Part shown: positions 1 through 64,000 of the stretch, one piece after another | Position numbering within the stretch: position 1 is the stretch's first letter | Layout: every line of letters starts with the position of its first letter | NCBI RefSeq assembly: GCF_000006765.1 | Contig: NC_002516.2 | DNA length: 64,000 nucleotides | Source of the DNA: Pseudomonas aeruginosa PAO1 | Lineage (GTDB): Bacteria; Pseudomonadota; Gammaproteobacteria; Pseudomonadales; Pseudomonadaceae | Strand: one strand, 5' to 3' | Notes under the pieces: model-generated | The model's input: only the letters and a program-made list of their open reading frames with translations | Database searches by the model: none | What the model was told of the DNA's origin: nothing | Program-made: the position numbers and the translations under genes

Positions 1-843
1 GCCGCGGACCACGTTGGGCGCGCCCATCAGCACCTGCAGGCCGTGCTCGTGGCTGGCCCTGGCGGCCTCCACGGTGGTCGGGAACTCGGCGATGGCCATG
101 CCGTAGCCGGCCGACTCGCGGACATGCGCGAGGGTCGCGTCGTCATGGCTGGCCACCGACAGGCCGCGTCCCTGGCAGACATCGACGATGGCCGCACGGG
201 CGGCGTCGCTGTAGCGCTCGGAGTTGGCTACCTGCTCGACGATGAAGGCGTCCATCTCGGCATCGCTCAGGTGGTACTTGCCCTGGTAGTACTCGCGGTA
301 CTTCTCCAGCCTGGCGAACTGGCGCTGGCCGGGGGCGTGGTCCATCACCGAGACCAGTTGCACCAGCGGATGCTCGACCAGTTCGCGGAACACCTCCAGC
401 GTCTGCGGATGGCTGACCTCACAACGCAGGTGCAGGCGATGGTCGGCGCGCGCGTCGCCGCTGGCGGCGGCCTCGCCGATGGCCTCGAGCATCTTCGGCA
501 ACTGCTGCATGCGCTTGCCCTTGGGGTTGACGTCGCCGATGGACAGTGCGTCGAACACCGTGGTGATCCCCGCGGAGACGATCTGCGCGTCGTGCGCCAG
601 CACCGCCGAGGCCGACGGCCAGTCGACGCCGGGACGCGGGGTCATGTGCTTCTCCAGGTTGTCGGTGTGCAGCTCGACCAGGCCGGGCAGGAGGTAGTCG
701 CCCCCCAGGTCCTCGGCCCCGGCCAGGTGACTGCGGCCTTCGTCGACCGCGGCGATCAGGCCGTCGCGCAGCAGCACGCTGCCGACGAAGACCCGCTCGG
801 CGCTGACTACCCGGGCATTGCTGAGAACGCGTTCAGACGACAT
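1..843 (-). CDS. phnM: PhnM, alpha-D-ribose 1-methylphosphonate 5-triphosphate diphosphatase (5' part; runs off window start)
   Basis: Manual translation from ATG at 843: [13 protein letters not shown]...[16 protein letters not shown]...[10 protein letters not shown]...SHDD, amidohydrolase motifs; overlaps phnL stop. Not in ORF track because no stop lies in the window. Confidence 0.93.
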
Positions 844-1549
844 GGGCTTGCTCCTGGCGGGAAAGCTCCTGGCTCATGTCCAGGTAGCGGCTGGCCACCG
901 CCTCGCGGGCGGCGCGGTCGTGGAAGATGCCGATCAACGCGGCGCCGGCGGCCTTGGCTTCGCCGATCAGCTCCAGCACTACCTGGCGGTTGGCTTCGTC
1001 GAGGGAGGCGGTCGGCTCGTCGAGCAGCAGGATCGGCCACTCGACCATGAAGCCGCGGGCAATGTTGACGCGTTGCTGCTCGCCGCCGGAAAAGGTGCCC
1101 GGCGCCAGTTGCCAGAGGCGTTCCGGGATGTTCAGCCGGGCCAGCAGGCTGCGCGCCCGCAGTTCGGCGCTGTCGCGGCTCCAGCCACGGGCCAGGGCCG
1201 GCTCCATGACCACGTCGAGGGTCGCCACCCGCGGGATCACCCGCAGGAACTGGCTGACGTAGCCGAGGGTCTGGCGGCGCACGGCGAGCACCTCGCGAGG
1301 CTCGGCGCCGACCAGTTCCAGCCAGTCGCCGGCGTGGCGCAGGCGGATGCTGCCGCCGGCCGGCAGGTAGTTGCCGTAGAGCGTGCGCAGCAGGGTGCTC
1401 TTGCCGGCGCCGGAGCGTCCGTGGAGCACCAGGCATTCGCCGCCGGCGACATTGAAGTTGAGCCCGCGCAGCACATTGAGCACTACGCCCTGTTGCTGGT
1501 GCAGGGTGAAGGTCTTGCTGAGGTCGCGGACCTCGATCAGGTTGTTCAT
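833..1549 (-). CDS. phnL: PhnL, C-P lyase system ABC-type ATPase
   Basis: 238 aa; Walker [25 protein letters not shown]; operon position. Confidence 0.95.
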
Positions 1550-1598
1550 CGCTACTTCTCCGGGCGCCCGTCGCGCGGACCGGCGCCGACGCTTCGGC

Positions 1599-2414
1599 TC
1601 AGGGTTGCAGGACCGACGACACCAGCAATTGCGTGTACGGATGCTGCGGGTCGTCGAGAATCTGGTCGGTGAGACCGGCTTCCACCACCCGCGAACGGCG
1701 CATGACCATCAGGCGGTCGGCGAGCAGGCGCGCCACCGCCAGGTCGTGGGTGACGATCACCACCGCCAGGTCCAGCTCGCGCACCAGGCCGCGCAGCAGG
1801 TCGAGCAGGCGCGCCTGCACCGACACGTCGAGGCCGCCGGTGGGTTCGTCCATGAACACCAGGCGTGGCGCCGAGACCAGGTTGCGGGCGATCTGCAGGC
1901 GCTGCTGCATGCCGCCGGAAAAGGTTCGCGGCAGGTCGTCGATGCGCAGCGGATCGATCTCCACCTGTTCCAGCCAGTCCAACCCGGCCTGGCGCAGCCG
2001 ACCGTAGTGGCGCACGCCCTGGGCCATCAGCCGTTCGCCGATGTTGGCGCCGGCGGACACGCCCATGCGCAGGCCGTCGCGCGGGTTCTGCTCGACGAAG
2101 CCCCACTCGGTGCGCAGCAGGGTGCGCCGCTCGGCTTCGCTGGCGGCGTAGAGGTCCAGCCAGCGGTCGCCGTCGTCGCGGTAGGCGACCGTGCCGGCGT
2201 CCGGCGGGCAGCGCCCGGAGAGCAGCGAGAGCAGGGTCGACTTGCCCGAGCCGGACTCGCCGACGATGCCCAGCACTTCGCCGGGGTAGAGATCGAAGTC
2301 GACCTCCTGGCAGCCCTTTTCCGGCCCGTACAGGCGGGTCAGGCCGCGCACCGAGAGCAGCGGCCGGTCGCGTGCGTCGAGGCTCGCATCGATGGATTCG
2401 CAGACCGCGTTCAT
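1599..2414 (-). CDS. phnK: PhnK, C-P lyase system ABC-type ATPase
   Basis: 271 aa; [18 protein letters not shown]-terminal [14 protein letters not shown]. Confidence 0.95.
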
Positions 2415-3295
2415 TGCGCGTCCTCCCCTTCTTCCTGGCGGGCACGCCGCTGCGTGCAGTAATCGGTGTCGGAACAGACGAAGCGCTTGCCGCCACGGTC
2501 GTCGACGATCAGTTCGTCCAGGTAGGACTCGTGGCTGCCGCAGAAGGCGCAGCTTTCCTCCCAGCGCTGAACCTCGAAGGGGTGGTCCTCGAAATCCAGG
2601 CTCGCCACCCGGGTGAACGGCGGCACCGCGTACAGGCGCTTCTCGCGACCGGCGCCGAACAGCATCAGCGCCGGGTTCATGTCCAGCTTGGGGTTGTCGA
2701 ACTTGGGAATCGGCGAGGGATCCATCACGTAGCGCTCGTCCACCGTCACCGGGTAGGCATAGCTGGTGGCGATATGGCCGAAGGTGGCGATGTCCTCGTA
2801 GAGCTTCACGTGCATCACCCCGTAGTCGTCGAGCGCATGCATGGTCCGGGTCTCCGCCTCGGAAGGCTCGATGAAGCGCAGCGGCTCGGGGATCGGCACC
2901 TGGTAGACCATGATCTGCTCGCCGCTCAGGGCGGTTTCCGGTATCCGGTGGCGGGTCTGGATCACCGTCGCCTCCGGGGTCCGTTCGGTGGTGGCGACCC
3001 CGGCGGTGCGGGCGAAGAAACGCCGGATGGATACCGCGTTGGTGGTGTCGTCGGCGCCCTGATCGATCACCTTGAGCACGTCGTCGGCACCGAGGATGGC
3101 CGCGGTCACCTGCATGCCGCCGGTGCCCCAGCCGTAGGGCAGCGGCATCTCGCGGCCGCCGAAGGGCACCTGGTAGCCGGGGATCGCCACCGCCTTGAGC
3201 AGGCCGCGGCGGATCATGCGCTTGGTCTGCTCGTCGAGGTAGGCGAAGTTGTAGCCCTGCTCCGGCGCGGCGCTGGCTTGCGGGGAAAGGCTCAT
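2411..3295 (-). CDS. phnJ: PhnJ, radical-SAM C-P lyase
   Basis: Start re-called at ATG 3295 (294 aa); GYNFAYLDEQTKRMIRR, GWGTGG, C-terminal Cys cluster CAFC...CSDTDYC. Confidence 0.95.
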   Translation of the reverse strand: MSLSPQASAAPEQGYNFAYLDEQTKRMIRRGLLKAVAIPGYQVPFGGREMPLPYGWGTGGMQVTAAILGADDVLKVIDQGADDTTNAVSIRRFFARTAGVATTERTPEATVIQTRHRIPETALSGEQIMVYQVPIPEPLRFIEPSEAETRTMHALDDYGVMHVKLYEDIATFGHIATSYAYPVTVDERYVMDPSPIPKFDNPKLDMNPALMLFGAGREKRLYAVPPFTRVASLDFEDHPFEVQRWEESCAFCGSHESYLDELIVDDRGGKRFVCSDTDYCTQRRARQEEGEDAQ

Positions 3296-4392
3296 GCGCG
3301 CTTCTCCTGGACAGTGGGTTGCGCGGATTCGGCGACGCCGGGACGACGCAGCTTGCGAATCAGCTCCAGCTCGGACTGGAAATCGACGTAGTGCGGCAGC
3401 TTCAGGTGCGAGACGAAGCCACCGGCCTCGACGTTGTCGCAGTGCATCAGAACGAACTCTTCCTGCTGCGCCGGCGACACCACCTCCTCGCCGTATTCCT
3501 CGGCGCGCAGGGCGCGGTCGACCAGGGCCATGCCCATCGCCTTGCGCTCGGCGTAGCCGAAGGCCAGGCCGTAGCCACGGGTGAATTGCGGCAGCTCCTC
3601 GCGGGAACCGACGAACTGGTTGACCATCTCGCACTCGGTGACCTCGATCTCGCCCACCGGCACCGCGAAGCCGAGTTCCTCGGGCTCCAGCCAGACCTCG
3701 CAGGCGCCGATGCGGATCTCCCCGGCGAACGGATGGTTGCGGCCGTAGCCGCGCTGGGTCGAATAGCCCAGGGCGAGAAGGAAGCCCTCGTCGCCGCGGG
3801 CCAGGGCCTGCAGGCGCTGGGCGCGGCCGGTGGGGAAGTCGAGCGGCTCGCGGGTGATATCCGGCACCGCGCCGGGCAGTTCGTACTCCGGCGTCATCAG
3901 GCCTTCTCGGTCGAGCAGGCCGAGCACGCGCGGACAAGGCTCCAGGGACGCGCCCCGCTCCACTTCGGGGCCGGGGTAGTCGCCCTCGGCGAGCAGGCTG
4001 AAGTCGAGCAGGCGATGGGTATAGTCGAAGGTCGGACCGAGCAGTTGCCCGCCCGGCAGGTCCTTGTAGGTCGCCGAGATCCGTCGTTGCAGGCGCATCC
4101 CGGCGGTATCCAGCGGCAGGCTGGCGGCGAAGCGCGGCAGCGTGGTGCGGTAGGCGCGGAGAAGGAAGATCGCTTCCATCAGGTCGCCGGCCGCCTGCTT
4201 GATCGCCAGTGCCGCCAGTTGCTCGTCGTACAGCGAACCTTCGGTCATCACCCGCGACACGGCCAGCGGCATCTGCTGGCGGATCTGCTCCACCGACAGC
4301 TCCGGCAGCGCGGTATCGCCGCGGCGCTTGCGCGCCAGCAGGCGATGGGCGTTGTCGATGGCCTTCTCGCCACCCTTGACGGCTACGTACAT
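3292..4392 (-). CDS. phnI: PhnI, C-P lyase complex subunit
   Basis: Start ATG 4392, MYVAVKGGEKAI (366 aa); GFVSHLKLPHYVDFQSEL. Confidence 0.95.
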   Translation of the reverse strand: MYVAVKGGEKAIDNAHRLLARKRRGDTALPELSVEQIRQQMPLAVSRVMTEGSLYDEQLAALAIKQAAGDLMEAIFLLRAYRTTLPRFAASLPLDTAGMRLQRRISATYKDLPGGQLLGPTFDYTHRLLDFSLLAEGDYPGPEVERGASLEPCPRVLGLLDREGLMTPEYELPGAVPDITREPLDFPTGRAQRLQALARGDEGFLLALGYSTQRGYGRNHPFAGEIRIGACEVWLEPEELGFAVPVGEIEVTECEMVNQFVGSREELPQFTRGYGLAFGYAERKAMGMALVDRALRAEEYGEEVVSPAQQEEFVLMHCDNVEAGGFVSHLKLPHYVDFQSELELIRKLRRPGVAESAQPTVQEKRA

Positions 4393-5024
4393 CAGGCCAC
4401 CTCCTCGACGGGTTCGCTGACCCGGGTACTGCGTGGCAGGCCGAGGATGCGCTCGCCGGCGGCGAAGAAGGCATCCAGGCCCCTGGGGAATTCGGTGCGT
4501 GCGGCGCGCTGCGCCCAGAACCCGGCGCTCACCGGCAACGCCACCTGGCGCACCTCGGCGATACCCGGTCCGCGCCACTCCAGCGAGGCGCCGCCATCGA
4601 GGCCGGCAAGCTGGATCAGCAGGGTGCAGGACTGGTCCGGATAACGGTCGCTGCCGCTGTCGAAGCCGCTCAGGTCGTCCAGCTCGCCTTCGTCGAGCAA
4701 GGCGAACAGCGCCTGCTCACGCTCGGCGACGATCGGGCAGCCGCAATGGAAGGCCAGGTTGGCGCGCAACGTCGGGCTGTCGAGACCCGGCGCCAGCCAC
4801 AGCGGGGTGTCGGAGTCGAGGAAGCTCAGGCACAGCGCGTAGCTGGCCGGTTGCAACGCGGCCAGCGCCGGTGCGCGGTCGAGGTTGCGCACCAGCCCCG
4901 GTTCGGCGAGGGCCTTGAGCGCCGCGCGGAAACTCCGCTGGGCGTCCAGGACCGGGTCCTGGAACGCCGGTTGCAATAGCGCGGCGGTATCCGCCGGGCT
5001 GGGAAGCGAAGCGCTGGTCATCAA
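4392..5024 (-). CDS. phnH: PhnH, C-P lyase complex subunit
   Basis: PAFQDPVLDAQRSFRAALKALAEPG, GSDRYPDQS, FPRGLD motifs. Confidence 0.93.
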   Translation of the reverse strand: MMTSASLPSPADTAALLQPAFQDPVLDAQRSFRAALKALAEPGLVRNLDRAPALAALQPASYALCLSFLDSDTPLWLAPGLDSPTLRANLAFHCGCPIVAEREQALFALLDEGELDDLSGFDSGSDRYPDQSCTLLIQLAGLDGGASLEWRGPGIAEVRQVALPVSAGFWAQRAARTEFPRGLDAFFAAGERILGLPRSTRVSEPVEEVA

Positions 5025-5479
5025 TCTTCTCCTCGGACCAGGGTGAAGAACTCCACCTTGGTAGTGGCGATTTCCGCCTCCTGGGCGGCGCGGCGCTCGG
5101 CCTGGGTGCGGGCCAGCGGTTCGATCAGGCGCGCCTGCCAGGCCGCCGCGTCGGCGCCCTGCAGGTGCGCGTCGGCCAGGGCGGCCAGTTCGGCGTGGCG
5201 CTTGTCGCGCCCGGCGACATAGCTGTAGCCGGTGCGTCCGTCACCGAGCCGCACCACGCAGCGGGTCACGGTCATCTCGCCGAGGTTGAACGGGCTGCCG
5301 GTGCCGCCCATGCGTCCGCGCACCAGGGTCATGCCGGTCTCGGCGGCGCGCAGCAGGTGATAGTCGGCATCGCGCAGGGCGTCCGCATGGGCGTCCAGCT
5401 CCTCGCGACGGGCGCGGGCGAGCACGCCCATCCAGCGCTGTCGTGCGGCGATGGTGGGATCGGAATGCAAGGCGGTCAT
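5021..5479 (-). CDS. phnG: PhnG, C-P lyase complex subunit
   Basis: 152 aa; GRMGGTGSPFNLGEMTVTRC, KVEFFTLVRGED. Confidence 0.95.
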   Translation of the reverse strand: MTALHSDPTIAARQRWMGVLARARREELDAHADALRDADYHLLRAAETGMTLVRGRMGGTGSPFNLGEMTVTRCVVRLGDGRTGYSYVAGRDKRHAELAALADAHLQGADAAAWQARLIEPLARTQAERRAAQEAEIATTKVEFFTLVRGED

Positions 5480-5488
5480 GGGCTTCTC

Positions 5489-6193
5489 CTAGGGGGCGAC
5501 CTGGTACTGGAAGCGATCGGCGCGGCTGATCGACTGGGCCAGTTCCACCGGTTGGCCGGTACGGTCGCGGGACAGGGTGAGGACGGTGAGCAACGGCGCA
5601 TGGCGGGGCATCAGCAGGCGCGCCGCCTCCTCGCGATTGGGCAGGCGCGCACCGATCAGGCTGTAGGTGCGGGTCAGCGGCAGGCCTTTGTCGGCCAGGT
5701 AGCGACGCAGCGAACCGCCCTGGTAGTCGGCGAGCAGCTCGCTGCGGGAAACGGCGTAGCAATGGCGGATCAGGCTCACTGGCTGTCCGTCGAGGTAACG
5801 CAGGGTGGTCAGTTCCAGCACCCGCCCGCCCTCGCCGATCCCCAGGTGGGTGGCCTCGACGGCGCCGGCCGGACGCTGGCGCGCCTCCAGCAGCCGGGCC
5901 TCGACCCGGTGGCCCTGGGCCGAGAGCGACTCGGTGTAGGCGTTGGCGGCGCCCATCGGGTAGATCGTCGGCGCCTCCAGGACCTGGGTGCCCTTGCCCT
6001 GGCGCCGCAGCACGCGGCCTTCGAGCACCAGTTCGTCGAGCGCCCGGCGCAGGGTATGGCGGTTCACCGCGAAGCGCTGGGCCAGCTGGATCTCGCCGGG
6101 CAGGTAGTCGCCGGGGCGGTAGGCCAGCAGTTCCTGGCGCAGCCGTTCGGCCAGTTCGCGGTACAGCGGTTCGCTTTGTCTAGACAAGTGCAT
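5489..6193 (-). CDS. phnF: PhnF, GntR/HutC-family regulator
   Basis: Start ATG 6193 (234 aa); HTH LPGEIQLAQRFAVNRHTLRRAL plus UTRA-type C-terminus. Confidence 0.92.
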   Translation of the reverse strand: MHLSRQSEPLYRELAERLRQELLAYRPGDYLPGEIQLAQRFAVNRHTLRRALDELVLEGRVLRRQGKGTQVLEAPTIYPMGAANAYTESLSAQGHRVEARLLEARQRPAGAVEATHLGIGEGGRVLELTTLRYLDGQPVSLIRHCYAVSRSELLADYQGGSLRRYLADKGLPLTRTYSLIGARLPNREEAARLLMPRHAPLLTVLTLSRDRTGQPVELAQSISRADRFQYQVAP

Positions 6194-6231
6194 GGTTTGG
6201 AAAGGGCGCACCAGGCGCCCTCCTCGCGTCG

Positions 6232-7026
6232 TCAGATGAACAGCTTGCGCAGGCGTTGTGACAGAACGTCGATCAGGCTCACCACCACGATGATCACGAT
6301 CAGCACGGCGCAGGTCTGGCCGAACTGGAAGCCGCGGATGGCCTCCCAGAGGATCACGCCGATGCCGCCGGCGCCGACCATCCCGACCACTGTGGCGGAA
6401 CGCACGTTGGACTCGAAGCGGTACAGCGAATAGGAGATCCACAGCGGCAGGACCTGCGGGATGACCCCGAAGATGACCTCCTGCAGAGCGCTGGCACCGG
6501 TGGCGCGGACGCCTTCGACCGGACCGGGGTCGATCGCCTCGACCGCCTCGGCGAAGAGCTTGGCGAGCACCCCGGTGGTGCTGATGAACAGCGCCAGCAC
6601 GCCGGCGAACGGGCCCAGGCCGACGGCGACCACGAAGAGCATGGCGAAGACCATCTCGTTGATCGAACGGCAGGCATCCATCACCCGCCGCACCGGCTGG
6701 TAGACCCACCAGGGCACGATGTTCTCGGAGGCCAGGATCGACAGCGGGATGGCGCAGACGATCGCCAGCACCGTGCCCCAGAGGGCGATCTGCACGGTGA
6801 CCAGCATCTCGCTGAGGTAGAGCTTCCAGTTGCCGAAGTCCGGCGGGAAGAAGTCGGCGGCGAAGGTCGCCATGTTGCCGGCGTCGCGGAACAGCACGGC
6901 CGGGTTCATTTCCGCGCCCTTCCAGGACCAGGCGAGGATGGCGAGGAACAGGCCCCAGCCGACCAGGCGTCCCCAGGATGGCTTGCCGGTGGCGGCCGCC
7001 GCGGCGGTGGTGCTCAGAGTGCTCAT
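6232..7026 (-). CDS. phnE: PhnE, phosphonate ABC permease
   Basis: 264 aa, hydrophobic, EAA loop (EGVRATGA), intact frame. Confidence 0.94.
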
Positions 7027-7062
7027 ATCGGGAATCTCGACAGCGGTATTGGCGAATCGGGT

Positions 7063-7084
7063 GGGCGCGGCGCCGGCCGCGCCC
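7063..7084. other. GC-rich hairpin between phnD and phnE
   Basis: GGGCGCGGC-GCCG-GCCGCGCCC, 9-bp stem, no U-tract; a role in stabilising phnD mRNA is inference. Confidence 0.5.
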
Positions 7085-7092
7085 GGGGTGGA

Positions 7093-8097
7093 TCAGCCGG
7101 CGTTGGCGGCGGTTTTCTGCTCGCGCTCGGCCATGCGTTTCTCCAGCTTGGCCAGCTCCTCGTCGAGGGCCTTCAGCTTGGCGGCCTTCTCCTCGGCGCC
7201 GAGGTTGGCGTTGTTCGCCACGTCGGTGCGCTGCTTGAACAGCTCGAGCTGGCGGATCGGCAGCAACTGGTCGTCGTCGGAGGGCTGGAACTTCGACCAT
7301 TGCAGGTCGGCGAGGACCTTCTTCTGCTCGGCGTTGGCGCCGTACTTGAAGAAGAAGTCGCGCAGCTTGTTCTTCTGCTCGTCGCTCAGGTTGTTGCGCC
7401 ACACCAGCGGGTCGCCCGGGATCAGCGGCGACTTCCAGATCACCTTGAGCTGCCTGGCCTTCTCCGGCTGGGTCAATTCCAGGCGCTCCATGCCCTCGGT
7501 ATTGAAGGTGGCGACGTCGACCTGCTTGTTGGCCACCGCCAGTGCGTTGACCTCATGGCTGGAATTGAGGGTGCGCTTGAAGGCCTTGACCGGGTCGACG
7601 TTGTTCTTGGCGAACACGTAGTAGCCGGGCACCAGGTAGCCGGACGTGGAGTTCGGATCGCCGTTGCCGAAGGTCAGGCTCTTGGCGTTCGCCAACATGT
7701 CCTCGAGGCTGTCGATCTTGCTGTCCTTGTTGGCGATCAGCAGGCTCCAGTAGCCCGGCGCGCCACTGGCGGCGACGGTCTGGGCGAAGATCTCGCCGTG
7801 GGCGCGATCCACCGCTTCCATGGCGGCCTTGTTGCCGTACCAGGCGATGTCGACCTTGTCGAAACGCATGCCTTGGATGATCCCGGCGTAGTCGGGGGCG
7901 AAGAAGGCCTTCACCTGGTAGCCGGTCTGCTGGCTCATGTCCTTGAGGAAGGGTTCCCAGATGCTCTTGAGGTTCTGCGACGACTCGGTGGAGATGATCC
8001 CGAAATTGATCACCGGCTGGTCGGCGTGCGCCATCCCGGCAAGGGAGCCGGCGAGCAGGGCGGAAGCCGCGAGCACACGACTGAAGCGTTTCAACAT
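7093..8097 (-). CDS. phnD: PhnD, periplasmic phosphonate-binding protein
   Basis: 334 aa; signal peptide, FGIISTES, NSTSGYLVP, SHE motifs. Confidence 0.96.
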   Translation of the reverse strand: MLKRFSRVLAASALLAGSLAGMAHADQPVINFGIISTESSQNLKSIWEPFLKDMSQQTGYQVKAFFAPDYAGIIQGMRFDKVDIAWYGNKAAMEAVDRAHGEIFAQTVAASGAPGYWSLLIANKDSKIDSLEDMLANAKSLTFGNGDPNSTSGYLVPGYYVFAKNNVDPVKAFKRTLNSSHEVNALAVANKQVDVATFNTEGMERLELTQPEKARQLKVIWKSPLIPGDPLVWRNNLSDEQKNKLRDFFFKYGANAEQKKVLADLQWSKFQPSDDDQLLPIRQLELFKQRTDVANNANLGAEEKAAKLKALDEELAKLEKRMAEREQKTAANAG

Positions 8098-8149
8098 GGA
8101 GAGAACTCCTGGGCAGGGTTTGGCGGGTTTTTATGCGGTTCGAATGACG

Positions 8150-8986
<837 letters not shown>

Positions 8987-9058
8987 CGTTCTCCCTCCAA
9001 TCGGTTGCACGAAGACGCCAGCGGCGCCATCTGGTGTAGACCAAGATAGAAGGAGACT

Positions 9059-9098
9059 GTGTCAGCCCGGTGAAGTGACGATGACAGTCGAGTGACAA
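9059..9098 (-). promoter_or_regulatory. Pho box array (PhoB site) of phn promoter
   Basis: Minus strand TTGTCAC-tcga-CTGTCAT-cgtc-ACTTCAC-cggg-CTGACAC, 11-bp period, then 10 nt and a -10-like TATCTT. Confidence 0.85.
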
Positions 9099-9190
9099 TC
9101 TCTTGAACGACCGGTGGTCAGAAGGCCATCATCCAACCCCCAGTAAAAAACTAGGCTTTTGCTGAATCGCTCGCATTTCAGATAGCTGGT

Positions 9191-9208
9191 ACTGGCAAAA
9201 CGCCGGCA
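9191..9208 (+). promoter_or_regulatory. Probable AmrZ autoregulatory site (amrZ1)
   Basis: ACTGGCAAAACGCCGGCA upstream of amrZ; matches the autoregulatory site as I recall it, not verified by search. Confidence 0.6.
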
Positions 9209-9346
9209 CGCAACGCACAATTGACGTCAACTAATTGTTGTTTCCGAAATAACAGACTGAACGGCTAGCGGAAATCGTGGTCATAGGCCCGAGAACAATG
9301 AACGCTTCCTCGGCACCGCTTTTCCCTGACTCTACAGGTTCAATGT

Positions 9347-9673
9347 ATGCGCCCACTGAAACAGGCAACTCCTACCTACTCCAGCCGTACCGCTGACAAA
9401 TTCGTCGTTCGTCTGCCCGAGGGCATGCGTGAGCAGATCGCAGAAGTCGCTCGCAGCCATCACCGCAGCATGAACTCCGAGATCATCGCCCGACTCGAGC
9501 AGAGCCTGCTCCAGGAAGGGGCGCTGCAAGACAATCTCGGTGTTCGCCTGGACAGCCCGGAACTCAGCCTGCACGAGCGCGAGCTGCTGCAGCGTTTCCG
9601 CCAGCTGACCCACCGTCAGCAGAACGCGCTGGTCGCCCTGATCGCACACGATGCGGAGCTGGCCCAGGCCTGA
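9347..9673 (+). CDS. amrZ: AmrZ (AlgZ) ribbon-helix-helix transcription factor
   Basis: 108 aa [47 protein letters not shown], Arc-like RHH. Confidence 0.97.
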
Positions 9674-9704
9674 GCGCCGAAGCCCACGCGTAGCGCTTGA
9701 AATG

Positions 9705-9729
9705 GCCGGCATTCGCCGGCTTTTTCTTT
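9705..9729 (+). terminator. Intrinsic terminator after amrZ
   Basis: GCCGGC-ATTC-GCCGGC followed by TTTTTCTTT. Confidence 0.8.
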
Positions 9730-9826
9730 ATGGATGGCCAAACCATGGGCGAGTAACCGCAAGGCGGTTATCCGCCGGCCCCTGTAGCGGTGGCGTTATC
9801 CCTCCAACGCCACGAGGGAGAGCCGA

Positions 9827-10192
9827 ATGAGCTATCGCCTGGCCGCCGATGCCCTGGTCTGGCTGCACCTGGGCTTCATCCTGTTCGTCCTGTTCGGCGG
9901 CCTGCTGCCGTTGCGCTGGCCACGCCTGGCCTGGCTGCACCTGCCGGCGGTGGCCTGGGGCTGCGCCGTTGAGTTCCTCGGCCTGCCCTGTCCGCTGACC
10001 CCGCTGGAGAATCGTCTGCGCCGGGCCGCCGGGGACGCCGGCTACAGCGGCGGCTTCGTCGAGCACTACCTGTTGCCGCTGATCTATCCCGCCGGCCTGA
10101 CCCCGGCGGTGCAATGGATCCTTGGCGCCATCGTTCTGCTGGTCAACCTGATCGCCTACCTGTATCTGTGGCATTGCCGCAGTAGCCGCTGA
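9827..10192 (+). CDS. Membrane protein, DUF2784-like
   Basis: 121 aa; hydrophobic, CPLTPLENRLR and GFVEHYL motifs. Confidence 0.75.
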   Translation: MSYRLAADALVWLHLGFILFVLFGGLLPLRWPRLAWLHLPAVAWGCAVEFLGLPCPLTPLENRLRRAAGDAGYSGGFVEHYLLPLIYPAGLTPAVQWILGAIVLLVNLIAYLYLWHCRSSR

Positions 10193-10289
10193 GCCACGGA
10201 TGCCACGTCATTCCGTACCTGGATAATGCTGCGCCGGCAGCGAGGCGAATCGTAGGCTGGTCTCCCCTGCCCAGCCCGGAGTCATTCCC

Positions 10290-11060
10290 ATGCATCCCTA
10301 TTTCAGTCTCGCCGGTCGCATCGCCCTGGTCACCGGCGGCAGCCGCGGCATCGGCCAGATGATCGCCCAGGGTCTTCTCGAAGCCGGCGCCCGCGTCTTC
10401 ATCTGCGCACGTGACGCAGAGGCCTGCGCCGACACCGCCACACGCCTCTCGGCCTACGGCGACTGCCAGGCGATCCCCGCCGACCTTTCCAGCGAAGCCG
10501 GTGCCCGGCGCCTGGCGCAGGCGCTCGGCGAACTCAGCGCGCGGCTGGATATCCTGGTGAACAACGCCGGCACCAGTTGGGGCGCAGCGCTGGAAAGCTA
10601 TCCGGTGTCCGGCTGGGAAAAGGTCATGCAGCTCAATGTCACCTCGGTGTTTTCCTGCATCCAGCAACTGCTGCCGCTGCTGCGCCGCTCGGCCAGCGCG
10701 GAGAACCCGGCGCGGGTGATCAACATCGGCTCGGTGGCGGGCATCAGCGCCATGGGCGAACAAGCCTATGCCTACGGGCCGAGCAAGGCCGCGCTGCATC
10801 AACTGTCGCGGATGCTGGCGAAGGAACTGGTCGGCGAGCACATCAATGTCAATGTGATCGCTCCCGGACGCTTTCCGAGCCGCATGACCCGTCACATCGC
10901 CAATGACCCGCAGGCACTGGAGGCGGACAGCGCGTCGATTCCCATGGGCCGCTGGGGTCGCCCGGAGGAGATGGCGGCGCTGGCGATCAGCCTGGCCGGC
11001 ACCGCCGGCGCCTACATGACCGGCAACGTGATCCCCATCGACGGCGGTTTTCATCTCTGA
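10290..11060 (+). CDS. rhlG: RhlG, NADPH-dependent SDR (beta-ketoacyl reductase-like)
   Basis: 256 aa; TGGSRGIG, NNAG, YGPSK; recognised N-terminus MHPYFSLAGRIALV. Confidence 0.9.
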   Translation: MHPYFSLAGRIALVTGGSRGIGQMIAQGLLEAGARVFICARDAEACADTATRLSAYGDCQAIPADLSSEAGARRLAQALGELSARLDILVNNAGTSWGAALESYPVSGWEKVMQLNVTSVFSCIQQLLPLLRRSASAENPARVINIGSVAGISAMGEQAYAYGPSKAALHQLSRMLAKELVGEHINVNVIAPGRFPSRMTRHIANDPQALEADSASIPMGRWGRPEEMAALAISLAGTAGAYMTGNVIPIDGGFHL

Positions 11061-11112
11061 GCGCCGCCAATCCGGGTAACATGACGCCCCCGACCGCTCG
11101 CCTCGTCCCGCC

Positions 11113-11808
11113 ATGACCCACAGCGTTTCTCCCATCGGCTACATCCGCTCCTGCTTCATGGAGAAGTTCGCCATCCCGCGCCAGCCGCTGCTCGCGCCGG
11201 CGGCGCGGGGGACCCTGGAACTGCTGCCGCCGTTCGACCAGGTGGAAGCGCTGGAAGGCCTGGAGCAGGTCAGCCATGTCTGGCTGCTGTTCCTCTTCCA
11301 CCAGGCCCTGGAAGACAAGCCGCGACTGAAGGTGCGCCCGCCGCGCCTGGGCGGCAACCGCTCGCTGGGAGTCTTCGCCACCCGCGCCACCCATCGGCCG
11401 AACGGCATCGGCCAGTCGGTGGTGCGCCTGGAGGGCTTCGAAGCGGGGCGCCTGTGGCTGTCCGGAATCGACCTGCTCGACGGCACCCCGGTACTCGATA
11501 TCAAGCCCTACGTACCCTACGCCGACGCCGTGGCCGACGCCCGCAACGGCATCGCCGACGCGCCGCCGCCGGGCATCGCCGTGGAGTGGAGCGAGCAGGC
11601 GCGGCGCCAGGCCCATGAGCACGGCCAGCGGTTGCGGCAGCCGGTGGCCGAGCTGATCGAGCAATGCCTGGCGCAGGACCCACGCCCGGCCTACCAGAAG
11701 CCAGAGCCCGGGCGCCGCTACGGGGTGCGCCTGTGGGACCTCGACGTGCATTGGCACTACCCGCGCCCGGACCTGATCCGCGTGCTGGACGTCGCCGGCG
11801 GCGATTGA
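11113..11808 (+). CDS. tsaA: tRNA m6t6A37 methyltransferase TrmO (TsaA/YaeB)
   Basis: 231 aa; KFAIPRQP, GVFATRATHRPNGIG, DLLDGTPVLDIKPY. Confidence 0.88.
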   Translation: MTHSVSPIGYIRSCFMEKFAIPRQPLLAPAARGTLELLPPFDQVEALEGLEQVSHVWLLFLFHQALEDKPRLKVRPPRLGGNRSLGVFATRATHRPNGIGQSVVRLEGFEAGRLWLSGIDLLDGTPVLDIKPYVPYADAVADARNGIADAPPPGIAVEWSEQARRQAHEHGQRLRQPVAELIEQCLAQDPRPAYQKPEPGRRYGVRLWDLDVHWHYPRPDLIRVLDVAGGD

Positions 11809-11814
11809 GCCTTC

Positions 11815-12117
11815 TCAGCGCAGCGGATTGAGCGCCAGCGCGTCGCTTTCGAAGACTTCCTGTTCGAGGATCAGCGGCTCGACCAACGGTCGGCTGTCGC
11901 GGAAATGCGCGGTGCGGGTGTGCGCCTCGTAGGCTGCGTCATCGCGATAGACCTCGTAGAGATAGACCAGGTCAGGGTCCTGTCGGTCGCGGGAAACGTC
12001 GAACACCAGGCAGCCGGGCTCGGTGGACACGGAAGCGGCGGCGTTGACCTGGATGGCATCGATGAAAGCCTCGGCGCAGCCGGGCCTGAGGCGGGCCTTG
12101 ATAAAGATGCAGTACAC
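11815..12117 (-). CDS. ABM-superfamily protein (quinol monooxygenase/LsrG-like)
   Basis: GTG start at 12117 after AAAGGAAG; 100 aa; EPGCLVFDV, YEVYRDDAAYEAH...HF. Confidence 0.8.
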   Translation of the reverse strand: MYCIFIKARLRPGCAEAFIDAIQVNAAASVSTEPGCLVFDVSRDRQDPDLVYLYEVYRDDAAYEAHTRTAHFRDSRPLVEPLILEQEVFESDALALNPLR

Positions 12118-12151
12118 GGAAACTTCCTTTTGTTTTAGATTTACAAAATTA

Positions 12152-12161
12152 TTGTATACAA
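12152..12161. promoter_or_regulatory. Palindromic operator candidate TTGTATACAA
   Basis: Perfect 10-bp palindrome in an AT-rich 60-bp divergent intergenic gap. Confidence 0.55.
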
Positions 12162-12177
12162 AAAAGGAAGCAAACCC

Positions 12178-12591
12178 ATGTCCGACCGCCCTGCCCGCCC
12201 CTCCCGCCTCAACGGCCTGCGTCACCTCGCCCTGCTGGTGCCCAACCTGGAAGAATGCGAGCGCTTCTATGTCGACGTGCTGGGCATGGAAGTGCTGAAC
12301 CGCGCCAACGAAGACCTGGTGTATCTCACCTGCGGCAACGACAACCTTTCCCTCGGCCGCGCCCACGCTGCCAGCAACGGCCTGCAGACCATGGATCACT
12401 ACGGCTTCGTCGTCGACAGCGTGGAGGAACTGGAGGCCTGGTACCGTTACCTGAAGGCGCTGGGCGTGACCCTGCTCGACCAACCCTTCGACCACGGCGA
12501 CGGCGCGCGCAGCTTCCACCTGCTCGACCCGGCGGGCAACAAGGTGCAGCCGCTGTACCATCCAGCGGTATCCGGGCAACGCCTGGCCTGA
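12178..12591 (+). CDS. VOC/glyoxalase-family protein
   Basis: 137 aa; LRHLALLV, MDHYGFVV, FHLLDPAGNKV beta-alpha-beta-beta-beta motifs. Confidence 0.85.
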   Translation: MSDRPARPSRLNGLRHLALLVPNLEECERFYVDVLGMEVLNRANEDLVYLTCGNDNLSLGRAHAASNGLQTMDHYGFVVDSVEELEAWYRYLKALGVTLLDQPFDHGDGARSFHLLDPAGNKVQPLYHPAVSGQRLA

Positions 12592-12608
12592 GCCTCGGGC
12601 AGCCCTCT

Positions 12609-12632
12609 CCCCTCTCCCTGAAGGGAGAGGGG
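12609..12632. repeat. CCCCTCTCCC/GGGAGAGGGG inverted repeat
   Basis: Perfect 10-bp stem, TGAA loop, 17 nt after the VOC stop codon. Confidence 0.55.
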
Positions 12633-12684
12633 CGACTCGGTACACTGAGTGCCAGCAACCTCGCTGGCTCCTCATCTCCACTTC

Positions 12685-12698
12685 TTGACTTTCATCAA
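12685..12698. promoter_or_regulatory. Anr/Dnr (FNR-type) box of nosR promoter
   Basis: TTGAC-TTTC-ATCAA vs consensus TTGAT-N4-ATCAA, ~120 bp upstream of nosR. Confidence 0.85.
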
Positions 12699-12818
12699 GC
12701 GCGTTCCGCCCCCGCACCTCCTAGCATCCGGCAACGGAAGCGATTCCACCGCCAGGCGCAGACCCCACCGCAGCGCGGCGTCCCTTTTTTCGCCGGTAGC
12801 CAGTAGTAGATGGAACCT

Positions 12819-14966
12819 ATGCGCGCCCTTCGTTTTTCCGCCGGATCGTGGCGGTGTGTCTTCGCCTGGATGCTCCTGCTGGTCGGCCTCGCCGCCCAGG
12901 GTGCCGAACTCAGCGAGTTGGAGCGTCTGCGCATCGCCCAGGTATTCCCCGCGGTCGAGCGGATCGGCGACCCCGAAGGCGACTACGGCGTACGCCGCCT
13001 GAGCAAGGGCGAGGAAACCCTCGGCTACGCCTTCCAGACCCTCAGCGTCACCGACATCCCGGCCTACTCCGGCAAGCCGATCAACCTGCAGGTGATCCTC
13101 GATCCGCAGGCGGTTATCCGCGACGCCTACGTCCTCGAACACCACGAACCGATCCTGCTGATCGGCATCCCGGAAGAGAAGCTGCACGCCTTCAGCGCCA
13201 GGTACGACGGCGTGCGCGCCGACCAGCGGGTGGTGGTCGGCCGCTCCAGCGACCCGCAGGCGGTTACCGTCGACGCGGTGAGCGGCGCCACGGTGACGGT
13301 GATGGTGGTCAACGAGATCGTCATGCGCGCCGCGCATACGGTGGCGGTTGCCCTCGGCCTGATCGAGGACCGCGGCAATGTGCGGCCCAAGCCGGCGCAG
13401 GTGCGCCAGCAGCCGGCAGCGACGGCGAGCTGGAGCGAATTGCTCGGCAACGGCGCGATCCGCCGCCTGCAGTTGAGTCGTGGGCAGATCGACGACGCCT
13501 TCAAGGGCAGCGAGGCCGAAGGCATCGGCGAGGCCGACGCGGCGCACCGCGACGAGCCGTTCATCGATCTCTACAGCGCCCTGCTCAACCCTCCCGCGGT
13601 GGGCCGCAGCCTGCTCGGCGACAACCAGTACCGCGAACTGATGGCGTCGCTGAAGCCAGGCGAATACGCCTTCGTCGTGCTCGGCGACGGCGAGTATTCC
13701 TTCAAGGGTTCCGGCTACGTGCGCGGTGGCATCTTCGATCGGGTCCAACTGCGCCAGTTCGGCGACATCATCAGCTTCCGCGACCTCGACTACCAGCGCC
13801 TGTCGGACGTCTACGCCGAAGGCATGCCGGAGTTCCGCGAGATGGCGATCTTCGTCGCCCGCGCCAGCCAGCGTTTCGATCCGGGCTCGCCCTGGACCCT
13901 GGAGTTGCTCGTGCGGCGCCAGACCGGCCCGGTGGCGGGGGTATTCACCAGCTTCGAGCTGGCCTGCCAGACGCCCGAGGAATACCTGGAGCGGCCGCAG
14001 CCAACGGCCGAGGAACTGGCCGCCCTGGAAGAGGCTGCCCGGCCGCTGTGGCTGCGGGTCTGGTACCAGAAGAGTTTCCAGGTCGGGGTCCTCTGTACCG
14101 CCCTCGTCCTGCTCCTGGCGATCCTCTTCCTCCAGGACCGCCTGGTGCGACGGCCGCGCCTGATGCAGCGACTGCGCACCGGCTACCTGGCGTTCACCCT
14201 GGTCTACCTGGGCTGGTACAGCCTCGGCCAGCTATCGGTGGTCAACGTGCTGACCTTCGTCCACGCGCTGTTCGAAGGCTTCCGCTGGGAGCTGTTCCTC
14301 AGCGACCCGCTGCTGTTCATCCTCTGGACCTTCACCGCAGCCAGCCTGCTGCTCTGGGGCCGCGGCGTGTTCTGCGGCTGGCTGTGCCCGTTCGGTGCGC
14401 TACAGGAACTGCTCAACGAACTCGCGCGCAAGCTCCGCGTGCCGCAGTTCCAGGTGCCGTTCGCCGTGCACGAGCGGCTCTGGGCGATCAAGTACATCAT
14501 CCTGCTGGTGCTCTTCGGTCTCTCCCTGGAATCCCTGGCGCTGGCCGAGCAGGCCGCGGAGGTGGAGCCGTTCAAGACCGCCATCACCCTCGGCTTCGAC
14601 CGCCAGTGGTGGTTCGTCGCCTACGCCGTCGCGCTGCTGGTGGTCAACCTGTTCACCCGCAAGGTCTATTGCCGCTACCTCTGCCCGCTGGGCGCGGCCC
14701 TGGCGATCCCGGCCAAGGCGCGCCTGTTCGACTGGCTCAAGCGCCGTGCGGAATGCGGCAGGCCCTGCCAGCTCTGTGCCCGCGAATGCGAGATCCAGGC
14801 GATCCATCCCGACGGCCGCATCGAGGCCAACGAATGCCACTACTGCCTCGACTGCCAGATGACCTACCACGACCAGGACAAGTGCCCGCCGCTGGTGAAC
14901 AAGCGCAAGAAGCGCGCGAAGAGCGCGCCGGCGGACAACGCGCGGATACCCGCGGAGAACCTCTGA
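12819..14966 (+). CDS. nosR: NosR membrane flavin/Fe-S protein
   Basis: 715 aa from second ATG; FMN-binding DAVSGAT, CGWLCPFG, CRYLCPLG, C-terminal ferredoxin Cys clusters. Confidence 0.95.
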   Translation: MRALRFSAGSWRCVFAWMLLLVGLAAQGAELSELERLRIAQVFPAVERIGDPEGDYGVRRLSKGEETLGYAFQTLSVTDIPAYSGKPINLQVILDPQAVIRDAYVLEHHEPILLIGIPEEKLHAFSARYDGVRADQRVVVGRSSDPQAVTVDAVSGATVTVMVVNEIVMRAAHTVAVALGLIEDRGNVRPKPAQVRQQPAATASWSELLGNGAIRRLQLSRGQIDDAFKGSEAEGIGEADAAHRDEPFIDLYSALLNPPAVGRSLLGDNQYRELMASLKPGEYAFVVLGDGEYSFKGSGYVRGGIFDRVQLRQFGDIISFRDLDYQRLSDVYAEGMPEFREMAIFVARASQRFDPGSPWTLELLVRRQTGPVAGVFTSFELACQTPEEYLERPQPTAEELAALEEAARPLWLRVWYQKSFQVGVLCTALVLLLAILFLQDRLVRRPRLMQRLRTGYLAFTLVYLGWYSLGQLSVVNVLTFVHALFEGFRWELFLSDPLLFILWTFTAASLLLWGRGVFCGWLCPFGALQELLNELARKLRVPQFQVPFAVHERLWAIKYIILLVLFGLSLESLALAEQAAEVEPFKTAITLGFDRQWWFVAYAVALLVVNLFTRKVYCRYLCPLGAALAIPAKARLFDWLKRRAECGRPCQLCARECEIQAIHPDGRIEANECHYCLDCQMTYHDQDKCPPLVNKRKKRAKSAPADNARIPAENL

Positions 14967-15008
14967 CCTGGCTCCCTTTCCCCTGACTGCCCTTGAGGAC
15001 GACACGAG

Positions 15009-16919
15009 ATGAGCGACGACACGAAAAGCCCCCACGAAGAAACCCACGGCCTGAACCGCCGCGGCTTCCTCGGCGCCTCGGCGCTGACCGGAGCCGCCGC
15101 CCTGGTTGGCGCCAGCGCCCTGGGCAGCGCGGTGGTCGGCCGCGAGGCCCGGGCCGCGGGCAAGGGCGAGCGCAGCAAGGCCGAGGTCGCCCCCGGCGAA
15201 CTGGATGAGTACTACGGGTTCTGGAGCGGCGGACATTCCGGCGAAGTACGCGTGCTCGGCGTGCCGTCGATGCGCGAGCTGATGCGCATACCGGTGTTCA
15301 ACGTCGACTCGGCCACCGGCTGGGGCCTGACCAACGAGAGCAAGCGGGTCCTCGGCGACAGCGCGCGCTTCCTCAACGGCGACTGCCACCATCCGCACAT
15401 CTCGATGACCGACGGCAAGTACGACGGCAAGTACCTGTTCATCAACGACAAGGCCAACAGCCGGGTCGCGCGCATCCGCCTGGACGTCATGAAATGCGAC
15501 CGCATCGTCACCATTCCCAACGTCCAGGCGATCCACGGCCTGCGCCTGCAAAAGGTGCCGCATACCCGCTACGTGTTCTGCAACGCCGAGTTCATCATCC
15601 CCCATCCCAACGACGGCTCGACCTTCGACCTGTCCGGCGACAACGCCTTCACCCTGTACAACGCCATCGACGCCGAGACCATGGAAGTGGCCTGGCAGGT
15701 GATCGTCGACGGCAACCTCGACAACACCGACATGGACTACAGCGGCAGGTTCGCCGCCTCCACCTGCTACAACTCGGAGAAGGCCGTCGACCTCGGCGGC
15801 ATGATGCGCAACGAGCGCGACTGGGTGGTGGTGTTCGACATCCCGCGCATCGAGGCCGAGATCAAGGCGAAGCGCTTCGTCACCCTCGGCGACTCGAAGG
15901 TGCCGGTGGTCGACGGCCGGCGCAAGGACGGCAAGGACAGCCCGGTGACCCGCTACATCCCGGTACCGAAGAACCCCCACGGGCTGAACACCTCGCCGGA
16001 CGGCAAGTACTTCATCGCCAACGGCAAGCTCTCGCCGACCTGCACCATGATCGCCATCGAGCGCCTCGGCGACCTGTTCGCCGGCAAGCTGGCCGACCCG
16101 CGCGACGTGGTGGTGGGCGAGCCGGAACTGGGCCTCGGCCCGCTGCACACCACTTTCGATGGCCGAGGCAACGCCTATACCACGCTGTTCATCGACAGCC
16201 AGTTGGTGAAGTGGAACCTGGCCGACGCGGTGCGCGCCTACAAGGGCGAGAAGGTCGACTACATCCGCCAGAAACTCGACGTGCAGTACCAGCCGGGGCA
16301 CAACCACGCCACCCTGTGCGAGACCAGCGAAGCCGACGGCAAGTGGATCGTGGTGCTCAGCAAGTTCTCCAAGGACCGCTTCCTGCCCACCGGTCCGCTG
16401 CACCCGGAGAACGACCAGTTGATCGACATTTCCGGCGAGGAAATGAAGCTGGTCCACGACGGCCCGACCTTCGCCGAACCGCACGATTGCATCCTCGCCC
16501 GCCGCGACCAGATCAAGACCCGCAAGATCTGGGACCGCAAGGACCCGTTCTTCGCCGAGACGGTCAAGCGCGCGGAAAAGGACGGCATCGACCTGATGAA
16601 GGACAACAAGGTCATCCGCGAGGGCAACAAGGTCCGCGTCTACATGGTCTCGATGGCGCCCTCCTTCGGCCTCACCGAGTTCAAGGTGAAGCAGGGCGAC
16701 GAAGTCACCGTGACCATCACCAACCTCGACGAGATCGAGGACGTGACCCACGGCTTCGTCATGGTCAACCACGGCGTCTGCATGGAGATCAGCCCGCAAC
16801 AGACCTCGTCGATCACCTTCGTCGCCGATAAGCCCGGGGTGCACTGGTACTACTGCAGCTGGTTCTGCCACGCCCTGCACATGGAAATGTGCGGGCGGAT
16901 GCTGGTGGAAAAGGCTTGA
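15009..16919 (+). CDS. nosZ: Nitrous oxide reductase (clade I, Tat-exported)
   Basis: 636 aa; NRRGFLG Tat motif, DCHHPH, Cu[13 protein letters not shown]. Confidence 0.98.
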
Positions 16920-18202
16920 TCCACGCAGCGCGGTCGCTGGCCGGGAGCCGGGCGGGGCCGCTCCTCGCCCTGCTCCTGCTCGGCCTCGCCACGGCCCGCG
17001 CGGAGCCGGTCGACGGCCTGCCGCTGCGGGCCGACGGCGATGGCCGCTGGAGCCTGGCGGCGGGCCGCTACGCCGGCAACTTCGTCATCGACCGGCCGCT
17101 GCACCTACGCTGCGAGGCCGGCGCCGAACTGGACGGCGGCGGCCACGGCAGTCTGCTGACCCTGACCAGCCCCGGGATCACCGTCGAGGGCTGCCGGCTG
17201 CGCAACTGGGGGCGCAACCTGACCGAACTCGACGCCGCGATCTTCGTCGGCAAGGCCGCCAGCGGCGCCGTGATCCGCGGCAACGACCTGCGCGGCGCGG
17301 GATTCGGCGTCTGGCTCGACGCCACGGTGGGCGCGCAGGTGCTCGACAACCGCATCGAGGGCGACGAAAGCGTGCGCTCCCAGGATCGCGGCAACGGTAT
17401 CCACCTCTATGCGGTGAAGGACGCTCTGGTCCGCGGCAACCGGGTCAGCCACACCCGCGACGGGGTCTACATCGACACTTCCAACGACAGCAGCATCGAA
17501 GCCAACCGCTTCGAGGAGCTGCGCTACGGCGTGCACTACATGTTCACCCACAACAGCCGGGTGACCGACAACCTGACCCGGCGCACCCGCACCGGCTACG
17601 CGCTGATGCAGAGCCGCAAGCTGACCGTGACCGGCAACCGCTCCATCGACGACGAGAACTACGGCATCCTGATGAACTACATCACCTACTCGACCCTGGC
17701 CGGCAACCGCGTCGAGGGCGTGCGCAGCGGCAGCACCGGCGACGCGATGATTTCCGGCGCCGAGGGCAAGGCGCTGTTCATCTACAACTCGCTGTTCAAC
17801 CGCATCGAAGGCAACAGCTTCGCCGACAGCGCCCTGGGCATCCACCTCACCGCCGGCTCGGAGGACAATCGCATCGCCGGCAACGCCTTCATAGGCAACC
17901 GCCAGCAGGTCAAGTACGTCGCCAGCCGCGAGCAGGAGTGGTCCGCCGACGGCCGCGGCAACTACTGGAGCGACTACCTGGGCTGGGACCGCGACGACGA
18001 CGGTCTCGGCGACGTCGCCTACGAGCCCAACGACAACGTCGACCGGCTGATCTGGCTGTACCCGCAGGTACGCCTGCTGTTGAACAGCCCGAGCATCGAG
18101 CTGCTGCGCTGGGTCCAGCGCGCCTTCCCGGTGGTGCGCTCGCCCGGCGTGCGCGACAGCCATCCGCTGATGCGGATGCCCGCCGCGGAGCCGAGGCCGT
18201 GA
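16916..18202 (+). CDS. nosD: NosD periplasmic maturation protein
   Basis: TTG start overlapping nosZ TGA (428 aa); beta-helix repeats, GNYWSDY. Confidence 0.92.
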
Positions 18203-19113
18203 GCCTGGTCGAGATCGACGGCGCGACCCTGCGCTACGGCGCCCTCACCGCCCTGAGCGGGCTCGACCTGCGCCTGGAGCCCGGCGAGGTGCTCGGCCTG
18301 CTCGGCCACAACGGCGCCGGCAAGACCACCACCATCAAGCTGGTCCTCGGCCTGCTGGCCCCCAGCGAAGGCCGCGTGCGGGTCCTCGGCCACGATGCGA
18401 GGAGCCTGGAGGCGCGCCGCCAGCTCGGCTACCTGCCGGAGAACGTGACCTTCTACCCGCAGCTCAGCGGCGCGGAAACCCTGCGCCACTTCGCCCGCCT
18501 CAAGGGCGTGGCGCCGGCCGAAGCCGCGCGCCTGCTGGAACAGGTCGGCCTCGGCCATGCAGCCAGGCGGCGCCTGAAAACCTACTCGAAGGGCATGCGC
18601 CAGCGCCTCGGCCTGGCCCAGGCGCTGCTCGGCGAACCGCGCCTGCTGCTGCTCGACGAACCGACGGTGGGCCTCGACCCGCTGGCCACCGTCGAGCTCT
18701 ACCAATTGCTCGACCGCCTGCGCGGCCAGGGCACCGGGATCGTCCTTTGCTCCCATGTGCTGCCCGGCGTCGAGACGCACATCGACCGCGCCGCGATTCT
18801 CGCCGGCGGCCGCCTGCAAGTGGCCGGCAGCCTCGCCGAATTGCGCCGCAAGGCGGCTCTGCCGACCCGCGTGCGCCTGGCCAGCCCGCATAACCCGCAG
18901 TGGCTCGAACGCTGGCACCGGGCCGGCCTGGCGGCGCGGAGACTGGACGACCAGCGCATCGAGGTACTGCTGGACGATGCCGAGCGCGACGGCGTGCTGG
19001 AAGCGCTGCTGGCCGCGCGCGAGTTCGACCTGGAAATCCTGCCGCCGTCGCTGGAGGACCTCTATCGCCACCACATGTCCCCCGCCCCCGCCGGAGCCAC
19101 GCCATGCCCGTAG
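18199..19113 (+). CDS. nosF: NosF ABC ATPase
   Basis: GTG start at 18199 (304 aa); [21 protein letters not shown]. Confidence 0.92.
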
Positions 19114-19931
19114 TCTGGACCATCGCCCGCAAGGAACTGGCCGACGGCCTGCGCAATCGCTGGCTGCTGGCGATCAGCCTGCTGTTCGCCCTGCTCTCGG
19201 TGGGCATCGCCTGGTTCGGCGCCGCCGCGGCCGGCCAGGTCGGCTTCACCTCGGTGCCGGCGACGGTCGCCAGCCTGACCAGCCTGGCCACCTTCCTGAT
19301 GCCGCTGATCGCCCTGCTGCTGGCCTACGACGCCATCGTCGGCGAGGAGGAAGGCGGCACCCTGCTGCTGCTCCTGACCTACCCGCTGGGGCGCGGCCAG
19401 TTGCTGCTCGGCAAGTTCCTCGGTCACGGCCTGATCCTCGCCCTGGCCACCCTGATCGGCTTCGGCAGCGCGGCGCTGGCGATCCTCGCGCTGGTGCCGG
19501 AGGTCGAGGCGGCCATCCTGCTGGGCGCCTTCGGCCGCTTCATGGGTTCCTCGCTGCTGCTCGGCTGCGTGTTCCTCGCCCTGGCCTACGCCCTGAGCAG
19601 CCGCGCCAGCGAGAAATCCAGCGCCGCCGGGCAGGCGCTCGGCCTGTGGTTCTTCTTCGTCCTGCTGTTCGACCTGGCCCTGCTGGCGATCCTGGTCCTC
19701 AGCCAGGGTCACCTGAGCCCGCGGCTGCTGCCCTGGCTGTTGCTGCTCAACCCGACCGACCTCTACCGGCTGATCAACCTGTCCGGCTTCGACGCAGCCG
19801 CCGCCGGCGGGGTGGTTCCCCTGGCCAGCGACCTGCCGGTGTCCGCCAGCGCCCTCTGGCTGGCCCTGGCCCTCTGGGCCGGCGCTGCCCTGGCGCTGGC
19901 CCACGGCCTGTTCCGCCGCCGCCCCATCTGA
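19104..19931 (+). CDS. nosY: NosY ABC permease
   Basis: ATG 19104 (275 aa); [26 protein letters not shown]. Confidence 0.92.
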
Positions 19932-19947
19932 CTCACGAGGTTCCGCC

Positions 19948-20484
19948 ATGCAACGTCATACCCTCCCCCTGCGCCCTCTGCTCGGCACGCTCCTGCTCGG
20001 CCTGCTGCTGGCCGGCTGCGATGCGTCGCGGGACGACGCCACGGCACTCGGCCCGGTGCCGATCGCCAGCGGCGACGAATGCCACGTCTGCGGCATGCTC
20101 ATCGAGGAAATGCCCGGTCCCAAGGGCGAGTCGGTGCTTCCCGGCGCGGTGCGCAAGTTCTGCTCCACCGCCGAACTGTTCGGCTGGTGGCTGCAACCGG
20201 AAAACCGCCAGGGCCAGGCGCGCCTGTATGTCCACGACATGAGCCAGGCCGACTGGCGGCACCCCGACGACGCCCGCCTGATCGACGCCACCCGCGCCTA
20301 CTACGTGGTCGGCATCCAGCGGCCGGGCGGCATGGGCGCCACCCTCGCCTCGTTCGCCGACGAAGAGGCCGCGACGCGCCTGGCGGCCGAGGAAGGCGGC
20401 CGGGTACTGCGCTTCGACGAGATCGACCAGGCGGTGCTGCAAGGCGTGGGCGGCGACCACCCGCACCGGCACCCGGCGCACTGA
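19948..20484 (+). CDS. nosL: NosL copper-chaperone lipoprotein
   Basis: 178 aa; lipobox LLAGC, CHVCGM, GPKG, MG motif. Confidence 0.93.
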   Translation: MQRHTLPLRPLLGTLLLGLLLAGCDASRDDATALGPVPIASGDECHVCGMLIEEMPGPKGESVLPGAVRKFCSTAELFGWWLQPENRQGQARLYVHDMSQADWRHPDDARLIDATRAYYVVGIQRPGGMGATLASFADEEAATRLAAEEGGRVLRFDEIDQAVLQGVGGDHPHRHPAH

Positions 20485-20500
20485 GCGTGGGCCGGAAAGC

Positions 20501-20536
20501 AGAAAGCCCCTGCCGCGGATACGGCAGGGGCTTTCT
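20501..20536. terminator. Bidirectional intrinsic terminator between nosL and fpr
   Basis: AGAAAGCCCCTGCCG-CGGATA-CGGCAGGGGCTTTCT, 15-bp perfect stem between convergent genes. Confidence 0.8.
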
Positions 20537-20566
20537 TCGCCTGGCGCGACGAGGCGCGGCGGAGGC

Positions 20567-21343
20567 CTACTTCTCGACGAAGGCGCGCTCGATCAGGTAG
20601 TCGCCCGGCTCGCCCATGCGCGGCGAGATCTTCAGGCCGAAGCTGTCGAGCACGGCGCTGGTCTCTTCCAGCATGCTCGGGCTGCCGCAGATCATCGCAC
20701 GGTCGTCCTGCGGATTCATCGGCGGCAGGCCGATGTCCTCGAACAGCTTGCCGCTGCGCATCAGGTCGGTCTGGCGGCCCTGGTTGCGGAACGGCTCGCG
20801 GGTCACCAGCGGGTAGTAGATCAGCTTCTCTTTCACCTGGTCGCCGAAGTACTCGTGTTCCGGCAGGACCTTGGTGATGAAGTCGGCGTAGGCCAGTTCG
20901 CTGACCCAGCGCACGCCGTGGACCAGGATCACCTTCTCGTAGCGCTCGTAGGTTTCCGGGTCCTGGATCACGCTGAGGAAGGGCGCCATGCCGGTGCCGG
21001 TGCTGAGCAGGTAGAGGTGCTTGCCGGGCAGCAGGTCGTCGTGCACCAGGGTGCCGGTCGGCTTGCGGCTGACCATCAGCTCGTCGCCTTCCTTCAGGTG
21101 CTGCAGGCGCGAGGTCAGCGGGCCGTCCGGGACCTTGATGCTGAAGAACTCCAGGTGCTCTTCGTAGTTCGGGCTGGCAATGCTGTAGGCGCGCATCAGC
21201 GGGCGACCGTCGACTTCCAGGCCGATCATCACGAACTGGCCGGTCTTGAAGCGCAGACCCGGGTTGCGGGTGGTCTTGAAGCTGAACAGGGTGTCGTTCC
21301 AGTGGTGCACGCTGAGAACGCGCTCGGTGTACAGATTGCTCAT
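20567..21343 (-). CDS. fpr: Ferredoxin-NADP+ reductase (FprA)
   Basis: 258 aa; RAYSIAS FAD motif, STGTGMAP, MICGSP, C-terminal AFVEK. Confidence 0.96.
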   Translation of the reverse strand: MSNLYTERVLSVHHWNDTLFSFKTTRNPGLRFKTGQFVMIGLEVDGRPLMRAYSIASPNYEEHLEFFSIKVPDGPLTSRLQHLKEGDELMVSRKPTGTLVHDDLLPGKHLYLLSTGTGMAPFLSVIQDPETYERYEKVILVHGVRWVSELAYADFITKVLPEHEYFGDQVKEKLIYYPLVTREPFRNQGRQTDLMRSGKLFEDIGLPPMNPQDDRAMICGSPSMLEETSAVLDSFGLKISPRMGEPGDYLIERAFVEK

Positions 21344-21456
21344 CAAAGACTCCTAGGAAAACGCGGGCGCACACCAACAGCAGCAGACGTGACGCAGTTG
21401 CGCGGCATTTTATCGGTTGCCAAAATATCCGCAAAATGAATTGTCTGGATAATGCT

Positions 21457-21473
21457 TATCCAGAATATGGATA
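21457..21473. promoter_or_regulatory. LysR-type (FinR) operator
   Basis: TATCCA-GAATA-TGGATA palindrome containing T-N11-A in the fpr/finR divergent gap. Confidence 0.75.
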
Positions 21474-21616
21474 TGGGATAACACGATATCGGTCGGCCGC
21501 CGGCCGCCGAGGGCTCCCATCGCTCCCGCGGACGGGGCGCAAGGATAACCGAGCCAACCCCGCCGACGGAACGGCAAAATGTCGCGGGGCCTTTCGCTCT
21601 AGACGAGGAAGCCTGG

Positions 21617-22543
21617 ATGAAATTCACCCTCCGCCAGCTCGAGGTGTTCGTCGCCGTGGCCCAGCAGGAGAGCGTCTCCCGCGCCGCCGAGGGGCTGTCG
21701 CTGTCGCAGTCGGCGACCAGCACCTCGCTCGGCGAGCTGGAGCGGCAGTTCGACTGCAAGCTGTTCGACCGCGCCGGCAAGCGCCTGACCCTCAATGCCC
21801 TCGGCCGCCAACTGCTGCCGCAGGCGGTGGCGCTGCTCGACCGCGGCGAGGAAATCGAGAACCTGCTCAACGGCAAGACCGCCTTCGGCTCCCTCGACCT
21901 CGGTGCCACCCTGACCATCGGCAACTACCTGGCCACGCTGCTGATCGGCGCCTTCATGCAGCGCCAGCCGGACTGCCGGGTGCGCCTGCACGTGCACAAC
22001 ACCGCCCAGGTGGTGCAGCAGGTCGCCCACTACGAGCTGGACCTGGGCCTGATCGAGGGCGACTGCCGGCATCCGGACATCGAGGTGCAACCCTGGATGG
22101 AGGACGAACTGGTGGTGTTCTGCGCCCCCCAGCATCCGCTGGCGCGGCGGGGCGGCGCCGACCTGGAACGGCTGACGCGGGAGGCCTGGATCCTCCGCGA
22201 GCAGGGCTCCGGCACCCGCCTGACCTTCGACCAGGCCATGCGTCATCACCCGCGGCCGCTGAACATCCGCCTGGAGCTGGAGCACACCGAGGCGATCAAG
22301 CGTGCCGTGGAGTCCGGCCTGGGCATCGGCTGCATTTCCCGCCTGGCCTTGCGCGACGCTTTCCGCCGCGGCAGCCTGGTGCCGGTGGAAACGCCCGGCC
22401 TGGACCTGCGCCGGCAGTTCTACTTCATCTGGCACAAGCAGAAGTACCAGACCGCGACCATGCGCGAGTTCCTCGACCTGTGCCGCAGCGAGACCGCCGG
22501 GATCAGCCGCAGCGACGAGATCGTGCTGCCGCTGATTCCCTGA
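21617..22543 (+). CDS. finR: FinR LysR-family regulator of fpr
   Basis: 308 aa LysR HTH; divergent from fpr. Confidence 0.88.
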   Translation: MKFTLRQLEVFVAVAQQESVSRAAEGLSLSQSATSTSLGELERQFDCKLFDRAGKRLTLNALGRQLLPQAVALLDRGEEIENLLNGKTAFGSLDLGATLTIGNYLATLLIGAFMQRQPDCRVRLHVHNTAQVVQQVAHYELDLGLIEGDCRHPDIEVQPWMEDELVVFCAPQHPLARRGGADLERLTREAWILREQGSGTRLTFDQAMRHHPRPLNIRLELEHTEAIKRAVESGLGIGCISRLALRDAFRRGSLVPVETPGLDLRRQFYFIWHKQKYQTATMREFLDLCRSETAGISRSDEIVLPLIP

Positions 22544-22544
22544 C

Positions 22545-22886
22545 TCAGTTGGCCAGGGACAGGTTGCCGTCGCGGTACTGGCGGTACGAGGTATAGGGCA
22601 GCGCGAGGGTGTCGATCACCCCGGACAGCGCGAAGTCGAGGGCCAGCACCTCGAGGATGCCGTCGGCTTGCGCCGGCGCCACCGGCGATCCGGTCTTCAC
22701 GTTGAGCCGGCAGAAGGTGTAGCTGACCCCGCTGTACACCCGCGGCAGGCTGGTGCAGGCGGTCGCCTTCAGGCGCAGGTCGTGGGCGGCGCTGGCGTCA
22801 TCGCGTACCAGCGTGTTGACGGAACCGCACCCGCCGAGCGTGGCGAGCCCCAGAAGCACCAGCAAAGAAAGCCCCGAACGAAACAT
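22545..22886 (-). CDS. YceK/YidQ-family lipoprotein
   Basis: ATG 22886 (113 aa); lipobox LGGC, RVYSGV, IDTLALPY. Confidence 0.8.
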   Translation of the reverse strand: MFRSGLSLLVLLGLATLGGCGSVNTLVRDDASAAHDLRLKATACTSLPRVYSGVSYTFCRLNVKTGSPVAPAQADGILEVLALDFALSGVIDTLALPYTSYRQYRDGNLSLAN

Positions 22887-22939
22887 TCCTTCATCTCCCT
22901 GTGCGAACGCCAGCCGAGTATGGCCGGCCTTGCGCCGCT

Positions 22940-24073
22940 TCACCAACCCTTGACGTTGTCCCAGCGCCAGTTGCGGTACTGGTACAGCAGCGTACCCAGC
23001 AACGCATAGGTGGCGGCCATGCCCAGCAGCACCAGGGCATGGTCGCTGACTTCGCGCAGCGGCAGGTCCATCTGGTTCATCTCGGCGATGGCGCGGATCG
23101 CCCAGGTCGAGGGGATCGCGTCGGCCAGCCAGCGTACCCAGTCCGGCATGGCCTGTTCCGGCCAGCTGTAGCCGGCCATGTAGAACAGCGGCAGGGTGAT
23201 GAAGGTCATGGTCAGGTACACCGATTCCTCGGTGGGCAGCAGCTCGGCGATGAACTCGCTGAGGGCGATCACCGCGATCAGGAACGGCAGGACGATCCCC
23301 AGCAGCATGAAGAACGAGGCCGACTGGCGATAGCCCAGCAGGTGCGGCCAGATCACGTAGAAGAGCATCGCCAGCACGGTCCAGATCAGCAGTTGCGCGC
23401 TGTAGCGGCCGAAGCGGGTCGACAGCGGCTGGCGCATGTAGCGCGGGGTGCCGCCGCGCAGCATGATGTTGCCGCGGGTGCAGCCGAGCAGCAGGCTGTG
23501 TTGCAGGATCAGCGACAGCAACCCCGGAAGGACGATGGCGGCGAAGCTGATGCCGGGGTTGAACAGGTCGGTCAATTGCCCTACCAGCGGGCTCAGCACC
23601 ACCTGCGCCTGGGTCGCGGTGAAGCCTTCGCGTTCCAGCAGGGCAGCGTTGTAGCGGTTGGTCAGCGCGCTGTAGACCGCCGAGATGTCCTGCTGGATCT
23701 GGCCGTTGGCCATGCGGTTGGTGGCATCGCCGAAGTACGGGATCACCAGCGCCTCGCCGCGCAGCAGGCGCTTCTCGAAGTTCAGCGGGATCACGATGAT
23801 CGCGTACAGCTTGCGCCAGGCCAGGTCGCGCTTGGCCTGCGGCAGGCTGTCGTAGCCAACCACGGCGACCTTCGGCGCCGAATCGAGCAGCCGGACCAGC
23901 TCGCGCGACACGTCGCTGTGGTCCTCGTCGACCACCGCCACCGGCAGGTCGAGGGCGGTGTGGTTCATGTACGGCAGCGAGGTGATGCACACCGAGGCCA
24001 CGACCATCAGCCACATCGGCTTGGACAGCATGGCCTTCAGGGTTTCCCGGAGGATCTGCAGGTAGTTCTTCAT
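22940..24073 (-). CDS. ABC-2 type permease (YbhR/YhhJ-like)
   Basis: 377 aa; LPVAVVDEDHS periplasmic domain, six-TM ABC-2 layout. Confidence 0.85.
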   Translation of the reverse strand: MKNYLQILRETLKAMLSKPMWLMVVASVCITSLPYMNHTALDLPVAVVDEDHSDVSRELVRLLDSAPKVAVVGYDSLPQAKRDLAWRKLYAIIVIPLNFEKRLLRGEALVIPYFGDATNRMANGQIQQDISAVYSALTNRYNAALLEREGFTATQAQVVLSPLVGQLTDLFNPGISFAAIVLPGLLSLILQHSLLLGCTRGNIMLRGGTPRYMRQPLSTRFGRYSAQLLIWTVLAMLFYVIWPHLLGYRQSASFFMLLGIVLPFLIAVIALSEFIAELLPTEESVYLTMTFITLPLFYMAGYSWPEQAMPDWVRWLADAIPSTWAIRAIAEMNQMDLPLREVSDHALVLLGMAATYALLGTLLYQYRNWRWDNVKGW

Positions 24074-25242
24074 ATCGGGCTCAGGTCCAGGCGGCTGCGC
24101 AGGCGCATCTTGGCGATCATGTAGGCGATCAGCGGGTACAGCGCCAGCTTGGCGCAGGTGTAGAGCGCCGAACTGGGCGGCGCCTGGCGCAGGAACTGGT
24201 CGAACAGGCCGTGCAGGGTGTGGGTCAGCGGCTCGGCCTCGGCGATCACCCGCGCCAGGGTCGGCATCGCCAGTTCCGGGATCAGCACTCCCGAGTAGGT
24301 CTGGGCGACGCCGATCAGCATGCCCACCAGCGAATAGGCGGTGAAGCGGTTGGCGGTGAAGACGAACAGCACCAGCCCGACGCTCTGCGCGGCGATCACG
24401 TAGAACAGCGTGATCATCAGCATCGCCAGCGGGCTGCCGTTGATGCGCGCGCCGGAGAACGCCACCAGCAGGAAGATTTCCAGCATCAGCAGCGCGGTGA
24501 ACAGCAGCGTGTAGGGCGCCAGTTTGCCCACCAGGCGTACGCCGAGGGCCTTGGCCCGCAGGATGTGCGGCGAGGAGGCGCGCAGTTCCGGCGCCTCGCG
24601 GGCCAGCACATGGACCATGGTGACGATCACGAACAGCTGTAGCAGGTGCACGATGGCGGCGAACTGCTGGTAATAGATGTAGTTGCCGCTGGCATTGAAC
24701 AGGCTGTCGTAGGACACGCTGATGCTCGCCAGGTGCGGCAGCGCCGCCGGCATCCCGGCGGCCAGGCGCGGACGCAATTCGCCGTTGAGGCTGGCGACCA
24801 GCGCCGAGAAGTCCTGGGTGGCGGCGTAGCCGGCCGAATACAGCAGCGCGTTGTAGTACAGCTCGGCCTTCGGCGCGCGCCCGCCGAGCACGTCGGCCTC
24901 GAAGTCCGGCGGGATGTAGAGCAAGGCGTAGGCATCGGCCCGACGGATCGCGTCGAGCCCCTCCTGGACGCCGGCGGGAACGGTAATCACCTGGGCGTGG
25001 GAGGTCGCGTCGAGTTCGCGGATCAACTTGCGCGACAGTTGGCTATGGTCCTTGTCGATCACCGCCAGCGGCATGTCCAGCAGGGTACCGGCCTGGTAGA
25101 CGCCGCTGATCACGCCGAACAGCAGCAGCGGCCAGCACCAGCCGAGCCAGTGGATGGTCCAGCTGCGGCAGGCGATCCGCGTCTCGGTGTTGAACGCCTG
25201 GACGAAACGGCTGGCGTTGCGCTTCAGCGCGGCCCACGCCAT
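24070..25242 (-). CDS. ABC-2 type permease (YbhS-like)
   Basis: 390 aa; MPLAVIDKDHSQLSR, paralog of adjacent permease. Confidence 0.85.
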   Translation of the reverse strand: MAWAALKRNASRFVQAFNTETRIACRSWTIHWLGWCWPLLLFGVISGVYQAGTLLDMPLAVIDKDHSQLSRKLIRELDATSHAQVITVPAGVQEGLDAIRRADAYALLYIPPDFEADVLGGRAPKAELYYNALLYSAGYAATQDFSALVASLNGELRPRLAAGMPAALPHLASISVSYDSLFNASGNYIYYQQFAAIVHLLQLFVIVTMVHVLAREAPELRASSPHILRAKALGVRLVGKLAPYTLLFTALLMLEIFLLVAFSGARINGSPLAMLMITLFYVIAAQSVGLVLFVFTANRFTAYSLVGMLIGVAQTYSGVLIPELAMPTLARVIAEAEPLTHTLHGLFDQFLRQAPPSSALYTCAKLALYPLIAYMIAKMRLRSRLDLSPI

Positions 25243-25245
25243 CGC

Positions 25246-26217
25246 TCAGTTCGTCCAGCGCCACAGCGCGCTCATGCCCGGGCGCAGGCCGGGTGTCGGC
25301 TGCAACGGGTAGAAGCGGGTCTCGAAGGTCTTCAGGTCGAAATCACCGGTGGCGCGGGTCGCGCGCCTGGTCGAGAAATCGCCCAGCGGGGCGATGTAGC
25401 GCAGTTCGGTCTCGACCTCGGCGCCGCCCAGGCCGGGCACCTGCATGACGATGCGGTCGCCCTTGCGCACCTTGGCCAGGATGTCCTCGCGCAGGTTGAA
25501 GACGAAGTAGCTGTCGTCCAGCCGCACCAGCGTCAGCAGCGGACTGTAGGCGTTGATCAGTTCGCCCTGTTCGGCGGGGATCGGCCCGACCTCGCCGTTG
25601 ACCGGCGCGCGCACCTGCAGGTCGTCGATCTGCGCCTGTAGCTCGGCGATCTGCGCGTCGGCCCGGCGCACCGCGGCCTGCAACGCCTGGCGGCGCTCCT
25701 CGCGGTCGCCCTTGAGGCCTTCGTCGAGATTGGCCCGCGCCTCGGCGACGCGGTCGCGGGCGACATCGCGCTCACGCCGCGAGAGGTCGAACTGGGTCCG
25801 CGAGAGGAAGCCGCGCTCGACCATCTGCTGGTTGCGCTGGAAATCCGACTCGGCGTTGCGCAACTCGGCCTCGGCCTGTGCCAGGCTGGCCTTGAGCGCG
25901 CGGATGCTCTCCTCGCGGGTACCGTGGAGCGACTCGTCGAGCTGCGCCTGGGCCTGGTTGCGCGCCGCGTGCAAGGCATCGAGCTGGGCTTCCAGCTCGG
26001 GGCTATCGAGGCTGATCAGCAGGTCGCCCTGCTTCACCTCGTCGCCGCGCCGCACGTGCAGCACCTGGACCCGGCCCTTGGCCTTGGAGGAAACGATGAC
26101 GTTGGTGGCGTCCGCCTCGCCCTGCAACAGCAGGGGCGGATTGTGCAGGCGCAGGTAGAGGGTGATGGCGACGATCGCGAGGATCAGCAGCGGGGTAAAG
26201 AGTTTCCATCCCTTCAT
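25246..26217 (-). CDS. HlyD-family periplasmic adaptor
   Basis: ATG 26217 (323 aa); N-terminal TM, biotinyl-lipoyl halves, coiled coil, LRPGMSA. Confidence 0.88.
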   Translation of the reverse strand: MKGWKLFTPLLILAIVAITLYLRLHNPPLLLQGEADATNVIVSSKAKGRVQVLHVRRGDEVKQGDLLISLDSPELEAQLDALHAARNQAQAQLDESLHGTREESIRALKASLAQAEAELRNAESDFQRNQQMVERGFLSRTQFDLSRRERDVARDRVAEARANLDEGLKGDREERRQALQAAVRRADAQIAELQAQIDDLQVRAPVNGEVGPIPAEQGELINAYSPLLTLVRLDDSYFVFNLREDILAKVRKGDRIVMQVPGLGGAEVETELRYIAPLGDFSTRRATRATGDFDLKTFETRFYPLQPTPGLRPGMSALWRWTN

Positions 26218-26317
26218 GGGGCAGGCTTCCTGAACACGACCGGGCGATGGTAGTACATTGCCAGGCCGTTGCGCTGGCCGGAAGCGCGCCGGAGACCGGC
26301 TCCGGCGCGGCGACGAA

Positions 26318-26803
26318 TCAGGCTTCCCCTTCGGCGTCCTCGCTCGCCACCCGCCGCGCGGCGGCGCCGTCGGACTTCGCCGAAGGGAAGCGCGCCGAGG
26401 CGAAGCGCACCACCAGGATCGCCAGCGCCAGCAGGAGCAACGCCACCGAGACCAGGATGATGCCATCGTCCGGCGTATGGTTGTGCTGGATGTCGGCGAT
26501 CATCAGGCGGGTCAGCGCGGTCATCGCCACGTAGATCAGGAAGCGTACCGGCATGTGGTTGGTCTTGAAGTAGATACCGACCATCGCGCCCAACTCGAGG
26601 TAGATGAACAGCAGGAGGATGTCGTCGATCGACGCATGCCCCTTGTTCACCATCCCCAGGAAAGCCGCGCCCGCCGCCCAGAAGACCGTGGCGCCGATGG
26701 CGAACAGGGCCAGGTAGTGGAACGCCTCCACCAGCAGGTTGCCGAGGCTCTCCGCCTGGTGGTGCATGCTTGCGCGCAGGCGCTCGGCCCAATTCTGTTT
26801 CAT
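26318..26803 (-). CDS. PsiE-family membrane protein
   Basis: ATG 26803 (161 aa); DDILLLFIYLELGAMVGIYFKTNHMPVRFLIYVAMTAL. Confidence 0.8.
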   Translation of the reverse strand: MKQNWAERLRASMHHQAESLGNLLVEAFHYLALFAIGATVFWAAGAAFLGMVNKGHASIDDILLLFIYLELGAMVGIYFKTNHMPVRFLIYVAMTALTRLMIADIQHNHTPDDGIILVSVALLLLALAILVVRFASARFPSAKSDGAAARRVASEDAEGEA

Positions 26804-26977
26804 AGCTTCTCCCGACAAAGACGACGGCCACCTGGCCCGAAGCGTGCAAGGCCCAGGCCAAGGCACGTGCGCAGATAGACGTCCGCACGTCGGCGCAGGG
26901 TACAGCCCGGCGGTGACAAAGAACTTTCCGGGCGGCACCCAGTCCCAACCAGCACGACAGCATTCAGGTGGTCCGCC

Positions 26978-27265
26978 ATGACCGACAGCAGCCCTTTCCA
27001 GCTCCTCACCGAGGCCTTCCAGGCCGAGTACCGGGTCAACCTCAGCCTGGAGCGGCCGGACGGCAGCATCGTCCTCACCCTCTCCAACGAACGCGGGGTC
27101 GCCGCCAAGCGCCTGATCCGACCGGCGCAACTGCATGACCTGGAACAGTTGCAGCGGATGATCGAGAGCATCCGCTTCGGCATCGCCATCGAAAACGGCA
27201 CCAGCGCGCCGCAACTGTTGCAGGCGATGACCCAAGGCAAGGCACGCTGGCCGATAGCTATCTGA
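26978..27265 (+). CDS. Small hypothetical protein (DUF3509-like)
   Basis: 95 aa ORF with AGGTGG-like SD; family assignment from memory. Confidence 0.65.
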   Translation: MTDSSPFQLLTEAFQAEYRVNLSLERPDGSIVLTLSNERGVAAKRLIRPAQLHDLEQLQRMIESIRFGIAIENGTSAPQLLQAMTQGKARWPIAI

Positions 27266-28613
27266 TGGCAGCGGTGACCTGCGCGCGACCTTCGCCGGCG
27301 CCGAAATAGGCAGCCAGCACCGCCAGGTCGCGGTCTTCCAGCACCCCCGCCAGCTGGCGCAGGCGCAGCCAGGCGTTGAGGTAGGCGTAGCGCGCTTCCG
27401 CCAGGTCGCGGCGGGCGCCGTAGAACTGCTGTTCGGCGTCCAGCACGTCGCGATTGACCCGCTCCCCGCCGGCGACGCTGCGCCGCGTCGCTGTCACCTG
27501 TTCGCGCGCCGCCGCCACCGCCATCTCGTAGGCACGCACCTTGGCCAGGCTGCTGGCGGTCAGGTCGAACTGGCTGTGCAGGTCATTGATCACACTGGCC
27601 ACCTGGGCATCCAGCTCGGCCTGGGCCTGGGCGTACTTGTCGCCGGCCTGGCGGGTCGCTGCCGAAACCCGCCCGCCCTCGAACAGCGGCAGGCTGAGAC
27701 GCAGGCCGACACTGTCGGTGTCGTATTTCTGCTCGTAGGTGCTTTCCGAAGCCGAGTGCGTCTTGCTGCTGCTGGCGTAGAGGCTGAGCCTGGGCAAGTG
27801 GCCGGCACGATTGCGCTCCACCTCGTAGGCTGCCGCCTCCAGCGCATGGCGCTGGGCGCCCAGCTCGGCGCTGCGTTGCAGGGCCACCTGGCGCCAGCCT
27901 TCGAAGGTCGCCGGTTGCAGGCGCAGCGCCGGGAAGCGCTCGATGGGCGCGGCCAGTTCGCGATCCTCCAGTGCCTGCCCGAGCATCGCCTCCAGCGTAC
28001 GCCGCGCCGCCGCCGCGCGATCGCTGGCGGCGATCTCCTCGGCGCGGGTCAGGCTCAGCCGGGCGCGGGTCTCCAGCAGGTCGGTGCGGGTGCCCTCGCC
28101 TTCCTCGAAGGCACGCTGGTTGAACGCCAGCTGGGTTTCCAGGGCGCGCCGCTGGGCTTCGGCCAGGACCACCTGCTCGCGGGCGAACAGGGTTTCGCTG
28201 TAGGCGGCGAACAGGCGCACCGCCAGTTCCTGGCTGCGCCCGCGGAACTGTTCGTCGGCGAACAGCGCCTGGGCCTCGCCCTGGCGGTAGCGCGCGTAGG
28301 CCTCGTAGTCGAACAGCGGCTGCTCCAGGCTGAGGGTCGAGGCGTAGCTGCGATAGTCGCGCTCGACGCGGGCGTCGCCCTGGCTGACGGTGGAGTCGTT
28401 GCGCGCCTTGTTGTAGTCGTAGCGCAGGCTCGGCAGCAGGCCGGCACGGCCGATGGCGCGGTTTTCGCTGCCGGCGCGGCGCTCGTGGAGCGCCGCCTGG
28501 AAGGTCGGGTCGTGGCGCACCGCCAGTTGGTAGGCGTCCAGCAGGCCCAGTGCCTGGGCCGAAGAGGCCGAAAGCAGCGCGGAGGACAGCAGGCAGGCTC
28601 GCAGGCGATTCAT
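27258..28613 (-). CDS. hasF: TolC-family outer membrane protein HasF (OpmM)
   Basis: 451 aa; signal peptide, OEP repeats; last gene of has T1SS. Confidence 0.88.
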   Translation of the reverse strand: MNRLRACLLSSALLSASSAQALGLLDAYQLAVRHDPTFQAALHERRAGSENRAIGRAGLLPSLRYDYNKARNDSTVSQGDARVERDYRSYASTLSLEQPLFDYEAYARYRQGEAQALFADEQFRGRSQELAVRLFAAYSETLFAREQVVLAEAQRRALETQLAFNQRAFEEGEGTRTDLLETRARLSLTRAEEIAASDRAAAARRTLEAMLGQALEDRELAAPIERFPALRLQPATFEGWRQVALQRSAELGAQRHALEAAAYEVERNRAGHLPRLSLYASSSKTHSASESTYEQKYDTDSVGLRLSLPLFEGGRVSAATRQAGDKYAQAQAELDAQVASVINDLHSQFDLTASSLAKVRAYEMAVAAAREQVTATRRSVAGGERVNRDVLDAEQQFYGARRDLAEARYAYLNAWLRLRQLAGVLEDRDLAVLAAYFGAGEGRAQVTAAIR

Positions 28614-29941
28614 TCTTCCCCCAGCGCCAGGTGGGTACGGTCGGCCAGCGGCTTGAACAGGTAGTTCAACAGCGAGCGCTCGCCGCTGCGAACGAAGGCC
28701 TCCACCGGCATCCCCGGGCGGATCTCCAGGCCGGCCAGGCGACGTACGCCCTCCTCGCCTACGCGGATGCGCACCCGGTAGTACGGCGCCTCGCTGCGCT
28801 CGTCCAGCAGGCGGTCGGCCGAGACCAGGGTCACTTCGCCCTCCACCCGCGGCGTAGTGCTCTGGTTGAAGGCGCTGAACATCAGCTCCACCGGCAGGCC
28901 GACGCGGACCTTGTCGACCATCTCCACCGGCAGCCGAGCGTCCACCAGCAGCGGCTGGCGCTCCGGGAGGATTTCCATCAGTTGCTGGCCGGGCGCGATC
29001 ACGCCGCCCTCGGTGAACACTTCCTGGCCGACCACCAGGCCGGCGACCGGCGCCCGTACCTCGCTGTTGGCCAGGTCGAAGCGCGCGCTGGCCAGGCGAT
29101 TGCGCAACTCCTCGGCGCGCACCTGGGCGTCGGCCAGGCTGGCGCGCACCTCTTCCTGGAACTTCTCCCGCCGCTGGGCCATGCGCAGGCGCAGTTCGAG
29201 GATCTGCCGGCGGGTACTGCCGAGGCTGCCGAGGTCGCCGGCGATCTCGCCGTTGACCTGGGCCAGCAGGCGCTCGCTGTCGAGCAGGCGGTTGCGCGGC
29301 ACGTAGCCCTCGCTGGCCAGTTGGCGCAGGCCGCGCAACTGTTCCTCGAGGGCGGCGCGCTGCTGCTCCTTGCTGCGCAGCGCGGCTTGCAGGCCGTCCA
29401 GTTGCGCCTGGCTGCCGGCGACCGTCTCGGCGAGACCATCGAGTTCCAGGCGCAGCGCCCGCCGACGGCTGTCGTGCAACTGCCGCTGCTGTTCCAGCAG
29501 GGTCGGCAGGCGCGGGTCGTCCAGCGCCAGCAGCTCGGCGGGAAACTCGATCCGCGCCTTTTCATCGCGCTCGGCGCTCAGCCGCGCCAGACTCGCCAGC
29601 GCCGCCAGGTACTGGGCGAACAGGCCATCGGCCTGGGCCCGGGCCTGGGTAGCGTCCATCTCCAGCAGCACCTGTCCTGCCTCAACCCGCTCGCCTTCGT
29701 GCACGCGGATGTGCCTGACCAGGCCGCCGGTAGGGTGCTGCACGGCCTTGCGGCTACCGGCCACCATCACCGTGCCGGAGACCCCGACACCCTTGTCCAG
29801 CGGGGCCAACCCGGCCCACAGGAGAAAGCCGACGAAGCCGAGCAGCACCAGCCCCCAGCCGAGCCGGGAAAAACGCTTCTCGTCCAGTTCCAGCGCCGCG
29901 CCGCCGGCGCCGACTTCGCGCAACCGCGCCTGCCCGCTCAT
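28610..29941 (-). CDS. hasE: T1SS membrane fusion protein HasE
   Basis: 443 aa; [25 protein letters not shown]. Confidence 0.92.
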
Positions 29942-31740
29942 CGCGCCGCTCCTCCCGGCACACCGCCGACCGGCATCCCCGGTCCCGGCCGGTAGCCGAA
30001 ACCGAACGCCGGCGTCGGCCGTGTCGGCGCCGGGGCCGGGGCCGGGGCCGCAGCGGCCGGCGGCGAGGCGCTGGCGAGCACCTCGGCGGTCGCGCCGAAA
30101 CGCTGCAGGCGCCCGCCATGCAGCAACAACAGCTTGTCGGTCAGCGCCAGCACTGCCGGCTTGTGGGTGACCAGCACCAGGCTGCTGCCCTGCCGGCGCA
30201 TCGCCGCGATGGCCTCGGCCAGGGCCGCCTCACCCGCCTCGTCGAGACTGGCATTGGGTTCGTCGAGCACGATCAGCGCCGGTCGCCCGTACAGCGCGCG
30301 GGCCAGGCCGATGCGCTGGCGCTGGCCGCCGGAGAGACCGGCGCCGCCGTCGCCAAGGCGCGTGTCGTAGCCCTGCGGCAGGCGCAGCACCAGGTCGTGT
30401 ACGCCGGCCAGGCGCGCTGCCGCCACCACCTTCTCGGCATCCACCTCGGCGAAGCGCGCGATGTTCTCGGCGATGCTGCCGGCGAACAGTTGCACGTCCT
30501 GGGCCAGGTAGCCGATGTGCGGCCCCAGTGCCGCCGCGCTCCACTGCCGCAGGTCGGCGCCGTCCAGGCGCACCGCGCCGGACAGCGGCTGCCAGGCGCC
30601 CACCAGCAAGCGCGCCAGGGTCGACTTGCCGGAACCGGACGGCCCGATCACGCCGAGCGCTTCGCCAGGCTCCAGGGCGAAACCGAGGTCCTGCAACAAT
30701 GCCTGCTCGCGTCCCGGCGCGGCCGCGCAGAGCCGCTCGACGCGCAACGCGCCGCGCGGCGCCGGCAGCGGCATGCCCAGGGCAGCCGGCGGATTCTCCT
30801 CGAGCAGCCGCGCCAGTCGCTGGTAGGCCTGCCGCGCGCCGCTCCACTGGCGCCAGACCGCGATCAACTGGTCGATGGGGCTGAGCACGCGGCCCATCAG
30901 GATCGAGCCGGCGATCATCATCCCCGGGGTGATCAGGCCATCCACCGCCAGCCAGGCGCCGAGGCCGAGCACCAGCGACTGCAAGGCCAGGCGCACGCCC
31001 TTGGAGGTCGCGCCGATCGCCGCACTGCGCTCGCTGCCGAGGTTCTGCCGGGCAAGGAAGGCCTGGTGCTGGGCGAACCAGCGCGCGCGCATGGCCGGCA
31101 ACATGCCCATTGCCGCCAGGGTTTCCGCCTGGCGCAGGTTGGCCGAGGCCTGCTGGGTGGCGAGGATCGACAGTTGCCCGGCCTCGGCCAGCGGTTCGCG
31201 CGAGCGGCTTTCGTTGACCCAGGCGAGCAGCACCAGCAGCAGCGCCCCGGCCAGGGCGAGCAGGCCGAGCCAGGGACTGAAGAGGAAGATCACCAGCAGG
31301 TAGAGCGGAAACCAGGGCGCGTCGAAGAAGGCGAACAGGGCGTTGCCGGTGAGGAACTGGCGCAGGCTGGTCAGGTCGTTCAGCGCCTGTCCGGCGGCCT
31401 GCTCGCCGCGCTCCAGGCTGGCGCGGAAGGAGGCGTCGTAGATGCGCTGGTTGAGTTGCATGTCGAGCTGGCCGCCGAGGCGGATCACCACCAGGCTGCG
31501 CACCCACTCCAGGGCGCCGAGCAGCAGGTAGAGGCCGAGCACCATGAGGGTCAGCATCAGCAGGGTCATGTGGTTGCCGGAGCCGAGCACCCGGTCGTAG
31601 ACCTGCAGCATGTACAGCGACGGCGCCAGCATCAGCAGGTTGATCACCGCGGTGAACAGCGCGACGCTGCGCAGCGCCGGGCGGAAGCGGCCGAGGGTGG
31701 CGAGGATTTCATTGCGCGGCGAGGCCGGCCGGAGCTTCAT
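29938..31740 (-). CDS. hasD: T1SS ABC protein HasD
   Basis: ATG 31740 (600 aa); [29 protein letters not shown]. Confidence 0.92.
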
Positions 31741-31885
31741 CGGAGTCGGGTCCTGTGGGTGTCCGGGCCGCGAGCGGGCCCGGAGGACATTGCGGCAGTC
31801 TCCGCTTGCCGGGCACGGCCGGCGGAGGAACAATCCGGGGGCCGCCGTCGCCACGGGTGCGAGGCGCAGCGACAGCGGTTCGTGC

Positions 31886-31915
31886 GCCGGAGAGGAGCGC
31901 CAACTCCTCTCCGGC
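31886..31915. terminator. Hairpin after hasAp (partial terminator or stabiliser)
   Basis: GCCGGAGAGGAG-N6-CTCCTCTCCGGC, 12-bp stem; no U-tract on the hasA strand. Confidence 0.55.
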
Positions 31916-31957
31916 CTTTAGCGCAAGCAGTCCACGAACGCTATCGTGGACAGTTGC

Positions 31958-32575
31958 TCAGGCCGCCAGGGCCAGGTCGTGCGGCAGTTCCTGCACGCCG
32001 ACCACGCCGACCTCCGCCGCTGCCGCAGCCGGGGTGGCATGGGCGACGCCGGCCGCGGCCAACTGGTCGAAGGTGGAGTTGATCGACAGGCTCGGGTCGA
32101 CCGCTTTCAGCAGCGCGTCGATCTGCCCCTGCAGGGCGCTGCTGTCACCGCTCATCAGGCCGTAGACCACCTTGTGCACGGTGCCGTCGCGGCCCTGGGC
32201 GATCGGCGAATCCAGGCCCAGGTTGCTGAAGCTCACCTCCTGGCTGTCCAGGGCGTAGCCACCGCTGGAGGCGCCGCCGGTCAGGGTGTCGCCGAGGGCG
32301 ATGCTGTCCAGCTTGCCCCACAGGGTGTGGCTGGGGTTGCTGAACAGGGTGTAGTGGAGGTCGCCGCCGGCGATGAAGGCCGCGTCGCTGGCGGTGCTCT
32401 TCAGCGCGTACTGGCTGCCGTCGAACGGACCGGGGTTGAAGCCGCCGGTATTGCTGCCGTCCACCACCTGGCCCGGACGATGGTTGACGTCGCCGAAGTA
32501 GGCCGACCAGTCCGCCAGGTAATCCGCTACGGTCCAGCCGCTGTAGGTGGTGCTGTAGGAAATCGAAATGCTCAT
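31958..32575 (-). CDS. hasAp: Hemophore HasAp
   Basis: ATG 32575 (205 aa) MSISISYSTTYSGWTVADYL; H32 loop VNHRPG, Y75 loop SQYALK, H83. Confidence 0.97.
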   Translation of the reverse strand: MSISISYSTTYSGWTVADYLADWSAYFGDVNHRPGQVVDGSNTGGFNPGPFDGSQYALKSTASDAAFIAGGDLHYTLFSNPSHTLWGKLDSIALGDTLTGGASSGGYALDSQEVSFSNLGLDSPIAQGRDGTVHKVVYGLMSGDSSALQGQIDALLKAVDPSLSINSTFDQLAAAGVAHATPAAAAAEVGVVGVQELPHDLALAA

Positions 32576-32660
32576 GCCAAAACTCCAATTCAACGAGTGG
32601 TGAATGCCGGAGCGCACGGATGCCCGCTCCGGTTTTGCCCTTCACTGGGCAAAACGGGGG

Positions 32661-35336
32661 TCAGAACTGGTATTCGAGGGTGCCTTGCAGGGTCCGCCCG
32701 CGACCGAGGGTGAAGGCCAGCACGTCGCCCAGCGGCACCAGGTAGGCGCGGTCGGTGACGTTCTCCATGGCCAGGCGCAGGGTCAGTTCATCGCTCACCC
32801 GGTAGCTGCCGTACAGGTCGTAGACGGTGTATTCCTTCCAGTCCGCCGGGTACACGCCGGCCTGCGACACCGTGGCGCCGCCAGCCACCGAGTAGCCTTC
32901 GCTGTAGCGGGCACGGGCGCCGACGTCCAGCCTGCGGTCGAAGAAGCGCATGCCCAGGGTCAGCGAGCCGCGATCCATCGGCATGTGTTCGGCGGAGCCG
33001 AGCACCGCGCTGCAATGGGTGGCGGCGTTGGCCTGCTCGTCCGGCCGCATGTCGATCACCGGCGGGCGGCGACCGCTGCCCTTCACCGTCTGGGTGACGC
33101 CACCGAGCCAGGCGGTCTTCGAACAGAAGTCGTTGCTGCCGATCATGTGCGTGTAGGAGAGCTGCCCGTAGGCCAGCCCGGCATCGTAGTCGAGCTGGTA
33201 CTCGACGCCACGGAAGCGCGTGCTGTCGAGGTTGTTGACGTAGGCGCTGTTGCCGATCCCGGCCATGCCGTAGCCCGGCGGCTGCATGCCCATGCCCATG
33301 AAGATGAAGTCGTCGACCCGGGTGTCGAAGTAGGCGACCTTCAGGCCCAGGCGGTCGTCGCTGAACCAGAGGTTCTCCTTCAGCACGTTGAAACCGACTT
33401 CCCAGGCCTTCGAGCGCTCCGGACTGAGGAACGGGTTGGGGTACATGTTTTCCGCGCCGCCGCCGTGGGGGCGGCCGGTGATCAGGCTCTCGGTCACTGC
33501 CGGCGGGCGCCAGCCCTTGCCGTAGGTGGCGAACAGCTGCAACCAGTCGACACCGGGCTTGACCGACAGGCCGAAGGTCGGCGAGAAGCGCCCCTCCTCG
33601 CGGTCGACGGCGTATTGCAGCGGCATGTCGGTCTGCCGGGTGGTGCCAAGGATGAAGGTGCGCGCGTTGAAGCCGGTGTCGCCGCGCAGGCGGTAGCGGT
33701 CGTAACGCAGCCCGGCGTTGAGGTTGAGCCAGTCGTCGTAGTCGTAGTCGAGACGGGCGAACAGGCTACCGAGGGCGCGGTCGCCCTTGGGGGTCATGCC
33801 TTCGGCCGCAGGGAAGCCGACCGCCGAGGTGCTCGCCCGCGGCTGGCTGGAGTCCGGCCGCACCTTGTCGTAGAAGAACTCCAGGCCATAGTTGGCGCGC
33901 AGCGTGGAGAGATCGTCGAGAGCGAAGGTCGAGGTGTTCTGCGCCTGCGCGCCGTAGGTGTCGGTCTGGTAGGTGATCGAGTAGCCGGGGGTGATACCGC
34001 GTTGCAGGGTCTGCTGGCGGTTGCGGTTGTCGACGTAGTAGAGCTTGGCCTTGAAGTCCACCAACGGGTTGTCCGGCGCGTAGCCGTAGTCGATGGCGAA
34101 GTTCTGCGCACGCACGTCGCTGCTGCCGAGCTTTTCCCAGAGCGCCTGGTTCTCGGTGTTGAGCATGTTGGCGTCGTCGTAGGACACCTGGGTGGTCAGG
34201 TAGCTGAACTGCAGGCGCTGGTCCTGCGGCAGGGCGACGCCAAGCTTGGCCAGTCGCGAGCGCATCACGTAGCCGGAGTAGGCCACCGGCGAATGCTTGA
34301 CCCGCTGCCCGGCCTCGGGATTGAACCAGGCGCCGGTGCGCAGCTCGCCAATGCTGCCCTTGGTCCCCGGGTCGTAGTCGCCCAGGTGGCGCTCGCTGGC
34401 GGCGACCAGCATGTCCCAGACCTCGGTGCCGATGGCGAAGGCCGCGCTGCCGATGAAGTGGGTGCCATTGGCGTCGCCGCCCAGGCCGCTGGTGAGGCGC
34501 ACCCGGCCACCGACCTGCTTGCCCGGCCTGACCAGGTCGCGGGCCTCCAGGGTGCGGAAGTTGGCGATCCCGCCGATCACCCCGGCGCCGCCCATGGCCG
34601 AGCTGGCGCCCTTGTCGATGACCACCTCGCTGAGCAGCTCGGGATCGACGTAGAGCGTCCCGTTGCGCTGCTGGTGGCCGCTCTGCTGGTAGTTCTGGCG
34701 CATGCCGTCGACCGACATGTTGACCCGCCCGTAGTCCTGGATGCCACGGATGTTCACCGACAGGCCGGGGTCCTGCTGGCTCACCGAGGAGTACACCCCG
34801 GGGGTTTCCTCGAGCATGTCGGCGGCATGCCGCGGCGGGTTGCGCTCGATCTGCTCGCGGCCGATCACGCTGACCGAATGCGGCGTCTGGTAGACCCAGT
34901 CGTCCGGACGCGCGGCGGAGATCACCGAGGGCGACATCTGCACCAGGTCGTCCTGGCTGACGCGGATCAGGCTCAATTGGTCCTTGCCGGAGAAGCGGTA
35001 TTCCACCGGGCTGCCCTGGAGCATCTGGCTCAGGCCGTCGGCCAGCAAGTATTCGCCGTGCACCGCCGCGCTGCCGAGACCGGCGAAACGCTGGCTGTCG
35101 AAGAACACCTGGACCCCGGCCTGCTCGGCGAATCGCAGCAGGGCGCGGTTCAGCGGTTGTGCCGGGATGTCCAGCCGGACCCGGCGCAGCGCGGTCTGCT
35201 GCTGGCTCGCCGAGTCCGCCCCGTCTTGCGCATGCAGCGGTAGCGCGGCCGTTCCCAGCAGGACCAGGCCCAGCCCCAGGGCCAGTTGCGCCCCCTTGCG
35301 ACCGCCTCGCACGGCACTCCATCCACGATGTTTCAT
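32661..35336 (-). CDS. hasR: TonB-dependent heme receptor HasR with N-terminal signalling domain
   Basis: ATG 35336 (891 aa); STN domain, plug, FRAP/NPNL-like YRSPE-type loops (WRPPAVTE, NPFLSPE), terminal EYQF. Confidence 0.94.
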   Translation of the reverse strand: MKHRGWSAVRGGRKGAQLALGLGLVLLGTAALPLHAQDGADSASQQQTALRRVRLDIPAQPLNRALLRFAEQAGVQVFFDSQRFAGLGSAAVHGEYLLADGLSQMLQGSPVEYRFSGKDQLSLIRVSQDDLVQMSPSVISAARPDDWVYQTPHSVSVIGREQIERNPPRHAADMLEETPGVYSSVSQQDPGLSVNIRGIQDYGRVNMSVDGMRQNYQQSGHQQRNGTLYVDPELLSEVVIDKGASSAMGGAGVIGGIANFRTLEARDLVRPGKQVGGRVRLTSGLGGDANGTHFIGSAAFAIGTEVWDMLVAASERHLGDYDPGTKGSIGELRTGAWFNPEAGQRVKHSPVAYSGYVMRSRLAKLGVALPQDQRLQFSYLTTQVSYDDANMLNTENQALWEKLGSSDVRAQNFAIDYGYAPDNPLVDFKAKLYYVDNRNRQQTLQRGITPGYSITYQTDTYGAQAQNTSTFALDDLSTLRANYGLEFFYDKVRPDSSQPRASTSAVGFPAAEGMTPKGDRALGSLFARLDYDYDDWLNLNAGLRYDRYRLRGDTGFNARTFILGTTRQTDMPLQYAVDREEGRFSPTFGLSVKPGVDWLQLFATYGKGWRPPAVTESLITGRPHGGGAENMYPNPFLSPERSKAWEVGFNVLKENLWFSDDRLGLKVAYFDTRVDDFIFMGMGMQPPGYGMAGIGNSAYVNNLDSTRFRGVEYQLDYDAGLAYGQLSYTHMIGSNDFCSKTAWLGGVTQTVKGSGRRPPVIDMRPDEQANAATHCSAVLGSAEHMPMDRGSLTLGMRFFDRRLDVGARARYSEGYSVAGGATVSQAGVYPADWKEYTVYDLYGSYRVSDELTLRLAMENVTDRAYLVPLGDVLAFTLGRGRTLQGTLEYQF

Positions 35337-35362
35337 GACAGCGCCTACACTCCATCGTTTTG

Positions 35363-35381
35363 TGTAATAAGAATCAGTCTC
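35363..35381. promoter_or_regulatory. Fur box upstream of hasR
   Basis: TGTAATAAGAATCAGTCTC, 13/19 to GATAATGATAATCATTATC. Confidence 0.7.
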
Positions 35382-35545
35382 GTTAAGAGAACGATGGAGG
35401 CAGGGAAAGTCAGTAACGGAAATCGAGAAAATTTTTCGCCGGCGGGATCCACGGCTCGAAAATGCGCTTCCCGGCCCCTGCCGGAACAAGCGCGCGGGGC
35501 GACTGCCCGGCCCGTGGTCGAGGCTCTCGGAAGCGATCGCGCCGC

Positions 35546-36532
35546 TCAGTACAGCAGCGTCACTCCCGCCAGGCCCAGGCTGCGCACTCCCAGCTCATCG
35601 CTGATCGACTGCAACGAGGCCTCCAGGTCGGCGACCCGGAATACGCCGCTGACCCGCCGCTGCGCCAACGCACCGGGAGCCACCAGCAAATGCCCCGGCC
35701 GGTAACGATTGAGGCGCGCCACCACCTCGCCCAGCGGCTGCTCGTCGAAGACCAGCAGGCCGCGCCGCCAACTGGTCAGGTCGTCGAGGCGACCGCCCAG
35801 CGGCGCCTCGACGCCGCCCTCCGCGCTGTAGCGCAGGCTCTCGCCCTCGCCCAGCTCGCGGCGCCCGACGGTCCCCGTGCGCGGATGCGCCAGGGCCACC
35901 GCGACGCGGTGTTCGAGCACCCCGACCTGGACGCTGCCGTCGTCGTTGCGGCTGACCAGGAACCGAGTACCCAGCGCGCGAGTGCTGCCGCCGGCGCTTT
36001 CCACCACGAAGGGCCGTGTCTCCCGCCCCGCGCGGGGGGCGGCGCGGAAGATCGCGCTGCCTTCGAGCAGGCGCACCCGTCGCTCGCGGCTGTCGTAGGC
36101 GACATCGATGGCACTCTGTGCGTCCAGCTCGACCTCGCTGCCATCCACCAGCCGCAGGATGCGTACCTCGCCCTTGCCGGTAGAGTGGTCGGCCAGCCAG
36201 CTCACGCCGGCGTCGCGTTCGTTCCAGGCGCTGCCCAGGGCCAGCAGCACCGCCGCCGCCGCGGCCCAGCCGCGCCAGCCCTTGCGCCGCCCCCCGGCGC
36301 GGCGCGGCGCGCTGGCGACCGGCGTCTGAACCATCGTCCGCGGTTCGGCCAGCGATCCCAGCTGTTTCCAGGTCCGTTGCGCCAGCGCCAGCGCGGCCCG
36401 GTGCCGGGGGTCGGCCGCCAGCCAGCCGTCCAGCGCTTCGCGCCGGGACCGGTCGAGGTCGCCGCCGTCCAGGCGGATCGCCCATTCGGCGGCCTGCTGG
36501 CGGATCTGCTGTTGTTCCTGGGGGCTGTTCAC
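35546..36532 (-). CDS. hasS: FecR-family anti-sigma factor HasS
   Basis: 328 aa; AAEWAIRL, LVDGSEVELDA, LTSWRRGLLVF. Confidence 0.92.
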   Translation of the reverse strand: MNSPQEQQQIRQQAAEWAIRLDGGDLDRSRREALDGWLAADPRHRAALALAQRTWKQLGSLAEPRTMVQTPVASAPRRAGGRRKGWRGWAAAAAVLLALGSAWNERDAGVSWLADHSTGKGEVRILRLVDGSEVELDAQSAIDVAYDSRERRVRLLEGSAIFRAAPRAGRETRPFVVESAGGSTRALGTRFLVSRNDDGSVQVGVLEHRVAVALAHPRTGTVGRRELGEGESLRYSAEGGVEAPLGGRLDDLTSWRRGLLVFDEQPLGEVVARLNRYRPGHLLVAPGALAQRRVSGVFRVADLEASLQSISDELGVRSLGLAGVTLLY

Positions 36533-36596
36533 GTGCGGCTCTCGTTGGTCGTTATAGAGGTTCAGACGCGCGAACCGGCAAGACTCGGTAATCCAT

Positions 36597-37112
36597 TCAG
36601 CGGGAATCCTCGAGTGCCTGCATCACATGGGCCAGGGTGCGGGCCAGGTGCTTCTGCACCGAGCTATCGGAGATTTCCAGGCGTCTCGCCACCTCGGCAT
36701 GGGTCAGCCCCTCCAGACGGTTGAGACGGAAGATCTCACGGGTGCGCGGCGGCAGTTCGGCGACTATCTCGCGCAGGCGGGCAAGCGCATCGGCATCCAC
36801 CGCGGACTCCTCGGGGCCGGGCTGGTCGGCGACGAACCCGGCGAGGTCGTCGTTGGGCTGGGTCTCGGTGCGGCGCCGCCGTTCCTGCCGGTAATGGTCG
36901 ATGGTGAGGTTGTGCGCGGTGCGGTAGAGATAGGCGTCGACATGCTCGATCGGCTCCTTGTGCCGCTGCTCGGCCAGGCGCAGGAAGCTCTCCTGCGCTA
37001 GGTCCGCCGCCAGGTGCGGATCGCGGGTCTTGCGCAACAGATACGACTGCAACTGCCGCGCATGCCTGAGAAACAGTGCCTTGAGATCCTGCTCCGCCAA
37101 CGGCGCATCCAC
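36597..37112 (-). CDS. hasI: ECF sigma factor HasI
   Basis: 171 aa; AADLAQESFLR, LPPRTREIFRLNRLEGLTHAEVA. Confidence 0.92.
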   Translation of the reverse strand: MDAPLAEQDLKALFLRHARQLQSYLLRKTRDPHLAADLAQESFLRLAEQRHKEPIEHVDAYLYRTAHNLTIDHYRQERRRRTETQPNDDLAGFVADQPGPEESAVDADALARLREIVAELPPRTREIFRLNRLEGLTHAEVARRLEISDSSVQKHLARTLAHVMQALEDSR

Positions 37113-37149
37113 CCACGTCCTTTCAGAAGGGCAGCAGCATATTTTTTAT

Positions 37150-37168
37150 GATAATGATTTTCAATCGT
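37150..37168. promoter_or_regulatory. Fur box upstream of hasI
   Basis: GATAATGATTTTCAATCGT, 13/19 to consensus, first 9 exact. Confidence 0.75.
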
Positions 37169-37188
37169 ATTTTTGTGAGATGCCGGGC

Positions 37189-37416
37189 TCAGCCGAACAC
37201 CGAGCCGCCGCCGAGGTAGGCCAGGCCCGCGCCAAAGGCCGCCAGCGCCAGCGGCGGGCGCATCGGCGCGTCGTTGATGGCGAAGGCCAGTTGCGCCAGC
37301 GGAAACAGCAGCAGGCAGAGCAATGCGCAGGGGATCGAACGGCGGCCGCCGCTGGCCACGGACCAGACGTAGCCGATGAGCAGGAGGGCGAAACCGAGGT
37401 CTTGCATGCCGGGCAT
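37189..37416 (-). CDS. Small membrane protein
   Basis: 75 aa, three hydrophobic segments, SD-like AAGGA upstream. Confidence 0.6.
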   Translation of the reverse strand: MPGMQDLGFALLLIGYVWSVASGGRRSIPCALLCLLLFPLAQLAFAINDAPMRPPLALAAFGAGLAYLGGGSVFG

Positions 37417-37526
37417 CCTTGCGGGGCGGAAGGTATGCGCCGCGCAACGGGCGGCAGGCGCGCAACCTTAGCAGAAGCGCGGGAGCCGAGGAAAACCCGG
37501 CGCGGCCCGTGCCGCGCCGGGTTCGC

Positions 37527-37796
37527 TCAATTGCCGCTGCAACCGCTGCCCCAGGCCTTGTACTCGACGGTATGCCGCTCGCCCTGCGAGTCCTCGTAGA
37601 CCAGGCGCGCCGGGACGATCCCACAGGCGCTCCACAGGTCGGTCTTGTAGATCACCCGGGCGATGTCCAGGCGCCCTTCCACGTAATGCTGGCGAAGCGA
37701 TTTCGAGTCCGGGTTGGGTCCGTAGGGCTGCTGCTGCGCCTGGGCCAGCGGCGCCAGGCCGAGCAGCGCGACAAGTGCCAACGGGATCACTCTCAT
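37527..37796 (-). CDS. Small secreted protein (DUF2790-like)
   Basis: 89 aa; signal peptide, CGIVPARLVYEDSQGERHTVEY...GC. Confidence 0.75.
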   Translation of the reverse strand: MRVIPLALVALLGLAPLAQAQQQPYGPNPDSKSLRQHYVEGRLDIARVIYKTDLWSACGIVPARLVYEDSQGERHTVEYKAWGSGCSGN

Positions 37797-37949
37797 GAGG
37801 ATGTCTCCTTGGTAGAACGTTCAGCCTGAAACTACGCTGCGGAGACTGTCAGGCTCATGAGCCCGGCGTGACATTTCTGTCAGACGACGACCGCCCCGGC
37901 AATGCGCCAGCAATCCTGGCGCTATCCACGGACGGCAAGACGCCATATA

Positions 37950-37965
37950 CTGTATGGATAACCAG
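37950..37965. promoter_or_regulatory. LexA (SOS) box
   Basis: CTGTATGGATAACCAG = CTG-N10-CAG, 40 bp upstream of yebG. Confidence 0.85.
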
Positions 37966-38005
37966 TCAAAGCAACCTTGCGACTCAGAAGGCACAGAGGT
38001 GATGA

Positions 38006-38272
38006 ATGGCCGTCGAAGTGGTGTACCGCAGCAGCCGGGATCAGGAGCGTTTGTTCATGGACAAGGCTGAAGCCGATCGTTACGACAAGATGCTGGAGCT
38101 GGCGGAAACGCTGGCCGAGGTGCTGCAGAAGGCGGTGCCGTCGCTGAAGGAGGAACAGGTGGAAGAACTCGGCATCTTCATGGCGAAGAACCGCGACGCC
38201 TTCGCCCGCGCCTTCAAGAACCAGCCGGACGCCCTCAACGAACTGTTCGAGGAAAACGCCGCGGACGAATGA
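38006..38272 (+). CDS. yebG: YebG-family DNA-damage-inducible protein
   Basis: 88 aa; MAVEVVY...FMDKAEADRYDKMLELAE; SOS box upstream. Confidence 0.85.
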   Translation: MAVEVVYRSSRDQERLFMDKAEADRYDKMLELAETLAEVLQKAVPSLKEEQVEELGIFMAKNRDAFARAFKNQPDALNELFEENAADE

Positions 38273-38307
38273 GCCGCCGCTGCAAGCAAAGCGCAAGGAG
38301 CCGAAAC

Positions 38308-38892
38308 ATGCCGCGACAACTTGCCGGCCTGCTGTGCGTCCTCCTCGGCCTCGCCGGCGCCCCTGCCCTCGCCTGCCCATTCCGGGCCACGGACGCCGAG
38401 ACACCGGCAGCCTCTGCCGGCGCCGCGCAGGTCCTGGCCCTGGGCGGCACCGGCAGACTGCAACTCGACCTGCAACGGGCCCCCGCCACCCTGCTGCACA
38501 GCGGCGACCTGCTGATCGCTCGCTACGCCGAGGGTCATTACCTCGCCCACCGCCTGCTCGAAGGCAACGAGATGGGCGCGGACGAGGGCGAACGGCTCGA
38601 CCTTCCGCGACAGGTTCGCCTGCTCTTCGGAGCCCTGCCGCTGGACGGCCTGCCCGACGCCGAGCGCGAGCGTCTCCAGGCGCAGCGCCAGGCCCTCGGC
38701 CTGTGCGACCGGCGCGCCAGCGTCAGCCGCTACCGCGTGGCCGGCACCGAGGTCTATCGCCTGCGCGGCAGCCAGGCCGGCAAGCCCTACCACGCGCTCT
38801 ACCTGCTCGACGGTCCCCAGGTGCACTACCTCGACAGCTCCGGCAGCGACGCCTTCATCGAGCAGTTGCTCGCCAGCCTGCGACGCCGCTGA
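38308..38892 (+). CDS. Exported hypothetical protein
   Basis: ATG 38308 after AAGGAG (194 aa); signal-peptide-like N-terminus. An alternative start at 38269 overlaps the yebG stop. Confidence 0.7.
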   Translation: MPRQLAGLLCVLLGLAGAPALACPFRATDAETPAASAGAAQVLALGGTGRLQLDLQRAPATLLHSGDLLIARYAEGHYLAHRLLEGNEMGADEGERLDLPRQVRLLFGALPLDGLPDAERERLQAQRQALGLCDRRASVSRYRVAGTEVYRLRGSQAGKPYHALYLLDGPQVHYLDSSGSDAFIEQLLASLRRR

Positions 38893-38985
38893 GTCCGCGC
38901 GGCGCTTGTCCGACCCGCGCCCGGCTTGCCGGAAACCGGCGCTTGCCGTACAACGCCCGGCAGCCCCATCGACCAGGAAGGTCCC

Positions 38986-39384
38986 ATGCCCGCTCTCCCC
39001 GCCTCCCCCGTCCGCTCCCGACGCTGGCGCCTGGACCGGCGCAGCCTGCTGCTGGCACTGCTGCTGTTCGGCCTGCTGGTCCTGCTCGCCACCCTGGGCC
39101 GGCATTGGGGCTGGATACGCAGCTTCGGCGGCGACCTGCTGGCGGTGGTCTGGCTCTACTACCTGATGGGCAGCGCGCTCAGGGCGCCGGCCGCCTGGCT
39201 GGCATCCGCCGCCTTTGCCGTCGGCGCGCTGCTGGAACTGGGCCAGTACCTGGCGGCGCAACTGCATTGGCAATTCTCCAGCCCCGTGCTGCGCATCGTT
39301 CTCGGCAGCACCGCCGACGGCTTCGACCTGCTCGCCTATGCCCTCGGCGCGCTGCTGGCATGGTGGCTGGAGCGCCGGCGCTGA
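38986..39384 (+). CDS. Membrane protein, DUF2809-like
   Basis: ATG 38986 after AGGAAG (132 aa); IRSFGGDLL, ELGQY, LGSTADGFDLLAY. Confidence 0.7.
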   Translation: MPALPASPVRSRRWRLDRRSLLLALLLFGLLVLLATLGRHWGWIRSFGGDLLAVVWLYYLMGSALRAPAAWLASAAFAVGALLELGQYLAAQLHWQFSSPVLRIVLGSTADGFDLLAYALGALLAWWLERRR

Positions 39385-40497
39385 TCAGCCGTCGGGCTGC
39401 TCCAGGGCGTTCACCAGTACCTTGAGGAAACGCGCCGCCTCGCCACCGGTGGCGGCGCGGTGATCGAAGCTCAGCGAGAGCGGCAGGATCGGGTGGATCG
39501 CCATCTCGCCGCGCCAGGCCACTACTTCGTCGCGGATGCCGCCGGCGCCGAGGATGGCCACCTGCGGCGGCACCACCACGGGGTTGGCGTAGCGGCCGAA
39601 CAGGGTGCCGAAGTTGGATAGGGTCAGGGTCGCGCCGAGCATTTCCGCCGGTGGGATCGAGCGTGCCTGGACGTCTTCGCGCAGGCGCCGCATACCGGCG
39701 CGCAGGTCCTCCGCCGAACGCGCACCGACGTCGCGCAGCACCGGCACGAACAGGCCGTCCGGGGTGTCCACGGCGATCCCCAGGTCGAGCCGCTCATGCA
39801 GTTTCAGCGACAACGAGGCGCCATCGAACCAGGCGTTGAGGGTCGGCTCGGCGCGACAGGCCTCGGCCAGCGCCTGGGCCAGGCGGATCAACGGGTCGCG
39901 TGCGGTCTTCCAGCGATGCAGGTCGGCGTCGCCGTAGATCGTCACCGGCACCACCTCGGCATGCGAGCGCGCCATGTTCAGCGCCATGCTCCGCCGTACC
40001 CCGCGCAAGCGCTCGCCGCCGAAGCGTTCGCGGGTGCCCTGGGCGGCGGCCTCGACGTCGGCGCGGGTGATCAGGCCATCCGGGCCGGAGCCGCTCAGGC
40101 CGGCCAGCTCGACGCCCTGCTGGCGGGCGAACTGGCGCACCGCCGGGGTCGCGCGCGGTGCCAGGTGCTCGCGGGTGGACGGTGCGGCGCCGATGAAGAA
40201 ACGGTCCTCCAGGGCGCTACCGCCGCCCTCCAGGCGCCCCACCACGGTACCGGCGTCCGCCTCCTCGCCCTCGAAGCCCACCAGCGGTTCGCCGACGTGG
40301 AGGATGTCGCCCTCGGCGCCGAACAGCTTGCCCACCACCCCATCGTAGGGCGCGGGGATGTCCACCAGCGCCTTGGCGGTTTCCACCGAGACCAGGCGCT
40401 GGTCGGCGCGCACGCTGTCGCCGGCCTTGACGTGCCATTCGACGATTTCCGCTTCCTGTAGGCCCTCGCCCAGGTCGGGCAGCTTGAAGTGCTTCAT
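39385..40497 (-). CDS. 2-oxoacid dehydrogenase E2 (dihydrolipoamide acyltransferase)
   Basis: 370 aa; single lipoyl domain VETAKA, E3/E1-binding ATPAVR, catalytic SFDHR. Confidence 0.92.
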   Translation of the reverse strand: MKHFKLPDLGEGLQEAEIVEWHVKAGDSVRADQRLVSVETAKALVDIPAPYDGVVGKLFGAEGDILHVGEPLVGFEGEEADAGTVVGRLEGGGSALEDRFFIGAAPSTREHLAPRATPAVRQFARQQGVELAGLSGSGPDGLITRADVEAAAQGTRERFGGERLRGVRRSMALNMARSHAEVVPVTIYGDADLHRWKTARDPLIRLAQALAEACRAEPTLNAWFDGASLSLKLHERLDLGIAVDTPDGLFVPVLRDVGARSAEDLRAGMRRLREDVQARSIPPAEMLGATLTLSNFGTLFGRYANPVVVPPQVAILGAGGIRDEVVAWRGEMAIHPILPLSLSFDHRAATGGEAARFLKVLVNALEQPDG

Positions 40498-40514
40498 GGT
40501 CGTCTCCCCTTGGC

Positions 40515-41516
40515 TCAGGCGTAGCCGAGCACGGTGTCGCAGGCCGCCAGGATGTCCTCCACGGCGGGCATGTACAGCGGTTCCAGGCGGTACAGCGGCG
40601 GCGGGATATCGGCCGCGGCGACCCGCTGGATCGGCGCCCGCAGATCGAACAGGACGCGCTCGTAGAGGCTCGCGGCGATTTCCCCGCCAAGGCCGCCGCT
40701 CTTCGGCGCCTCATGGACGATCACGCAGCGACCGGTCTTGCGCACCGAAGCTTCGAGGGTGTCGAGGTCGAGCGGCTTGAGGCAGGCGACGTCGATCACT
40801 TCGGCCTCGATGCCGCGCTGCGCCAGGCGCTCGGCGGCCTGCTGGGTCTCGTGGACGCTGGCGCCCCAGCTGACCAGGGTCAGGTCGCCGCCTTCGCGAA
40901 GGGTGAAGCAACTGTCCAGCGGCAGGCGCCGGGCGTCGTCCGCCAGCGGCTGCGGGTTCATCCGGTAGAGCCGGGTCGGCTCGAGGAAGATCACCGGATC
41001 GGGATCGTCGATCGCCGCCAGGAGCAGGCCGTAGGCCCGCGCCGGCGACGACGGCACCAGCACGCGGACGCCGGGGATGTGCGCGAACATCGCCTCGGTC
41101 GCCTCGCTGTGGTGCTCCGGCGCGCGGATCCCCGCGCCCATCGGCGTGCGCAGCACCAACGGGCAGGCCAGGCGGCCGCGGGTGCGATTGCGCAGGCGGC
41201 TGGCATGGGACACCAGTTGCTCCATGGCGGCGTAGATGAAGCCCATGAACTGGATCTCCATCACCGGCTTCAGGCCCTGGGCGGCCATGCCGATGGACAG
41301 CCCGGCGATCATGTTCTCCGCCAGCGGCGTATCCAGCACCCGCTTGAAGCCGAAGCGCTCGCGCAGGCCGAGGGTGGCGCGAAACACCCCGCCGTTGACC
41401 CCGACGTCTTCGCCCAGCACCACCACCGTCTCGTCCTCGGCCATGGCCCGGTGCAACGCCAGGTTGACCGCCTCCAGAAGGGCCAGGCGTTTCGCTTCGC
41501 CGTTGCGCTCATTCAT
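40515..41516 (-). CDS. 2-oxoacid dehydrogenase E1 beta
   Basis: ATG 41516 (333 aa); GEDVGVNGGVFRAT, DTPLAE, EHHSE. Confidence 0.92.
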   Translation of the reverse strand: MNERNGEAKRLALLEAVNLALHRAMAEDETVVVLGEDVGVNGGVFRATLGLRERFGFKRVLDTPLAENMIAGLSIGMAAQGLKPVMEIQFMGFIYAAMEQLVSHASRLRNRTRGRLACPLVLRTPMGAGIRAPEHHSEATEAMFAHIPGVRVLVPSSPARAYGLLLAAIDDPDPVIFLEPTRLYRMNPQPLADDARRLPLDSCFTLREGGDLTLVSWGASVHETQQAAERLAQRGIEAEVIDVACLKPLDLDTLEASVRKTGRCVIVHEAPKSGGLGGEIAASLYERVLFDLRAPIQRVAAADIPPPLYRLEPLYMPAVEDILAACDTVLGYA

Positions 41517-42606
41517 GTTCGGCCCCTCCCCGCCGCCGCGCGGCGCGCTCCAGCAATTGCTCGCGCTGCTCCTCCAGGACCGCCGGCCAGCGCGCGTAGA
41601 CATGCTCGAACAGTGCCTGCGGCGCCTGCGCGGCGAACGTCTCGAAACGCTCCACCGCCTCCTGCACCCGCGCCTGGCACTCGCCCACCAGCGCCTGCTC
41701 GCGCTCCTCGTCCCACTGGCCGCGGCCGGCGAGGAAGGCGCGCAGGCGCTTGATCGGCTCCTCGCGCCAGGCCTGGTTGACCTCCTCGGCGGAACGGTAG
41801 CGGCTGGCGTCGTCGGCCGTGGTGTGGTCGCAGAGGCGATAGCTGATGCACTCCAGCAGGGTCGGCCCCTTGCCCTGGCGCGCGCGCTCCAGGGCCGCGC
41901 GGACGCGTTCGGCGACCGCCAGCACGTCGTTGCCGTCCACCTGTTCGCCGGGGAAGCCGGCACCCACCGCCTTCTCCGCCAGGGTCGGCGCGCCGCACTG
42001 GATGCGCCGCGGCACCGAGATCGCCCACTGGTTGTTGTTGACCACGAAGAGCACCGGCAACTGCCAGGCGCCCGCCACGTTCAGCGCCTCGAGGAAATCG
42101 CCCTTGCTGGTGGCGCCGTCGCCGCAGGTGGTCACCGCCACCCGGTGTTCGCCGCGGATGCGGAACGCCGAGGCGACCCCGCAGGCATGCAGGGCCTGGG
42201 TGGCGATCGGCACGCAAATGGGAAAGTCCTGCGCCGCCAGCGGTTCGGCGTAGTCGCTGCCGCGCTCGTCGCCGCCCCAGTAGAGGAGGATGTCCTCCAT
42301 GCGCACGCCGCGCATCAATTGCACGGCGGTATCGCGGTAATACGGCACCAGCACGTCCTCGGCGCGCATCTGGCTGCCGATGGCCACGCCGATGGCTTCC
42401 TGGCCGAGGGTTGGCGCATAGGTGCCGATCCGCCCGGTACGCTGGAGGGCCACCGCCTTCTGGTCGAACAGGCGGGTCAGGAGCATCTGCCGGTAGAGGC
42501 CGACCAGCGCATCGCTGTCGCCGGCCCAGGCGGGCAACTCGCCGAGGGGCCGACCGTCGCTGTCGAGGTAGCGGGTGAAAGGCGGGTCGATCCGGTTGTG
42601 AACCAT
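41509..42606 (-). CDS. 2-oxoacid dehydrogenase E1 alpha
   Basis: ATG 42606 (365 aa); ThDP motif GDGATSKGDF...NNNQW, HTTADD. Confidence 0.92.
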   Translation of the reverse strand: MVHNRIDPPFTRYLDSDGRPLGELPAWAGDSDALVGLYRQMLLTRLFDQKAVALQRTGRIGTYAPTLGQEAIGVAIGSQMRAEDVLVPYYRDTAVQLMRGVRMEDILLYWGGDERGSDYAEPLAAQDFPICVPIATQALHACGVASAFRIRGEHRVAVTTCGDGATSKGDFLEALNVAGAWQLPVLFVVNNNQWAISVPRRIQCGAPTLAEKAVGAGFPGEQVDGNDVLAVAERVRAALERARQGKGPTLLECISYRLCDHTTADDASRYRSAEEVNQAWREEPIKRLRAFLAGRGQWDEEREQALVGECQARVQEAVERFETFAAQAPQALFEHVYARWPAVLEEQREQLLERAARRRGGAEHE

Positions 42607-42747
42607 CGCAAACCTCCTCCGCACGCCGGGTAGGCGTGCCGCTCAGGGTCGCGCCGCGGGTGGCGGCGTGCACGCGCGGCGCGGCGGGGGTGGCCCGCAC
42701 TGCCGCTGGCGAGGCCCGCTGGCGGCCTCGCCGGAAACGCCGGCCCG

Positions 42748-43773
42748 TCACTGCGGGCCGTAGAGAATCCGTTCCGCCAGACGGTCGGCGATCCGCGCCG
42801 GCGACTGGTGGTCGGCCTGGGCATGGGCATAGATCTCGGTGAGCCGCGCGGGAATCCGCGCCAGGTGCGCGGTGATGCTGTGCGGATCGGCGCCGCGGTG
42901 CTTGAGGGCGACGTAGATCAGGCCGCCGGAGTTGATCACGTAGTCCGGCGCATAGAGGATGCCGCGCGCCTCCAGCTCGTCGGCGACCTCCGGCCGCTCC
43001 AACTGGTTGTTCGCCGCCCCGGCCACCGCCGCGCAGCGCAACTGGCTGACGCTCTGGCTGGTGAGCACGCCGCCCAGGCCGCAGGGCGCGAGGATGTCGC
43101 AAGGGGTGGAGAGCAATGCCTCCGGCGCCAGCGGATGGGCACCGAGCTGCTCGACGGCCAGTTGCACCCGGCCGGGATCGAGGTCGCAGACCAGCAGCTC
43201 GGCGCCGACCGCCGCCAGTTGCTCGGCCAATGCGTAGCCGACGTGGCCGAGCCCCTGCACCGCGACCCGCAGGCCTTCCAGGTCGTCGCTGCCGAGGCGC
43301 GCCTGGGCGCTGGCGCGAATCCCGGCGAACACGCCGAGGGCGGTATGCGGCGAGGGGTCGCCGGCCTGGGTGGTGCTGGTGACGTGGCGGGTCTGCTGGG
43401 CGATGCAGTCCATGTCGGCGCTGGAGGTACCGCTGTCCACCGCAGTGATGTAGCGTCCGCCGAGGCTTTCGATGAAGCGCCCGAAGGCCTCGAACAGCGC
43501 GCCGCGATTGTCCAGGTGCGGCGGGCGGATGATCACCGCCTTGCCGCCGCCCTGCTCCAGCCCGGCCAGGGCCGCCTTGTAGCTCATGCCCTGGGCCAGG
43601 CGGATGGCGTCGCCGATGGCGGCTTCGTCGTTGGGGTAAGGCAGGTAGCGACAACCACCCAGCGCCGGGCCGAGTCGCGTGCTGTGGATGGCGATAATGG
43701 CCTTGAGTCCCGTGGCCGGGTCTTGGGCGAGGTGGAGACCCTCGAGCCGGGCCGCGTCCATCATGTCGAACAT
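42748..43773 (-). CDS. ldh: Leucine (Glu/Leu/Phe/Val family) dehydrogenase
   Basis: ATG 43773 (341 aa); ALGGCR, GGGKAV, QGLGHVG, APDYVINSGG. Confidence 0.9.
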   Translation of the reverse strand: MFDMMDAARLEGLHLAQDPATGLKAIIAIHSTRLGPALGGCRYLPYPNDEAAIGDAIRLAQGMSYKAALAGLEQGGGKAVIIRPPHLDNRGALFEAFGRFIESLGGRYITAVDSGTSSADMDCIAQQTRHVTSTTQAGDPSPHTALGVFAGIRASAQARLGSDDLEGLRVAVQGLGHVGYALAEQLAAVGAELLVCDLDPGRVQLAVEQLGAHPLAPEALLSTPCDILAPCGLGGVLTSQSVSQLRCAAVAGAANNQLERPEVADELEARGILYAPDYVINSGGLIYVALKHRGADPHSITAHLARIPARLTEIYAHAQADHQSPARIADRLAERILYGPQ

Positions 43774-44018
43774 GCTGGGGCTCCCCTGCTTGCTGCTTGT
43801 TGTCCGGGCCGGGCCGTTGCCGCCCGGCACCTTCAGTATAGGCAGGCGTCGGCGAAACGCCCGCAAGGCCGACGACCAGGCGGCGGCGCTCGCCGAGCCG
43901 GGTACTGGACGAAGCTTCGGCGGACGGTTACAACCTTGGGGTCCGCCCGCTCGAAACCGGCCCCGGCGTGCTCCGAACGGCCCGTCCGCAGCGATCCAGG
44001 CGCACCAGGAGGAAAGCC

Positions 44019-44831
44019 ATGGACCCGCGTCAAGCCTGCCTCGATTGTCTCGCCCAGGAACCGCCAGCGCTGTTCGAGGCGGCCCTGTGGATCGCCGCGG
44101 AGCACCTCCCGGCGTATTCGCCCGCCCACGCCCTGCGCGAGCTCGACGAACTCGTCCGGCAGATCGGCGCCAGCCTGGACGACCGCGCCTCGGCCAGCGA
44201 GCGCGCCCAGGGGTTGCTGCGGCGAATGAGCGAACAGGGTTTCTGCGAAGACGACGACTTCCCCCTGCAACCGCGCTCGGCCCTGCTCCCGCTGGTGCTG
44301 CAGCGGCGCCAGGGACAGCCGTTGTCGCTGGCGCTGGTGGCCATGGAACTGGCGCGGCGGCTGGACATTCCGCTGGTCGGAGTGAACTTCCCGGGACGCT
44401 TCCTGCTGCGCGTGCCGCAGGCCGACCATCTGCTCGACCCGGCCACCGGGCGACGCCTCTATACCCCCGACTGCCGCGAACTGCTGCTGCGCCTGCAAGG
44501 GCCGAAGAGCGAACTGCAAGCCGCCTACCTGAAGCAGGCCTCTCCCGGGGAAATCCTCCAGCGTCTGTCGCGCAACCTGCGACAACTGCACAGCGCCGCC
44601 GGCGAGCCGCTGGCCGCGCTGAAGGATGCCCAGCGGGTGATCGAACTCGGCCCGGTGGGCGCCGCCGACCACGAGGCCCGCGCCGGCCTCTATCGGCAAC
44701 TGGATTGCCCGCAGGCGGAACGCTACGACCTGGAACGCGCGCTCTTGCTCAGCGACGATCCCACCGAGCAACTGCGCCTCGGCCAGCGCCTGGGCGAACT
44801 CGCCCCGCCGACCAGCCGCGCCCTGCACTGA
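44019..44831 (+). CDS. SirB1-family (transglutaminase-like + TPR) protein
   Basis: ATG 44019 after AGGAGG (270 aa); RRQGQPLSL, GVNFPGRFLL, ILQRLSRNL. Confidence 0.8.
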   Translation: MDPRQACLDCLAQEPPALFEAALWIAAEHLPAYSPAHALRELDELVRQIGASLDDRASASERAQGLLRRMSEQGFCEDDDFPLQPRSALLPLVLQRRQGQPLSLALVAMELARRLDIPLVGVNFPGRFLLRVPQADHLLDPATGRRLYTPDCRELLLRLQGPKSELQAAYLKQASPGEILQRLSRNLRQLHSAAGEPLAALKDAQRVIELGPVGAADHEARAGLYRQLDCPQAERYDLERALLLSDDPTEQLRLGQRLGELAPPTSRALH

Positions 44832-44837
44832 GGCCGC

Positions 44838-47321
44838 TCAGGCGAGCAGGCCGAGGGCCTTGGCCCGCGCCACCGCCTGGGTCCGGCGGGCCACCCCGAG
44901 CTTGCCGTTGATCCGCCGGGCGTGGGTCTTCACCGTGTGCAGGGAAATGAACAGTTGCTCGCCGATCTCCTGGTTGGAGCAGCCCTGGGCGATCAGGCCG
45001 AGCACCGCCAGCTCCCGACAACTGAGCGGACTGAGCCCCTCCTCTTCTTCCCCCGGCAGGGCGGCGAACAGTTGCGGCTGGCGATCCCGCAGTCGCCGCT
45101 GCGGCAGTTGCAGGCCTAGCCGCTCCGCCAGCTCCAGGCCGCTGCGCAGGGTCTGCTGGGCCTGGGGCAATTGTCCGGAGAGGAACTGGCACTCGGCGAT
45201 ACCCATGCGCACTTCGCAAAGCAGCGTCTGCCGCCCCTGCGCCTCGAGAATGGCGAGCAGCCCGCGCAGCCGCGCTTCGGCGGCGGCTGCCTCGCCGCTG
45301 TAGAGTTCGGCCAGTGCCAATTGGTGCTCTACCCGCGCTTCCAGCTCCGGTTCGGAGGGCGGCGACAGGCGCGCCCGTCCCGGCTGGAAGTAGGCGCGGA
45401 CCCGCAGCAGGATCTCCCGCGCCTGCGCCGGCCTTCCCTGCTGCAGGGTCAGGGCGGAGCTGACCAGCAGCAGCGCGCCGCGATACAGCGGATCGGGGAC
45501 ATGGCGCTGCTGCATCAGCCGCTCGACCTCCAGCAGGCGGTTGAACGCCGCGTCCAGGTCGCCCTGCCCGGCTTCCAGCAAGGCCAGTCCCAGGTAGCCG
45601 TAGAGCGCCCAGGGATCGAGATTCTCCCGTGCCTGCTCCAGCCCCAGCCGATACCAGTGCCCGGCCTCGACCTCGCGGCCCTGCTGCAAGCACAGGCGCG
45701 CGCGGCGCAGGGCGATCCGGCCGAGCATCGGGCTGCCCTGCTGGCCGAGGTCCTCCAGGTAGCGCTGGGCGCGATCGAGGACGCCTTCCGCGCGCAGCAG
45801 TTCGCCGCGCTGCTCCAGCCACTGCGCCCGCTCCAGTTCGATCAACGCCTCGAAGATCAGGCTGTCGTGCTCGCGCGCCAGGCGCAAGGCATCGCGGCCG
45901 ATCAACCGCGCCTGGTCCATCCGCCCCTCGATCATCGCCAGTTGCATCAGCGCCGAGCGGCAGATCAGTCCCTGCGACCAGGCGTCCTCCGGCAGTTGCT
46001 CCAGCGCCTCGCGCAGGTAGTCGGCGGCGCCGCGCTCGCCGCGGCAGTGCAGGAGGATCCCGAACAAGCCCTGCCATTGCGCCAGCAGCACCCGCTGGCG
46101 GGACGCCGAGGGCATCGGCAGGAAGCGCGCCAACTGGCCGATGCAGTCCTCGGCTTCGGCCAGGCGTCCGGCGTAGAGCAGCGTCCAGGCATTCAGGATC
46201 ACCAGGCGCGGCGTGCTGGCCAGCAGCGCCGCCGGCAGTTCGTCGCGCAGGGCCAGGACCATGCCGATGTTGTGGCCGTGCAGCAATTGCTCCTCGGTGA
46301 GCTTCTGCAACAATCCGGCGGCGGTTTCCGGTTCGTCGGCGGCCAGCGCCTGGTCGACCGCCTCGCGGGTCTCGCCGTGTTCGGCGAACCATTCGCAGGC
46401 TTCCCGGTGGAAGTCCCGCTGCGGGCGCTGTGGCGCTTCGCGCCAGGCCTCGCGGATCGCCGGCGGCAGGCTGTAGCGCTGGTTCGCATCGGCCAGCAGG
46501 GGGAAGCCCCGCGCCAACAGGTCGTCCAGCCCGTGGGGCAGCTCCTCGAACAGCCGGCGGAACAGCTCCAGACCGACTTGCGGCAGCCAGGCCAGGGCAC
46601 GCGCGGCGTCGGCCAGCGGCGGCGGCAGCTCGTCGAGCAACTCGTGCTGGAGGTATTCCTGCAACAACGGTCCGGCCGTCTCTTCGCCGACCAGCAGGCG
46701 CAAGCGCAACGCGGCGCACCAACCGCCGCTGCGTTCCAGCAGTGTCCCGGCCGTAGCGGCATCGGCGCTGCGCCCGTGCAGGCGGAGCAGTTCGGCGACC
46801 TCGTCGGCATCGAACGCCAGCAGGCCGCCGTCGACCTCCAGCAACTCCCCTTCCAGCAGCAACCGCGCCAGGTTGCACTGCGGCCGCCGCCGGCTCGCCA
46901 GCCACCAGCCCACCCGTGGCGAGGCCGCGCTCAACAGGCGATCGAGGCAGGCGTCGAGGGCGGGGTCGGGGTGCCGTGGGTAATCGTCGAGCAGCAGCCA
47001 CAGCGCGGATGCGTTGCGCAGCCGCCGGCACAGTTGTGCTTCGTCGCTGTCCTCGGGCAAGCCGAGGGCGCCGGCCAGGCGGCGGCGGAAGGTCGCGGGG
47101 TCCAGCGCTTCCCCGCCCAGCGCCAGCCAGACCACCTGCACGCCAGGCGGCGCCCGCCGCGCGCATTCTCCGAGGAGGACGGTCTTGCCGCTGCCGGCGG
47201 GCGCGCAGAGCAGTCGCAGGCGGCATTCGCCGCGCAGCAGCGGCTGGTGCAAACGGGGCCGCGGCAGGTGCTGCGGCGGCAGCCGCGGCAAGGCGGCGGG
47301 CAGCTCGGTCGGCTCGGTCAT
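44838..47321 (-). CDS. MalT-like LuxR-family regulator (STAND ATPase + HTH)
   Basis: 827 aa; APAGSGKT, LLLDD, C-terminal LSCRELAVL...SNQEIGEQLFISLHTVKTH. Confidence 0.88.
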   Translation of the reverse strand: MTEPTELPAALPRLPPQHLPRPRLHQPLLRGECRLRLLCAPAGSGKTVLLGECARRAPPGVQVVWLALGGEALDPATFRRRLAGALGLPEDSDEAQLCRRLRNASALWLLLDDYPRHPDPALDACLDRLLSAASPRVGWWLASRRRPQCNLARLLLEGELLEVDGGLLAFDADEVAELLRLHGRSADAATAGTLLERSGGWCAALRLRLLVGEETAGPLLQEYLQHELLDELPPPLADAARALAWLPQVGLELFRRLFEELPHGLDDLLARGFPLLADANQRYSLPPAIREAWREAPQRPQRDFHREACEWFAEHGETREAVDQALAADEPETAAGLLQKLTEEQLLHGHNIGMVLALRDELPAALLASTPRLVILNAWTLLYAGRLAEAEDCIGQLARFLPMPSASRQRVLLAQWQGLFGILLHCRGERGAADYLREALEQLPEDAWSQGLICRSALMQLAMIEGRMDQARLIGRDALRLAREHDSLIFEALIELERAQWLEQRGELLRAEGVLDRAQRYLEDLGQQGSPMLGRIALRRARLCLQQGREVEAGHWYRLGLEQARENLDPWALYGYLGLALLEAGQGDLDAAFNRLLEVERLMQQRHVPDPLYRGALLLVSSALTLQQGRPAQAREILLRVRAYFQPGRARLSPPSEPELEARVEHQLALAELYSGEAAAAEARLRGLLAILEAQGRQTLLCEVRMGIAECQFLSGQLPQAQQTLRSGLELAERLGLQLPQRRLRDRQPQLFAALPGEEEEGLSPLSCRELAVLGLIAQGCSNQEIGEQLFISLHTVKTHARRINGKLGVARRTQAVARAKALGLLA

Positions 47322-47422
47322 GGCAGTGCTCTTGTTCTGTCGAAGCGCCTTGCCGGGAGCCTAGACCGCGCCTGCCCCGCTGCTGAACGATGATTGCGCC
47401 GGGTGATGGGCCGTCATAACGC

Positions 47423-47454
47423 ACGAGCGCGTCGGCACAAGCCGACGCGCTCGT
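47423..47454. other. Strong intergenic hairpin
   Basis: ACGAGCGCGTCGGC-ACAA-GCCGACGCGCTCGT, 14-bp perfect stem, no U-tract. Confidence 0.6.
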
Positions 47455-47470
47455 CGCGACTGGCCGGGAC

Positions 47471-48841
47471 TCAGCGTACCCCGGCGTTGCGCAGGGCGGC
47501 CGGCGTGTAGTCGGCGGACGAGGCCTTGAAGCCGAACTCGTAGCCGCGCTTCTCCTCGTTGTTCATGCCCAGCGCCAGGTAGCGACCGGCGATCACGTCG
47601 TAGAGCGCCTCCAGGGTGTAGCCGGCGACCTTCTGGTCGTAGTGGTACTGCGCGTGGCCCTCGCCGACCCGCCAGAGCTGGCCGCGACCGTCGTAGTGGT
47701 CGACCAGGGCGATCTGCCAGCTGTCCTCGTCGATGTACATGTGGCGCTTGGCGTAGATGTGCCGCTCGCCCGGCTTCACCGTGCCGACCACTTCCCACAC
47801 CCGGTGCAGCTCGTAGCGGGTCAGGTCCTGGTTGATGTGCCCGGCCTTGATGATGTCGCTGTACTTCAGGGTCGGGTCGTTGAGCTTGTAGGCGTTGTAG
47901 GGGATGTACATCTCGCGCTTGCCGACCAGCTTCCAGTCGTAGCGGTCCGGGGCGCCGGAGAACATGTCGAAGTTATCCGAGGTGCGCAGGCCGTCGGCGG
48001 CGGTGCCCGGGCCATCGTAGGCCACCTGCGGGGCGCGCCGCACGCGGCGCTGGCCGGCGTTGTAGACCCAGGCCAGGCGCGGCTCCTTGACCTGGTCGAG
48101 GGTCTCGTGGACCAGCAGCACGTTGCCCGCCAGGCGCGCCGGCGCGGTCACCTGCTGCTTGAAGAAGGTGAGGATGTTGGCCGCCTTGCTCTGGTCGAGG
48201 TCGGGCATGTTCTGCGGGAATGCCACCGACTCCTCGAAGCGGATCGGCGTGAAGCTGCCGTTGGTCTGCGGGGTGGCCTGGACGATGGTGCGCTTGAGGT
48301 TGCCGCCGCGGTAGCGGGTGATGTGGTTCCAGAGCACTTCGACACCGTTCTTCGGGATCGGGAAGGCGTAGTAGCGGCTCTTCTCGAAATTCGACAGGCC
48401 GTTGCCGTCGTTGATCGGCTGCACGTTCAGCGCGCTCTGCTTGACCGCCTCGTCGATCTCGGCCGGCAGGGCCACCGTGCGATGGGTCTTGTACACCGGG
48501 ATCCGGTAGGTTTCCGGGTAGCGCTTGAACATCGCCAACTGGCCGTCGGAGAGCTTGTCCTTGTATTGCTCGACGTTCTGCGCGGTGATGGTGAACAGCG
48601 GCTTCTCGTCGGCAAAGGGATCGGAAAGGAAGCCCTTGCCATCGACCTTGCCGGCGCTGGCCGCGAGGCCGCCGGTCCAGGCCGGGATGCTGCCGTCGGC
48701 GTTGCCTTCCTTCTGCGCGCCGATGGGGGTCAGGCTGCTGCCGAGCTTGGCGGCCTCGTCGGGCGAAACCGCCGCCGTCACCGAACCGGCCAGCAGGCTG
48801 AGGGCCAGCGCCCCGGAGGACAGGAGTCGTGCTGTTTTCAT
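47471..48841 (-). CDS. DUF1329-family periplasmic protein
   Basis: 456 aa; LTPIGAQKEGNADGSIPAWTGG, GQRRVRRAP, DEDSW. Confidence 0.85.
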   Translation of the reverse strand: MKTARLLSSGALALSLLAGSVTAAVSPDEAAKLGSSLTPIGAQKEGNADGSIPAWTGGLAASAGKVDGKGFLSDPFADEKPLFTITAQNVEQYKDKLSDGQLAMFKRYPETYRIPVYKTHRTVALPAEIDEAVKQSALNVQPINDGNGLSNFEKSRYYAFPIPKNGVEVLWNHITRYRGGNLKRTIVQATPQTNGSFTPIRFEESVAFPQNMPDLDQSKAANILTFFKQQVTAPARLAGNVLLVHETLDQVKEPRLAWVYNAGQRRVRRAPQVAYDGPGTAADGLRTSDNFDMFSGAPDRYDWKLVGKREMYIPYNAYKLNDPTLKYSDIIKAGHINQDLTRYELHRVWEVVGTVKPGERHIYAKRHMYIDEDSWQIALVDHYDGRGQLWRVGEGHAQYHYDQKVAGYTLEALYDVIAGRYLALGMNNEEKRGYEFGFKASSADYTPAALRNAGVR

Positions 48842-48897
48842 GCGTCGTTATCCTTGTTCGTATCCGCGAAAGCGGCCGCCCCGAGGGGCGGCGGACC

Positions 48898-50655
48898 TCA
48901 GAAGTTCACCCCGAAGCTCACCGCGAGGAAGTCGCGGTCGTTGATCGGGTTGTAGTTGCCGCCGAAGAAGTCGGTGTAGCTGATGCTGGCGGTATAGGTG
49001 TTCTGGTAGTCGGCATCGAGGCCGACGCTGACGGCCTTGGCGCCCTCGCTGAAGTTCGGCCCGTAGCCCTCGACGTCGTGCGACCAGGCCAGGTTCGGCT
49101 TCAGGTTGACCCCGGCGAACACGTTGGGATATTCGAGGATCCCACGCAGGCGGTAGCCCCACGAGTTGCGGGTGTAGAAGCCGTGGCTGTTGCACTCCTG
49201 CGGGTTGGCCACGTTGAGCGCGCCGGTGCACAAGGCGTTGTTCGGCAGTTCGCCGATGCCGTAGATGGCGTCGCGGCCGTAGCGCAGGTCGTCGCCGTCG
49301 ACCCCGCTGAGGTGGTTGTAGCCGACTTCGCCGACCACGGTCAGGCGGTCGGCCGCCAGTACCCGGTCGAAGAACTGGGTGACGGTCACCTGTGCCTGGG
49401 TCACCGGCTTGCGCACGTAGCCGTTGATCACCTCGCCGGCGCGCGGGGTGGCGAAGCCGCTGTCGTAGATCGGGTTGCCGAACAGGGTGGTCGGGTAGAT
49501 CGCGGCGATCGACATGTCGGTGCTGTTGATTTGTAGCGGCATGTTCGGCCGGTAGCTCAGCTCGCCGGCCACCGAGGTGCTGCCGATGTTGGTCTGGAAG
49601 CTCAGGCCGTAGAGGCGGATGTCCTCGGGATAGTCGATGAAGTAATAGCCGGTGGAGCGCCCGGTGACCGGGTCGGAGGTGGCCAGGCCGTTGCCGGCGA
49701 TCACACTGTAGTACGGGTTGCGACTGTGGTAGTTCATCGCGTACAGGCCGAACTCGGTGTCGTTCAGCTCCGCCGCGTACCAACGCAGGGCCAGGCCCCA
49801 CTGGCCGCTGTCGCGGGCATCGCGATCGCCGGCGCGCGGCAGATAGCGGTAGCCGTTGGCCGGGTTCGGGTCGAAGTCGCTGCCGGCATAGACCATCCGC
49901 TCGCAGCCATCGGCGACCACGTCGGTGGTGGAGAAGAAGGTGCCGCAGTTGTCGATCACCGTCTGGTCCCACTCCAACTGGTAGAAGCCTTCGACGGTCA
50001 GCGCGTCGCTGATGCCCTGGGACAGGTAGAGCATGTTCACCGGGATCAGGCCTTCCTTGATCTCCGCGCCGGGCCGGCGGAACGCGGCGACGTCCATCGG
50101 GTTGATGCTGTTGATCGAGTTCTGGATGAACGTGCTCTCGCCCCAGCTCACCACCTGCTTGCCGACCCGCACGCTGCCGGGCAGGTCGCCGATGCTGTAG
50201 TTGTGGTAGAGGAAGGCATCGAGCAGCTGCGCCCCGGAAGACTTGGCGCCCTCCTTGCGATTGTGGTCGTCGATGTCGTAGAGCAGGCGGTGTTCGTCCT
50301 TCAGCTCGAAGTCGTACCAGTACTTGCCACGGAAGAACGCGCCGGTGTCGCCGTACTTGAGTTCCAGATCGTGGATGCCCTTGAAGATCTTCGAGAAGGT
50401 TTCGCCCTTCTTGAAGTTCAGCCGGCCGTCGTCGGAGGTCTGCGACGAGGCGTGGCCGCCGTTGCGGGTGCCGATGTAGTCCTTGTCGGCGGAACGCATG
50501 GACCAGCTGGCCCCCACCGACAGCGACGAGTCGAATTGCCCTTCGATCTCCCCGATGTTGAATGACACGGCCGAGGCCTGGGTGGCGCAACCCAGGGCTG
50601 TGGCCGCAGCGAGTGCGTGCAGAGGGAAGATTCCGCGCCTTTTTGTTGTTGTCAT
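48898..50655 (-). CDS. DUF1302-family outer membrane beta-barrel
   Basis: 585 aa; signal peptide, SDDGRLNF, RVGKQVVSWGES, terminal DRDFLAVSFGVNF. Confidence 0.85.
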   Translation of the reverse strand: MTTTKRRGIFPLHALAAATALGCATQASAVSFNIGEIEGQFDSSLSVGASWSMRSADKDYIGTRNGGHASSQTSDDGRLNFKKGETFSKIFKGIHDLELKYGDTGAFFRGKYWYDFELKDEHRLLYDIDDHNRKEGAKSSGAQLLDAFLYHNYSIGDLPGSVRVGKQVVSWGESTFIQNSINSINPMDVAAFRRPGAEIKEGLIPVNMLYLSQGISDALTVEGFYQLEWDQTVIDNCGTFFSTTDVVADGCERMVYAGSDFDPNPANGYRYLPRAGDRDARDSGQWGLALRWYAAELNDTEFGLYAMNYHSRNPYYSVIAGNGLATSDPVTGRSTGYYFIDYPEDIRLYGLSFQTNIGSTSVAGELSYRPNMPLQINSTDMSIAAIYPTTLFGNPIYDSGFATPRAGEVINGYVRKPVTQAQVTVTQFFDRVLAADRLTVVGEVGYNHLSGVDGDDLRYGRDAIYGIGELPNNALCTGALNVANPQECNSHGFYTRNSWGYRLRGILEYPNVFAGVNLKPNLAWSHDVEGYGPNFSEGAKAVSVGLDADYQNTYTASISYTDFFGGNYNPINDRDFLAVSFGVNF

Positions 50656-50876
50656 GCGGCTCTCCTGACAGGGTCGAGGTGGCTACACCCTACCCAGCGG
50701 CCCGAACGGCGGTAAGCGCACCAAGGAGGTATTCCGGCTGTCGCCCGAAAGAGTGAACAGGGGCCCTGGAAAGCGCCTCGGCGAACGCCATATGCAGGAT
50801 GGATACGCCGTCATCCAGTGCATGGATGACAGCGCGGCACTGTTCCGCCGGCGGCGGCGATGGCATCCTTCGCTGC

Positions 50877-51683
50877 ATGCAGCCCGAACAGACCATTCCC
50901 GCCGACCGCGATCTCGCCGACGCCACCCGCGAGACGGTCATGCGTTATCACCTCAGCTGGAAGCACCGCGACATCGACGCGGTGATGGCGCTCTATCATC
51001 CCGAGGTCGAATACAACGACTTCTTCCAGAACCGCCGGATGCGCCTGGCCGATCTCCGCGAGTACGTCGAGGCGACCATGCCCAAGGGCCCCGACGAGTC
51101 GCTGGAGCACACCGACCGTATCCGCTTCGACGGCGATACCGCCTTCATCCAGTACCGCCTGCGGGTGACCCTCAGCGGCCGCCTGGCTTCGTTCCGCGCC
51201 AGCGAGGCGATCACCGTGCGCGACGGCCTGATCTGGCGCATCAACGAATACGCCTCGCTGGTCCACGAAAGCGGCGGCGGAGCCCAGGCCGGCGGCGACG
51301 GCCGGCCGCCGGCCAGCCGCCTGGGGCTTTCGGCCAAGCAGCTGAGCCTGCTGGCACGCGACCTGGAGCACTACTTCCAGCAGGCCCAGCCCTATCTCGA
51401 TCCGGACCTGGACCTGACCCAGGTGGCCAATGCCACCGGCTATACGCGCAACCAGATTTCCTACCTGCTCAACCAGGTGCTCGGCCTGAGCTTCTACCAG
51501 TACGTCAACCAGACCCGCCTGCAACACCTGCTCGGCCAGCTTTCCGGCGAGCTGCCCGGACGGGTCGACGAACTGGCCTTCGCCGCCGGCTTCAATTCGC
51601 TGTCGGCCTTCTACCGCTGCTTCCGCCAGCACACCGGCCAGTCTCCGCGCGAATACCTGAAGCGCCTGTCGTCGCGCCGCTGA
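50877..51683 (+). CDS. AraC-family regulator with N-terminal SnoaL/NTF2-like domain
   Basis: Start uncertain (50799-50877); YHLSWKHRDIDAVMALY NTF2-like segment; AGFNSLSAFYRCFRQHTGQSP HTH. Confidence 0.8.
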   Translation: MQPEQTIPADRDLADATRETVMRYHLSWKHRDIDAVMALYHPEVEYNDFFQNRRMRLADLREYVEATMPKGPDESLEHTDRIRFDGDTAFIQYRLRVTLSGRLASFRASEAITVRDGLIWRINEYASLVHESGGGAQAGGDGRPPASRLGLSAKQLSLLARDLEHYFQQAQPYLDPDLDLTQVANATGYTRNQISYLLNQVLGLSFYQYVNQTRLQHLLGQLSGELPGRVDELAFAAGFNSLSAFYRCFRQHTGQSPREYLKRLSSRR

Positions 51684-51773
51684 GATTTCCCAGCGGACCC
51701 GCGCGCACGACAGGCGCACGGCATCTTCCTACTCTCGCCGCATTCCCCCTTCCCTCTCGCTATGGAGCCCTCT

Positions 51774-53180
51774 ATGTCGGCCTGGCGCCACCTCAGCCTG
51801 TGGATGAATCAACTGGACGATCCGCTCGAAGCGCGCCCGTCCCTGGAAGAATCCCTCGAGGTCGACGTGGCCATCGTCGGCGCCGGCTACACCGGCCTCT
51901 GGACCGCCTATTACCTGAAGCGCCGGGCGCCGCAGTTGCGCGTCGCCATCGTCGAGGCAGAAACCGCCGGCTTCGGCGCCTCGGGGCGCAACGGCGGCTG
52001 GCTGATGGGCAACCTGCTCGGCGAGGACGGCCTGCTCGCCGGCTTGCCGCCGGAGCGGCGCCGGGCCGGCTACGACCTGCTGCACGGGATTCCCGACGAA
52101 GTCGCGCGGGTGCTGCAAGAGGAAGGCATCGACTGCGACTACCGCAAGGGCGGCGTGCTCTACTGCGCGGCGCGCTACCCGGAACAGGAACGCCGCCTGC
52201 GCGCCTATCTGCATGATCTCTATGCCGAAGGCCTGGACGAAAGCGACTACCGCTGGCTGACGCCGCAGGAACTCGACCAGCAGTTGCGCATCCCCGGCAG
52301 CTACGGGGCGATCCATTCGCCGCACTGCGCCACCATCCAGCCGGCCAGGCTCGCGCGCGGCCTGGCCCGCGCGGTGGAGCGCCTGGGCGTGCGGCTGTTC
52401 GAGAAGAGCCGGGTGCTGCACTGGCAACGCGGCCTGCTGCGCACCGAGCGCGGCGAACTGCGCGCCGAATGGATCGTACCGGCAGTGGAAGGCTACGCCG
52501 CCAGCCTGCCGCCGCTGGGCCACTACCAGTTGCCGGTGCAGAGTCTGCTGGTGGCCACCGAGCCGCTGCCGTCGTCGGTCTGGGCGGAGATCGGCCTGGA
52601 GCGCGGCCAGGCCTTCAGCGAATTCAGCCGCCAGGTCACCTATGGCCAGCGCACCGCCGACGACCGCCTGGCCTTCGGCGCGCGGGGCGGCTACCGCTTC
52701 GGCGGCAAGCTGCGCAGCGACTTCAGCCTCGACGACGAGGAAGTCGGCCTGCGTCGCTACCTGTTCGGCGAACTCTTCCCGCTGCTCAAGGACGCCAGGA
52801 TCAGCCACACCTGGGGCGGCAACCTCGGCATGGCCCGGCGCTTCCGCCCGCACATGTTGCTCGACCGCGCCAGTGGCATCGCCCTCTCCGGCGGCTACGG
52901 CGGCGAAGGGGTCGGCGCCAGCAACCTCGGCGGCCGCACCCTGGCCGCGCTGATCCTCGGTGAGGACAGCGAGCTGCTGCGGCAGCCCTGGGTGCTGGGC
53001 GAGCGTCCGCTGGACAGCCTGGCCCGCTGGGAACCGGAACCCTGCCGCTGGCTCGGCTACAACGCGATCATCCGCAGTTTCGTCCATGAGGACCGGGTCC
53101 TTGCCGACCCGCACAGCGCGCCCTGGCGCCGCAGCCTGGCGCAAACCCTCGCGGCCGGCATGGAAAGCCTGATGCGCTGA
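51774..53180 (+). CDS. FAD-dependent oxidoreductase (DAO/PuuB-like)
   Basis: 468 aa; VGAGYTGLWTA, GASGRNGG, GYGGEGV. Confidence 0.85.
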   Translation: MSAWRHLSLWMNQLDDPLEARPSLEESLEVDVAIVGAGYTGLWTAYYLKRRAPQLRVAIVEAETAGFGASGRNGGWLMGNLLGEDGLLAGLPPERRRAGYDLLHGIPDEVARVLQEEGIDCDYRKGGVLYCAARYPEQERRLRAYLHDLYAEGLDESDYRWLTPQELDQQLRIPGSYGAIHSPHCATIQPARLARGLARAVERLGVRLFEKSRVLHWQRGLLRTERGELRAEWIVPAVEGYAASLPPLGHYQLPVQSLLVATEPLPSSVWAEIGLERGQAFSEFSRQVTYGQRTADDRLAFGARGGYRFGGKLRSDFSLDDEEVGLRRYLFGELFPLLKDARISHTWGGNLGMARRFRPHMLLDRASGIALSGGYGGEGVGASNLGGRTLAALILGEDSELLRQPWVLGERPLDSLARWEPEPCRWLGYNAIIRSFVHEDRVLADPHSAPWRRSLAQTLAAGMESLMR

Positions 53181-53214
53181 GAATCCCCTCCACCTCCCAC
53201 AGAGGAAAAACCGC

Positions 53215-53559
53215 ATGGCCCTGACCCTTCTGAAAAATACCGCCGGCGCCGATCTTGGCGCCGCCAGCCCGGTCGCGGTGCCCCTTGGCGAGCCGGTCGC
53301 GCAGACCCGCGCCTACGCCGTGGAGCGCACCGACCAGGTGGAAACCGGCATCTGGGAATGCACCCCCGGACGCTGGCGGCGGCAGATCGTCGAGCAGGAG
53401 TTCTGCCACTTCCTGCAAGGCCGCTGCACCTTCACCCCGGACGGCGGCGAGACCATCCGCATCGAGGCCGGCGATGCCCTGCTGCTGCCGGAGAACAGTC
53501 TTGGCGTGTGGGATGTGCAGGAAACCGTGCGCAAGAGCTACGTGATCATCCACCGCTAG
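53215..53559 (+). CDS. Cupin (Cupin_3/EutQ-like)
   Basis: 114 aa; TGIWECTPG, EFCHFLQG, RKSYVI. Confidence 0.85.
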   Translation: MALTLLKNTAGADLGAASPVAVPLGEPVAQTRAYAVERTDQVETGIWECTPGRWRRQIVEQEFCHFLQGRCTFTPDGGETIRIEAGDALLLPENSLGVWDVQETVRKSYVIIHR

Positions 53560-53578
53560 CCCGGGCGGCGCGACGGCG

Positions 53579-54349
53579 TCACTCGAAGCGCCCGTGGCGC
53601 CCCTCGCCGTCCTTGAAGCGCTGCGCGCCCTCCAGGGTCTCGCCGCTCTCGATCACCGCCAGCCCGCCCTGGAATTCGTTGGCCAGGGCCACGTCGAAGG
53701 ACAGTTCCCACTGCGCGTATACGCTGGCGCGATCGGCGAGCATGCAGGTCTGCGGGAAGGCGGCGAGTTCCGCCGCCAGCTCCTCGGCCTCGGCTCGCGC
53801 CGAACCGCTCGGCACCACCCTGTTGGCCAGGCCGATCTGCAACGCTTCGTCGGCCTTCACCGGACGCCCGGTGAGGATCAGGTCGAGCGCCCGGCCCTGC
53901 CCGACGATCCGTGGCAGGCGCACGCTGCCGCCATCGATCAGCGGCACCCCGAAACGCCGGCAGAACACTCCGCAGATAGCGTCCTCGGCCATCACCCGCA
54001 GGTCGGCGAGCAGCGCCAGCTCCAGCCCGCCGGCCACCGCATAGCCTTCGATGGCGGCGATCAGCGGCTTGCCGAGCTGCATGCGGCTCGGCCCCATCGG
54101 TCCGTCGCCCTCCGCCTCCAGGCGATTGCGCCGCTCGCCATCCTCGGCCACCGCCGCCAGGTCGGCGCCGGCGCAGAAATTGCCGCCGCTGCCGGTGAGT
54201 ACCGCGACCCGCGCCGTATCGTCCGCTTCGAACTCGCGCAGGGCGTCGGCCAGGGCCTGGGCGGTCGGCCGGTCCACCGCATTGCGCCGCTCAGGGCGAG
54301 CGATGACCAGGGTGGTGACCGGGCCGTTGCGTTCGACGATGACACTCAT
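53579..54349 (-). CDS. Enoyl-CoA hydratase/isomerase family
   Basis: 256 aa; FCAGADL, AVAGGLELAL, GVPLIDGG. Confidence 0.9.
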   Translation of the reverse strand: MSVIVERNGPVTTLVIARPERRNAVDRPTAQALADALREFEADDTARVAVLTGSGGNFCAGADLAAVAEDGERRNRLEAEGDGPMGPSRMQLGKPLIAAIEGYAVAGGLELALLADLRVMAEDAICGVFCRRFGVPLIDGGSVRLPRIVGQGRALDLILTGRPVKADEALQIGLANRVVPSGSARAEAEELAAELAAFPQTCMLADRASVYAQWELSFDVALANEFQGGLAVIESGETLEGAQRFKDGEGRHGRFE

Positions 54350-54398
54350 GACAGACTCCCTGCGGAAAAAGCGAAAAAAGACACCGGCCGGATGGCAG

Positions 54399-54420
54399 AA
54401 GACCGGCGTCAGCCGGTCTT
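54399..54420. terminator. Intergenic hairpin / possible terminator
   Basis: AAGACCGGC-GTCA-GCCGGTCTT, 9-bp stem; T-runs ~20 nt downstream on the minus strand. Confidence 0.45.
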
Positions 54421-54465
54421 CACCTTAGTCCTTTTCCCGCGGCCGCGCCGCATCCGCCGGGCGTC

Positions 54466-55377
54466 TCAGAGCGCGTGCTTCTGCAGGTTGGCCATCATTT
54501 CACGGAGCGCCTCGACGTTGTCCGCCGGGTGCGCGGCGTTCTCGAAGTCGCAGATCTGCTGCCAGTGCGCGGCCACGTCCTCGGCGTCGAAGCCGGCCTT
54601 CGGATCGAAGCCGAAGCCCAGGCTGCGTTCCCAGCGTACCTTGCCGATCCAGCCACCGCCGACCTCATAGAGCCCCGAGGTATCCTCGCAGGCCGAGCTG
54701 CCGAGGTAGACCACCAGCGGGCTGACCAGCTCCGGCTTGAGCTGCTCGAAGACCTGCGGCGGGATCAGCCCCTCGGTCATCCGCGTACCGCCGGTGGGGG
54801 CGATGGCGTTGACCAGGATATTGTTCTTGCGCCCTTCCAGGGCCAGGGTGCGGGTCAGGCCGTAGAGGCCGAGCTTGGCCATGCCGTAGTTGCTTTGGCC
54901 GAAGTTGCCGTAGATGCCCGAGGTCGAGGAGGTGAACACCACCCGCCCGTAGGCCTGCTCGCGCAAGTGCGGCCAGGCGGCGCGAGTGACCTTGTAGGCG
55001 CCTTCGACATGCACCTGGTAGACCAGGTCCCAGTCGGCGTCCTCCATCTTGTGGAAGGTCTTGTCACGCAGGATGCCGGCATTGTTGACCACCACGTCGA
55101 CGCGACCGAAGGCGTCCAGCGCGTTCTCCACGATCCTGCCGCCGTCCGTGACCGAGTCGTGGTTGGCCACCGCGGTGCCGCCGGCGGCACGGATCTCCGC
55201 CACCACCTTGTCCGCCGCCGAGGCACTGGCGCCTTCGCCATGGGTGCTACCGCCGAGGTCGTTGACCACCACCCGGGCGCCATGCTTCGCGAACAGCAGG
55301 GCGTGGGCGCGGCCAAGGCCGCCGCCGGCTCCGGTGACGATCACGACTTGGTCGTCGAAACGCAGGGCATCGCTCAT
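54466..55377 (-). CDS. SDR, hydroxyacyl-CoA dehydrogenase (MFE-2 N-domain-like)
   Basis: ATG 55377 (303 aa); TGAGGGLG, VVNDLGG, GNFGQSNYGMAK. Confidence 0.88.
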   Translation of the reverse strand: MSDALRFDDQVVIVTGAGGGLGRAHALLFAKHGARVVVNDLGGSTHGEGASASAADKVVAEIRAAGGTAVANHDSVTDGGRIVENALDAFGRVDVVVNNAGILRDKTFHKMEDADWDLVYQVHVEGAYKVTRAAWPHLREQAYGRVVFTSSTSGIYGNFGQSNYGMAKLGLYGLTRTLALEGRKNNILVNAIAPTGGTRMTEGLIPPQVFEQLKPELVSPLVVYLGSSACEDTSGLYEVGGGWIGKVRWERSLGFGFDPKAGFDAEDVAAHWQQICDFENAAHPADNVEALREMMANLQKHAL

Positions 55378-55492
55378 GTTCGGGACTCCAGGGCAGTAGG
55401 AAGGATTGCCCGAGTGTCGGCCAGCCCGCCGGCGGGGACAAGGCTTCGCGCCGCCATGAATGGCGCCCGATAAGGCAGCGGGATGTTCCGCT

Positions 55493-55786
55493 TCAGTCGA
55501 ACGGAATGTACAGCCGGCCACGCGGGCCGAGCTTGAACAGCCACCAGTCGTAGTTGTGCCGGACCACCACCAGCAGCAGGCTGCCGAGCAACGCGAGGCC
55601 GGCGCCGACGGCGTACCAGCGACTGCCTTCCTGCCAGCACAGGTAGCCGAGCCCGAGCGCCAGCAGCAGGCCGAGTTCGGCGAGGACCATCCCGGACTGG
55701 CGGATGAACGGTTGCGCCTGCACCATCTGGCGGAACAACCAGGAGCCCTCGTCGAACGCGCGCAAGGGAGAAACGGGATCGTGCAT
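55493..55786 (-). CDS. Small membrane protein
   Basis: ATG 55786 after GGAGGT (97 aa); two TM segments. Confidence 0.65.
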   Translation of the reverse strand: MHDPVSPLRAFDEGSWLFRQMVQAQPFIRQSGMVLAELGLLLALGLGYLCWQEGSRWYAVGAGLALLGSLLLVVVRHNYDWWLFKLGPRGRLYIPFD

Positions 55787-55884
55787 GGAGACCTCCATGG
55801 GTGACGAAACGCCTCGTCCAGCGAGGCGCCAGCACCCTAGCCCCGATCCTTGCGCGATGGCACTTGCTGCAATCTCAAACTCGC

Positions 55885-56781
55885 TTAAGAAAACTCTGAA
55901 TCATCCAGTCGGGCGCGAAACGCCAGGTAATGTTCGAGCACCGCCGCCGGCGCTTCGATCTGCGGATAATGGCCGATGCCATCGAGCAGCACGCAGTCGG
56001 CATCGGCGACCAGTTGCCGGTAGCGCTCGACCATGTGCGCCCCGGAGATCGGGTCGACGGCGCCGTCGATCACCCGCAACGGCACCCCGCCGTGCTGCAA
56101 CGCCGCCACCCAGCGCTCACGCTGCTCGCGGCGGTCGACGATGTAGCGGATCAGGCGATGCATCACCCGCTGCCCCTGGTTGCTTTCGATCAGGCTCCAG
56201 AAGGCATCCAGCTCGGTCTCGCCGGGCTGGCTGCGCGGGCCGAAGACCTTGGCGAAGTTGCGCGCCAGGGCGCGGCGGTCGAACAGCCGGCCGAACAGCC
56301 CGCCCAACGGGCTCAGCAACAGCTTCTGGCTGAGCACCGGGCGGTGCGTTTCCGGGAACAGCCCACCATTGAGGAACACGCAGGAGGCGAGCCGCAGCCG
56401 GCCTTCGTGATGGCGGGCGAGCAGTTCCTGGGCGACGCTGTCGCCGTAGTCGTGGGCCAGCACGTGCAGCGGCTCATCGATTCCCAGGCGGCCGAGCAGC
56501 GCCTGTTGCAGGTCGGCCTGCTCCAGCAGGCTGTAGCGATGGGCGCGCGGCTTGGCCGAATCGCCGAAGCCGAGCAGGTCGCAGACCAGCACGCGGTAGC
56601 GCTGCGCCAGCGGCTCCCAGAGGTAGTGCCAGTCCCAGGCGGCGCTGGGAAAACCGTGGATCAGCAGCAACGGCCGACCCTGCCCGGCTTCCCAGTAGCG
56701 GATCGGGAAGCCCTTGAAATCCAGGGTGCGGCCGCGCCTCCGCCAGGCCTCCAGTGGAATGCCGGGCAGCGCCGCGGTCAC
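55885..56781 (-). CDS. Alpha/beta hydrolase (epoxide hydrolase/MEST-like)
   Basis: 298 aa; HGFPS, AHDYG nucleophile elbow, GHYPQIE. Confidence 0.88.
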   Translation of the reverse strand: MTAALPGIPLEAWRRRGRTLDFKGFPIRYWEAGQGRPLLLIHGFPSAAWDWHYLWEPLAQRYRVLVCDLLGFGDSAKPRAHRYSLLEQADLQQALLGRLGIDEPLHVLAHDYGDSVAQELLARHHEGRLRLASCVFLNGGLFPETHRPVLSQKLLLSPLGGLFGRLFDRRALARNFAKVFGPRSQPGETELDAFWSLIESNQGQRVMHRLIRYIVDRREQRERWVAALQHGGVPLRVIDGAVDPISGAHMVERYRQLVADADCVLLDGIGHYPQIEAPAAVLEHYLAFRARLDDSEFS

Positions 56782-57557
56782 TGGCGGTAGCCCGGGTTCT
56801 GCTGGTCGAGCTTGCGCAGCAGCGCCGGCCAGGCGAGCTGGCCGCCCATGCCGGTCTTGCTGCGCATCACCCCGGCGATCATGTCGCGCGCGCCGGCGAG
56901 GATCTGCCCCGGGATGTGGATCAGCTCGGCGCCGCCGCTCTGCGCCATCACCTGTACCTCGCAGGCGCGTTGCAGGGTGAACATCATGAGGAAGGTATCG
57001 GCGATGGAACCGCCGCAGGTGAGCAGGCCGTGGTTGGGCAGGATCAGGAAATTGCTGGCCCCCAGGTCGGCCTGCAGGCGGGCCTTTTCCTCATGGTTCA
57101 GGGCGACGCCCTCGTAGGCGTGGTAGGACAGGCTGGAGAGCACGAACAACGATTGCTGCGACAGCGGCAACAGGCCCTGCTTCTGGCAGGACACCGCGAT
57201 CCCCGCGGCGGTATGGGTGTGCAGCACGCACTCGACGTCGTGGCGGACCTCGTGCACCGCGCTATGGATGGTGTAGCCGGCCGGGTTGATCTCGTAGGGG
57301 CTGTCCATCAGCTTCTTGCCGCTGGCATCCACCTTCACCAGGCTGGAGGCGGTGATCTCGTGGAACATCAGGCCGAACGGGTTGATCAGGAAGTCCTCGG
57401 TGCCCGGCACCTTGGCCGAGATGTGGGTGAAGATCAGGTCGTCCCAACCGTGCAGGGCGACCAGCCGGTAGCAGGCAGCGAGATCGACGCGGGTCTGCCA
57501 TTCGGCGGCGGAGACCTGGGCTTGCACATCGGCGGGCAGGGAGTGAACGGCGGTCAC
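56778..57557 (-). CDS. Class II aldolase/adducin-family protein
   Basis: GTG 57557 (259 aa); THIS, IHSAVH, LHTHT, LPNHGLL. Confidence 0.88.
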   Translation of the reverse strand: MTAVHSLPADVQAQVSAAEWQTRVDLAACYRLVALHGWDDLIFTHISAKVPGTEDFLINPFGLMFHEITASSLVKVDASGKKLMDSPYEINPAGYTIHSAVHEVRHDVECVLHTHTAAGIAVSCQKQGLLPLSQQSLFVLSSLSYHAYEGVALNHEEKARLQADLGASNFLILPNHGLLTCGGSIADTFLMMFTLQRACEVQVMAQSGGAELIHIPGQILAGARDMIAGVMRSKTGMGGQLAWPALLRKLDQQNPGYRQ

Positions 57558-57685
57558 GGCGGCATCCTCTTTTGTCGTTATCGGATGCCCGCAGTCTAGC
57601 CCCGCCCTCCTCCGGCGACTGTCGCCGGGCTTACACTCGCGCGCCGGCTGAATGGCGGAGGATTCAGCCGGCCTATGCGCGCAGG

Positions 57686-58372
57686 CTACAGGCAGTGGGC
57701 GACCAGGGGCGCGACCAGCAGGTTGAACAGCCCGGTGAGAACCATCAGCAGACCGGCCGCCGAACCTTCCTCGCCGCCGAACTCGTAGGCCCGACTGGTG
57801 CCGGCGCCGTGCGCGCCGACGCCGAACAGCGCGCCGCGGGCCAGCGGCGTGCGCAAGCGCAGGACGCGCAGCAGGGTGCCGCCGATCACCGCGCCGAACA
57901 CCCCGGTGATCATCACGAAGGCGGCGGTCAGTTCCGGCACGCCACCCAGGTCGTGGGACATCTCCATGGCGAACGGCGTGGTGATCGAGCGCGGCAGCAA
58001 CGACAGCGTGACCTGGCCGTCCAGCGCCAGGGCCTGGGCCAGCGCCCAGGAGCTGCCGATGGCCACCGCGGTGCCGGCGAACATCCCGGCCAGCAGCGCC
58101 GGCCAGTGGCGCATCAGCAGCTCGCGCTGCTGCCAGATCGGGATGGCGAAGGCCACCGTCGCCGGACCGAGCAGCGCCACCAGCCAATTGGTGTCGCGAG
58201 CGTAGTCGGCGTAGCGGGTATGGGTGGGAATCGCCAGGGCATAGAGCAGCACCGGGACGAACACGATGGGCGACAGCCAGTACCACTTCACCCGGCGGTA
58301 CAGCTGGCGGCTCAGCAGGTAGCCGCCGACGGTCGCCGCCAACCAGAACAGGGCTTGCTTATCGAGACTCAT
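57686..58372 (-). CDS. LrgB/CidB-family membrane protein
   Basis: 228 aa; LLGPATVAFAIP, PRSITTP, GAHGAGT. Confidence 0.88.
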   Translation of the reverse strand: MSLDKQALFWLAATVGGYLLSRQLYRRVKWYWLSPIVFVPVLLYALAIPTHTRYADYARDTNWLVALLGPATVAFAIPIWQQRELLMRHWPALLAGMFAGTAVAIGSSWALAQALALDGQVTLSLLPRSITTPFAMEMSHDLGGVPELTAAFVMITGVFGAVIGGTLLRVLRLRTPLARGALFGVGAHGAGTSRAYEFGGEEGSAAGLLMVLTGLFNLLVAPLVAHCL

Positions 58373-58748
58373 GGCGCGCCCTCCAGCGGCACATCCACTC
58401 CACCGACACCGCGGTGACCAGCATCACCAGCAGGGTGCTGAGCATGATCACCAGGAGGATGCGCCAGCCCTCGCTGCGTAGCAGCGCGCCGTAGTCGAGC
58501 AGGCTCATCAGCGCCGGGATGAAGAACAGCAACATCTCCGCCAGCAACAGGCCGGCGCCGGCCTGCAGCCAGGCCGGACGCAGCAGGCCGCTGGCGAACA
58601 GCAGCAACAGTGCCGCCAGGCCGACCACCCCGCCCGGCAGCGGCAGGCCGATGGCCTTCGCCAGCCAGCCGCCGGCCCACCAGAAGGCGATGAGTACCGC
58701 CAGTTCGGCGGCAAGGCGGGACAGACGGCGGACGAGCGGGGGCAACAT
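58359..58748 (-). CDS. CidA/LrgA-family holin-like protein
   Basis: 129 aa, TTG start; LPLPGGVVGL, EMLLFFIP. Confidence 0.88.
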   Translation of the reverse strand: MLPPLVRRLSRLAAELAVLIAFWWAGGWLAKAIGLPLPGGVVGLAALLLLFASGLLRPAWLQAGAGLLLAEMLLFFIPALMSLLDYGALLRSEGWRILLVIMLSTLLVMLVTAVSVEWMCRWRARHESR

Positions 58749-58843
58749 GGGAAAGGCCTTGGCTGGGAAATCGGGGATGGAGAAAGGATAAGGCCCGGCC
58801 TATCATCCCCAAAGCGAATTGTCCGCATGAGAGCCATTCCAGA

Positions 58844-59737
58844 ATGGAATTCCGTCAACTCCGCAGCTTCGTCGAAGTGGTCCGCCAGGGCAGCTTCACC
58901 CAGGCGGCTCAGGTCCGCCACGCCAGCCAGTCGACCATCAGCAAGCAGGTCGCCCAACTGGAGCAGAGCCTTGGCGTGCAGGTATTGGAACGCAACGGGC
59001 CGCACGTGCGCCTGACCGACGCCGGCGCCGTGGTGTTTCGCCGCGCCGAGGAGATGCTGCGGCTGCGCCGCGACCTGCTCAGCGAATTGGACGACCTCAG
59101 CCAGCTCAACCGCGGCGAACTGCGCCTGGGCCTGCCGTTGCTCGGTGCCGACGCGCTGTTCGCCCAACGCTTCGCCGAATACCGGCGGCGCTATCCGAAC
59201 ATCGCCGTGCACCTGGTGGAGGGCGGCAGCAAGACCATGGAGCAGGCGGTGCTGGCCGGCGAGCTGGAATTGGCCGGCAGCCTCACCCCGGCGGACGACG
59301 GCTTCGACTACCAGCCGTTCTGCAACGAACCGCTGGACGTGCTGCTGCCGGCCGGGCATCCCAAGGCCGCTGCCGCCAGCGTCGCCCTCGGCGAACTGGC
59401 GGACAGCCCGTTCCTGCTCTACCAGCAGAGCTTCACCCTCAACGACCGCCTGCTGCGCGCCTGCCTGGAGGCCGGCTTCAGCCCGCGCGAAGGCGGCCGC
59501 AGCGGCCAGGCCGACTTCCTCGGCGCGCTGGTGGCGGCCAACCAGGGAGTGGTGCTGCTACCACGGGTGATCGCTCGCGAGATCGAACGCCCGGGAGTGG
59601 TGCGGGTCCTGCTCAGGGAGCCGGACCTGCGCTGGGACATCGCCTTCATCTGGCGCCGTGGCGGCTACCTGTCGCGGGCGGCGCAGGCCTGGCTGGAGCT
59701 GCTGCGCGAGCAGCCGCTGGAGGAAAGCCCGGCGTAG
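58844..59737 (+). CDS. LysR-family regulator (CidR-like)
   Basis: 297 aa LysR HTH, divergent from cidA/lrgB pair. Confidence 0.9.
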   Translation: MEFRQLRSFVEVVRQGSFTQAAQVRHASQSTISKQVAQLEQSLGVQVLERNGPHVRLTDAGAVVFRRAEEMLRLRRDLLSELDDLSQLNRGELRLGLPLLGADALFAQRFAEYRRRYPNIAVHLVEGGSKTMEQAVLAGELELAGSLTPADDGFDYQPFCNEPLDVLLPAGHPKAAAASVALGELADSPFLLYQQSFTLNDRLLRACLEAGFSPREGGRSGQADFLGALVAANQGVVLLPRVIAREIERPGVVRVLLREPDLRWDIAFIWRRGGYLSRAAQAWLELLREQPLEESPA

Positions 59738-59998
59738 GACGAATAACCGCCAGCTCGGCAGAGGCTACGGCGGATAACGCCTGGGGGCGTTATTCGCCCT
59801 ACCGCTTGCTCCCTCCCCGTGTAGGGCGAATAACCGCTACGCGGTTATCCGCCACCTCGGCAGGCGTTTCGGCGGATAACGCCTGGGGCGTTATTCGCCC
59901 TACCGCTTGCTCCCTCCCCGTGTAGGGCGAATAACCGCTACGCGGTTATCCGCCACCTCGGCAGGCGTTTCGGCGGATAACGCCTGGGGCGTTATTCG
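59734..59998. repeat. REP-doublet array, left part
   Basis: Degenerate REP at 59734, units at 59769 (102 bp) and 59871 (101 bp), and the first 27 bp of unit 3 from 59972. Each unit holds two inverted GTAG-type REPs. Confidence 0.95.
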
Positions 59999-60001
59999 TA
60001 T

Positions 60002-60014
60002 ATGGACTCCTCCC
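60002..60014. repeat. IS subterminal inverted repeat (right end, 3 bp from end)
   Basis: ATGGACTCCTCCC, exact reverse complement of 61351-61363. Confidence 0.95.
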
Positions 60015-60049
60015 GGTTTGCCAGTGTTTGTCTTGATTTCAAACCTGTG

Positions 60050-60210
60050 TACGACTGCATCCGTATATCCGGCTTCATGGAGTGGTGTTGCAACTCCCGA
60101 GCCCTGATGAAATGCGCGCCTGCATACCTGATCGCCCTAACGGCTTTGCTTCACTGCAGCAGGGAGCCCACGTATAAACCAGGTTTCATGCAGGCCGGTT
60201 CGACCGGTTC
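60050..60210 (-). ncRNA. Putative bridge/seek RNA of the IS (target- and donor-binding loops)
   Basis: Manual folding gives two stem/internal-loop/hairpin modules whose loops match the REP target and the circle junction; transcript ends unknown. Confidence 0.8.
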
Positions 60211-60273
60211 GTCATCATTGTCATTCACTGAGCAATCGTGGTGGATGTTTCAACTACGGTGTGGCAGGAACGC

Positions 60274-61290
60274 TCAACCGGGCCGGTAGCATGTCTCCCG
60301 GCTGAGTAAAGCCCAAAGGATCCGGGCATTCTTGTTGGCCAGGGCAACGGCGACGACATTGGCAGGACGCCGTTGCAGCAGACCTTGCAGCCAGCGGCTG
60401 CGGGCATCGGTCTTGTTGGCGCAACAGCGCACGACTGCACGGGCGCCATGGATGAGCAAGGTCCGCAAGTAGGTATCGCCGCGCTTGCTGATGTTGCCCA
60501 AGCGCTGCTGCCCGCCCGTGGAGTGCTGCCGTGGCACCAGGCCCAGCCAGGCCGCAAACTGGCGGCCCGTGCGGAATTGCCGTGCATCACCGGCGGATGC
60601 CGCCACCGCGCTGGCGCTGATCGGGCCGATGCCTTCCACCGCCAGCAGGCGCTGGATGCGGGCATCGCCACGTACGTGAGCCTGAATCTGTCGCTCCAGT
60701 CGAGCGATGCGCGCCTCCAGCGTCTGCAATTCATCTTTCAATTCACGCAACAGCTCGCCCATCGGGGCCGGCAAGGGCGCCGGCTCGGTAGCCATGACCG
60801 TTTCGAGCAAGGCCATCGTCGCCGCTCGCCCACGTCGAGTCGCGATCAGCCCGAACTCACCCAGCAAGCCACGCACCTCATTGCACAACGCCGTGCGGGC
60901 CCGCACTAGACGACTGCGCACCCGATGCATCGACTGCACGGCCTGCTGCTCTGCGCTCTTCACCGGGACATAGCGCATGCTCGGACGACTGGCGGCTTCG
61001 CAGATCGCCTCGGCGTCGTGTGCATCGTGCTTGTCACCCTTGACGTAGGGTTTTACGAACTGCGGTGCGATCAGGCGTACCGTGTGGCCCAGCTCCCGCA
61101 ACTCGCGCGCCCAGTAGTGCGCACTGCCGCAGGCCTCCATCGCCACCAGGCACGGCGGCAGTTGGCGAAAGAAATCCCGCACCTGTGCCCGCTTGAGTTG
61201 GCGACGACATACCACATGCTCGTGACGATCAACGCCGTGCACCTGGAATACTTGTTTTGCCAGATCCAGACCAATGCGACTAAGGTTCAT
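60274..61290 (-). CDS. IS110-family DEDD transposase/recombinase
   Basis: ATG 61290 after GGGGGAG (338 aa); RuvC-like GLDLAK, MEACG, KHDAHDAEAI; HhH VEGIGPISA; GLVPRQHSTGG with conserved Ser; intact frame. Confidence 0.96.
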   Translation of the reverse strand: MNLSRIGLDLAKQVFQVHGVDRHEHVVCRRQLKRAQVRDFFRQLPPCLVAMEACGSAHYWARELRELGHTVRLIAPQFVKPYVKGDKHDAHDAEAICEAASRPSMRYVPVKSAEQQAVQSMHRVRSRLVRARTALCNEVRGLLGEFGLIATRRGRAATMALLETVMATEPAPLPAPMGELLRELKDELQTLEARIARLERQIQAHVRGDARIQRLLAVEGIGPISASAVAASAGDARQFRTGRQFAAWLGLVPRQHSTGGQQRLGNISKRGDTYLRTLLIHGARAVVRCCANKTDARSRWLQGLLQRRPANVVAVALANKNARILWALLSRETCYRPG

Positions 61291-61350
61291 GCTGACTCCC
61301 CCTCCGGGACTTGTGGCTGCACCATTAGTCTGGCGCTTGACGCCGTAGGA

Positions 61351-61363
61351 GGGAGGAGTCCAT
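61351..61363. repeat. IS subterminal inverted repeat (left end, 7 bp from end)
   Basis: GGGAGGAGTCCAT. Confidence 0.95.
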
Positions 61364-61370
61364 TTCATTG

Positions 61371-61639
61371 CCCTACCGCTTGCTCCCTCCCCGCGCAGGG
61401 CGAATAACCGCCACGCGGTTATCCGCCACCTCGGCAGGCGTTTCGGCGGATAACGCCTGGGGCGTTATTCGCCCTACCGCTTGTCCTCTCCCCGTGTAGG
61501 GCGAATAACCGCTACGCGGTTATCCGCCACCTCGGCAGGCGTTTCGGCGGATAACGCCTGGGGCGTTATTCGCCCTACCGCTTGTCCCCTCCCCGTGTAG
61601 GGCGAATAACCGCCACGCGGTTATCCGCCGCCTCGGCGG
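61371..61639. repeat. REP-doublet array, right part
   Basis: Remaining 74 bp of unit 3, unit 4 at 61445 (101 bp), unit 5 from 61546 (degenerate end). Confidence 0.95.
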
Positions 61640-61652
61640 GGTACGCCCGGGA

Positions 61653-62105
61653 TCAGCCCTTGAGGGCGGCGGCGAACTCGGCCAGCCAAGGCTCGGCGTC
61701 GGTCTCGGGGGTAACGGTTTCGCTGGCATCCAGGCGCAGCATCGGCAGCACTTCACGCACGCCCAGTTCGCCGAACAGTTCGCGAACCTGCTCGCCGCCA
61801 CCGCAGAACGTGTCGCCGTAGCTCGAATCGCCCAGGCCGATGACCCCACCCGGCAGGCCGTGCCAGGCCGGCAGTTGGTCGCGGATCGCGTAGTACAGCG
61901 GTTGCAGGTTGTCCGGCAGTTCGCCCATGCCGGTGGTCGAGGTCACCACCAGGAATGCCTCGGGGGCGAAGGCCTTGAGTTCGTCGAGGCTGGCGCGGGG
62001 CAGATGGGAGGCCTCGAGGCCGGCCGCGGACAGCAATTTCTGGGCGTGCCGGGCGACTTCTTCGGCGGTGCCGTAGACCGAGCCGGAGAGAATGGCGACT
62101 TTCAT
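61653..62105 (-). CDS. Flavodoxin (MioC/YqcA-like)
   Basis: ATG 62105 (150 aa); GSVYGTAE, STTGMGELP, GLGDSSY..FCGG. Confidence 0.9.
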   Translation of the reverse strand: MKVAILSGSVYGTAEEVARHAQKLLSAAGLEASHLPRASLDELKAFAPEAFLVVTSTTGMGELPDNLQPLYYAIRDQLPAWHGLPGGVIGLGDSSYGDTFCGGGEQVRELFGELGVREVLPMLRLDASETVTPETDAEPWLAEFAAALKG

Positions 62106-62219
62106 GAACACTCCGTAAGCCAACAGGGGTAAGCCGGGCATTATGCCGCATGCGTTCGCCGAGCGGGACGCACCGAATCAATGCAGACAGGCTGCAAAAG
62201 CACCATTTCGGTGCGCACC

Positions 62220-62237
62220 CTGTCATCGGGATGTCAT
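62220..62237 (+). promoter_or_regulatory. Pho-box-like direct repeat
   Basis: CTGTCAT-cggg-ATGTCAT, 11-bp period. Confidence 0.55.
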
Positions 62238-62384
62238 CGCGCTGCCGTAGACACGGCAGCGAACCTTCGCCACCACGGCGGGAACGATCCTTGCCTGTCC
62301 TCCGACGCAGCCCACCACCCCCGGCGCTGCGCCGTTGTCCGAGGGCGCCCACGAAGCGCACTCAACCGTTCCAGGAGATACACG

Positions 62385-62942
62385 ATGTCTACCGCTCCCG
62401 TTACCCTGCTGGTGGCCCGCCGCGTCGCCGCCGGCCGTTACCGCGACTTCCTCGCCTGGCAGCGCGAAGGCGAAGCCCTCGCCGCCGACTTCCCCGGCTA
62501 CCTCGGCTCCGGGGCGCTGGCGCCGCCCGCCGGCGGAGACGAATTCCAGATGATCTTTCGCTTCGCCGACGACGCCACCCTCGCCGCCTGGGCCCACTCC
62601 GCCTCGCGCCAGGCCTGGCTCGAACGCGGCCAGGGACTCTTCGACGAACCGCGCGAGCACCGCGCCCACGGCCTCGCCGCCTGGTTCGACGACAACCGCA
62701 AACCGCCGCGCTGGAAGCAGAGCGTGGCGATCTGGCTGGCGTTCTTCCCGGTCTCGCTGGCCTTCAACCTCGGCGCCGGCCCCTACCTCGGCGAGCTGTC
62801 GCTGGCCGCGCGGGTGCTGCTCAGCACGCTGGTCCTCACCCCGTTGATGACCTACTGGTTCATCCCTCTCTCCAGCCGCCTGCTCGCCCCCTGGCTGCAC
62901 CGCCGCCCGCAGCGCGCCGCCAGCCTGCCGGAAGCGCACTGA
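62385..62942 (+). CDS. ABM-domain membrane protein
   Basis: ATG 62385 after AGGAG (185 aa); FPGYLGSG N-domain, PPRWKQ, two C-terminal TMs. Confidence 0.8.
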   Translation: MSTAPVTLLVARRVAAGRYRDFLAWQREGEALAADFPGYLGSGALAPPAGGDEFQMIFRFADDATLAAWAHSASRQAWLERGQGLFDEPREHRAHGLAAWFDDNRKPPRWKQSVAIWLAFFPVSLAFNLGAGPYLGELSLAARVLLSTLVLTPLMTYWFIPLSSRLLAPWLHRRPQRAASLPEAH

Positions 62943-63052
62943 CGGCTTGCCGCCCACCCCGGCGGGGTGGGCCGTAGCGCAAGGCTTTGCCCGACTGGCT
63001 CAGTCGGGTACCCTGCATCAATCCGATTCCCTTCGCCTGCTGTGAGAGTCCC

Positions 63053-63757
63053 ATGGCGACAGCCCCGATCCTGATCACCGGCGCCAGCCAGCGTGTCGGC
63101 CTGCATTGCGCCCGCCGCCTGCTGGCCGACGGCGAGTCGGTGATCGTCAGCTACCGCAGCGAACGCCCGGCGCTGGACGAACTGCGCCAGGCCGGCGCGC
63201 TGACCCTGCACGCCGACTTCGCCAGCGAGGCCGGCATCTTCGCCTTCATCGGGGCCCTCCGACAGCATACCGACAGCCTGCGAGCGATCGTCCACAACGC
63301 CTCGGACTGGGTCGCCGAGACGCCCGGCCACGAAGCCGAGGCGTTCCAGCAACTGTTCAGCGTGCACATGCTCGCGCCCTACCTGATCAACCTGCACTGC
63401 GCCGAGCTGCTGGAACGCTCGCAGCCCGCCGACATCGTCCACCTCACCGACGACGTGGCGCGCAAGGGCAGCGCCCGGCGTATCGCCTACTGCGCGAGCA
63501 AGGCCGGGCTGGACAACCTGACCCTGTCGTTCGCCGCGCGCTTCGCGCCGAGGATCAAGGTCAACGCCATTTCACCGGCACTGGTGATGTTCAACGACGG
63601 GGACGATGCCGAATACCGCGCCCGCACCCTGGCGAAATCCGCCCTCGGCATCGAACCGGGGCCGGAAGTCATCTACCAGAGCCTTCGCTACCTGTTGGAC
63701 AACCCCTACGTCACCGGGACCACCCTGACCGTGAACGGCGGCCGCCACGTCAAGTGA
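63053..63757 (+). CDS. folM: Dihydromonapterin reductase FolM
   Basis: ATG 63053 (234 aa); [19 protein letters not shown]; adjacent to folE. Confidence 0.88.
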
Positions 63758-63774
63758 GGCGCCAAGGACCCCTT

Positions 63775-64000
63775 ATGAACCCAGCACTTTCCCAGCATTA
63801 CCGGGAGATCCTCGTCGGTCTCGGCGAAGACCCGCAGCGCGAAGGCCTGCTCGACACCCCGAAGCGCGCGGCCAAGGCCATGCAGTACCTCTGCCACGGC
63901 TATGGCCAGACCCTGGAGGAAATCGTCAACGGCGCGCTGTTCGCCTCGGACAACGATGAAATGGTCATCGTCCGCGACATCGAGCTGTACTCCCTGTGCG
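63775..64000 (+). CDS. folE: GTP cyclohydrolase I (5' part; runs off window end)
   Basis: Manual translation [36 protein letters not shown]...[14 protein letters not shown]. Confidence 0.93.

Follow-up and report, generated by a model that had tools for sequence, protein, structure and literature searches.

The segment at 60118–60195, read on the minus strand, is very probably the target-binding loop of the seekRNA, or bridge RNA, of the insertion sequence ISPa11. It lies in the 64,000-nucleotide stretch of Pseudomonas aeruginosa PAO1 DNA analysed here (the window), which contains one copy of ISPa11. The original prediction had read this segment as the loop with which an RNA-guided IS1111-type element binds its REP targets, and this was borne out by the identity of the element, by two loop strands that both follow the target and by stems that covary. 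The guide function of the segment is already known, and the finding rediscovers, independently, a feature of ISPa11 that had been published with experimental support; the prediction had correctly taken the class of system to be published but missed that ISPa11 itself was. The transposase of ISPa11 co-purifies with RNAs of 96 nt and 172 nt (Siddiquee, Pong, Hall & Ataide 2024, Nat Commun 15:5235; PMC11187229), and that the RNA exists and is bound by TnpPa11 is taken from that publication. The RNA maps downstream of tnp as a 96-nt peak with a 172-nt long form (PMC11187229 Fig. 3e, Supp. Figs 5b, 6b; PMC13604230). All testable defining features of an IS1111-group element and of a seekRNA or bridge RNA were found, and the coordinates of the parts of the element are given in Table 1.

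Table 1. Features of the ISPa11 element and its surroundings, in window coordinates.
Feature	Position	Strand	Remarks
Complete insertion sequence ISPa11	59999–61370	-	1372 bp; boundaries by comparison with uninterrupted REP copies
Transposase gene tnp	60277–61290	-	338 aa from MNLSRIG; stop codon 60274–60276
Left end	61351–61370	-	7-nt extension CAATGAA (61370–61364) and sub-terminal inverted repeat ATGGACTCCTCCC (61363–61351)
Right end	59999–60014	-	Sub-terminal inverted repeat GGGAGGAGTCCAT (60014–60002) and 3-nt extension ATA (60001–59999)
Left target half GTAGGG (REP arm)	61371–61376	-	Present left flank
Right target half CGAATAAC	59991–59998	-	Present right flank; first C is the single nucleotide in common with the first base of the IS (core)
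Probable target-binding loop hairpin	60118–60195	-	Outer stem 60195–60180 / 60130–60118 with GAA bulge, internal loop, inner hairpin 60168–60142
5' loop strand UUAUACG, proposed right-target guide	60171–60177	-	DNA TTATACG (60177–60171)
3' loop strand UAGGGCGA, proposed left-target guide	60132–60139	-	DNA TAGGGCGA (60139–60132)
Second guide loop (donor-binding loop)	60057–60117	-	Stem/internal-loop/hairpin unit directly 3' of the target loop
Candidate -35 box CTGGCA	60019–60024	-	Read from sequence
Flavodoxin gene	61653–62141	-	
LysR-type regulator gene	58844–59737	+	

The element is, by its sequence, ISPa11, which belongs to the IS1111 group of the IS110 family. The transposase was identical to ISPa11 Tnp at 338 of 338 residues (reference sequence from the source data of PMC11187229), which identifies the element. 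It matched Pfam DEDD_Tnp_IS110 (PF01548, 1e-16) and Transposase_20 (PF02371, 1e-24), giving the N-terminal DEDD (RuvC-like) domain and C-terminal Transposase_20 domain of the IS110 family, and scored 365.7 bits against the NCBIfam model NF033542 'IS110 family RNA-guided transposase' (cutoff 140). The program-made list of open reading frames starts the transposase at ATG 61368, inside the left end (364 aa); the protein start given by ISfinder is 61290 (338 aa), the extra stretch being 61291–61368 on the minus strand. Only about 60 nt lie upstream of tnp and 259 nt of non-coding sequence separate its stop codon from the right inverted repeat, the long downstream non-coding region that marks the IS1111 group. 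Two plus-strand open reading frames that overlap the RNA region, 60002–60289 (95 aa) and 59907–60107 (66 aa), are most likely spurious.

ISPa11 sits in a REP array between the flavodoxin and LysR-type regulator genes, with REP units of about 100 bp on both sides (59740–59998 and 61371–61650). Eight uninterrupted copies of GTAGGGCGAATAAC, four per strand, remain in the same array as unoccupied ISPa11 target sites and give the empty site, so that its reconstruction in the original prediction, from the flanks GCGGTAGGG and CGAATAACGCC, was right. With a slash marking each point of insertion, here and below, the arrangement in the orientation of the transposase is ...GCGGTAGGG / CAATGAA-ATGGACTCCTCCC ... 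GGGAGGAGTCCAT-ATA / CGAATAACGCC.... The sub-terminal inverted repeats are 13 bp long, in keeping with the IS1111-group rule of 11–13 bp with a 7-bp left and a 3-bp right extension, the placement of repeats and extensions being the published signature of the group (PMC11187229), and the 7-nt extension and repeat were arranged in the same way in 51 relatives. Most relatives have the same base, C or T, at the start of the IS and at the start of the right flank, so the common core is one nucleotide. The two bases differ in a few relatives (L017, L025 and L047; for example CAATGG... with flank TGC...), either from insertion at imperfect sites or from later mutation. A megablast search of the IS against a plasmid collection found no copy of ISPa11, the only hit being an 8% match to another IS110-family gene.

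Joining the ends in a circle would, as read from the sequence, create a junction promoter facing tnp, made of the CTGGCA box, an 18-nt spacer and a -10 box TA/CAAT formed where 59999–60000 meets 61367–61370. In relatives with a T core the joined ends would give TATAAT instead of TACAAT. Junction promoters have been described for IS1111-family elements (PMC11187229).

Insertion was specific for both site and orientation, with no target duplication beyond the common core. One public genome carries six identical 1372-bp copies of ISPa11 (L081–L086, GenBank CP047067.1; positions 499–542 around each IS), one of them at the same flavodoxin/LysR site as in the window. These six insertions and the window site all read GTAGGG/CGNATAAC in the same orientation, and between -6 and +8 the only position that varied among the six copies was +3, which was A four times, C once and G once. 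A 2026 review table lists the ISPa11 target as GTAGGGCGaATAACCGC with insertion at GG/CG (PMC13604230); this is the same site as in the window, and the lower-case a of the listed target falls at +3. A locus in a sister genome (L090, GenBank CP053117.1, 5382277–5384493) has the right flank of L086 and a different left flank, and the first 40 nt of the IS were absent from the place expected, which either a rearrangement between copies of the IS or a difference in assembly might explain.

The letters and coordinates of the loop given in the original prediction all proved correct, including the two loop strands in DNA form (TAGGGCGA at 60139–60132 and TTATACG at 60177–60171), the inner GGCT/AGCC stem and the outer stem with its GAA bulge. 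On the minus strand the outer stem pairs 60195–60180 with 60130–60118 as 8 bp, the GAA bulge and a further 5 bp, and the inner stem pairs GGCT (60168–60165) with AGCC (60145–60142). RNAfold returned the predicted fold as both the minimum free energy and the centroid structure of the hairpin, at -32.7 kcal/mol (z = -2.6 against dinucleotide shuffles, 2 of 200 of which folded as well), and lengthened the lower stem by three weak pairs to leave an 8/8 internal loop. Over the whole 291-nt downstream region folding was no better than in shuffled sequences (z = -0.72), and only the local hairpin stood out. A search of Rfam release 15 at a permissive E-value over 59600–61800 found no family inside the IS even at E <= 1. 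The sole hits of the search were sub-threshold matches to the P33 'Pseudomonas sRNA' family on the flanking REP array (30–35 bits, gathering score 45), and the model of this family seems to be largely built on REP sequence.

Around the cut, each strand of the internal loop matches a different strand of the target, as in seekRNAs and bridge RNAs. The 5' strand, UUAUACG, pairs with CGAATAA of the top strand (+1 to +7), with the A at 60173 unpaired opposite +3. The 3' strand, UAGGGCGA, repeats the top-strand letters from -5 to +3, and hence its partner is the bottom strand on both sides of the insertion point. On the RNA, the segment complementary to the top strand (60177–60171) thus stands 5' of the match in top-strand sense (60139–60132), which is the order reported for IS1111-type elements, where the top-strand match lies 5' of the bottom-strand match (Siddiquee et al. 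2024, PMC11187229). The original prediction had counted eight nucleotides of identity between the 3' strand and the insertion site. Those letters do match, but the true guide match is probably 7 nt, -5 to +2 (UAGGGCG), because the eighth letter, the A at 60132, belongs to a 'GA' that is kept in relatives whatever their target and agrees with +3 of the target in only 6 of 33 relatives; this last A is probably conserved scaffold. The prediction had also placed the single mismatch of the 5' strand where REP arms vary, and this holds at real insertion sites, which have A, C or G at +3; none of these bases pairs with the guide A at 60173, however, so that +3 may go unread by the guide.

The behaviour of the loop strands in relatives with other targets was examined in a scan of one genome per species, which gave 80 loci encoding relatives of 48–80% identity. 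Both ends and both flanks were recovered for 51 of the 80, with about 30 different insertion sequences, and alignment of the downstream regions with MAFFT (alignment A1) revealed a conserved scaffold with variable loop strands. The covariation that the original prediction had put forward as its own check was found on both strands. Scored by alignment column with one representative for each of 30 target classes, the 3' strand agreed with the target of its own element in 137 of 150 cases (positions -5 to -1), where 50 ± 6.5 were expected and 77 was the maximum when the targets were permuted 20,000 times; such permutation does not wholly remove phylogenetic relatedness, though 30 different target classes were used. 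The 5' strand was scored by its longest complementary run, because of 1-nt register shifts in the MAFFT alignment that affected column-anchored scoring, and the mean run complementary to the strand's own right flank was 6.6 nt compared with 3.4 nt for permuted targets (0 of 20,000 as high). Examples of 5' strands are AACGUCUGCU for AG/CAGACGTT, CAAGUUGACA for TGTCAACTTG and CUAGUUGA for TCAACTAG. A naive longest-match test of own against all other targets gave only 6.8 nt versus 5.9 nt, a small contrast because many relatives have common targets.

The stems were maintained in the same set of relatives by compensatory substitutions, which like guide strands that covary with the target are among the defining features of a seekRNA or bridge RNA. 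Both sides had changed in all 7 pairs of the outer stem of the target loop and in 16 of 24 pairs overall. Of the alignment cells in stems 92.8% were paired, against 30–44% with the partners slid, and the stem covariation score was 0.53 compared with at most 0.135 (0 of 500 shuffles as high). RNAalifold missed the inner hairpin of the target loop owing to alignment gaps, and this hairpin was therefore examined separately: its 4-bp stem was complementary in 36 of 37 relatives through 11 different sequences. Single-sequence folds gave the same overall architecture in 37 of 37 relatives. Just 5' of the target-loop hairpin, at 60197–60205 on the minus strand, a motif GGUCGAACC is kept in nearly all relatives and may be a protein-binding element or the 5' stem-loop of the 96-nt RNA.

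The original prediction covered one of two guide loops. The unit directly 3' of the target loop is the donor-binding loop, and the target loop is one half of a two-loop bridge RNA. The 5' strand of the donor loop, CAUUUCAU (60114–60107), is complementary to the left end ATGAAATG, and its 3' strand, AUAUAC(G) (60068–60062; AUAUAC is 60068–60063), equals the right end ATATA followed by the common C. Between them, within 60103–60071, an inner stem GGCU (60103–60100) / AGCC (60074–60071) encloses an apical stem GGAGU/ACUCC. The loop thus matches the joined ends of the IS, as the second loop of a bridge RNA does. In relatives the 5' strand covaried with the 7-nt left extension over 16 donor classes (0 of 20,000 permutations as good), for example CCCAUU for CAATGGG, GUCAU for TAATGACA, AUCAUCU for AGATGAT and ACAUCA for TGATGT, and the 3' strand tracked the right-end variants ATACT, ACACA, ATAGA and ATACA together with the C/T core. 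The stems of the donor loop also covaried. The two-loop unit spans about 140 nt, from 60195 to 60057, which fits the published short species of 96 nt and long species of 172 nt.

In both loops the 3' strand ends in the core followed by G (and A) (60062; 60132–60133; relatives in alignment A1). The G of the donor loop matched +2 of the right flank in 20 of 25 relatives, against 5 of 25 for +2 of the left end (A), and the A of the target loop matched +3 of the left end in 28 of 33 relatives, against 6 of 33 for +3 of the target. At the junction of the integrated right end with its flank the donor-loop G would form a Watson-Crick pair, and at the circle junction only a G-T wobble. These letters could be conserved scaffold, could pair by wobble or could make a handshake-like contact. 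Two details of the guide code, possibly undescribed for ISPa11, would allow a further reading that we consider rather doubtful: the unpaired A at 60173 may be a deliberate 'don't-care' position by which one RNA tolerates several REP variants, and the donor loop may serve both excision and insertion.

Position +2 also bears on the alternative that survives best, in which a short RNA consisting of the target loop is sufficient and the second loop (60057–60117) is dispensable or part of a precursor, the target loop reading both the empty target and the flank–end junctions of the integrated donor. We regard such a one-loop mechanism as unlikely. For ISEc11 a short seekRNA is reported to suffice for transposition, with a role for the long form yet to be established and with a donor that needs the correct target on its flanks (PMC11187229), and the base after the core in the second-loop 3' strand agrees with the right flank rather than the left end, in the proportions given above. 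Both strands of the second loop nevertheless track the ends of the element, over 16 donor classes and several right-end variants, and its stems are kept by compensatory changes, which would not readily be expected of a dispensable precursor tail; donor guides for ISPa11 have moreover been predicted by Durrant et al. (PMC11208160).

That an ordinary hairpin after the gene (a terminator, for instance, or an mRNA-stabilising stem-loop with no guide function) matches the target by chance is very improbable, even though the 8-nt match alone lends it some room. The chance figure of 0.008 in the original prediction is correct for a single pre-chosen 8-mer; as evidence by itself it does not stand, since with all placements P is about 0.06. 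Of 5000 dinucleotide shuffles of the 259-nt non-coding region, 6.2% contained an exact match of at least 8 nt to one or other strand of the 24-bp empty site, and the z-score of the hairpin (-2.6) is modest. The 8-mer alone is therefore weak; the decisive points are where it lies in the loop, the presence of a second guide and the covariation in relatives. The stem is followed by no U-tract, about 30 relatives with unrelated targets carry their own target at the same two loop positions, and the RNA co-purifies with the transposase in published work (PMC11187229), all of which speak against an ordinary hairpin. Capture of a REP fragment by the loop, or misplaced element boundaries, so that the match would reflect common DNA ancestry, is just as improbable: ISPa11 does sit in REP arrays and the letters that match do occur in REP, but one strand matches over 7–8 nt and the other at 6 of 7, REP similarity goes no further, the boundaries follow from the eight empty sites in the array and six other insertions, and relatives that insert into non-REP sequences obey the same rule.

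With the segment taken as the target-binding loop of a two-loop RNA, the mechanism of insertion can be outlined. The RNA would be transcribed from the minus strand with tnp or just after it, and the transposase would bind it. The 3' strand of the internal loop (UAGGGCG) would pair with the bottom strand of the REP arm over -5 to +2, which span the cut, and the 5' strand (UUAUACG) with the top strand from +1 to +7. Both DNA strands would thereby be read around the exchange point GTAGGG/CGAATAAC, which would fix the site and the orientation of insertion. The second loop would likewise read both strands where the ends of the excised circle are joined, and the DEDD/serine recombinase would then exchange strands at the common C. 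By analogy, the chemistry of strand exchange is expected to be that of IS621, in which a recombinase tetramer cleaves the top strands via serine, forms a Holliday junction and resolves it (PMC11208158/PMC11208160).

When compared with the published ISPa11 seekRNA (PMC11187229) by transposase, target and layout, the element in the window was the same in its transposase (100%), REP target, cut at GG/CG, place of the RNA downstream of tnp and order of the matches, and no difference was found. ISPa11 is also among six elements for which Durrant et al. (2024) predicted guides, designated LTG, RTG, LDG and RDG (PMC11208160). The bridge RNA of IS621 (PMC11208160; Hiraizumi et al. 2024, PMC11208158) likewise has a target loop and a donor loop, a REP target and a DEDD plus serine recombinase, and in either loop the left half is read through its bottom strand by one side of the loop and the right half through its top strand by the other side. 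The differences from IS621 lie in the layout. IS621 has its RNA in the left end and upstream of the gene, ISPa11 downstream of tnp; the IS621 loop begins with the left guide and that of ISPa11 with the right guide, a reversal of guide order within the loop that Siddiquee et al. noted for IS1111-type elements (PMC11187229). The sub-terminal repeats of IS621 measure 2–3 bp, compared with 13 bp and extensions of 7 nt and 3 nt in ISPa11, and its core is the dinucleotide CT, compared with one nucleotide in ISPa11, C (T in many relatives).

Within the IS1111 group the seekRNAs of ISEc11, ISKpn4 and ISPst6 (PMC11187229) have the same family layout and two-match rule. Their targets differ, being a linear site or integron attC sites, and their transposases head groups separate from ISPa11 in the tree of PMC11187229, by which they are set apart here. 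Retargeting by guide changes is reported there for ISEc11 and ISEc21, not for ISPa11. ISPpu9 and ISPpu10 of Pseudomonas putida (PMC12288879; Ramos-Gonzalez et al. 2006) are also IS110-family elements in REP sequences with a small RNA gene (Ssr9) downstream of the transposase gene; they are different elements in a different, species-specific REP.

RNAs of this kind would not show in an annotation based on open reading frames, and no family of Rfam release 15 matched the one described here. The value for annotation is that simple rules locate both guide loops and predict the targets of uncharacterised IS1111-type elements: a hairpin about 80 nt after tnp, a 3' strand equal to the target from -5 to +2, and a 5' strand complementary to the target from +1 to about +8. 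The rule holds over 30 target classes in a clade that spans Pseudomonas, methanotrophs, Acidobacteria and others.

Follow-up and report, generated by a model that had tools for sequence, protein, structure and literature searches.

Covariation with element ends of a probable donor-binding loop in the guide RNA of ISPa11

The Insertion Sequence and Its Chromosomal Setting

The window, i.e., the whole stretch of 64,000 nucleotides of Pseudomonas aeruginosa PAO1 analysed here (contig NC_002516.2), carries a 1372-bp insertion sequence at positions 61370 to 59999, on the minus strand, like all the features of the element described below. Comparison by protein and by target identifies it as ISPa11, from the IS1111 group. 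Its transposase gene (60274–61290) encodes a protein of 338 aa with DEDD/RuvC-like and Tnp domains (Pfam PF01548 and PF02371), which matches the NCBIfam model NF033542, "IS110 family RNA-guided transposase", with 365.7 bits for a cut-off of 140. All the residues (338/338) are identical to those of the ISPa11 protein given in supplementary file 6 of PMC11187229, and the insertion site is the published ISPa11 target, GTAGGGCGaATAAC, intact copies of which adjoin the element in the window. Since the transposase is identical to that of ISPa11 and the target, GTAGGGCGAATAAC, is as published, the element is assigned to ISPa11 and to the IS1111 group. The copy found in the window is in fact the type copy of a known kind of element.

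The borders were placed by means of four intact 20-nt copies of the target and of the inverted repeats. The left end consists of a 7-nt terminal extension, CAATGAA (61364–61370), followed by a 13-bp subterminal inverted repeat, ATGGACTCCTCCC (61351–61363), and the right end of the 13-bp repeat GGGAGGAGTCCAT (60002–60014) followed by a 3-nt terminal extension, ATA (59999–60001), the next base being C59998. Both extensions thus stand outside the subterminal repeats. The first base of the left extension, C61370, is the shared junction ("core") base, an assignment based on its match with the RNA in 34/34 unique relatives (see below). From the stop codon of the transposase gene to the right end, 275 nt are non-coding. 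These 13-bp repeats, the extensions CAATGAA and ATA and the long non-coding region 3′ of the transposase gene are features of the IS1111 group. On the minus strand, the order is therefore the left half of the target ending with GCGGTAGGG, C61370, AATGAA, ATGGACTCCTCCC, the gene, the non-coding region, GGGAGGAGTCCAT, ATA and C GAATAACGCC. The two halves of the interrupted REP target are AGCGGTAGGG (61371–61380) and C GAATAAC (59991–59998). Once rejoined, with the C counted once, the flanks give the 20-mer GCGGTAGGGCGAATAACGCC. This uninterrupted 20-mer is found four times alongside the element, which indicates that ISPa11 inserted without target duplication, and such site-specific insertion without duplication is a feature of the family.

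The unit interrupted by ISPa11 belongs to a tandem array in which each REP-containing unit is 101 bp long. This array extends on both sides of the element (59740–59998 and 61371–61640) and four perfect 20-nt target sites beside it, at 59786, 59887, 61461 and 61562, are unoccupied. Array and element lie between a gene encoding a LysR-type regulator (58844–59737, plus strand) and a flavodoxin gene (61653–62141, minus strand). An LrgA/LrgB-like gene pair (57686–58748, minus strand) adjoins the divergent regulator gene just upstream of the array and, together with it, forms an ordinary chromosomal context. The REP unit adjoining ISPa11 also shows a sub-threshold Rfam match to the Pseudomonas small RNA P33 (RF02404; 59903–59994, plus strand; 30.1 bits for a gathering score of 45, E = 0.0004), probably a REP-derived similarity. 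A megablast search with the whole element found no ISPa11 copy in the plasmid collection.

Two Adjoining Modules in the Non-Coding Region

For comparison, 80 loci encoding 48–80% identical transposases were gathered from one-genome-per-species contigs and their subterminal repeats were located. Structures were counted on an alignment of 39 sequences from these relatives. Covariation of the donor loop was assessed on the 49 loci for which both ends were found, which give 34 unique combinations (transposase identity 51–80%). The locus L026 was left out, as an insertion in its non-coding region misaligns it.

The minimum-energy fold of the non-coding region yields two modules (60194–60119 and 60117–60057) that are 1 nt apart, downstream of the transposase gene. 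The alignment of the 260 nt upstream of the right end indicates that both are kept in relatives whose transposases are 51–80% identical. The stability of neither fold exceeds that of shuffled sequences (z about −0.9). Such values are normal for RNAs with large internal loops. Searches of Rfam with the whole window at gathering score, and with 60015–60273 at E ≤ 10, returned no family; Rfam 15 appears to hold no model for the guide RNA.

The first module (60119–60194) is a target-binding loop. Its 3′ guide, UAGGGC (60139–60134), is identical to the left side of the target plus the core base and its 5′ guide, UUAUACG (60177–60171), pairs with top-strand CGAATAA with one A·A mismatch, so that the two guides match opposite strands of the target. 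Instead of the CGAATAA present at 59998–59992, a perfect target for UUAUACG would be CGTATAA; the published target prints the same position in lower case. All seven pairs of the outer stem (7/7) show compensatory changes in relatives, and the two guides track the flanks of each relative at 281/294 and 321/392 positions, versus 165 and 225 in permutations. Directly 5′ of this loop, a small stem-loop can be read from the sequence (60195–60207, CCGGU CGA ACCGG) within a block, GGTCGAACC, conserved in the alignment. The long RNA may have this stem-loop as its 5′ hairpin.

The second module (60057–60117) is the one that the initial annotation had proposed to be a donor-binding loop. Only two of its closing pairs, G60117-C60057 and C60116-G60058, are kept in 39/39 aligned relatives, together with a partly kept G·U pair. 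Since these two pairs are invariant, covariation speaks neither for nor against the closing stem. The GCAU/AUGC closing stem previously drawn for this module has to be replaced, as its register is peculiar to ISPa11 whereas the register located two bases upstream is invariant in the 39 relatives. This conserved register leaves the entire 8-nt 5′ guide unpaired. The outer stem of this module was rightly described as weaker than that of the target loop.

Inside the loop, a hairpin (60071–60103) combines a GGCY/RGCC base stem with a helix whose sequence varies, and includes a 1-nt bulge and, on the 3′ side, an unpaired stretch. The stems indicated for it earlier, GGCU (60103–60100) with AGCC (60074–60071) and GGAGU (60097–60093) with ACUCC (60083–60079), are those found here. 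Two pairs of the base stem show compensatory changes and nearly all the 39 relatives have a bulged hairpin with differing helix sequences (mean z = −2.0), the exceptions being L055, reduced to the base stem, and L027, in which the upper helix forms poorly. An AUC/GAU pairing between the guide regions is also proposed, both by RNAalifold and by the single-sequence fold. Because L051 and L069 change column 144 and break this pairing while keeping the match to their own DNA, it was not taken as a functional pair.

Matches Between the Second Module and the Joined Ends

On the minus strand, the left end (C-AATGAA-ATGGACTCCTCCC) and the right end (GGGAGGAGTCCAT-ATA) give, once joined, CCAT-ATA-C-AATGAA-ATGG, exactly the junction that had been noted at the outset. 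The two matches proposed on that occasion also hold, coordinates included. The 3′ donor guide, AUAUAC (60063–60068), reproduces in order the final 2 nt of the right inverted repeat, ATA and the core C; having the same sequence as this end, it would pair with the bottom strand. On the other side of the loop, the 5′ donor guide, initially reported as UUCAU (60111–60107) and in its extended form as CAUUUCAU (60107–60114), is complementary to ATGAAATG, i.e., to positions 2–6 of the left extension plus 3 nt of the inverted repeat. It lies opposite the segment AATGAA (61369–61364) of the left end and does not pair at the first left-end base and the junction base, where its C and A face A and C. The two guides therefore match opposite strands of the joined ends of ISPa11. 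The same pattern is seen in both loops of the RNA: to the right of the junction or target, the top strand is complementary to the 5′ segment; to the left, shared base included, it has the sequence of the 3′ segment. The claim that the donor loop is carried by the same RNA as the target loop is thus supported by the contiguity of the modules, by this common strand logic and by guides that track the ends and the flanks, and it agrees with the bridge RNA model published, and predicted for ISPa11 itself, in PMC11208160.

How unusual these matches are in a single sequence was evaluated on mononucleotide shuffles of the non-coding region compared with a 20-nt junction window. An identity of at least 6 nt is obtained in 52% of the shuffles, a complementary match of at least 8 nt in 2% and both matches jointly in 1%. 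Furthermore, the non-coding region holds other 6–7 nt identities to the junction. For example, ACAATGA (60221–60215), found within conserved sequence on the 5′ side of the target loop, reproduces the junction over the shared base (A|C|AATGA); as this match is not kept in relatives, it is probably due to chance. Given these rates, the donor match in ISPa11 alone is only moderately unusual, and the 6-nt identity in one sequence is by itself not significant. It is the comparison with relatives that makes the match convincing, the covariation between guides and ends being decisive.

Covariation of the Probable Donor Loop with Element Ends

In relatives, the left end follows a common plan: a base that is C, T or A, then (A/G/C)A(T/C)G, two variable bases and the repeat. 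The right end consists of the repeat followed by A(T/C/G)(A/T). The 3′ donor segment agrees with the right end of its own element at 170/170 positions in the 34 unique relatives. The permutation mean is 155.5 and the maximum 164, so that none of 20,000 permutations attains the observed value. The right-end variants mirrored by this segment include ACACA-U, AUAGA-U, AUACA-U and AUACU-A. The G that follows the core in the 3′ guide would extend the match to the integrated right junction (AUAUACG). It is retained even where the flank starts with A or C and is therefore probably structural.

At the junction position, the RNA agrees with the base before the left end in 34/34 relatives and with the base after the right end in only 30/34, in keeping with the IS1111 convention, which assigns the junction base to the 7-nt left extension. 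In the relatives L012, L017, L025 and L047, the bases on the left and on the right of the element differ (C versus T, or T versus G) and the donor guide has the left one, which suggests that these elements inserted into targets whose junction base was not that of the donor.

The 5′ segment forms Watson-Crick pairs with left-end position 5 in 34/34 relatives and with position 6 in 24/34 (29 if G·U is included). For positions 5–6 together, 58/68 pairs are Watson-Crick; permutations give 26.9 on average and 42 at most. Thirteen distinct DNA/RNA dinucleotide combinations were found, including AA-UU, GA-UC, GG-CC, AC-GU, AG-CU, GT-AC and AT-AU. Positions 2–4 pair with the 5′ segment and scarcely vary; position 1 and the junction base pair in just 16/34 and 19/34 relatives. 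The same guide rule fits three distant plasmid-borne elements, among them IS4321 (43% transposase identity); across the three, the ends CTA, AGA and TTATAG correspond to AUCUAU, AUAGAU and UUAUAG in the RNA. The permutation test takes no account of relatedness; with many distinct states on both the DNA and the RNA sides, many independent paired changes are needed to explain the data. Covariation this strong shows that selection acts on the donor loop to keep it matched to the element ends.

Function of the Module and Alternative Explanations

These data lead us to consider, with a probability of about 85%, that 60117–60057 (minus strand) is the donor-binding loop of the ISPa11 guide RNA (bridge RNA or long seekRNA). 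The RNA would be transcribed downstream of the transposase gene and contain two adjoining internal-loop modules. The first one (60194–60119) would read the REP target TAGGG-C-GAATAA and the second one the joined ends CCAT-ATA-C-AATGAA-ATGG: in this second loop, AUAUAC would pair with the right end and the junction base (bottom strand) and CAUUUCAU with the left end (top strand). The transposase subunits that bind the two loops would juxtapose target and circular donor junction and exchange strands at the shared C. The sequence matches, the conserved architecture and the covariation of the guides with the element's own ends are observed here. We infer that the ISPa11 donor loop works as described and that both loops act on one molecule.

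Among the alternatives, the one that survives best, while being improbable, is that the module is only a protein-binding scaffold or a processing element, the transposase recognizing the ends through the 13-bp inverted repeats and the matches having no pairing role. The long inverted repeats of IS1111 elements could indeed serve protein recognition, a short RNA containing only the target module is enough for ISEc11, and GGAUAUA and CAU, which make up much of the loop, hardly vary, as expected for a protein-contact motif. However, a scaffold has no need to change along with the element ends, whereas the RNA mirrors every change in the right extension and most changes at left-end positions 5–6, in the correct strand sense.

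It is still less probable that the complementarity serves RNA-RNA pairing, for example with the leader of the transposase mRNA, and regulates translation or processing instead of reading DNA. CAUUUCAU is complementary to AUGAAAUG, which any transcript entering from the left end would contain, and regulatory small RNAs have been described for the REP-targeting ISPpu9 (PMC12288879). Nevertheless, the 3′ segment has the sense of the right end and cannot pair with a sense transcript; moreover, the opposite-strand pattern is that of the target loop, whose reading of DNA is experimentally established in the family.

As for chance matches or a functionless DNA-level remnant (such as an internal copy of an end), the least probable explanation, it can draw on the ease with which shuffles produce the 6-nt identity and on the other such matches of the non-coding region, but it appears already refuted, within the reach of the comparative data, by the rarity of the joint occurrence, the placement of the matches on the two sides of a conserved internal loop, a level of covariation never attained in the permutations and the conservation of the module down to 43% transposase identity.

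Comparison with Published Systems

The donor-loop finding is correct and already known, as the bridge or seek RNAs of IS110/IS1111 elements, ISPa11 included, were published in 2024. Durrant et al. 2024 predicted and drew donor guides for ISPa11 (PMC11208160, legend of Extended Data Fig. 10c); their predictions assign a bridge RNA, located in the right end, to 93% of IS1111 elements. In the work of Siddiquee et al. 2024 (PMC11187229), long and short RNAs from the non-coding region co-purified with TnpPa11. Sizes of 172 and 96 nt are tabulated for the ISPa11 RNAs in PMC13604230, and published work analysed the abundant 96-nt RNA for target matches only. The published ISPa11 RNA and that of the window share the transposase, the REP target, the position 3′ of the transposase gene and the target mismatch printed in lower case; no difference was detected, the donor guides being compared through the figure legend. 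The present work is thus minor as a discovery, ISPa11 having already been studied and its donor guides predicted. What it adds is independent support, drawn from comparison, for the view that the donor-binding loop of the IS1111 group is real and selected; earlier experiments in this group addressed target recognition only.

The mechanism by which each loop pairs with both strands of one DNA partner, with strand exchange at a shared core, has been demonstrated for IS621 (PMC11208160, PMC11208158), and donor reprogramming for IS621 only (PMC11208160). The ISPa11 RNA resembles that of IS621 by its two internal loops, the target loop being 5′ of the donor loop, by the presence in each loop of two guides, directed respectively to the left half-site (bottom strand) and to the right half-site (top strand), and by the core that the two guides share. 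In contrast with IS621, it lies 3′ of the transposase gene, in the right end, and the guide order within the loops is reversed (the 5′ guide reads the top strand), as indicated in the published account of IS1111 elements. Furthermore, the overlap is a single base (C or T) in the ISPa11 type instead of CT, the donor site is flanked by 13-bp inverted repeats and the 5′ donor guide falls short of the core. Lastly, no handshake-guide pattern is recognizable in ISPa11, and the alignment of relatives gives no consistent pattern of this type in either loop.

IS4321 and IS5075-type elements of enterobacterial plasmids have the same donor-loop architecture as ISPa11 (in L082, AGA-T corresponds to AUAGAU and AATGAG to CUCAU) but, for IS4321, a transposase that is only 43% identical and another target. 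This target is the terminal repeats of Tn21-family transposons.

Within the IS1111 group, ISEc11 is, by its description in PMC11187229, similar to ISPa11 in its 7-nt and 3-nt extensions, its downstream non-coding region and its long and short RNAs. In a plasmid assay, an 82-nt ISEc11 RNA limited to the target module was sufficient for transposition and outperformed the long RNA (PMC11187229), whose role, according to the authors, has yet to be established. According to the initial annotation, circularization and insertion proceeding normally without the second module would speak against it; by this criterion, the ISEc11 result is partial counter-evidence as to the necessity of the donor loop. 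For an IS110 element, a 2025 preprint (10.1101/2025.10.25.684509) attributes target-loop-only events of this kind to direct transfer without passage through the circle. The donor loop of IS1111-type elements may be dispensable for direct transfer driven by the target loop alone and needed for the route through the circular junction.

Donor Positions Varying in Nature

The comparison also reveals which donor positions vary in nature. In the Pseudomonas clade, the 5′ guide is consistently unpaired at the first left-end base and at the core, and this could be, by analogy with the handshake guides of IS621, the counterpart of a "do not pair with your own DNA" rule. A more general proposal, according to which the donor loop is needed conditionally, its natural programmability is narrow and the non-pairing of the 5′ guide is the counterpart of the handshake rule, is, taken as a whole, rather doubtful.

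The narrow range of variation may have to do with transcription from the junction. Circularization would create a candidate sigma-70-type promoter, TGGCAA, 17 nt, TA|C|AAT (60023–59999 joined to 61370–61367, minus strand), whose putative −35 box, TGGCAA, is read from the sequence at 60018–60023. Junction promoters have been published for ISEc11 (PMC11187229, section 7). Such a promoter may explain both the near-invariance of the terminal ATA and AAT and the fact that only two or three donor positions vary in nature: the bases read by the donor loop, ATA-Y-AAT, may mostly be those of the junction −10 box as well (TACAAT, or TATAAT with T), which would leave two or three positions free. Relatives with T at the junction would have TATAAT, a perfect −10 box, and they show a conserved TTGCAA at −35.

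Follow-up and report, generated by a model that had tools for sequence, protein, structure and literature searches.

The downstream non-coding end of ISPa11, in the Pseudomonas aeruginosa PAO1 genome, carries the bridge RNA (seekRNA) of this element. Its two modules are each built around an inner stem-loop. We hold with high confidence that the bases of these inner stems matter as paired helices and not as sequence signals, and that both modules share a frame which would bring the core bases of target and donor into alignment. The RNA and its mechanism are already published and our finding is an independent rediscovery, so its main value lies in a correction. This concerns two hexamers, GGGCUC and AAGCCG, which the original prediction had read as conserved contact points of the transposase and as the trace of an internally duplicated loop. 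Our own basis consists of the structure of the RNA, the covariation between its guides and the DNA, their register and the invariant positions; that the RNA is made and bound by the transposase is taken from the literature.

ISPa11 lies within a REP unit, inserted at GTAGGG-C-GAATAAC (core base between hyphens; Table 1). When the two flanks of the element are joined they give an intact REP, identical to uninterrupted copies found tens of bases away. The ambiguous base common to both junctions is a plus-strand G at 59998 and 61370 (C in RNA sense), which bears out the predicted 1-bp C/G overlap at the two ends of the IS. The inverted repeats are inset, by 6 nt from the left end and by 3 nt from the right end. 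The transposase is 99% identical to proteins named 'IS110-like element ISPa11 family transposase' and has both the DEDD and the Tnp domain expected of an IS110-family element with a bridge RNA. The longest ORF on the minus strand (60274-61368, 364 aa) would start from an ATG that lies within the left end of ISPa11; because all homologues are about 338 aa long, we placed the start of the protein at the ATG at 61290. Downstream of the gene is a non-coding end of 275 nt (60273-59999), as the IS1111 subgroup requires.

Two further observations concern the surroundings and the ends of the element. The REP arrays that flank it (59734-59935 and 61395-61610) hold ten copies of the 14-nt target on both strands, eight of them perfect, and give sub-threshold Rfam matches to the Pseudomonas sRNA P33 (33-35 bits, with a gathering score of 45). 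If the ends of ISPa11 were joined, 60023-60018 and 60000-59998 joined to 61369-61367 would form a candidate junction promoter, composed of a -35-like TGGCAA, a 17-nt spacer and a -10 TACAAT running across right end, core and left end. The -35-like hexamer of this putative promoter would be TTGCAA in most relatives, and a T core would give a perfect TATAAT.

Table 1. Features of ISPa11 and of its bridge RNA (positions in the 64-kb window)
Feature	Position	Strand	Details
ISPa11, IS1111-group IS110-family element	59999-61370	minus	1372 bp, shared core base counted once
Subterminal inverted repeats, 13 bp	61363-61351 and 60014-60002		ATGGACTCCTCCC and GGGAGGAGTCCAT
Transposase, 338 aa	60274-61290	minus	DEDD (RuvC-like) PF01548 and Transposase_20 PF02371 (Pfam)
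Bridge/seek RNA core	60051-60211	minus	small hairpin, target-binding module and donor-binding module
Upstream pentamer GAUGA	60212-60216	minus	pairs with UCAUC 60110-60106, within the right donor guide
Small 5' hairpin	60207-60195	minus	CCGGU-CGA-ACCGG, present in ISPa11
Module 1, target-binding loop	60119-60194	minus	outer stem covarying
Right target guide	60171-60178	minus	UUUAUACG, complementary to right flank C GAATAAC (core to +6)
Module 1 inner stem-loop	60142-60168	minus	GGCU 60168-60165 with AGCC 60145-60142, 99% paired
Left target guide	60132-60141	minus	U-UAGGG-C-GA after invariant G 60141; core C 60134
Module 2, donor-binding region	60057-60118	minus	2-bp GC/GC closure, 60117-60116 with 60058-60057
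Right donor guide	60107-60114	minus	CAUUUCAU, complementary to left-end +2 to +9, ATGAAATG
Module 2 inner stem-loop	60071-60103	minus	GGCU 60103-60100 with AGCC 60074-60071, 99.7% paired
Left donor guide	60061-60070	minus	G-AUAUA-C-GG after invariant G 60070; core C 60063
GGUUUG/CAAACC inverted repeat	60015-60020 and 60040-60045	minus	present in ISPa11

We compared ISPa11 with 80 related loci (L001-L080), which we retrieved from one-genome-per-species contigs with an alignment of 22 transposases. Their proteins share 53-80% identity and their 3' ends align well. A covariance model of the RNA (R1), built from 39 of the 80 loci, has a single match in the window, that is, in the whole 64-kb stretch of DNA analysed (60051-60211, 133.6 bits, E=1e-30). 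Motifs were counted over 78 RNAs, registers and invariant positions over 76 non-redundant relatives.

ISPa11-type RNAs have a conserved secondary structure with compensatory changes: 98.6% and 95.1% of the cells are paired in alignments A2 and A3, respectively, compared to 24-39% when the partners are slid; taken over all comparisons the figures are 95-99% and 24-46%, and the covariation score is 0.56-0.62 compared to 0.05-0.12. Rfam searched at permissive thresholds returned no family over the region of the RNA, and the single-sequence folding energies computed for the 275-nt end and for a 178-nt piece were not better than those of shuffles (z = -0.9 and -1.4). Single-sequence folds of the non-coding end are partly lineage-specific. 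The two hairpins that had been predicted on either side of the modules both occur in ISPa11 and are both poorly kept outside it. In relatives, the conserved part of the 5' hairpin amounts to its three inner pairs, which are invariant; the outer two are broken in 35-58%, and no covariation was detected. The arms of the 3' GGUUUG/CAAACC repeat are paired in 15-37% among 71 relatives, so this hairpin is present in ISPa11 and not conserved.

All that the original prediction stated about the sequence itself is correct. The pair GGGCUC...AAGCCG is present twice on the minus strand, with GGGCUC at 60169-60164 and 60104-60099 and AAGCCG at 60146-60141 and 60075-60070, and a search for GGGCTC-N10-30-AAGCCG gives only these two matches in the window, one per module. 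Some collinear pair of repeated hexamers is found in 42% of the dinucleotide shuffles of the 275-nt non-coding end, and one whose hexamers can also pair over at least 4 nt in 2.8%. Since such repeats are common in shuffles, the weight rests on the comparative data and not on the repeat. These data contradict the reading of GGGCUC and AAGCCG as conserved contacts of the transposase. ISPa11 is the only one of the 78 RNAs to have both hexamers twice, 57 have neither of them, and the exact GGGCTC/AAGCCG motifs are mostly absent from the 80 loci. In the nearest relatives, with 80% identical transposases, module 1 reads GGGCCC..AAGGCCG. Conservation of the scaffold motifs in homologs was the check that the original prediction had set for itself, and by this check the claim fails.

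The element that persists at these positions is a helix. Each inner stem-loop rests on a covarying helix of 4 bp, with GGCU as one strand and AGCC as the other. Its states in module 1 are GGCC (28), GUGC (19), GGCU (9), GCAC (6) and GAGC (4), and also as GGUC, GUAC and GCGC; in module 2 it occurs as GGCC (44), GGCU (18) and GGAC (11), and also as GGUG, GGUU and GGAU. The partner strand always compensates, in both modules. The same inner helix is found in the two modules of 20 out of 76 elements, compared to 18.4 expected if they were independent. The identity of the hexamers in ISPa11 is lineage-specific, recent and coincidental, and would have arisen from two independently drifting helices that happened to coincide among few allowed states.

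The guides of module 1 match the DNA on either side of the insertion point. The module is closed by an outer stem composed of CCUGCAU/AUGCAGG (60194-60188 with 60125-60119) and CCU/AGG (60183-60181 with 60129-60127), all 7+3 pairs of which covary, with up to six pair types per position. In the 3' arm, UAGGGCGA (60139-60132) is identical to the left flank and core of the occupied REP site, GGTAGGG-C-GA. When the relatives are considered, positions 2-7 of this guide agree with left flank and core at 5.79 of 6 positions (70 loci, 60 of them perfect), compared to 2.68 in permuted pairings (maximum 3.27 of 2000) and to at most 2.03 after a shift of one nucleotide; the 5' guide agrees with the right flank at 5.86 of 7 positions (permuted 3.06), and the phylogenetic links between the loci mean that these permutation values overstate their independence. 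The two arms of the target loop fit opposite strands around the core, far above permuted pairings. The 5' guide of ISPa11 itself has one mismatch with the right flank, at +2, and in the searchable text of Siddiquee 2024 (PMC11187229) the ISPa11 target, GTAGGGCGaATAACCGC, likewise shows a mismatch at +2, set in lower case. In four relatives (L010, L058, L016 and L063) the target 5' arm agrees with the right flank at only 2-5 of 8 positions although the 3' arm fits the left flank; the elements may have inserted off-target or at half-matched sites.

The register on this side varies. The offset of the target 5' guide is 3 in 27 loci, ISPa11 among them, 2 in 16 and 1 in 3, and in ISPa11 the nucleotide that faces the core precedes the inner stem by 3 nt in module 1 and by 2 nt in module 2. 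The difference of about 1 nt between the right guides, with which the original prediction had left off, is therefore real and reflects a 5' linker that varies in length in the target module; it is also lineage-specific.

Module 2 matches the two ends of the element in the same manner. Its GC/GC closure never varies and can be extended by 0-1 bp in 71 of 78 RNAs; we considered a longer closure and rejected it, since the pairs cannot be continued beyond 2-3 bp. In the 3' arm, AUAUAC (60068-60063) equals the right IS end and core, CCATATA-C. Positions 2-6 of the donor 3' guide equal the right end at 4.99 of 5 positions (69 loci), and the guide covaries with five classes of right end (ATATA, ATGTA, ATGCA, ATACA and ATCTA). 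The 5' guide has an offset of 2 in 66 out of 71 loci and agrees with the left end at 4.77 of 5 positions, again with covariation (TTTCAT/AATGAA, TTCCAT/AATGGA, CCCAT/AATGGG, TACCAT/AATGGT and TGTCAT/AATGAC). This second region thus has two arms that fit, and covary with, both ends of the element. Depending on the clade the core is C or T, and within an element the two 3' guides and, wherever it is known, the left junction agree in this base.

The core base of the right junction differs from that of the left in 10 loci. Eight have C (or an unknown base) on the left and T on the right (L001, L008, L013, L015, L023, L028, L029 and L049), two have T on the left and G on the right (L062 and L074), and all keep the left-junction base in both guide arms. 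This suggests insertion at sites with a mismatched core, or tolerance of wobble. In one locus (L047:2631-2776) the donor 3' arm is GAUGUACG though the right end still reads ...CCATATA; its close relative L053 has the matching arm GAUAUACG, and L047 may represent a copy whose donor guide is damaged. Positions after the core fit the non-cognate DNA, as do the handshake guides of IS621. In the target 3' arm (60132-60131) the A-U of G-A-U fit left-end +2 and +3 (97% and 95%) and not the target, and in the donor 3' arm the G at 60062 fits target +1 (92%) and not left-end +1 (2%). These positions resemble handshake guides but barely vary, and a handshake-like match between donor-guide +2/+3 and the target flank gave permutation P-values of 0.06 and 0.6, neither of them significant.

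The two modules share a frame that is far more constant than the hexamers. As predicted, right guide, stem-loop and left guide follow one another in this order in both modules. The A directly before the 3' strand of the inner helix is found in 75 of 76 target modules and 75 of 75 donor modules, and the G directly after it in 76 of 76 and 75 of 75; in ISPa11 they are the A at 60146 and 60075 and the G at 60141 and 60070. The G that opens the inner helix is conserved in 97% (target) and 100% (donor), and the G after the core in 92% and 98%. Both modules consequently read A-N4-G, six nucleotides, the core pyrimidine and G. The seventh nucleotide after AAGCCG is C in both modules of ISPa11 (60134 and 60063), and this left-guide register, with the core 7 nt after the stem, was rightly predicted: it is fixed in all 76 non-redundant relatives.

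It is plausible, by analogy with IS621, that the invariant A and G of ISPa11 are contacted by the protein. IS621 has a conserved flipped-out A together with a conserved syn G (A67/G72 for the target loop, A150/G155 for the donor loop), which its four protomers recognise in like manner, and its loops are described as 'pseudo-symmetric' (PMC11208158). The A and G of ISPa11 have the same spacing of 5 nt. Against the comparison stands that IS621 belongs to the other subgroup and has a reversed guide order. Neither the A-N4-G frame nor the variable 5' offset or the long-range helix described below is mentioned in the searchable text of the known papers on the ISPa11 RNA.

The modules differ most in how they are closed. 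On a longer alignment (A4), RNAalifold predicted a helix of 5 bp between the pentamer GAUGA, upstream of the modules, and UCAUC, with 99% of the cells paired and all 5 bp paired in 73 out of 75 loci. The outer pair of this helix occurs as G-C, G.U, A-U or C-G and the inner pair as G-C, A-U or U-A. The pentamer almost matches positions +1 to +5 of the left end; the C-G variant is found where the left end keeps its A, and the helix is therefore not mere mimicry of the DNA. It crosses the GC/GC closure of the donor module, so that the two modules are not topologically equivalent. Since no covarying outer stem closes the donor module, whose 5' guide has an upstream partner as well, a 'same scaffold' can be claimed for the 3' halves only.

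These observations lend themselves to a reading, quite possible if short of probable, in which the donor region, unlike module 1, would be no internal loop and would form instead part of a multi-branch junction closed by GAUGA/UCAUC. The helix would either mask the right donor guide until the donor DNA arrives or replace the outer stem. Besides the frequency of the helix and the A-U, C-G and U-A replacements, among which DNA mimicry leaves the C-G variant unexplained, the reading draws on the shortness of the GC/GC closure, merely 2-3 bp. It also draws on the searchable text of Durrant 2024 (PMC11208160), according to which many IS1111 RNAs have the nucleotides that bind the donor within a multi-loop; this is probably the same feature as the helix described here. 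On the other side, variation is limited to two of the five pairs of the helix, and the changes go back to few independent events. The same nucleotides (p7 and p8) covary with the left end, which makes the two pairings overlap, and in the minimum-energy fold of ISPa11 the partner of the pentamer is GUCGU in the 3' tail instead. This last pairing, judged by eye, does not seem to be kept in other clades, and RNAalifold did not select it. We consider it somewhat doubtful, though possible, that the donor side of the RNA in ISPa11-like IS1111 elements is self-masked or multi-branch and not a second copy of the target loop. If this were true, donor reprogramming would need a compensating change 100 nt upstream.

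Less favoured is the explanation that had been offered for the repeated hexamers, namely that one guide loop was duplicated internally to give the two modules and that GGGCUC and AAGCCG survive from this event as a conserved scaffold. We regard it as unlikely. The order of the parts and the A-N4-G-N6-core-G frame are indeed the same in both modules, the hexamers are identical in ISPa11, and the pseudo-symmetry of the loops of IS621 makes an ancient event, before the split between IS110 and IS1111, conceivable (PMC11208158). As evidence of duplication, the hexamers fail: their identity is confined to one RNA out of 78 and absent from the closest relatives, and the stems vary independently, with about as many identical pairs as chance predicts. 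The inner hairpins, of 17 and 23 nt, have nothing else in common; the target module has a 10-bp covarying outer stem as opposed to the 2-bp invariant closure and long-range helix of the donor module; and the 5' linkers differ. Similarity between modules that is conserved in relatives extends to about six constrained positions and not beyond functional need, and the topology of the modules is not equivalent. The frame could moreover be reached by convergence, as a homotetramer that binds two loops alike would impose it on both. Because the IS110 and the IS1111 subgroups are both two-looped, any duplication must be ancient and too old to account for identities of 6 nt. The searchable text of the papers on these RNAs contains no statement of an origin by duplication. 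Overall, an internal duplication of one loop is possible but unlikely.

It is scarcely credible that the hexamers are pure chance and module 2 a terminator or processing hairpin and not a guide module: although collinear repeats are frequent in shuffles and a short 96-nt RNA matching the target is sufficient for ISEc11 (Siddiquee 2024, PMC11187229), module 2 is kept in 77 of 80 loci, its 3' arm tracks five right-end sequences and the C/T core and its 5' arm at least five left-end variants, both in fixed register, and this covariation with the IS ends already contradicts such a view.

We therefore return to two guide modules with paired inner stems and a common frame, which agree with the published systems. 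The left and right target and donor guides of ISPa11 are predicted in Durrant 2024 (Extended Data Fig. 10c, PMC11208160), and ISPa11 RNAs of two lengths, 96 and 172 nt, were co-purified with its transposase (Siddiquee 2024, Nat Commun 15:5235, Fig. 3h, PMC11187229), as far as the searchable text of the two papers goes. The published RNA belongs to the same element, has the REP target GTAGGGCGaATAACCGC and lies downstream of the transposase gene, and its 172-nt form is close in size to the 161-nt model match that holds both modules; we see no substantive difference from the present locus. The need for the RNA in transposition was tested functionally with ISEc11 (PMC11187229). The seekRNAs of ISEc11 and ISKpn4, of the IS1111 group (Siddiquee et al. 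2024), likewise lie in the downstream non-coding end, carry the top-strand complement 5' of the bottom-strand match, occur in short and long forms and have a reprogrammable target specificity. Their targets differ from that of ISPa11. We rejected a paper on ISPpu9 as a parallel as it concerns the IS110 subgroup.

IS621, from the IS110 group (Hiraizumi et al. 2024, Nature 630:994), resembles ISPa11 in having two pseudo-symmetric loops, each with a pair of guides that read opposite strands to the left and right of a common core. Its linkers differ by 1 nt between the loops (U59 compared to A131-U132), which is a precedent for the shift of the right guide in ISPa11 (PMC11208158). Unlike ISPa11, IS621 has its RNA upstream of the transposase gene, with the guide order reversed, and its core is a CT dinucleotide instead of a single C or T. 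Peculiar to ISPa11 in this comparison are its long subterminal inverted repeats and its donor region, which pairs with a pentamer lying upstream and has no outer stem that covaries.

In the model that we propose, the bridge RNA would be transcribed together with the transposase gene, from the minus strand, and lies in the long 3' non-coding end in the fashion of IS1111. The 5' arm of module 1 would pair with the REP target on the top strand of its right flank, and the 3' arm, which has the same sequence as the left flank and core, would pair with the bottom strand. The 5' arm of module 2 would pair with the left end of the element, and the 3' arm matches the right end and core. The frame, formed by the G that opens the helix, A-N4-G, one nucleotide, five guide nucleotides, the core pyrimidine and G, sets the core of either loop 7 nt downstream of the A-N4-G. 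Identical transposase subunits may, by analogy, grip both loops alike, so that the frame aligns the target and donor cores for strand exchange.

The original prediction had also drawn from the hexamers a rule for reprogramming. Reprogramming itself has been demonstrated, for IS1111-type seekRNA and for IS621 (PMC11187229, PMC11208160), and in this respect the rule is not new. What changes is its content, as the repeated hexamers are not to be used as fixed 'scaffold' sequences in the design of guides. For the clade of ISPa11, the inner helix should stay paired and its sequence is free; the A that precedes its 3' strand and the G that follows it should be retained; and the left guide should be set so that the core is the seventh nucleotide after that G. 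The right-guide side needs a lineage-specific linker of 1-3 nt, and the long-range pairing of the donor 5' arm should be checked.
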